Shown here one piece after another: positions 1 through 64,000 of a stretch of DNA of 64,000 nt. The DNA comes from an uncultured Clostridia bacterium (GTDB lineage Bacteria; Bacillota; Clostridia; TANB77; CAG-508). A program made the translations under genes and the position numbers. The stretch spans positions 22,025 through 86,024 of the forward strand of contig CALXFD010000001.1 of the NCBI GenBank assembly GCA_944387495.1, given 5' to 3'. Each line of letters starts with the position of its first letter. Positions within the stretch are counted from its first letter, which is position 1. The notes under the pieces were generated by a model. It had not been told where the DNA came from and did not search any database. It saw nothing but the letters and a program-made list of their open reading frames with translations.

Positions 1-794
1 CTTATTAATTTTAGTGATAAAAATTAATTTGTTCATTTTTTAATTTCAGAGTTCAAATAAAAAAATATACTCTCTGTATAATTATTTATATAATTAACAT
101 ATTTTGAAATATTTTGCAATAGTTTTTGGTTGTTTTATGTAACTTTTTATCGCATTTTTTCGACTTTTTATGATAAAAGTATAAGTAAATATATATTCAA
201 AATTCAATGCTATAAAAAAGATTTAGCATAAAATAAGAAAGTGGACAACAGCATTTTTTTATTTTAACAAAAAATCTAGTGGTGATTTTTATTTCACGCA
301 CTAGATTTTAGATTCTCAGATTGCATGCTGTTTATCAAATATTTGTTTTTTCTATACTTTTTTCTTTTCAACTCTTTTTTAGCTAAATTTTTTCGTTTTC
401 TTTTAGTATTTTATCTTTTGTTTATTTTTATACTTTCAGTTTTAGTATAATTTTCATCTGTTTTATTGTTGATGTGTTTTTATCATTTGTAATGGCTCTG
501 TAATTGAATTGTAATATTTTATAAACTATATTTATAAATACACAAAAATAGCAAAACAAAACCTATTTTTATAGGTTTAATTTTGCTATTTTTATTAATA
601 TATTTATTTTCTCTAAACTAATTTTTTTGTGTGTGTACTCTCACAAGGCTTTCAGCTGTTTCTTTCATTTTTATCCTCTTTCGTTTGTTTTTATTTATTA
701 TATATTATCATTTTGTTTATTTCTTTTCAATATTTATTACTAAATTTTCTCATATATTCTTCAATTTCTATTTAAAAAATCAGCTAAAATCTAT

Positions 795-2234
795 CTACAT
801 CACCCAAACAGATACAGACTTTGCCTTTACCTTAAATACTCCATAGCCTTCTCCATCTATTATTACTTCTTCATTACAATTCCCCATGGCATCTAGCATT
901 TTTTCTCCCGCATAATCTTTTCCTATATACATTCTCTTTTCTGTATCGTTTTTATTAGATATTAAAACAGCCAATCCTGATTTTATATGTTCATTATCTC
1001 CTTCTCTTGTCCAACCTATGCAATTTGGGTTATCGAAATAATCATTTTGTTTTCCGTATGCTTTTTCTTTTCTTAATGTAATTATTGTTTCTAGTTCTTT
1101 TATTGGTTCTACATTATCATGTGGTATTCCGTAATAATCACCATAAAATACACATGGATAACCTTCATCTCTTAATAAAATTAAAGCATATGCTGGTAGT
1201 TTAAACCATCTTTCCACAAAGCTTTGCAAGCTTTGCCCTGGTTGTGTATCATGGTTATCTACAAATGTTACAGCTTTACTTGGATTTTCTTTCATTAATG
1301 TTTTATCTAAGATTTGTGTAAGATTATAATTTTCATCTCTTGATGCATTATATAAATTATAATGTAATGGAACATCAAATAATGAAACTTCTCCATTTGT
1401 TTCTGTTATATATCTATGTAATTTTGAAACATCTCCACTCCAATATTCACCAACTGCAAATAATTCTTCTTTTAACTCTTTTCTTAATATTTTTAGCCAC
1501 TTTTCATAAAAATCTGCATTTATATGTTTAACTGCATCTAATCTAAAACCATCTACATCTGTTGTTTCTATGTACCATTTTCCCCATTTTAGTAATTCTT
1601 CTCTTACTTCTTCATTAGAAAAATCTATATCTGCTCCCATTAGATAATCATAATTTCCATATTCTTCATCAACTTCGCCACTCCATGATTTATCTATAAA
1701 TTTAAAAATTGCATGTTCTTTTGTTTTATCATTATAATCAATACCATCAAAATGTGTCCAATTCCATTCAAAATCTGAATATTTTTTCTTTCTACCTGGA
1801 AATGTAAATTTAGTAGCTACTCTCACTATTTCTTTGCCTGATATAACTTCATTATGATTACCCCAATCAACTTTCTCTGCTGGAATAGTTTGTAACATAT
1901 CAGCTCCCATTTTATGATTTAAAACAATATCCGCATAACTTTCAATTCCAGCTTGTTTTAGAACTTGTATACAATTAATATATTCATCTTTTGAACCATA
2001 TTTAGTTTTAACAGTATCTTTTTGAGGAAATTCTCCTAAATCATACAAATCATAAACGCCATAACCAACTTCATCTTTTCCACCAATCCCTTTATATGCA
2101 GGAGGTAGCCATAAAGCAGTAATACCTACATCTGCTAATTTCTCTGCATTTTCACTAATTTCATTCCACAAATTTTGCTCACAATTCATATACCATTCAA
2201 AATATTGCATTATAACTCCATTTATTTTCTTCAT
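795..2234 (-). CDS. alpha-amylase, GH13 family (cytoplasmic type)
   Basis: 479-aa ORF with GH13 signatures (GFRLDAVKHI, GEYW, FVDNHDTQP). Confidence 0.9.
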   Translation of the reverse strand: MKKINGVIMQYFEWYMNCEQNLWNEISENAEKLADVGITALWLPPAYKGIGGKDEVGYGVYDLYDLGEFPQKDTVKTKYGSKDEYINCIQVLKQAGIESYADIVLNHKMGADMLQTIPAEKVDWGNHNEVISGKEIVRVATKFTFPGRKKKYSDFEWNWTHFDGIDYNDKTKEHAIFKFIDKSWSGEVDEEYGNYDYLMGADIDFSNEEVREELLKWGKWYIETTDVDGFRLDAVKHINADFYEKWLKILRKELKEELFAVGEYWSGDVSKLHRYITETNGEVSLFDVPLHYNLYNASRDENYNLTQILDKTLMKENPSKAVTFVDNHDTQPGQSLQSFVERWFKLPAYALILLRDEGYPCVFYGDYYGIPHDNVEPIKELETIITLRKEKAYGKQNDYFDNPNCIGWTREGDNEHIKSGLAVLISNKNDTEKRMYIGKDYAGEKMLDAMGNCNEEVIIDGEGYGVFKVKAKSVSVWVM

Positions 2235-2470
2235 CTAAAAACACATTCCTCTCTCACTTTTCTCTAAAAGGCATACATATGAAAAAAAATCTCTCAAACT
2301 AATACCTCTCCAATTTTTATATCAATTATAATATGCTAAATTTTCTTTTTTTTCAATATTTTATATTCAAATTTTTTAAAATAAATTACTACATAATTTA
2401 TTTTAAAACTATTTATATCTTTTCTTTTATTTTCCCATTTAATATCTTGTATCGCCTTCTATATTCCTAA

Positions 2471-2754
2471 GTAAAATAAGTTAAGTGCTTAGAATTAAGT
2501 ATGGATAATCTTGCTGTTAAGCCCTGGCGGAAGTATTATTATATTATTTTTTATAATGAGCTTGTGTGGGGACCAGCAAGTTAGAAACTGTTATGAAATG
2601 TCCCGTACCAATAACATTGTCCCAACACCCACCTATTTCATTACAGTTTCTTACGCAGTTGGGACGAATTATAAAAAATAATATAATAATACTTCCGCCA
2701 GGGCTTAACAGCAAGATTATCCATACTTAATTCTAAGCATTTAACTTATTTTAC
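2471..2754. repeat. Type C hairpin-enclosed GC-rich module (candidate structured RNA)
   Basis: 87-nt arms 2471-2557 and 2668-2754 are reverse complements with one difference (G2485 vs T2740). They enclose a 110-nt GC-rich core. The 3' arm ends 5 nt from the stop codon at 2760. Confidence 0.85.
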
Positions 2755-2759
2755 ACTTC

Positions 2760-3599
2760 CTATTTTATATACTCATTTGGATTTACAGGCAATGAATCCT
2801 TTAAAATCTCAAAATGTAAATGTGGCTCATCCGCAATTTCAAAAACAGCTGTATTTCCAACAGTTCCAATTGACTGTCCCTTTTCTACCTTTTCTCCTTC
2901 CACCACAAATTCAGAAGTTAGTAAATTTGAATATACTGTCTGAAAATTATTTCCATGGTCTATAACTATTGTTAATCCATATCTTGGGTCATTTTTTATT
3001 GATTTTATAGTACCTGCTTCTGCTGATTTTACTACTGTTGTTTTATCTGCTTTTATATCTATTCCACTATGTGTTACCCATTCTTGTAGTGTTTCTGAAT
3101 ATACCAAATTATCTTGTGCATACTCTTTTATAACTTCACCTTCTACTGGTTTTTGGAAAGTTAATTCTACTGCTTTTTCCTTATTTTCTTCTTTTACAGT
3201 ATTTTCTGCATTTGTTGTAGTATTTTGCTTAGTTGTATTTGCCACTGTATTTGAACTTTTTGCTGATGTATTAGTTTTACTTGTATTAGTTGAAGTATTT
3301 GTTACAGCATTCATTGTATTACTTGTATTTGCTGTATTTGTACTACTATTTGTATTTTGTGCTTCATTTACTGTTTTCCCCATTTGTGTACTTGCACTTT
3401 GAGTATCTTCAATTATATTTGTCATTTCTTCTAATGACATTGTTCCGCTTTTAACTTCTTCTTTTACTTTATTACTATATATTAATACTGCAACTATTAT
3501 TATTGATAATATTGCTACTCCTATTATGCTATATAATATTATTTTATCACTTAAACTTTTTTGCAAATTGTCTTTTTTTAAATTTAAATTTCTTTTCAT
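2760..3599 (-). CDS. M23/LytM peptidase with N-terminal TM helix, SpoIIQ-like (directly downstream of spoIID)
   Basis: C-terminal LytM domain (HLHFEI). N/T-rich linker and TM segment. Start moved to the internal ATG preceded by AAGGAGG. Adjacent to spoIID as in clostridial spoIID-spoIIQ. Confidence 0.7.
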   Translation of the reverse strand: MKRNLNLKKDNLQKSLSDKIILYSIIGVAILSIIIVAVLIYSNKVKEEVKSGTMSLEEMTNIIEDTQSASTQMGKTVNEAQNTNSSTNTANTSNTMNAVTNTSTNTSKTNTSAKSSNTVANTTKQNTTTNAENTVKEENKEKAVELTFQKPVEGEVIKEYAQDNLVYSETLQEWVTHSGIDIKADKTTVVKSAEAGTIKSIKNDPRYGLTIVIDHGNNFQTVYSNLLTSEFVVEGEKVEKGQSIGTVGNTAVFEIADEPHLHFEILKDSLPVNPNEYIK

Positions 3600-3670
3600 T
3601 ATATATTCCTCCTTAAATACTTTGTTATTACAAGTATTTCCGTTTTTTAGAAGAATATACATTTTTTTAC

Positions 3671-4681
3671 TTAAATATCATTGATATTTTTTATTTCCAC
3701 TCCTACATAAAAATGTTCTATAATTTCTTCACAATTTTTTCCTTGTTTTGCCATGCTGTCAGCTCCTGTTTGGCTCATTCCTACTCCATGTCCATATCCT
3801 TTTACATCAAATTTTATTTTTTCATTTTCCCTCACTATACCAAAATTAGTTGATTTTAAACCCAATATAGTTCTTGCTTCTGTTCCTGATATATTATGGT
3901 TTCCAAATTTTATTGTTTTTACTCTACCACTATCTGTATATTCTAAGATTTTTATATCATCTTGATTATTAAAATCTATTGTAATATCTGAATATTTTTC
4001 TTTTAGCTTATTAATCAATTCTTCTTGTGTAAATTCTACTTGTGAACTATATTGGCTATATTCATCTTCTCCTGATGTTTCTACTACTTGTAAATATGGC
4101 AAGTCTGTTCCACCTCCCCAAACATTTACAGGTATTTCTGTTTTTCCTCCACTATTTGAATGAAAAAATGCATTTATTGGTTCATTATTATATGTTATTA
4201 TTTTACCCTGTGTTGCTTTTACACAATTCTCTATTTTTTGCCAGTTTGCTTCTCTTTGCTCTTCATTCCATCTATTTAATCTATCTTCTTTCGAAATCCA
4301 TGCCTGGCAACAATTAGAATCATCACATATATCTGCATTATCATGTTTTTTATTCTTTATTTTATAAATTGTATATGTTCTCGCAACTATCGCTTGTGCC
4401 TTTAATGCCTCTTCTTCAAAATCTGCTGGCATCTCTGCTGAAACAACATTACATAAATATGTATCAAGCTCTACCTCTTCTACTTCACCAGTTTTTGCAT
4501 GTAACAGTTTTATTGTTCCATATTTATTATAATTATATTTTTCCTCTTCTATTTTTGCTTCTTCATTTTTATCTTTCTCTTCTTTTTGAACTGCCCCATT
4601 AACTGCATCTTTTGTTAACAATGCAGGTATTATAAAGCAAATTAGTAAAAATATTAAAAAATATATTAGAACTTTTTTCAA
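3671..4681 (-). CDS. spoIID: stage II sporulation protein D (lytic transglycosylase)
   Basis: 336-aa ORF with the SpoIID family pattern (AQAIVARTY, FHSNSGG, GHGVGMSQ) and an N-terminal signal/TM. Confidence 0.9.
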   Translation of the reverse strand: MKKVLIYFLIFLLICFIIPALLTKDAVNGAVQKEEKDKNEEAKIEEEKYNYNKYGTIKLLHAKTGEVEEVELDTYLCNVVSAEMPADFEEEALKAQAIVARTYTIYKIKNKKHDNADICDDSNCCQAWISKEDRLNRWNEEQREANWQKIENCVKATQGKIITYNNEPINAFFHSNSGGKTEIPVNVWGGGTDLPYLQVVETSGEDEYSQYSSQVEFTQEELINKLKEKYSDITIDFNNQDDIKILEYTDSGRVKTIKFGNHNISGTEARTILGLKSTNFGIVRENEKIKFDVKGYGHGVGMSQTGADSMAKQGKNCEEIIEHFYVGVEIKNINDI

Positions 4682-4704
4682 AATTTCACCTCTTATTTAA
4701 TTTA

Positions 4705-5433
4705 TTAGGAACATAATTTCATTTTCATATTATTTAAAATTTTTCTTTCTAATCTTGATACTTGCACCTGTGTAATTCCCAAAATTTTAGCTACTTGTGA
4801 CTGTGTTTTTTCTTTAAAAAATCTAAGCATAATTATTTCTTTATCTCTTTTACTTAAATTTTCTATCATTTCATTTAATGTTATTTTTGTTGTAATCATT
4901 TCTTCTTCATCTTTATTTGTTGATAATTTTTCTATCAAATTTATACTATTACCATCTTTATTGTCTGTATAATATGTTCCATCAATTGATTCCACCATAT
5001 TTGTTGATTCTAATGCTAGTACAACATCTTCTTTTGATATTTTTAATTTTTTAGCTATATCTTCTACTTCAATTTCTATTCCTTTTTGAGCTAAATATTC
5101 CTTTTGAATTTCTTTTATTTTTACTCCTAATTCTTTTATACCTCTACTCACTTTAATTGGTCCATCATCTCTTATATATCTTTTAATCTCTCCTATCATA
5201 TATGGAACTGCATATGTAGATAATTTTACATCATAATTTGTATCAAATCTTTTTATTGATTTAATAAAACCTATACAACCTATCTGGTATAAATCTTCTA
5301 GTTCATATCCCCTTCCATTAAATCTTTTCACAATACTCCAAATTAAACCTGTATTTTCCTTCAAGATTTTTTCCATCTCATATTTATCACCAGACTGTGC
5401 TTTTTTTATAGCTTCTGTACTATTTTCAAACAT
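4705..5433 (-). CDS. sigF: sporulation sigma factor F
   Basis: 242-aa sigma-70 family ORF, third gene after spoIIAA-spoIIAB. Region 2 and region 4 HTH (TQSQVAKILGITQVQVSRLE). Confidence 0.9.
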   Translation of the reverse strand: MFENSTEAIKKAQSGDKYEMEKILKENTGLIWSIVKRFNGRGYELEDLYQIGCIGFIKSIKRFDTNYDVKLSTYAVPYMIGEIKRYIRDDGPIKVSRGIKELGVKIKEIQKEYLAQKGIEIEVEDIAKKLKISKEDVVLALESTNMVESIDGTYYTDNKDGNSINLIEKLSTNKDEEEMITTKITLNEMIENLSKRDKEIIMLRFFKEKTQSQVAKILGITQVQVSRLERKILNNMKMKLCS

Positions 5434-5448
5434 ATAAATCCCTACTTT

Positions 5449-5925
5449 TTATTCATTAGTAATCATTGAAAATTCTTCTTCGTCATCATCATTTTCTATT
5501 TTATTTTTAATTTTTTTAGACATAGTAACTTTCGTACCTAAACCAACTACTGACTCAACATCAACTTTATCCATAAAACTTTCCATTATAGTAAATCCCA
5601 TTCCAGACCTTTCTAAATTAGGCTTTGTAGTATATAAAGGCTCTTTTGCCATATCTATATTTTCTATACCTTTTCCTTTATCAGAAATTTCTAGTATAAT
5701 TTCATTTTCTTTTAACCTAGCAAAAATCTTTACTATTCCCTGTCTTTTATCATATCCATGTATTATGCAATTTGTAACCGCCTCAGAAACTGCTGTTTTA
5801 ATATCTGCCAATTCTTCTATGGTAGGATCTAACTGTGACGCAAAAGCTGCAACTGAAATTCTTGCAAATGCCTCATTAGCAGATTTACTAATAAATTCTA
5901 ATTTCATTTCATTTTCAAACTCCAT
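5449..5925 (-). CDS. spoIIAB: anti-sigma F factor (serine kinase)
   Basis: HATPase-type ORF ([25 protein letters not shown]) between spoIIAA and sigF. Confidence 0.9.
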
Positions 5926-5969
5926 ATTACTTTCTCCTCATATAATATTTTTCATTAAAAACCAATACT

Positions 5970-6290
5970 CTATTTTGTAATACTATCTGTAACTGGTATT
6001 AATTTCAAAATTCCACTCATTTCAAAAATCCTCTTAATACTACTTGTTAGATTTGTTAATTCCAAATTACCACCTAACATCTTCACAAACTTATATCTCC
6101 CTATTATTAGGCCTATTCCCGCACTATCCATAAAAGTAACGCTATCAAAATCAAATACAACTCTCTTAGGCATATATCTTTCAATCTCATAATCAGCTTT
6201 CCTCCTTATCTTTTGAACACTATAATCATCAATTTCTTCTGTAATCCTAAATACCAGTAGCTTGTCCCTTTCATAAAAAACCGTTTCCAT
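5970..6290 (-). CDS. spoIIAA: anti-sigma F factor antagonist (STAS domain)
   Basis: STAS pattern (FMDSAGIGLIIGRY). Real start taken at METVFYE, preceded by AAGGAGG. The longer track ORF runs into repeat element A1. Confidence 0.85.
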   Translation of the reverse strand: METVFYERDKLLVFRITEEIDDYSVQKIRRKADYEIERYMPKRVVFDFDSVTFMDSAGIGLIIGRYKFVKMLGGNLELTNLTSSIKRIFEMSGILKLIPVTDSITK

Positions 6291-6315
6291 AACTACCTCC
6301 TTCTTTTCCTTTACT

Positions 6316-6344
6316 ATTATAAAACTTTTTACATTATTTTCCAA
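6316..6344 (-). promoter_or_regulatory. possible promoter of the spoIIA operon (-35 TTGGAA, 17 nt, -10 TATAAT)
   Basis: Hexamers read on the minus strand about 25 nt upstream of the spoIIAA RBS. Sequence match only. Confidence 0.3.
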
Positions 6345-6377
6345 TAGCAAAATATTAGAAGTTTTGTCGAATAGAAA

Positions 6378-6644
6378 TTTTTTTGGATATAATAGTTTTA
6401 ATCTTACTAGTGGCTTTACAGGGGATACTATTTTATAAAATTTATGAAATGACGAATGCGACCGAAAATAGCCGTACGCATTCTTAGCAACAAGTAAATG
6501 AGGGCGCGTCCTCACGAGAGGCTCGTTTACTTTTGATTAGAATGCGTAGGCTATGAAAGGGAAGCCGAGGAATTTCATAAATTTTATAAAATAGTATCCC
6601 CTGTAAAGCCACTAGTAAGATTAAAACTATTATATCCAAAAAAA
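6378..6644. repeat. Type A hairpin-enclosed GC-rich module, copy 1
   Basis: Perfect 73-bp inverted repeat (6378-6450 / 6572-6644) around a 121-nt core (59 of 121 G+C by my count). The 3' arm abuts the ytfJ stop codon at 6645. Confidence 0.9.
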
Positions 6645-7262
6645 TTATTCATCATCGTCTAATGTTTCATCATATTCATACTCATAAGTTACTTCCTCTT
6701 CTGGCATAATATCTTTTCTAACTTTTTCCGTACTCCTTTTAATCTTATCACCTTGTTTTATCTGTTTTTCTTCTACCTTTTCAATCTTCTTTTCTGCATT
6801 ATTCTGATTTTTTTGAATTTGATTAATTATCTTTTTAGTTTCTTCCTTTTTATTTTGTATACACCTATTCATCATATTATTTGCTTTTTCCATTAAATCT
6901 GGAATATAGTCCAATAACTTATCTAATGAAGAAGTATGGTTTACCGGCATTAATTTCACATTATTTGATTGAATCACCAAAAATGCAATTGGATTAATCG
7001 TTACACCTGCACCTGAACCTCCTCCAAATGGTAACCTATATTGAACTTGTTCTTCTTTATCTTTTCTTGTGTATTCGTCAACAGTCTCCCCCTTAAACTC
7101 ACTACCTCCTGCTGCAAATCCAAATGATACTTTTGATATTGGTATTATTACTATATTATTAGAAGTTTCTATTGGTTCACCTATTATTGTATTTACATCT
7201 ATCATATCTTGGATACTATTCATAGCCGTAGTCATAAGACCTTCTATTGGATGTTCGCTCAT
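6645..7262 (-). CDS. ytfJ: YtfJ/GerW family sporulation protein
   Basis: N-terminus MSEHPIEGLM...IIGEPIE...IIPISKVSFGFAAGG is typical of YtfJ. K/E-rich tail. Confidence 0.8.
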   Translation of the reverse strand: MSEHPIEGLMTTAMNSIQDMIDVNTIIGEPIETSNNIVIIPISKVSFGFAAGGSEFKGETVDEYTRKDKEEQVQYRLPFGGGSGAGVTINPIAFLVIQSNNVKLMPVNHTSSLDKLLDYIPDLMEKANNMMNRCIQNKKEETKKIINQIQKNQNNAEKKIEKVEEKQIKQGDKIKRSTEKVRKDIMPEEEVTYEYEYDETLDDDE

Positions 7263-7875
7263 TTTTATTCTCTCCTTCCTTCTTTATTAATGAATATAAT
7301 ATATTTATAATATGAAACATTTTTATATCAAATATACCAAAAATTAGTATTTTTATTAAATTTTGATTTATATATATTGGTTTTATTATATATTTTGTAT
7401 TTGTTACATCTTTACTTTTCTTACCTAATAAAATTGATATTAATGCACTTATAATAGGAATTAACATTGATGTTAAAAAGGCATTTTCTGTACCTAATTC
7501 AAGATTAAGATTAAATTTTTTTATTTCAAAATCTAAATTCTTAAATTCCCCTATTTGAATTTTTTTGCTTAAAATATCTTGCTCTATTTTTTGCGTCTTT
7601 GCTTTAAATTTATCTTCTTTTAACTTTTTTCTTATTTTTTTATCATCTATTTTTATTTTTAATATTGGAATAAATTTTAGAATATATAATTTAAAATATA
7701 TTTTATAATTTTTATTAGTAAATCCTTTTAATTGTGAATTAAATTCGAAATTATCTATTTCTATTCTGATTTTTGAGAAAATAAATAATAAGATTAGTAT
7801 AAAAATTATTAAAACAAAATAAATAAAAACCAATATTAATTCCTCCTTTCCAGGATTTAATATTAGTTTTTCCAT
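7216..7875 (-). CDS. membrane protein, YtfI/DUF2953-like (upstream partner of ytfJ)
   Basis: 219-aa ORF with an N-terminal TM, overlapping the ytfJ start. Assignment rests on synteny. Confidence 0.5.
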   Translation of the reverse strand: MEKLILNPGKEELILVFIYFVLIIFILILLFIFSKIRIEIDNFEFNSQLKGFTNKNYKIYFKLYILKFIPILKIKIDDKKIRKKLKEDKFKAKTQKIEQDILSKKIQIGEFKNLDFEIKKFNLNLELGTENAFLTSMLIPIISALISILLGKKSKDVTNTKYIIKPIYINQNLIKILIFGIFDIKMFHIINILYSLIKKEGENKNERTSNRRSYDYGYE

Positions 7876-7901
7876 TTTTTAGAATTTTAATCATTTACAA
7901 A

Positions 7902-8663
7902 TTAATCAAGTTCTTTCTTTTTCTTATTTAAACTCACATCAATATCTCCAAATAATATTTCTTGATTTGTTAATACCTTTTTTCTTCTTGACATTTCTAG
8001 AAGTCCACTAAAAGCTGTAACTACTTCTTCTTTATCATGTTTTTTTATTGAAAACATTCTATTAAAAGTAAATCTTTTATTTTTTACTAAAAATTTAAAC
8101 ATTTCTTTTACTTTACTTGCAACTGTATAATTATCTGAAATCGCTATTTTTTCTATATTTTTAGCATTTTGATTTATTTTTTCTTCATTTCTTTTTACTA
8201 GTTTTTCATAAATTTGAGGGATAACTTTATTATCATATTCCTTTTCTATTTTCTGTTTTGGTAATTCTATCTTTTCTTGAACTTTAAAATATCTATTTGA
8301 GTTTTCTTGATAATCATTTTTTAATGTTTTACTTATTTCTTTAAATTTTTTGTATTCAATAATTCTCCTAATTAACTCTTCTTCTGTAAGTTCTTCTTCC
8401 TCCTCTTCTTGTTTTGGCAATAATTTTTTTGATTTAATATATAATAATGTTGAAGCCATAACTAAAAATTCACTTGCTATTTCAAGGTTCATACTTTCCA
8501 TTTTATTTAAATAATCTATATATTGGTCTGTAATTGCAGTTAGATTTATATCATATATATCCATTTTATTTTTTTCTATCAAATGACATAATAAATCTAG
8601 CGGACCTTCAAAATTTTCTATTTTTATTGCATATTTTTGTGTTTCTAATGTTAGTATTGACAT
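7902..8663 (-). CDS. scpA: segregation and condensation protein A
   Basis: FEGPLDLLCHLIEKNKMDIY N-terminus is characteristic of ScpA. Confidence 0.85.
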   Translation of the reverse strand: MSILTLETQKYAIKIENFEGPLDLLCHLIEKNKMDIYDINLTAITDQYIDYLNKMESMNLEIASEFLVMASTLLYIKSKKLLPKQEEEEEELTEEELIRRIIEYKKFKEISKTLKNDYQENSNRYFKVQEKIELPKQKIEKEYDNKVIPQIYEKLVKRNEEKINQNAKNIEKIAISDNYTVASKVKEMFKFLVKNKRFTFNRMFSIKKHDKEEVVTAFSGLLEMSRRKKVLTNQEILFGDIDVSLNKKKKELD

Positions 8664-8686
8664 ATCCTTCTCCCTTATATTATTTA

Positions 8687-9130
8687 TTAGCTTTCAAATG
8701 CCATATTTATATTTTCTGTTTTATATCCTTTTTTCAACAAATATTGTCTTATTTCATCTTCTTCCATAGATGGTAATTTTTTATATATTATATTAGATGC
8801 TGATTTTATTTCATATTGTTCTAACTCTTCTTTATTTTCATATATATATTCATCTATATCATCTTTATTTAATCCTTTTGCTTGTAATTTATATTTAATT
8901 TCTCTTATTGACAAATTTTTTAAAGCCATAAAATTATTCACTGTTTTTCTTATATATTCTTTATCATCTATATATCTTGCCTCTTTTAAATATTCTATCA
9001 CATCTTCTAATAAATTTTCTTCAATCGTTCCTGCAAATTTTCTTCTTACTTCATTTTCACTTCTTTTTTTATATAATATATATTTTAATATTTTAGTTTT
9101 TTCCTTATCAAATTCTTCTACTGTATACAT
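8687..9130 (-). CDS. recX: RecX-family regulatory protein (short form)
   Basis: 147-aa helical-repeat ORF with RecX-like repeats (YIDDKEY, KGLNKDDIDEY). Confidence 0.55.
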   Translation of the reverse strand: MYTVEEFDKEKTKILKYILYKKRSENEVRRKFAGTIEENLLEDVIEYLKEARYIDDKEYIRKTVNNFMALKNLSIREIKYKLQAKGLNKDDIDEYIYENKEELEQYEIKSASNIIYKKLPSMEEDEIRQYLLKKGYKTENINMAFES

Positions 9131-9175
9131 ATTTTCCTTCTTTCTTTTTTCTTGCTACATTTTATTATAGATTTT

Positions 9176-9203
9176 AAAAAAAAGCAATACTTACTATTGC
9201 TTT
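9176..9203 (-). terminator. Rho-independent terminator downstream of pnp and element B1
   Basis: Minus strand reads AAAGCAATA-GTAAG-TATTGCTTT followed by a T run. Confidence 0.75.
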
Positions 9204-9215
9204 ATTAGTAGAGTA

Positions 9216-29202: not shown

Positions 29203-29952
29203 TTATTGATACATTCCTAATGTGAAAATTTTCATTAATATTAGTTTTATTGTTTCAAAAGGTATATATATACTTATAAATGTTGCTATTACTATAAAAG
29301 GTCCAAAAGGTATATATTCATTTGTCTTCTTTAATTTTGTTGCTAGTAAAATTATGCTAAGTATTGCACCTATTAGAAATGATACTAATGTTATTATGAT
29401 TATATTTGATAACCCAAAATATAATCCTAATGCTCCCATTAATTTAACATCTCCAAATCCCATAGCCTCTTTTCCATAAACTAGTCCACCTACTAGTGTT
29501 ATTAACAAAAATATTCCTGCTCCTGCTACCATTCCTAATAACATATTTAATGTTATTGCTACATCTGATAATCCATATACAAATGCAAATAATATTCCTA
29601 TTTCAAAAATTGTTAAATTTAATCTATTCGGAATTATTTGAAGTCTATAATCTATTACAAATGCTGATAGTAATAATGGTGTTAATATCATAAATTTAAT
29701 TAAATCTAAATTTGCAACTATTGTTTCTTTTATTCCATAATTATATATTAGTGTTATATATATTATGGATGTTAATAACATTAATATGTAATTTGGTTTA
29801 AAACTTTTCTTATATTCTTTTACTATATCTAATGATATTACTTTTTTATATTCTGGCAACCTCTTATTTGCCCAATCAACCATTTGTCCAACAAATAAGC
29901 CTACTATCGCTGCTACGAGATAATATCCTATATGTACATCATTAAAATACAT
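29203..29952 (-). CDS. prepilin peptidase (A24 family)
   Basis: Polytopic membrane ORF with a GFGDVKLMGALG motif. Confidence 0.8.
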   Translation of the reverse strand: MYFNDVHIGYYLVAAIVGLFVGQMVDWANKRLPEYKKVISLDIVKEYKKSFKPNYILMLLTSIIYITLIYNYGIKETIVANLDLIKFMILTPLLLSAFVIDYRLQIIPNRLNLTIFEIGILFAFVYGLSDVAITLNMLLGMVAGAGIFLLITLVGGLVYGKEAMGFGDVKLMGALGLYFGLSNIIIITLVSFLIGAILSIILLATKLKKTNEYIPFGPFIVIATFISIYIPFETIKLILMKIFTLGMYQ

Positions 29953-29972
29953 CTTTATTCTCCTCGTTTATT

Positions 29973-30464
29973 TCATTTTTCTTTTTTTAGTTGTTCTTTT
30001 ATTTTATTTTCTATTGGTCTTTTCCATGCAGTATACCAAAATTCATTCTCTTTTATTGGGTCAACTAAAATAGTATACATTTTACATCTATTTCCCCCAA
30101 TAATATCTGTAAAAATTTGATCTCCAACAATTGCAATATTTTCTGGTTTTTCATTCAACTCCCTTTGAACTTTTTTAAACCCTCTCTTCAATGGTTTCAT
30201 CGCAAATCTATGATATGGAATATCCAATTTTTTTGATATATTTTTCAATTTTTCTTTATCATTTGAATTTGACAATATATATAATTTTACACCTTGACCT
30301 TTTAACTCTCTTGTCCATTTAACAATTTCTTCACTTAGTATTTTTTGTTTATCAATCAAAGTATTATCTACATCTAATATTAATGCTTTTATTTTATTTT
30401 TATTTAAAAACTCTATACTTATATTTTCTACTTTACTAAAATAAGATTTTGGATATAAAGTCAT
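29973..30464 (-). CDS. YqeG-family HAD phosphatase
   Basis: ILDVDNTL...IVGDQIFTDIIGGN. Confidence 0.8.
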   Translation of the reverse strand: MTLYPKSYFSKVENISIEFLNKNKIKALILDVDNTLIDKQKILSEEIVKWTRELKGQGVKLYILSNSNDKEKLKNISKKLDIPYHRFAMKPLKRGFKKVQRELNEKPENIAIVGDQIFTDIIGGNRCKMYTILVDPIKENEFWYTAWKRPIENKIKEQLKKEK

Positions 30465-30502
30465 TTTTCCTCCTATTTTTTCATTTATTCAATAATATAT
30501 TA

Positions 30503-31228
30503 TCAATTACTTAATTTTTTGTCAACAATTTTTAAAAGCTCAAAATCAAGCCCATCCGCACTCACCAATTTAAACTCTATGCCAAAATATTCTCCCTCCA
30601 CCGCATCTCTTATCGCAGTACTATGCAAATGTGCATAATAACATTTCTTAATCTCATATTTTTGCAACATCTTTATAAACTCATTTGTTTCATTATTTTG
30701 CACATTTTGCCTTACAATTGGTGGATAATGCATAAAAGCAATCATATTTTCATTATTTTCTTTATATTTTAATCCATCCTGTATAGATAACTCTAATCTT
30801 GCTACCTCTCTATTTATCATTTTTTTAGCCTCTTCGTCATCTTGCAAATTCCAGCCTCTTGTTCCAACTATTATTGTGTTCTCATATTTATATGAGTTAT
30901 TATATAAAAAATCTATATTTTCCATTCCATTTTCTTTTATATATTTCCTCATACTTGTTACTGTACTCCACCAATAGTCATGATTTCCTTTTAACAAAAT
31001 TTTCTTTCCTGGAAGTTTATTTATATATTCAAAATCCTTTATTGTATCTTTTAAATATGTAGACCATGAAAAATCACCTGGCAATATAACTAAGTCTTGT
31101 TCTTTTACTTTTTTTCGCCAGTCTTTTTCTATCTTTTCTTCATATCCTTCCCAATTTGTCCCAAATATGCTCATTGGCTTGTCTTCGCTAAATGATAAAT
31201 GTAAATCTCCTATTGTGTATATTGACAT
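30503..31228 (-). CDS. metallophosphoesterase
   Basis: IGDLHLS...LPGDFSW...GNHDYWW motifs. Confidence 0.75.
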   Translation of the reverse strand: MSIYTIGDLHLSFSEDKPMSIFGTNWEGYEEKIEKDWRKKVKEQDLVILPGDFSWSTYLKDTIKDFEYINKLPGKKILLKGNHDYWWSTVTSMRKYIKENGMENIDFLYNNSYKYENTIIVGTRGWNLQDDEEAKKMINREVARLELSIQDGLKYKENNENMIAFMHYPPIVRQNVQNNETNEFIKMLQKYEIKKCYYAHLHSTAIRDAVEGEYFGIEFKLVSADGLDFELLKIVDKKLSN

Positions 31229-31277
31229 TTTTTCTTTTCTAATGATATAGATATCATTATCTCCTTATTTTGCTATA

Positions 31278-31310
31278 TTTAGGTTTTTAATAGGTTTTAC
31301 CTATAAACCT
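31278..31310 (-). repeat. intercistronic hairpin motif AGGTTT-ATAGG..CCTAT-AAACCT, copy 1
   Basis: Minus strand reads AGGTTTATAGGTAAAACCTATTAAAAACCTAAA, immediately after the stop at 31313. Confidence 0.7.
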
Positions 31311-31312
31311 GT

Positions 31313-31696
31313 TTATTGGGCATTATTTCCAATTAAATTTTCTCTTTGTTCTTTAATTTCTGTTGTCATTTTTTTACCACAAAAATCACATCTATTTGTA
31401 TCTTCTGCACATTGTTTACAAATATCTTCATGCATTGATGAATCTTCGAATGTTGCTCCACAAATTTTACATGTATGTGGTGCTAAATCCATTGTTGCCA
31501 TATGTAATACTACATTACAATTATCATCTCCAAAAGCTTCTTTTGCTTTCTTTTCTTTTTCGCTACTTTTTCCATAAATTACTGCAAATACTGCTATTAC
31601 TATGATTAATATTATTACTGCTAATAATATTAAAATTTTATTTGATTTTGTTTTTTCTTTTGTTTCTTTCTCTACTTTTTTATTTTCTTTATCCAT
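31313..31696 (-). CDS. hypothetical membrane-anchored cysteine-rich protein
   Basis: 127-aa ORF with one TM and CKIC...CKQC...CDFCG. Confidence 0.4.
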   Translation of the reverse strand: MDKENKKVEKETKEKTKSNKILILLAVIILIIVIAVFAVIYGKSSEKEKKAKEAFGDDNCNVVLHMATMDLAPHTCKICGATFEDSSMHEDICKQCAEDTNRCDFCGKKMTTEIKEQRENLIGNNAQ

Positions 31697-31718
31697 ATTT
31701 TTCTCCCCCGTTTTCTTC

Positions 31719-32720
31719 TTATAATTTTAAATTTGGTACAGCATTTAAGTCTAAATTATCTCTTCTTCCTGCTATATAGTTATAATATCCTGCTGATGCT
31801 ATCATTGCTGCATTATCTGTGCATAGTTTCATGTCTGGCATGTATACTTTTATACCTTTTTCTTTTAAATTTAAAAATTCTTGTCTTATATAACTATTTG
31901 CTGATACTCCTCCTGCTAATACTATCGTATTTAAATTTGTAAGTTTTATTGCTTTCTTTACATTTTCAATTAAAATCTCTGTTACTGTCTTTTCAAAGCT
32001 TGCACATAAATCTGCTTTATTTATATCTGGCATTTTATGGTGTAAGTTTATTACTGCTGTTTTTATTCCACTAAAACTAAAATCTAAATTATCAAAATGA
32101 GTTTTTGGTAATTCTATATTTGGCTTTCCTTCTTTTGCTAGTTTATCAATTTTAGGTCCACCTGGATAACCTAAACCTACTACTCTTGCTACTTTATCAA
32201 ATGCTTCTCCTATTGCGTCATCTCTTGTTTTTCCAAGCATTTCAAATGTTGTATAATCTTTTACATGTACTATTCCTGTATTCCCACCTGACATCATTAC
32301 ACATAAAAATGGTGGTTCTAATTCTTTATATGTTATATAGTTTGCCGCAATATGTCCTTGGATATGGTTAACTCCTACTAGCGGTATATTATTTGCTAAG
32401 CTTAAAGCTTTTGCATATGATAAGCCAACTAACAATGCTCCTACTAATCCTGGGCCATATGTTGGAGTTATTGCTGTAATATCTTGCATACTAACATTTG
32501 CAGTTTCTAATGCTTTTTTAAACACTCTTGAAATAGCTTCAATATGATTTCGTGAAGCTATTTCTGGTACTACCCCACCATATTTTTCATGTATTGGTAT
32601 TTGTGTATCTATTATATTTGATAAAATTTCTCTTCCATTTTTAACAACTGCTACTGATGTTTCATCACAACTTGTTTCAATTCCTAGTGTTAATATATCT
32701 TTCATTTTATATCCTCGCAT
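31719..32720 (-). CDS. tsaD: tRNA N6-adenosine threonylcarbamoyltransferase
   Basis: [14 protein letters not shown]...HIQGHI. The real start may be the second ATG (MKDIL, 32705). Confidence 0.93.
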
Positions 32721-32753
32721 ATTTAATATGCAATTTTCTCCTTTTATGATTTA

Positions 32754-32780
32754 TTTAGGTTTTAAGGTTTCCTATAACCT
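32754..32780 (-). repeat. intercistronic hairpin motif, copy 2
   Basis: Minus strand reads AGGTTATAGGAAACCTTAAAACCTAAA, between the M50 protease stop and the tsaD RBS. Confidence 0.65.
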
Positions 32781-32786
32781 ATATTT

Positions 32787-33533
32787 TTATACTGGTACTC
32801 CTGTTATAAATCCTGCTAAATGTAAAATTCCATTGCTTATTGCACTTATTGCTGGTGATATTATAATACTTGCAAGTCCTGTAATCCATATTACTACAAA
32901 TATGATGTAAAAAATTTGCTCGTTATTAATAAACCATGACTTTGCATTATATGGTAAAAATGGCATTATTATTTTTGAACCATCTAGTGGTGGTAATGGT
33001 ATTAGGTTAAATACTCCTAAACCTATATTTATTGATACTATTGATGAGATTAGTGTTCTTATAATAAAACCCATGTTAGACCTCAAAAAATCTGCACTAC
33101 CAAATTTATATGCCAAACAATAAATTATAGCAAAAATTATTGCAAGTATTATATTCATTGCTGGCCCTGCTATTGAAACAAGTGCTTCACCTTTTTCCAT
33201 AGACATTTTTCTTGTATAATTTCTTGGGTTTACATGGACTGGTTTTCCCCATCCAAATCCCGCAAATACTAATAATAAAGTTCCTATTGGGTCAAGATGA
33301 GCAAATGGGTTTAAACTTAGTCGACCTTCTCTTCTTGCAGTATCATCTCCTAATTTGTCTGCTACAAAAGCATGTGCAAATTCGTGGAAAGTTATAGCAA
33401 TTAATACTGCTGGTATGCTGATTACTAGTGAAAATAGCATTCCTGGGTTTGTAGTATATTGTACTATCATTGACAATACCATTATTGCTATTATTATATA
33501 AATAATTCTTTTATCAAATGAAAAATTGAACAT
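32787..33533 (-). CDS. site-2 protease family (M50) membrane metalloprotease
   Basis: HEFAHAF motif and NLIPLPPLDGS in a polytopic ORF. Confidence 0.8.
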   Translation of the reverse strand: MFNFSFDKRIIYIIIAIMVLSMIVQYTTNPGMLFSLVISIPAVLIAITFHEFAHAFVADKLGDDTARREGRLSLNPFAHLDPIGTLLLVFAGFGWGKPVHVNPRNYTRKMSMEKGEALVSIAGPAMNIILAIIFAIIYCLAYKFGSADFLRSNMGFIIRTLISSIVSINIGLGVFNLIPLPPLDGSKIIMPFLPYNAKSWFINNEQIFYIIFVVIWITGLASIIISPAISAISNGILHLAGFITGVPV

Positions 33534-33636
33534 ATTTTTCCCCCTAAATCTTTTTTATGTAAAAAATGCAACATCATTATTTTTCTCTAATGTTGCATTT
33601 TTCTAATAGTTATCTTATGTTATAAAATTACATAAA

Positions 33637-34398
33637 TTAATTAATTTCTTTTTCTACTTGTTCTATAACACCTTTGTATTCTAATAATTTTTCATCAAGT
33701 CTTTTTTGACATTTTTCAAAAACTTCAACAAGTAAGCTTATATCTTCTGTTGTTTGTGCTGTATATAAAGCATTTCTATATTCCTTATTATATTCATCAT
33801 CTATTGCAATCAAATCAACATTATTTTCTATACATTGTTTAAATATGACAAATCTTCCAATTCTACCATTTCCATCCTGAAAAGGGTGTATATGTTCGAA
33901 TTCTTGATGAAAATTAGCTATTGCATAAATGTCTTTTTTACTTTCTTTCCAATCTTCTAATAAATTGAACATACAATTTTCTACTAAATGTGGTTCACAC
34001 AATTTCAGGTCTGTTTTAGATAGTCTATTTTCATATTTTTTCCATTTTCCTATATTATCTATTTCTTCGTCTACTGTCCCTTTTTTTAATATTCTGTGCC
34101 ATTCCCACAACAAATATTTATCTAAAGGTTGCTTTAATGTATTTATAACATTATCAAATAACTCTAGTGAATTTTTTGTTTCTATAACATCATCTAAAAA
34201 ATGCTCTCCATTTACTTGCCTTTGTTCTAATAAATCTATTAAATTTTCTTTGCTAAATGTACTTCCTTCTAGTTTATTTGAATGATATAAATATTCTATT
34301 TTTATAGCATCATATGCTGAATTTTTTATTTTAGATAATTTTTGCATTGTGTCAATAGAAATTTTCACATATATTTCCCCTTTCGTAATTATTCTCAT
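33637..34398 (-). CDS. Fic family protein (class II type with internal inhibitory motif)
   Basis: HPFQDGNGRIGR active-site motif. N-terminal SNKLEG fits the (S/T)xxxE(G/N) inhibitory helix. Confidence 0.8.
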   Translation of the reverse strand: MRIITKGEIYVKISIDTMQKLSKIKNSAYDAIKIEYLYHSNKLEGSTFSKENLIDLLEQRQVNGEHFLDDVIETKNSLELFDNVINTLKQPLDKYLLWEWHRILKKGTVDEEIDNIGKWKKYENRLSKTDLKLCEPHLVENCMFNLLEDWKESKKDIYAIANFHQEFEHIHPFQDGNGRIGRFVIFKQCIENNVDLIAIDDEYNKEYRNALYTAQTTEDISLLVEVFEKCQKRLDEKLLEYKGVIEQVEKEIN

Positions 34399-34401
34399 AC
34401 T

Positions 34402-35910
34402 TTAATTTAAAGGTTTCATTGTTGGGAATAATAATACATCTCTAATTGAAGCAGAATCTGTTAATAACATAATAAATCTGTCTATTCCTATTCCTAATCC
34501 TCCTGTTGGTGGTAAACCTATTTCTAACGCTTGGATATAGTCCTCATCCATCATTCCAGCTTCTTCATCTCCTGCATCTCTTGCTTCTACTTGTTTTTTA
34601 AATCTCTCATATTGGTCTATTGGGTCATTTAATTCTGAGAATGCATTACCATATTCTCTTCCTCCAATAAATACTTCAAATCTTTCTGTTAATCTTTCAT
34701 CTTTTACACTTCTTTTAGCAAGTGGTGAAATTTCTACTGGATAATCATATATAAATGTTGGTTGTATTAATGTTTTTTCTACATATTCATCAAAGAATAG
34801 GCTTATAACATCTCCTCTTGTTTCTTTTGTTTTATCAGGAATTTCTATATTTCTTTCTTTTGCTAGTCTTACTGCTTCTTCATCTGTATTTATTTCATTA
34901 AAATCTATTCCTGTTGCTTCTTTTATTGAATCTATCATTGTTATTCTTTTCCATCCAGGTGTTAGGTCTATTTCTTGTCCTTGATATGTAATTTTTGTTG
35001 TTCCTAAAACTTCTTTTGCTGTTCTTGAAAATAGTTCTTCTGTTATATCCATCATATCATGGTAATCTTGATATGAAGCATATAATTCTAGCATTGTAAA
35101 TTCTGGGTTGTGTCTTATATCCATTCCTTCATTTCTAAATACTCTTCCTAATTCATATACTTTGTTAAATCCACCTACTATTAACCTTTTTAAGTTTAGT
35201 TCTAGTGCTATTCTTAAATACATATTAATATCTAATGAGTTATGGTGTGTTATAAATGGTCTTGCTGTCGCTCCTCCTGATATTGTGTTTAATATTGGTG
35301 TTTCTACTTCTAAGAATCCTTTTTCATCTAATATTTTTCTTATATTGCTTATAATTTTACTTCTTAATAAAAATGTTTGTTTTACTTCTGGATTTACTAT
35401 TAAATCTGTATATCTTTGTCTATATCTTAAATCTGGGTCTTTTAGTCCATGGAATTTTTCTGGTAATGGTCTTAATGATTTTGAAAGTAATGTTACTTCT
35501 TTTGCATGTACTGATATTTCTTCTGTTCTTGTTTTAAATACAAAACCTGTTATTCCTATAATATCTCCTATATCCCATGTTTTGAATGCTTTGTAACTTT
35601 CTTCTCCTAAGTCATTTATACTTACATAACTTTGGATTTTTTCATCACAATCTTGTATTGTACAAAATGATGCTTTTCCCATTATTCTTTTTGCTATTAT
35701 TCTTCCAGCTACTGTTACATCTTTTTGTTCAAATTGTTCATAGTTTGCTTTTATTTCTCCTGCTGTGTTTGTTCTATTGAATTTTGTTATTTCATATGGG
35801 TCTTTTCCTTGTTCTTGTAATTCTTTTAATTTATCTCTTCTTATTTGCATTAAATGATTTAAGTCTAATTCTGGTTCTTGATTGTTTGTGTTGTTTTTAT
35901 TTTCTGACAT
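34402..35910 (-). CDS. lysS: lysine--tRNA ligase (class II)
   Basis: 502-aa ORF with [18 protein letters not shown] and GGLGIGIDR. Confidence 0.95.
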
Positions 35911-36098
35911 TTATATCTCTCCTTTTCTTTTTGGCTTTTTTACTTGGTATATTATACCTTAAAATGTGGAAAAAGTAAAGGAAACTAAGTTGATTTTTCA
36001 AATTAGTTTCCTTTCTTGTTCTTTTATTTCTTCCTTTCATATGTTGACACATCTTCTCACTTTTGGAGTCTTCTATAAAATTTAGCCTCTTGACTATT

Positions 36099-37787
36099 TT
36101 ATATTTTTTCTACATATATCTTATCATTTACTGCTACTACTGTGTAACAAATTATGTCTTTCAAATCTCTAATTTCGTCAAATTCTCTATACTCTTCTAT
36201 TTGTTTCTTTGCTTCTTCTTGTTTTTCTTTTAATCTTCCTTCTTCTCCCTTTTTCAAGTATTTAAACTCAATCATTACTCCTTTATATCCTCTATTTGAA
36301 TCTTTTGGCATTAATAAAATATCTGGATATTTTCTTTGTATTTCCATTTCTGATTTTAGTCTAAATATTTTTAAATTCATTGCTATACAGAAAAATATTA
36401 ATTTCACATATTTTTCATCAAATTTTTGATAATCTCTATTTGATAAATTTGTTAAATATTCTTGTACCTTTTCCATTATTTTGTCTATTTTTCCTTCTAT
36501 TGCTATTTCTTTTGCTATCTCTGTATAATCACTTTGTGTTACTTCTAATTCTGTTTTTTGTTTTAATATTTCCATAAAGTATTCTGAATATATTTCTCTC
36601 ATTACTTTATTTGGTATTTTTAGTTCTAATTTTCCAAATTCTTCTCCTGTTATTGTTAAATACCCTAAATAAAATAACATTGAAATTAGGTCTATATCTG
36701 TAAATTCCATTGCTGGATTAAATTTTTGCCTTATTTCACTTACTATTCCTTCTCCTGATACTGTTTTTTCTATTATTTTTTCTCTTTCTTCTCCTTGGCA
36801 CAAATCTAACATTTTTCCTAATTTTGTATAATCACTTGCTATGTTCATGTCTATTAATTGTTCTGGCATTCTTCCTAATCCTATATAATTATTTAAAAAG
36901 TATAGACACATATTAGAGTTATATATTTTTTCTTTTCCATGTAATGAAAATTTATATCCATCGTAGTTTTCTCTCATTATTGGTATTGTTTCTTCTTGTT
37001 GTTCTTCATTCACATTTTGTTCTTTCATTAATTCTTTTAATTCTTTTTCTGTAAATCCCATCATTTCGTTAAATCTTTCATCTTGTGTTTTGTCTGAACT
37101 TATATTAAATCCTGATGTTAAACTGTCTAATGTTATTGGTGCTACTCCTGTTATAAATATTCTATCTACTACACTTTCTGTTCCTTTTTTTAGTATTTCA
37201 TACCATTTTCTTACTTTTCCGTTTTTAGATACTAAACTTTTAAATTGGCTTGTGTTAAATCCTAGTAATTCATTTGCAAAATGGTCATATTCATCTATTA
37301 TTACATATATTTTTTCTTCATTTCTTTGGATATAAAATGCTTTAAACAAATTGTCTAATATGTTTTCTGCTTCATCTTCCATGTTTATATAAAAATCCAA
37401 TCCATACTTATCAATAAATAATTTTATTGATGATGCTACCTCACTTTTAAATCCTTTTATTGTTGATTCTTCATCTGTTGTATCTATCCCTGAAAAGTTA
37501 AATTTTAATATATGATAGGTATTTTTTAATTTTGTTGGCTCTTTTCCTATATATGTTTCTCCAAATAATTCTTGAAATTTGTCTATTTTTTTGAAATCAT
37601 AATAATTTTCTAACATGCTTGTAAATAATGTTTTTCCAAATTTTCTTGGTCTTAAAAAAATTATATATGGCTCTGCTAAATTTTCTAATTTTTCTATATA
37701 CATCGTTTTGTCTACATAATAGTAATCATTTTCTTTTAATCTTTCATAATCACTGATTCCATATGGTAATTTTTTCATTTTTACCAT
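36099..37787 (-). CDS. AAA-ATPase-like / PD-(D/E)XK (DUF1703-type) protein
   Basis: N-terminus KKLPYGISDYERL...YYYVDKT...RPRKFGKTL and C-terminal nuclease-like IEFKY segment. Confidence 0.7.
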   Translation of the reverse strand: MVKMKKLPYGISDYERLKENDYYYVDKTMYIEKLENLAEPYIIFLRPRKFGKTLFTSMLENYYDFKKIDKFQELFGETYIGKEPTKLKNTYHILKFNFSGIDTTDEESTIKGFKSEVASSIKLFIDKYGLDFYINMEDEAENILDNLFKAFYIQRNEEKIYVIIDEYDHFANELLGFNTSQFKSLVSKNGKVRKWYEILKKGTESVVDRIFITGVAPITLDSLTSGFNISSDKTQDERFNEMMGFTEKELKELMKEQNVNEEQQEETIPIMRENYDGYKFSLHGKEKIYNSNMCLYFLNNYIGLGRMPEQLIDMNIASDYTKLGKMLDLCQGEEREKIIEKTVSGEGIVSEIRQKFNPAMEFTDIDLISMLFYLGYLTITGEEFGKLELKIPNKVMREIYSEYFMEILKQKTELEVTQSDYTEIAKEIAIEGKIDKIMEKVQEYLTNLSNRDYQKFDEKYVKLIFFCIAMNLKIFRLKSEMEIQRKYPDILLMPKDSNRGYKGVMIEFKYLKKGEEGRLKEKQEEAKKQIEEYREFDEIRDLKDIICYTVVAVNDKIYVEKI

Positions 37788-37915
37788 CCTTTCTCTCTCT
37801 TTTATTCATTTATATTTTACTATATAAAAAATAAAATAGCAATTATTTTGCTATTTTATTTTAAGTATTATATGGATTTTCTTTATTTTAAATTTAAGCT
37901 TTTTTATTTTGTAAA

Positions 37916-39892
37916 TTATATAACCAATATCATTCTAAATGTTATTCTTATAGACTTATTTCCCTCAGCATTATAACAAGCAAATATACCAGGGCTACTA
38001 GCCTCAAAGCTTCCTCCCCTATCAAAGAATGGCTCTTCATTACTAGGAAATGTCATCCAATTATTAAACCATGCTATTATTACAGTTGAAAAATTAGCAT
38101 CATAATCTCCTGCTGTTTCATATAATGCATTTCCTTTATATTTTACCATATTTTCATAATCTGTTCTTAAATCATTTACAGATTCATATACTTCTTTATA
38201 TTTCGTAGCTTTACTTTGAGTTTCTTCTGTGTTTCCATATAAGTCATTTGCTCCATCTCCGCCATATTTTTTCAAATTTTCATGTCCGTTATTTATGTAT
38301 GTTGCAACACATTCTGATGTTGTTCCGCTCATATCAAATACTCCGTTTGCATTTAAAGTTGTAGACTGTCCTTTATTTGCTTTATATATTTCTTTCTTTT
38401 CTGATGTTCCTCCTGTTATTTGATTTTTTGAATTTAATTCTATTTCTTTCCCATTTGTACCATATTTGCTATGTCCTAAATATGCAACTACTCCCCATTC
38501 ACTATTTTTCGTCATATGACTATTTAAATTTACTTTTTCTCCAAATGTTGCATCTAGTCCTGCATGATATCGTTCATTCATTGTCATATTAACTAATGGT
38601 GAATCTCCTGGTTTTACACTTATATTTTCTTTTGTTCCTGTTGTTTCAAACTTTCCTACCCATAATCCAGTTATTTCTCCAAATCCTCCTCCATTTTCTG
38701 CACTTGCTGTGAATGCTGGGTGGACTAGCCATTCATTTTGTACTCCATTTGTATATGTTACTTTACTTGGGTCTGTTATTATTGTTCCATTTTCTCCATT
38801 TAAAAATCTGTTATTTGTATCTATAAATGCTACTTCTATTGTTCCTGCTTCATTTGTATGATATCCTTTTGTTATTTTATATGCATATCTTGGTATCCAT
38901 ACAAACATACTTCCATCACTTGTTGCTACATTTGCCCATTTGCTTCCTTCTTGTTCTTCTCCTATATATTTTATTGGTGTCATATTTCCTTTTAATCTTG
39001 GTGCATTTACTTGTACTTCTTCACTATCTGTTTTTGAAATATCTTTATATCCATACCATTCACTGTCTGTCTTTGTTGTTGCTATCCAGTCTGTCGTTAT
39101 TTCTATCGGTTTTACTTCTATTTCTTTAATTGCTGATTCTACTTCTTCTCCATGGTATACTTGTACTTCATATACTCCTAACTCTTCTACTCTTATATCT
39201 ATTTCTGTTCCTTCAAATTCTTCTGTTTGCTTCCATTCTTCTCTTCCTTTTATTCTGTATCTTACTTGCCATTTATTTATCGCTTTTGTTGATGTTATAT
39301 CAAATACTGTTATATTTCCCTTTATTGGGCTTTCTGTTTGTGAAGCTAATTCAAAGTCTATCTCCTTTTGGGTATCATTATAGTCTATGTTATATAAACC
39401 ATCTGGTAATTGAGCTACTGTATAGCATACCTTGCCATCAAAATCCACTCCTATTACTGCTACTACGCTTCTTTTTTCTACATTTACAAAGTATTCATTT
39501 TCTACTCCGTCTATTCCTAGCCCCTTTATTATATCTTCATTATAATATTTATAACCTGTGCTATCTGTTATTCCAGAAGCATCTTGTGTAAATACTTCAC
39601 TTGCCTTTCCTCCTGCTTCTGTTATATTTTTTCCTATATTTTTTATTTCTTCTCCTTTATATTTTGTTCCATTTATCTCTACTTCTTTGTTATTTTTATA
39701 TGCATCATATAGCTCATTTGCTTCTACTTGCATTATCTTCATTTCTGTTGTAAATTTTGTTTGTTTTGATGATTTTATTGTTTGTACTCCACTTGTTATT
39801 CCTATTCCTGCTAATATTAATAGCACTATTATTGTTATTACTAAACTTATTAGGGTTACTCCCTTTTGATTGTTTGTTTTTCTTTTCATCAT
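37916..39892 (-). CDS. secreted protein with prepilin-type N-terminal signal; C-terminal region possibly FGE-sulfatase-like
   Basis: N-terminus KGVTLISLVITIIVLLILAGIG is a class III signal-like sequence. The C-terminal half has EWLVHPAF, GLWVGKFE and RGGSF. The domain call is tentative. Confidence 0.5.
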   Translation of the reverse strand: MMKRKTNNQKGVTLISLVITIIVLLILAGIGITSGVQTIKSSKQTKFTTEMKIMQVEANELYDAYKNNKEVEINGTKYKGEEIKNIGKNITEAGGKASEVFTQDASGITDSTGYKYYNEDIIKGLGIDGVENEYFVNVEKRSVVAVIGVDFDGKVCYTVAQLPDGLYNIDYNDTQKEIDFELASQTESPIKGNITVFDITSTKAINKWQVRYRIKGREEWKQTEEFEGTEIDIRVEELGVYEVQVYHGEEVESAIKEIEVKPIEITTDWIATTKTDSEWYGYKDISKTDSEEVQVNAPRLKGNMTPIKYIGEEQEGSKWANVATSDGSMFVWIPRYAYKITKGYHTNEAGTIEVAFIDTNNRFLNGENGTIITDPSKVTYTNGVQNEWLVHPAFTASAENGGGFGEITGLWVGKFETTGTKENISVKPGDSPLVNMTMNERYHAGLDATFGEKVNLNSHMTKNSEWGVVAYLGHSKYGTNGKEIELNSKNQITGGTSEKKEIYKANKGQSTTLNANGVFDMSGTTSECVATYINNGHENLKKYGGDGANDLYGNTEETQSKATKYKEVYESVNDLRTDYENMVKYKGNALYETAGDYDANFSTVIIAWFNNWMTFPSNEEPFFDRGGSFEASSPGIFACYNAEGNKSIRITFRMILVI

Positions 39893-39923
39893 TAGTCTCC
39901 TTTTAATCTTTCTTTATTAATAA

Positions 39924-42830
39924 TTATTTTACATCTTTAAATTGTTTATTCTTTTTATATAATATAACAGCTATTATACTTAATAAAATAATTATAAAAG
40001 GAATTATTTTTCTTATTCCTGCATTTGGCAAAATATTTTTGCTTACACTATTATCTATTTTTTCTGAATTTATATTTTGATTTGTATTATCTGATTGTGT
40101 TTCTTCACTAGTTCTAGCTATAATTTTAACTTCAAATGTTGCTATTTTTCCTTCATATTCTACTTTTAATGTATTTGTTCCTATTGTAGTATTATTAAAT
40201 CCTGTTACTTTTACATTTTCATTTGTTAGGCTTATTGTATCTGTTGTTTCGTCATTATATGTTACTGTTATTATTCCTCCTGTTAAATCTATATCCTCAT
40301 AATTTTGTATGTAGCTAATTTTAGTTGGTAATGTCGTTACTTCTATACTGCTTATTTGTTTTGATATTATATCTACTTGAAATGTAGTTGTTATTCCTTC
40401 ATACTCTACTGATAATGTATTTTTTCCTATTTTGCTGTTATCAAATCCTGTTACTTTTACATTTTCATTTGTTAAACTTATTGTATCTGTTGTTTCATCA
40501 TTATATGTTATTGTTAATATTCCGCCTACTAAATCTAAATTTTCATAATTTTGTATATAGTTTGTTTTAGTTGGTAGTGTTGTTACTTCTATTCTACTTA
40601 CTTGTTTTGATATTATATTCACATCAAATGTAGTTGTTATTCCTTCATACTCTACTGATAATGTGTTTTTTCCTATTTTACTATTATCAAATCCTATTAC
40701 TTTTACATTTTCATTTGTTAAGCTTATTGTATCTGTTGTGTTATCGTTATATGTTATTGTTAGTATTCCACCTACTAAATCTAAGTTTTCATAATTTTGT
40801 ATATAGTTTGTTTTAGTTGGTAATGTTGTTACTTCTGTTTTTGTTATATTTTTCTCTCTTTCTGTCGCATATGCCATTGAAGGTCTAAGTACTGCATAAT
40901 AATCTTTTCCAAGTAATGTTCTTAAATCTGTAAATTCATTTGTTATATTTTTCAAATTTCCTTTTTCATCGATTCCTATAAATCCTGCCATTTCTTTTCC
41001 ATCAACTGTTATTTTATCTGATTCACTAATATATATCAAATAATAAATTCCATCTTCTGTTTCATATGTTACATTTTCATTTGCTGTTTGGGTATTTTTA
41101 TAAACTAAGACATCTCCTGTTTGGAAATTTTCTTTATAAATATTATCCGCTCTACTGCTTCTTCCTCTTTCTTTTGGTACTGTATTTTCCCAAAATTTTA
41201 AATAGACTTCATTTGAAGTATTTGTATATAAAGCTCCCCAATAATTACTTACTACTAAATTATAGAATTTATTTTTTTCATTTAAATAAGCTGTTGGTCT
41301 TAGACTATTTCCTTCTGGATAATATTGTGTTCCAGCTCTCGTTACTATCAAGTCTGTTATGTCTAAATCTTTAAGTTCAAGAATAATTCCTAGGTCTTTG
41401 TTATATATATTAGAAATTAATTCTTGTCCTTTATAAGTTTTTGAATTTAATAAATTTTCTGTTTGTGACTTAATCTTATTTTTTTCAGTGTCATTAAGAT
41501 TACTAGAAATAGTATTTTTTAATGTTGCTGATGGTATATTTGCAACTGTCCCTGTTGAAACAATCTCTTTTCCTATATCATTCAAATTATTCTTTACTTT
41601 TACTGTATACTTTATTTCTTTTGTTTTTCCTGGTTCTAAATTAGATATTGTCCAGGTAATTGTATTGTTATCTACTTTTCCATTATTTGCGTCTTTAATC
41701 TCTACATACTCAGAAATATTTTCTACTACATTAAAATCTTTATATGTTTCTTTACTATTATTAACAATTTTTATTGTATATTCCAAAGAATCATTTAGCC
41801 CTACAACAGAATTATTAAAAACATCTACTGTTTTTTCAATATCTATTGAACTATATTCAATTCTGCTTAAAGATTCTTCTGAAATTTCGTAATCTTTTAA
41901 AGTTCTTCCTGTACATATATATGAAGTATTTGCACTTGCATCACTTTTAAATTCTGTATCATAATATTTTCCTGTATATTCTCCATTTTCATCTTTAAGT
42001 AAAGGTCTTAAAATTGCAAAATAAGATGTATTTCTCATATTGTATAATAGTGAAGTTCTTGTTTTATCACTTGATATTTGATATGTATTTGCCAAATATA
42101 GTTCTCTAAATGTGCCTTCTGTAATTCCTGTATTTTCATTTGGTATTTCTCCATAACTTAATCCTTTTGTGATTTTTGTGGTTTTCATTTCATATTGAGA
42201 GTTTGATTCACGTATAATGGCATCTATTGGGTTTCCATCAGAATCATATATTATATCATATACAAGTAATGCATGTCCTGCTGAGCCTGTATGATAGCAA
42301 ATAATGTCCCCTACTTGTAAATCATATTCTGTTAAAAGTTGTTTGGCATAATTAGCTCTTCCTTCTGTTGTTGATAAATCTATATTTTTTTGATTGTTTT
42401 TATTGTCATAATATACTGTTTTTCCAGCATCATCTTTAGTTTTTTGCCAGTATTCTATAATATCATTTGTTTTTATGTTATCTTTGTCATAATACTTTTC
42501 TGCATATGCTATTATTTTATGTGTTATTTCTGGAAGTTGTATTCCAAATGATTGATAATATACTGAATATGTAAAATCACTACATACACTATAAATAGTG
42601 TTTTGATTAGTTGCTTGCTCAGGCGGATATAAAAATGACTTTCTATACTCACAGTACTGAGCAAATTTGCCTTTATTATAATAAGCATTTGCTACTTCTT
42701 GAATTGCTCTTTGTTCTGTTGTTGAACCAGTAGTAGCTGTACTATTTGCAATAGATTTTAATTTTACAGTAAAATTTACACTTATTATAAGTATTAAGAT
42801 TATTAAAAATTTTTTTATTATTTTTTTCAT
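39924..42830 (-). CDS. large cell-surface protein with sortase-type C-terminal anchor
   Basis: Signal peptide and three tandem repeats of about 82 aa. C-terminal LPNAG, hydrophobic helix and KKNK tail. Confidence 0.7.
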   Translation of the reverse strand: MKKIIKKFLIILILIISVNFTVKLKSIANSTATTGSTTEQRAIQEVANAYYNKGKFAQYCEYRKSFLYPPEQATNQNTIYSVCSDFTYSVYYQSFGIQLPEITHKIIAYAEKYYDKDNIKTNDIIEYWQKTKDDAGKTVYYDNKNNQKNIDLSTTEGRANYAKQLLTEYDLQVGDIICYHTGSAGHALLVYDIIYDSDGNPIDAIIRESNSQYEMKTTKITKGLSYGEIPNENTGITEGTFRELYLANTYQISSDKTRTSLLYNMRNTSYFAILRPLLKDENGEYTGKYYDTEFKSDASANTSYICTGRTLKDYEISEESLSRIEYSSIDIEKTVDVFNNSVVGLNDSLEYTIKIVNNSKETYKDFNVVENISEYVEIKDANNGKVDNNTITWTISNLEPGKTKEIKYTVKVKNNLNDIGKEIVSTGTVANIPSATLKNTISSNLNDTEKNKIKSQTENLLNSKTYKGQELISNIYNKDLGIILELKDLDITDLIVTRAGTQYYPEGNSLRPTAYLNEKNKFYNLVVSNYWGALYTNTSNEVYLKFWENTVPKERGRSSRADNIYKENFQTGDVLVYKNTQTANENVTYETEDGIYYLIYISESDKITVDGKEMAGFIGIDEKGNLKNITNEFTDLRTLLGKDYYAVLRPSMAYATEREKNITKTEVTTLPTKTNYIQNYENLDLVGGILTITYNDNTTDTISLTNENVKVIGFDNSKIGKNTLSVEYEGITTTFDVNIISKQVSRIEVTTLPTKTNYIQNYENLDLVGGILTITYNDETTDTISLTNENVKVTGFDNSKIGKNTLSVEYEGITTTFQVDIISKQISSIEVTTLPTKISYIQNYEDIDLTGGIITVTYNDETTDTISLTNENVKVTGFNNTTIGTNTLKVEYEGKIATFEVKIIARTSEETQSDNTNQNINSEKIDNSVSKNILPNAGIRKIIPFIIILLSIIAVILYKKNKQFKDVK
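40118..40840 (-). repeat. three tandem 246-bp coding repeats inside the surface protein gene
   Basis: Protein repeats EVTTLPTK(T/I)(N/S)YIQNYE...VEYEG. The antisense ORFs at 40388 and 40634 are near-identical and 246 nt apart. Confidence 0.9.
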
Positions 42831-42847
42831 TTGTCCCCCTTTATAAT

Positions 42848-42923
42848 TGGCTGGGGTAGTAGGATTCGAACCTACGAAATGTCGGAGTCAGAGTCCGATG
42901 CCTTACCGCTTGGCGATACCCCA
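42848..42923 (-). tRNA. tRNA-Gln (anticodon CUG), CCA end encoded
   Basis: Minus strand reads TGGGGTATCGCCAAGCGGTAAGGCA-TCGGA-CTCTGAC-TCCGA-...GGTTCGAATCC...CCCCAGCCA. It lies 17 nt upstream of the surface protein start. Confidence 0.85.
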
Positions 42924-43111
42924 ATTTACATGTTAATTATATATATTTTTTGTTTGTTTTACAAGTATTTTTATAAAAAATATTTTTCCAAAATTAGTAT
43001 TTCCTACTTATATATAAAAAGTTTAATTTTTTACATATTTCACTTGAATTTATTTTATTTTTAGTATACTATATAAAGAGATTATAAAGAGATTACATAG
43101 GAGGATTAATA

Positions 43112-44041
43112 ATGCCAAGAAAAACAAAAGAAATAGAAGAAATAAAAGAAGTAATTGCTGATACTAAAAATGACAAAAAAAATACTAGTAAAAAGACTAC
43201 CTCAAAGAGTAATACTTCAACCAAAAGCGCTACTAGTTCAAGTAAGTCTAAAAAAACAGCTACTAAAACTAATACAAAATCTAAAACTGCAAAAACAACT
43301 AGTGCTTCTAAGAAAACTGCAAAAGCAAGTAAAACTACAAAAAGTACTATTAAGAAGAAAACTACTACTAGTACTAAAAAAACAGTTTCAAAAAGAGCTA
43401 CTCGTGCTAATTCAAAAAAGGTTAATGTTGTAGAATATTATGATTTGCCTTATAGATATAATCAAACTGTTGTTAAAGTATTAGCTCAAACTCCTAATAA
43501 TCTATTTATTTATTGGGATATATCTGATAAAGATAGAGAAAAATATAAAAAACAATATGGAGATAACTTCTTTGAAACTACTAAACCAGTTTTAATTGTT
43601 CATAATGATACTTTAAATTATAGTTTTGAAGTAAATATTAATGATTTTGCTAATAGTTGGTATCTTCACATAAATGACGCAAAGTGTGATTATCGTATTG
43701 AGCTTGGTAGACGTCCTATTGTAAAAAATGAAGTTTATGAAAATGTTAATTATATACATGTTTCTACTTCAAATGAAATAGAATCGCCAAATGATCATAT
43801 ATTATTTGCTCAAACTGTTAAAAATAAGAGCGTTTCTTTTAGAAATGTTAAAACAGGTAATGAAACTATACGTAATATAAATATTTCTTCTCCTGATTTT
43901 AAAAATATGGGAGAATTGTATAATATTTACGAATTGTATAAAGCAATTTATCAAGATGAAAATATTGAAGAATTATATGACTTATCAAATCCTAGCTCTG
44001 GCAATCCTTCTTCTGGAAATTTTCGTTTAAATCATAGCTAA
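43112..44041 (+). CDS. DUF4912-like protein with K/T/S-rich N-terminal low-complexity region
   Basis: Upstream partner of a GH57 enzyme gene. The conserved C-terminal part starts around VVEYYDLPYRYNQT. Confidence 0.55.
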   Translation: MPRKTKEIEEIKEVIADTKNDKKNTSKKTTSKSNTSTKSATSSSKSKKTATKTNTKSKTAKTTSASKKTAKASKTTKSTIKKKTTTSTKKTVSKRATRANSKKVNVVEYYDLPYRYNQTVVKVLAQTPNNLFIYWDISDKDREKYKKQYGDNFFETTKPVLIVHNDTLNYSFEVNINDFANSWYLHINDAKCDYRIELGRRPIVKNEVYENVNYIHVSTSNEIESPNDHILFAQTVKNKSVSFRNVKTGNETIRNINISSPDFKNMGELYNIYELYKAIYQDENIEELYDLSNPSSGNPSSGNFRLNHS

Positions 44042-44150
44042 TAATATACATTTTAATAAAAATATTTTATATTTGAGGCACTACCCAAAAACTCAGTGAT
44101 GTGCCTTTTATATTTCATAATATAAGAAACAAGAAAAGGAGAAATATATA

Positions 44151-45737
44151 ATGCAAAAAAAGAAAGGATATGTAAGTTTTGTTCTTCATGCACATCTTCC
44201 ATTTATTCACCATCCAGAAAGTGATGATTATTTGGAGGAATCTTGGTTATATGAAGCAATTTCTGAAACATATATACCATTATTAACAAATTTTCAAAAA
44301 CTAGTTGATGAAGGAGTAAATTTTAGAATTACAATGTCTATGACTCCTCCACTGCTTTCAATGTTAGATAATAAATTATTACATAAAAAATATATTAATT
44401 ATTTAAATAAATTAATTGAATTATCAGAAAAAGAAATAAAAAGAACTGCTGGTGATAAAAGATTAAACGAGCTTTCACATTATTATTATGATAGATATTC
44501 TAATGATTTACATTTATTTAAAGATGTTTACAAATGTAATTTAATACAAGCTTTTAAACATTTCCAAGATATTGGAGTTTTAGAAATTATAACTTGTGGA
44601 GCTACACATGGTTATTTCCCTATTTTATATGTAAATGAAAAAACAGTAAAAGCTCAAATAGCAGTTGGTGTACAAACATATGAAAGATACTTTGGAAGAA
44701 AACCTCGTGGTATTTGGCTTCCTGAGTGTGGTTATGTTCCAGAAGCTGATAAGTATTTAAAAGAATTTGGAATTGAATATATTATAACAGAATCTCATGG
44801 TATTTTATATGCAGACCCTACACCACTTTATGGTACATTTGCTCCAATTGTTTCTCCGGAAGGAGTAGTTGCTTTTGGTAGAGATATTGAATCTTCAAGG
44901 CAGGTTTGGAGCTCTATTGACGGTTATCCAGGTGATTTTAATTATAGGGAATTTTATAGAGATATTGGATATGATGCTGATTATGACTATATAAAACCAT
45001 ATATTGCACATAATGGTGTTAGAGTTCATACAGGTATAAAATATTATAGAATAACTGGTAAAACTGAATTTAAAGATTATTATAATTTACAATGGGCAAA
45101 AGATTCTGCTGAAAGACAAGCAGGACATTTCTTAGATTGTAGAAATAAACAAATTGAAAATTTAGCACAATATACTGAAAATCCTCCAATTATATTATGC
45201 CCTTATGATGCTGAATTATATGGTCATTGGTGGTATGAAGGTCCTTATTGGTTATATATTTTATTTAAAAAGATTTATTATGATGATTGCAATTTTGAAT
45301 TAATAACACCTTCTGAATATATTGATAAATATCCAAATATGCAAGTAGCTTCTCCATGTAGGTCTAGCTGGGGTGCTAATGGATATAGTGAAGTATGGTT
45401 AAATCCTTCTAATGATTATGTACATAGACATTTACATGTAGCTGGTGATAGAATGTGTGAACTTGCACATTTATTTCCTAATGAAACTGGTTTAAAGAAA
45501 AAAGCTTTAAATCAATGTGCACGTGAATTACTATTAGCACAAAGTAGTGACTGGCTATTTATTATAACAAATGGTACTATGGTTGATTATGCTAAGAAAA
45601 GAATTAAAGACCATATTGGTAGATTCACTACTTTATATAATGATATTAAAAATGATACTATTGATGAGGATTTCTTAAATGACATTTATGAAAAAGATTG
45701 TGTATTCCCTGATATAGATTATATGATTTATTTTTAA
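44151..45737 (+). CDS. GH57 family glycoside hydrolase (1,4-alpha-glucan branching enzyme type, DUF1957)
   Basis: 528-aa ORF starting GYVSFVLHAHLPFIHHPE, with CGATHGYFP, WLPECGY and AQSSDW. Confidence 0.8.
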   Translation: MQKKKGYVSFVLHAHLPFIHHPESDDYLEESWLYEAISETYIPLLTNFQKLVDEGVNFRITMSMTPPLLSMLDNKLLHKKYINYLNKLIELSEKEIKRTAGDKRLNELSHYYYDRYSNDLHLFKDVYKCNLIQAFKHFQDIGVLEIITCGATHGYFPILYVNEKTVKAQIAVGVQTYERYFGRKPRGIWLPECGYVPEADKYLKEFGIEYIITESHGILYADPTPLYGTFAPIVSPEGVVAFGRDIESSRQVWSSIDGYPGDFNYREFYRDIGYDADYDYIKPYIAHNGVRVHTGIKYYRITGKTEFKDYYNLQWAKDSAERQAGHFLDCRNKQIENLAQYTENPPIILCPYDAELYGHWWYEGPYWLYILFKKIYYDDCNFELITPSEYIDKYPNMQVASPCRSSWGANGYSEVWLNPSNDYVHRHLHVAGDRMCELAHLFPNETGLKKKALNQCARELLLAQSSDWLFIITNGTMVDYAKKRIKDHIGRFTTLYNDIKNDTIDEDFLNDIYEKDCVFPDIDYMIYF

Positions 45738-45742
45738 AAGTC

Positions 45743-45789
45743 AGAAATACTAATTTAAGTTAAACTTAATTAGTATTTCTATTTTTTTA
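45743..45789 (+). terminator. Rho-independent terminator after the GH57 gene
   Basis: AGAAATACTAATTTAAG...CTTAATTAGTATTTCT followed by a T run. Confidence 0.75.
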
Positions 45790-45878
45790 TTTATCACTTT
45801 ATCTTATTTCTTTCATATTATAATGTATAAGTTTTTTAATTTTAGTAGATACTAATTTTATTAGAAAGGGGAATAGTG

Positions 45879-46757
45879 ATGAAATCTTTGTGTGTAAAAA
45901 CAAACAATTCCAGATTATTAGATTATCTACTTAATGAATTAAAATATATAGACCTTGATAATGTTTGTTTTTCAACTAATACTTTTAAACATTATAAAAA
46001 TGTAATTATTCATTACTATGGGCAAGATACAGAAAAATTTTTCTCTAAAATTAGTTATCTACTTTCATTTTTAGTAATTGACGAGCTAGAAGATTCATTT
46101 TTCAAATCTCTACTTTCTCAAAACTATTTTTATTTTGCTCATGATGAAAGAAGTAAGATTTTAAATATTTGTTATGATATTTTATCTGATGATTATTATA
46201 AATGGTTTGATAAAAAAATGAATTGTTTATATAACAGCTTTTACGAATTTATTTCTAGTAATAAATCTATTGTATTATCTGGGTTTATTAATTTTAGAAT
46301 TAAATCTTATTTTGAAATACTTGATGAAATTATCAATGAAGCTGTTAATTCTTATATAATTGAAAAAGAATACTTAGAATTCATTTCTTTATTAAAATTA
46401 TATGTAAATTCTCAAAGTGCTAATTGTGAAATCGTTCACCTTGTTTATACAACTCATGAAAGTATATTATTAGACAGCGAAAAAAATATTATAAATTGCT
46501 ATGATGATTTATTTAATGCTAAATATTTAAGTGATATCTCTTTTTCTTCTCACGATTATGCATTAAATACTTTACTTAATTTGTTACCTAAAAAAATTTA
46601 TATTCATTTAATTGACGGAATAAAAGATGAATTTATTAATACTTTACAATTAGTATTTGAAAAAAGAATTGAATTATGCATTGATTGTGATATATGTTCA
46701 CTTTACAAATCTAAAATTAAAAGTTTTGAAAACATCAATTCAAAAAAATTAAATTAG
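45879..46757 (+). CDS. YtxC-like sporulation protein (tentative)
   Basis: ORF of about 292 aa. Size and composition fit YtxC-like proteins. Weak call. Confidence 0.4.
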   Translation: MKSLCVKTNNSRLLDYLLNELKYIDLDNVCFSTNTFKHYKNVIIHYYGQDTEKFFSKISYLLSFLVIDELEDSFFKSLLSQNYFYFAHDERSKILNICYDILSDDYYKWFDKKMNCLYNSFYEFISSNKSIVLSGFINFRIKSYFEILDEIINEAVNSYIIEKEYLEFISLLKLYVNSQSANCEIVHLVYTTHESILLDSEKNIINCYDDLFNAKYLSDISFSSHDYALNTLLNLLPKKIYIHLIDGIKDEFINTLQLVFEKRIELCIDCDICSLYKSKIKSFENINSKKLN

Positions 46758-46858
46758 ATGATAGATAATTATATTCTCTAAAAAGTCAAAAATATAAACA
46801 CAAATTATTAAGTTTTGTAATTTAATAATCTGTGTTTATAAAACTTTTATTCCTTATA

Positions 46859-47608
46859 TTATCCTTCTATTGAGTCTAATGAATTTAATGAATTCATTGA
46901 ATCTTCTAATCCTGGTAATAATGACATCATTACATTTTCATCAAATTTAACTTTCCATTTTCCATCTTTTTTAACTGTTTCTATTGTAACTGTATTTGTA
47001 ACTGTTGAAACATCTTCTTTTCTTAATTCTTCTAAAAATTTATTTTGTGTTTCACTTTCACTTGTTTCTGTTCCTGCTAATGCATCTTTAACTACTATTT
47101 GCATATAATTTCCCATTATTGTTTTAAAATCTTTATTTGTTACTTCTAATTCCACTGTTGCAGTATCATTATCTTTATTTACTTTTAACACTTTCCAATC
47201 CATTTTATTAAACAATTCTATCATTACTTCTTGTGAAAAATCTTCTTCATTAATAGAAATATCCTCTGTTTCCGTATATTTATTTATTCCAGCAAAATCA
47301 CCATTCTTCAAGCAATTCAAAACTCCCTCTACTGACTTATCAGGTGTATCTGGCAATACTATTAAAGCTGTAACTGCTAATAAAAGCACAATAACTAATA
47401 TTATTCCTCCTACCCAATATCCAGCTTTACTTTTTTTCTTTGTATCTTGAAATTGTTTTGTATCATTTTTTTGTTTTTTCATTTCCTTTGGTTTTACTTG
47501 ACTAAATTTAGCATCATCCTTCTTTGTCTCTGTTTTTTCATTTTTCTTGTTATCAACTTTTTTATTGTCTATGTCTTGTTTCTCTAATTTTTTCTCATCT
47601 TTCTCCAT
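46859..47608 (-). CDS. hypothetical membrane-anchored protein with K/D-rich N-terminus
   Basis: 249-aa ORF with a single TM (YWVGGIILVIVLLLAVTALIV). Confidence 0.4.
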   Translation of the reverse strand: MEKDEKKLEKQDIDNKKVDNKKNEKTETKKDDAKFSQVKPKEMKKQKNDTKQFQDTKKKSKAGYWVGGIILVIVLLLAVTALIVLPDTPDKSVEGVLNCLKNGDFAGINKYTETEDISINEEDFSQEVMIELFNKMDWKVLKVNKDNDTATVELEVTNKDFKTIMGNYMQIVVKDALAGTETSESETQNKFLEELRKEDVSTVTNTVTIETVKKDGKWKVKFDENVMMSLLPGLEDSMNSLNSLDSIEG

Positions 47609-47720
47609 ACCTATCCCTCTTTCTTTTTAGATTTGTTTCTACATAGATTATATCTTAACATTCCATATTTTTCAACAATTTTTTCAAAAAAACTTTACTA
47701 TTATAAATATTTGTAGAGTA

Positions 47721-47887
47721 GTTCAAAAGGTTAATATATAAATATTTTTTTATTTCTAAATACTGCGTAAGCGACCAAACGAGCGACAGCGAGTGCGATT
47801 GGAGCAACCTACAATTTATTCTTTCAGAGGTTGCGACACACAAAGTATTTAGAAATAAAAAAATATTTATATATTAACCTTTCGAAC
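47721..47887 (-). repeat. Type B hairpin-enclosed GC-rich module, copy 2
   Basis: 44-bp arms (47721-47764 / 47844-47887) with one A/C opposition (47725/47883) that becomes G-U on the minus strand. The 79-nt core differs from copy 1 at 3 positions. Lies 27 nt after the gpr stop. Confidence 0.9.
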
Positions 47888-47914
47888 GGCCCATTATTTT
47901 TTAACTCAAACTTG

Positions 47915-48850
47915 CTAAACTGATAAATTAATCCCGCTTGCCACTATCTGTGTCATATTCTCAATCAACTCATCAATCTCCTTCGGAGTCACAATCAAAT
48001 TATAATCATTTGGAACCAAAGCCTCCTTTATCTCCTCATAATTATCCTCTTCTTTTAACTTATTCAAATAATCATTTGACTTTGCCTCATCTTGAAGCTT
48101 TGTAATAAACAAATCCAAACTATCATTCACCAAAACCGCAGTTTCCACAACAGTAGGTATTCCTATCGCAACAACAGGAACCCCCAAACTATTTTGGCTT
48201 ATTTCACTTCTTGTATTTCCCACACCAGCCCCTGGAACTATTCCTGTATCTGAAATTTGTACTGTACTACTTATCCTCTCGATGCTTCGTGAAGCCAATG
48301 CATCAATTACAATTAATAACTTAGGATTAATATTATCAACTATTCCCTTTAATATCTCAACTGTCTCAATACCAGTTGTTCCTAATACACCAGGAGATAT
48401 TGCGCTTACCATTCTTGTTCCCTCTTCTACATATTGTGGCAAATAATTTATAATATGTCTTGTTACTTCAATATCATTTATTACTTTTGGTCCTAAACTA
48501 TCTGGTGTTACATATATATTCCCAAGACCTACTACTAAAATTTCACCTTGCTTATCTATATGTGCATCTATTATCTTTTTTAATTCCTCAGATAAAACAT
48601 TTGAAGCTTTTTCTATTTCTTCATCTTGTGCTATTTTTAAATTTTTAACATCTATTGTTACATATGTTCCAATTGGTTTCCCTATTGCTTTTTCTCCTTC
48701 TTCATTAGTTATTTTCACTCTTTCTACCCTAAGATTATCATCTATTTGTTGTTCTTCACTCTCTACTCCATTTATTTCATTTTCAACTTGATTTGCTTTT
48801 TTATACAAATCTCTTCTTTCTGACGCTAAATCTGTTCTAAAATTGTACAT
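47915..48850 (-). CDS. gpr: GPR endopeptidase (spore germination protease)
   Basis: N-terminus MYNFRTDLASERRD, with the family pattern continuing through VVGLGN and DALASR. Confidence 0.9.
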   Translation of the reverse strand: MYNFRTDLASERRDLYKKANQVENEINGVESEEQQIDDNLRVERVKITNEEGEKAIGKPIGTYVTIDVKNLKIAQDEEIEKASNVLSEELKKIIDAHIDKQGEILVVGLGNIYVTPDSLGPKVINDIEVTRHIINYLPQYVEEGTRMVSAISPGVLGTTGIETVEILKGIVDNINPKLLIVIDALASRSIERISSTVQISDTGIVPGAGVGNTRSEISQNSLGVPVVAIGIPTVVETAVLVNDSLDLFITKLQDEAKSNDYLNKLKEEDNYEEIKEALVPNDYNLIVTPKEIDELIENMTQIVASGINLSV

Positions 48851-49004
48851 AAAAAAACCTCACTTTCTTTTTTATTTATTATTTACTTTTTTGTCCTTTT
48901 TATTATAAAGTTAGAAAAAAATATTTTTTTCTTGTAATAAAAAAAATCAATAATCTCAGAATTTAATTTTCCTCAACTATTGATTTTCTTATAATCCTAA
49001 TTAA

Positions 49005-64000: not shown

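Follow-up and report, generated by a model that had tools for sequence, protein, structure and literature searches.

Type A, a rare palindromic intergenic repeat of an uncultured Clostridiaceae lineage, and the possible rebuilding of its long arms by template switching

We describe Type A, a rare non-coding repeat in the chromosome of an uncultured, spore-forming Clostridiaceae lineage (from the gut) with a GC content of ~26%. Small palindromic intergenic repeats are a known kind of element, of which Type A is a member with unusual details. With roughly even confidence we take it to be a palindromic repeat of the MITE, REP or Correia kind, of which the arms have been re-symmetrised and extended by template switching. 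Its unit would consist of three parts (a constrained rod core of 121 nt, AT-rich inner arms of ~37 nt and short non-complementary ends), and the long, perfect, locus-specific arms would be secondary products that arose at the DNA level. Template switching or arm-to-arm conversion would overwrite one side of the hairpin with the reverse complement of the opposite side, which could re-symmetrise the stem, extend it into the local flanking DNA and flip the core. We infer this mechanism from a comparison of sequences.

The window (the whole stretch of 64,000 nt that was analysed, with a GC content of ~26%) is part of a Clostridiaceae chromosome and includes sporulation and housekeeping genes (spoIIAA/AB/sigF, ytfJ, pnp, polC and a U32 peptidase gene). 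It holds two copies of the repeat, both of which are carried by all contigs of the same species with 0-3 SNPs. In copy 1, two arms of 75 nt each (6376-6450 and 6572-6646, neither assigned to a strand) are 100% complementary and enclose 121 nt; the initial annotation was right about the perfect pairing, yet its arm length of 73 nt (6378-6644) falls 2 nt short on either side. The inverted repeat reaches into the TAA stop codon of ytfJ (6645-6647), within which the right arm ends; a continuation into the ytfJ coding tail is not significant (p ~0.3). On the left, the element is limited by the conserved spoIIA upstream region (6290-6375, minus strand), which contains a TTCGACA heptamer (6365-6371) followed by TTGGAA-17-TATAAT at 6344-6316, and of which window positions 6290-6372 align with relatives that do not have the element. 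Copy 1 fills the entire space between the ytfJ stop codon and this conserved region. Its core, a GC-rich rod with purine-rich internal loops, is located at 6451-6571 on the plus strand, the more stable and more purine-rich of the two. The inner ~38 nt of the left arm are a diverged homologue of the family left arm, and the outer ~35 nt are present only at the ytfJ locus of the window and in one variant allele of that locus (L032/L033, see below). The right arm is a perfect inverted copy of the left arm and occupies the place where other copies have a family-typical right arm.

Copy 2 has its core at 17680-17800 (plus strand). As annotated before, it is identical to the core of copy 1 at 119 of 121 positions, the difference being CCGAAAAT versus CCGGGAAT, and a 32-mer taken from the core occurs exactly 2 times in the window (against 0 expected from shuffles). 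The core is enclosed by family-typical inner arms at 17643-17679 (37 nt, of which the outer 32 are perfect) and 17801-17837, neither assigned to a strand; the perfect run of 32 nt that had been reported within them is indeed present. Beyond the arms lie conserved, non-complementary ends on the plus strand: GCACAGATTCGGTCA at 17628-17642, common to the L001 and L020 copies described below, and GGGCAACATAT at 17838-17848, of which the equivalents are GGGCAATAT in L020 and GGGCGATAT in L032. A weak outer inverted repeat, without strand, pairs 17602-17615 with 17858-17876 and is marginal (p ~0.03). Left of copy 2, polC consists of two overlapping ORFs (13609-14856 and 14840-17620); since gene calls of other strains also give a piece of ~900 amino acids, this split is not a one-off sequencing error.

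Searches beyond the window, as proposed in the initial annotation, turned up three further copies (L001, L020 and L032/L033), which makes five copies in five flanking contexts. We label these A1 (copy 1), A2 (copy 2), A3 (L001), A4 (L020) and A5 (L032). A3 comes from a scan of GTDB species representatives; it belongs to the MAG of an uncultured Clostridiaceae and is flanked there by the dnaK-dnaJ operon on one side and an Alg14-like gene on the other. A4 is more diverged (111-114 of 121 core positions identical) and lies upstream of a small ORF. It was found via a spurious ORF, from a search with six-frame peptides of the core that otherwise yielded only an extended SpoIIAA call; a search of 1.84 billion representatives with the same spurious ORF matched only itself. 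A5 is a variant allele at the ytfJ locus, in a lineage that is 96% identical to the window at the nucleotide level in the flanking genes.

A covariance model of the core detected no extra copy in ~170 kb (window, extensions and relatives), and none either in 203 kb of sequence from ten related genomes, which have an identical S15 protein in common. Comparison of orthologous spacers showed the dnaJ-Alg14 intergenic region of a relative to be empty, as are the ytfJ-spoIIAA intergenic regions of five relatives, and the frequency of the element amounts to about two copies per 80 kb. Because ~370 kb of related and own-genome DNA is without further copies and the syntenic spacers are empty, the family is low-copy, restricted to one small lineage and acquired instead of ancestral. 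Given that no target-site duplication or autonomous partner was found, and no insertion for which a close relative has a cleanly empty site, it is the distribution that argues for mobility. There is no transposase gene adjacent to the element. Rfam searches in gathering and E-value modes assigned no family (two tRNAs are all that passes the gathering threshold in the window), and the sub-threshold matches over the element concern spurious eukaryotic families. BLAST against phages and plasmids gave no match, nor did pattern scans of IMG/VR; a scan of JGI metagenomes gave five matches, all attributable to chance, in contigs of 62-66% GC. An apparent deletion of the core in one contig (L006) proved to be an artefact of scaffold Ns. 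In metagenome assemblies of this Clostridiaceae lineage, Type A elements mark synteny breakpoints and contig breaks.

The arms had been described as unrelated between the copies and, accordingly, the element as the opposite of a MITE. It holds that the arms differ between copies and are complementary within each of them. They are not unrelated, however: four of the five copies share ~52 nt per side. A2, A3, A4 and the right side of A5 have in common an arm of ~37 nt plus a non-complementary end of 11-15 nt, and because they share both arms and ends the repeated unit can be set at ~225 nt, arms included. Its left end reads GCACAAATTCAGTCA (also given as GCACAAATT...) and its right end GGGCRAYAT; these ends are not inverted repeats of each other. 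The contrast drawn with MITEs is not supported as stated, as A2, A3, A4 and, on its right side, L032 carry the arms as part of the repeated unit. For copies 1 and 2 it is correct that only ~17 nt of the arms are shared, although a weak homology can be traced to ~38 nt. Folding of whole elements gives -108 to -151 kcal/mol.

The rod fold proposed for the core was reproduced, at -47.1 kcal/mol for the plus strand (z = -5.8) and -40.1 kcal/mol for the minus strand (z = -5.2). Helix 1 pairs 6468-6484 with 6538-6554, helix 2 pairs 6492-6502 with 6522-6532 (one U.G pair included), and the tip hairpin CCTC-ACGA-GAGG (CCUC-ACGA-GAGG as RNA) is located at 6510-6521 on the plus strand, as first annotated. 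GAATGCG occurs twice in the core, again in agreement with the initial annotation. The alternative pairing of its 5' copy with CGCATTC is unsupported, since L020 shows no covariation: there the helix has become TGCATTC/GAATGCA and the 5' copy is an unchanged GAATGCG, so that this pairing would still be possible via G.U.

The five cores are identical at 111-120 of 121 positions. Helix 2 has its U.G pair in all copies, which also keep two bulges of a single base and the purine-rich internal loops, of which the one adjoining the arms reads GA-C-GA opposite GA-G-GA. Among the five copies only L020 is informative on covariation in the core. In this copy the central C-G of the arm-adjoining loop is replaced by G-C and one C-G pair of helix 1 by U-A, and the five other core changes sit in loops or remove a bulge, so that the structure is preserved throughout. 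The plus strand is 60% purine and folds better than the minus strand in every copy, by 4-7 kcal/mol. The window and L032 differ at 1 of 194 nt in the element, against 21 of 618 nt in ytfJ (P ~0.01). Because of these asymmetries, the structure-preserving changes and the low divergence, the core is under constraint as a single-stranded fold of the plus strand, either as RNA or as ssDNA and serving either the host or the propagation of the element itself.

Within the core, the internal-loop purine triplet at core positions 14-16 (window 6464-6466 and 17693-17695) is GAA, GGG, GGA or AGG, and three strains (L001, L022 and L023) differ in it at a single locus, at a background divergence of ~0.5%. 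Position 107, in the opposing loop, also toggles between A and G. No conserved ORF was found in the element copies, and a small peptide from ATGAAAGGG in the core was rejected (no Shine-Dalgarno, and neither length nor sequence is conserved). A likeness of AGCCGTA(C/T)GCA to domain 5 of group II introns, and of the tandem G.A motifs to a kink-turn, was not upheld, as Rfam gives no match and the bulge is absent or on the wrong side.

The properties of the core could also be read in favour of a stable structured RNA gene, for which the duplex arms would serve as an RNase III processing stalk that releases the core in an rRNA-like manner. Such a gene would account for a highly conserved core in which all changes preserve structure, for the strand asymmetry that is kept (the U.G pair, the purine loops with their tandem G.A potential and the better fold of the plus strand) and for an element that is more conserved than the neighbouring coding DNA. 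In addition, four of the five copies have the plus strand of the core running in the same direction as the downstream gene, and the arms would give perfect duplexes of 32-75 bp, a long flanking duplex being present in copy 1 (75 bp) and copy 2 (32 bp). Nonetheless, no conserved promoter or terminator delimits a transcription unit, copy 1 is antisense to both its neighbour genes and flipped relative to L032, and no Rfam family is assigned. Relatives are entirely without the element, which is therefore not a housekeeping RNA. The stalk is further weakened by the arms themselves: the duplex is not common to all members, since L032/L033 persist with poorly complementary arms and strains carry uncompensated arm SNPs, and the arm pairs that covary do so without G-U intermediates (see below). 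On balance of these sequence comparisons the stalk RNA is weakened to an unlikely, if still viable, candidate.

Evidence for template switching comes from the pattern of arm changes. In an alignment of the core with the 37-nt arms, 73 pairs were scored and 100% of the cells are paired. Two-sided changes are seen in 18 of the 73 pairs and one-sided or G-U changes in 0; these values were reached by 0 of 500 shuffles, and controls in which the partner was slid by 1-3 positions gave at most 3 such two-sided pairs. L020 moreover has a 1-nt insertion in one arm that is matched in the other arm. Because there are no G-U intermediates and the indel is matched, arm-to-arm templated copying is favoured: both features are predicted by templated copying and not by stepwise compensation at the RNA level, and the former fits better. 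Uncompensated SNPs are found at 6424 (half of the strains), at 17643 (three strain contexts) and at two positions in L001, and the arms decay by such ordinary SNPs between copying events. Template switching during replication is known to create and repair perfect hairpins; a single switch produces a perfect reverse-complement repeat, simultaneously fixes several mismatches and indels, and is able to invert the loop (PMC8794818, PMC5941160).

A second line of evidence is the comparison of copy 1 with L032/L033. After the ytfJ stop codon, L032/L033 has the identical left arm of 73 nt, then a core in the opposite orientation relative to ytfJ, followed by a family-type right arm. This right arm is only partly complementary and makes no long inverted repeat (fold -78 kcal/mol, z = -4.3); copies with non-complementary arms, which the initial annotation would have counted against its reading, therefore exist in part. 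Copy 1, on the other hand, is without the family right arm and the GGGCRAYAT end, and its right side is the perfect reverse complement of the left. The perfect arms of copy 1 are thereby shown to be the derived state. Relatives keep ytfJ adjoining spoIIAA, and L032 instead has a DUF6514 gene downstream. As the relatives retain ytfJ next to the conserved spoIIA upstream region, this adjacency is ancestral, and the L032 arrangement is therefore a rearrangement with its breakpoint at the element.

Two histories can be considered for copy 1. In the first, one template switch in the window lineage would have copied the core and the left side in reverse complement, so that the right arm was replaced and the core flipped in the same event. 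The second fits as well: the arms were perfect at an earlier stage, the core was flipped by recombination between them, and L032 is a recombinant with another family member. This history still requires a flip of the core, and both involve symmetrisation at the DNA level together with a flip. Strong conservation of the core, as well as that of the left arm between lineages, would also fit a functional RNA. If template switching is the correct explanation, which is read here from the end states of two alleles and not from a tree reconstruction, the window and L032 alleles would be a natural before-and-after pair, in which a 75-bp perfect hairpin was built, the loop flipped and half of a repeat element replaced in one lineage. 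Template switching would also explain how a palindromic repeat comes to have seemingly unrelated arms without any exotic transposition chemistry.

Further outwards, three copies have locus-specific inverted repeats, which measure 56 nt (93%) in L001 and 32 nt (84%) in L020 and are formed by the outer ~35 nt in copy 1. Alignment scores were compared with those of 4000 control flank pairs (maximum 14). The scores of A3 (43), A1 (37) and A4 (19) were each reached by 0 of 4000 controls, A2 scores 9.5 (p = 0.03) and A5 scores 8, which is not significant (p = 0.17). The outer arm of L001 takes in the T-tract of the upstream gene's terminator, together with a portion of its stem, and consequently represents local DNA. 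In the L022 strain, the arm matches the partner arm at both positions that are mismatched in L001, from which it follows that the arms of L001 were once nearly perfect and are now decaying.

It might be argued that such arms result from insertion, either into the centres of existing palindromes such as terminators or with inverted target duplications generated by transposition. The outer repeats of L001 and L020 begin exactly at the unit ends (...CAAAA / unit / TTTTG...), they are significant in three copies (copy 1 included), and the L001 arm overlaps the upstream terminator; at the unit boundaries of A2, A3 and A4 there is no direct repeat, and the flanks are inverted (CAAAA ... TTTTG). Still, perfect palindromes of 64-112 bp without spacer are absent from the DNA of relatives (with no comparable inverted repeats in L017, L019 and L024), the outer repeat is only marginal in copy 2 and not significant in L032, and the arm of copy 1 replaces part of the element, not merely target DNA. 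We know of no bacterial transposition mechanism that yields inverted target duplications. Insertion is in our opinion a doubtful explanation of the arms. Equally doubtful is that the core is a functional RNA or plus-strand ssDNA, recognised by machinery that spreads the element and makes the arms out of local DNA (a novel class of mobile hairpin element with inverted target duplications), or else a new small RNA released from a processing stalk that renews itself. Finally, an inverton, with the inverted repeats as recombination sites and the orientation of the core controlling a neighbour gene, is very improbable, for although the core of the window lineage and that of L032/L033 are oriented differently with respect to ytfJ and contigs often break inside the element, the orientation differs between lineages only (10 of 10 same-species contigs, from several assemblers and with k = 141 included, have the same one), no promoter-like site was found inside the core and no recombinase gene beside any copy, the inverted repeats vary between copies, unlike recombinase-specific sites, and contig breaks are expected at any long inverted repeat.

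Returning to the template-switched repeat, its possible function can be considered from its position. If transcribed through, the element would fold into a hairpin of 270-340 nt, and a long hairpin duplex of this sort would be a substrate for RNase III, as with Correia elements (PMC2649163). In relatives, the ytfJ-spoIIA space holds a hairpin followed by a T-run, which is terminator-like by eye and was not flagged by the terminator scanning tool, whose limits are exceeded by the 15-nt loop. In the window, the terminator-like signals in this space are restricted to weak core tip hairpins with a T-rich tail, on both strands. Judged by position, the element probably replaces the ancestral terminator-like hairpin and acts as a 3'-end or insulator hairpin. 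Since copy 1 lies directly upstream of spoIIA, in the space of that hairpin, it may influence read-through into the sporulation operon. Among the relatives' ytfJ-spoIIAA spacers, the terminator-like hairpin has arms of 43 nt (84%) in L041 (16718-16818) and a stem of ~8-10 bp in others (such as L043, 16680-16730); this difference may reflect further stem growth in the clade.

Two other modules in the window, type B and type C, have the same architecture as Type A, which points to a lineage-wide tendency to build long hairpins. Type B (9216-9382 and 47721-47887) has arms of 44 nt and a GC-rich core of 79 nt without a rod-like fold; over its full length of 188 nt (9203-9390 and 47708-47895), non-complementary ends included, it is 90% conserved. 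Where the arms of one copy differ from those of the other, each change is balanced on the opposite side (GG>TT with CC>AA, and an indel in shifted position), and copy B1 is located in the pnp 3' UTR, before a canonical terminator. Type C (2471-2754) is single-copy, with 87-nt arms at 99% (one G.T) and a core of 110 nt; 5 nt separate its end from the stop codon of an M23 peptidase gene, and its core loop carries two SNPs in a second strain. A hairpin at 11593-11697 (47-nt arms, 83% complementary, 11-nt loop), located between rpsO and pnp, may, by analogy, be a pnp leader hairpin of the kind that RNase III cuts in other bacteria. Three tandem copies of a 246-nt unit, 81-85% identical, are located at 40119-40856.

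To the right of the window, in the same genome, rpsN (S14) and rpsH (S8) are separated by an insertion of ~260 nt in some strains and not in others (L026 5613-5926 versus L028 5870-5926). It contains an imperfect hairpin with 45-nt arms around a short GC-rich loop, as well as a 60-nt direct duplication, and the empty site reads TGGTAAAATCAATTTTAAAGAAGATG. A short motif, TGCGTARG (CYTACGCA when read on the opposite strand) or CGTACGC, is shared by the otherwise unrelated cores of types A, B and C and by this insert, which may be due to chance or to a shared recognition site; TGCGTARG is the only thing that cores B and C have in common with core A, and they were rejected as its relatives. Genes for an Rpn-like PD-(D/E)XK nuclease or putative transposase, 89% identical to each other, are found just left of the window (L029 12610-13590) and at L028 16531-17487. 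These genes are multi-copy in the genome, one is present in some strains only, and no evidence links them to the element as a mobilising partner.

In comparison with known systems, Type A is closest in kind to short non-coding intergenic repeats with inverted-repeat ends and a conserved core, such as CREE/NEMIS of Neisseria, ERIC, RUP and bcr1 of B. cereus. CREE-type repeats are likewise found at gene ends, vary in presence between strains and form hairpins when transcribed; those of CREE are bound or cleaved by RNase III and can change how neighbouring genes are expressed (PMC2649163). However, CREE has >100 copies per genome, a fixed terminal repeat of 26 bp and a TA target duplication, whereas Type A has about two copies per 80 kb, no target duplication seen, an unrelated sequence, much longer stems (32-75 bp perfect) and outer arms that are locus-specific or regenerated. 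As in MITEs, the copies are dispersed, non-coding and variably present between related genomes. Inner arms of 37 nt are conserved in A2, A3, A4 and the right side of A5, but the outermost ends of the unit do not form an inverted repeat, and in copy 1 the arms have been replaced; direct target-site duplications are absent from the boundaries of A2, A3 and A4. REP/BIME elements with RAYT are imperfect palindromes of 20-40 nt, present in high copy number and associated with a Y1 transposase gene, whereas Type A has a unit of ~225-340 nt, a low copy number and no Y1 transposase gene beside it.

Outside this group, the RNase III stalks of rRNA likewise form a long duplex from the sequences that flank a structured RNA, but Type A is absent from close relatives, changes orientation and includes copies with poorly paired arms, and its duplex is a predicted one. 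Yeast mitochondrial GC clusters and the repetitive hairpin-forming elements of sponges (PMC2800124) are also GC-rich hairpin islands with a patchy distribution in AT-rich intergenic DNA; the organelle clusters are short (30-60 nt), numerous and without long AT-rich perfect arms. The arm changes themselves are most comparable to those of template-switch hairpins (Monttinen and Loytynoja 2022, PMC8794818; Lavi et al. 2018, PMC5941160), which show the same replacement of one Watson-Crick pair by another without G-U. The published cases deal with short inverted repeats or with short stems, of rRNA among other genes; the event in Type A is read from two alleles and not from a phylogeny. Type A, with stems of 32-75 bp that flank a mobile-looking repeat, would extend template switching well beyond the short stems for which it has mainly been documented so far.
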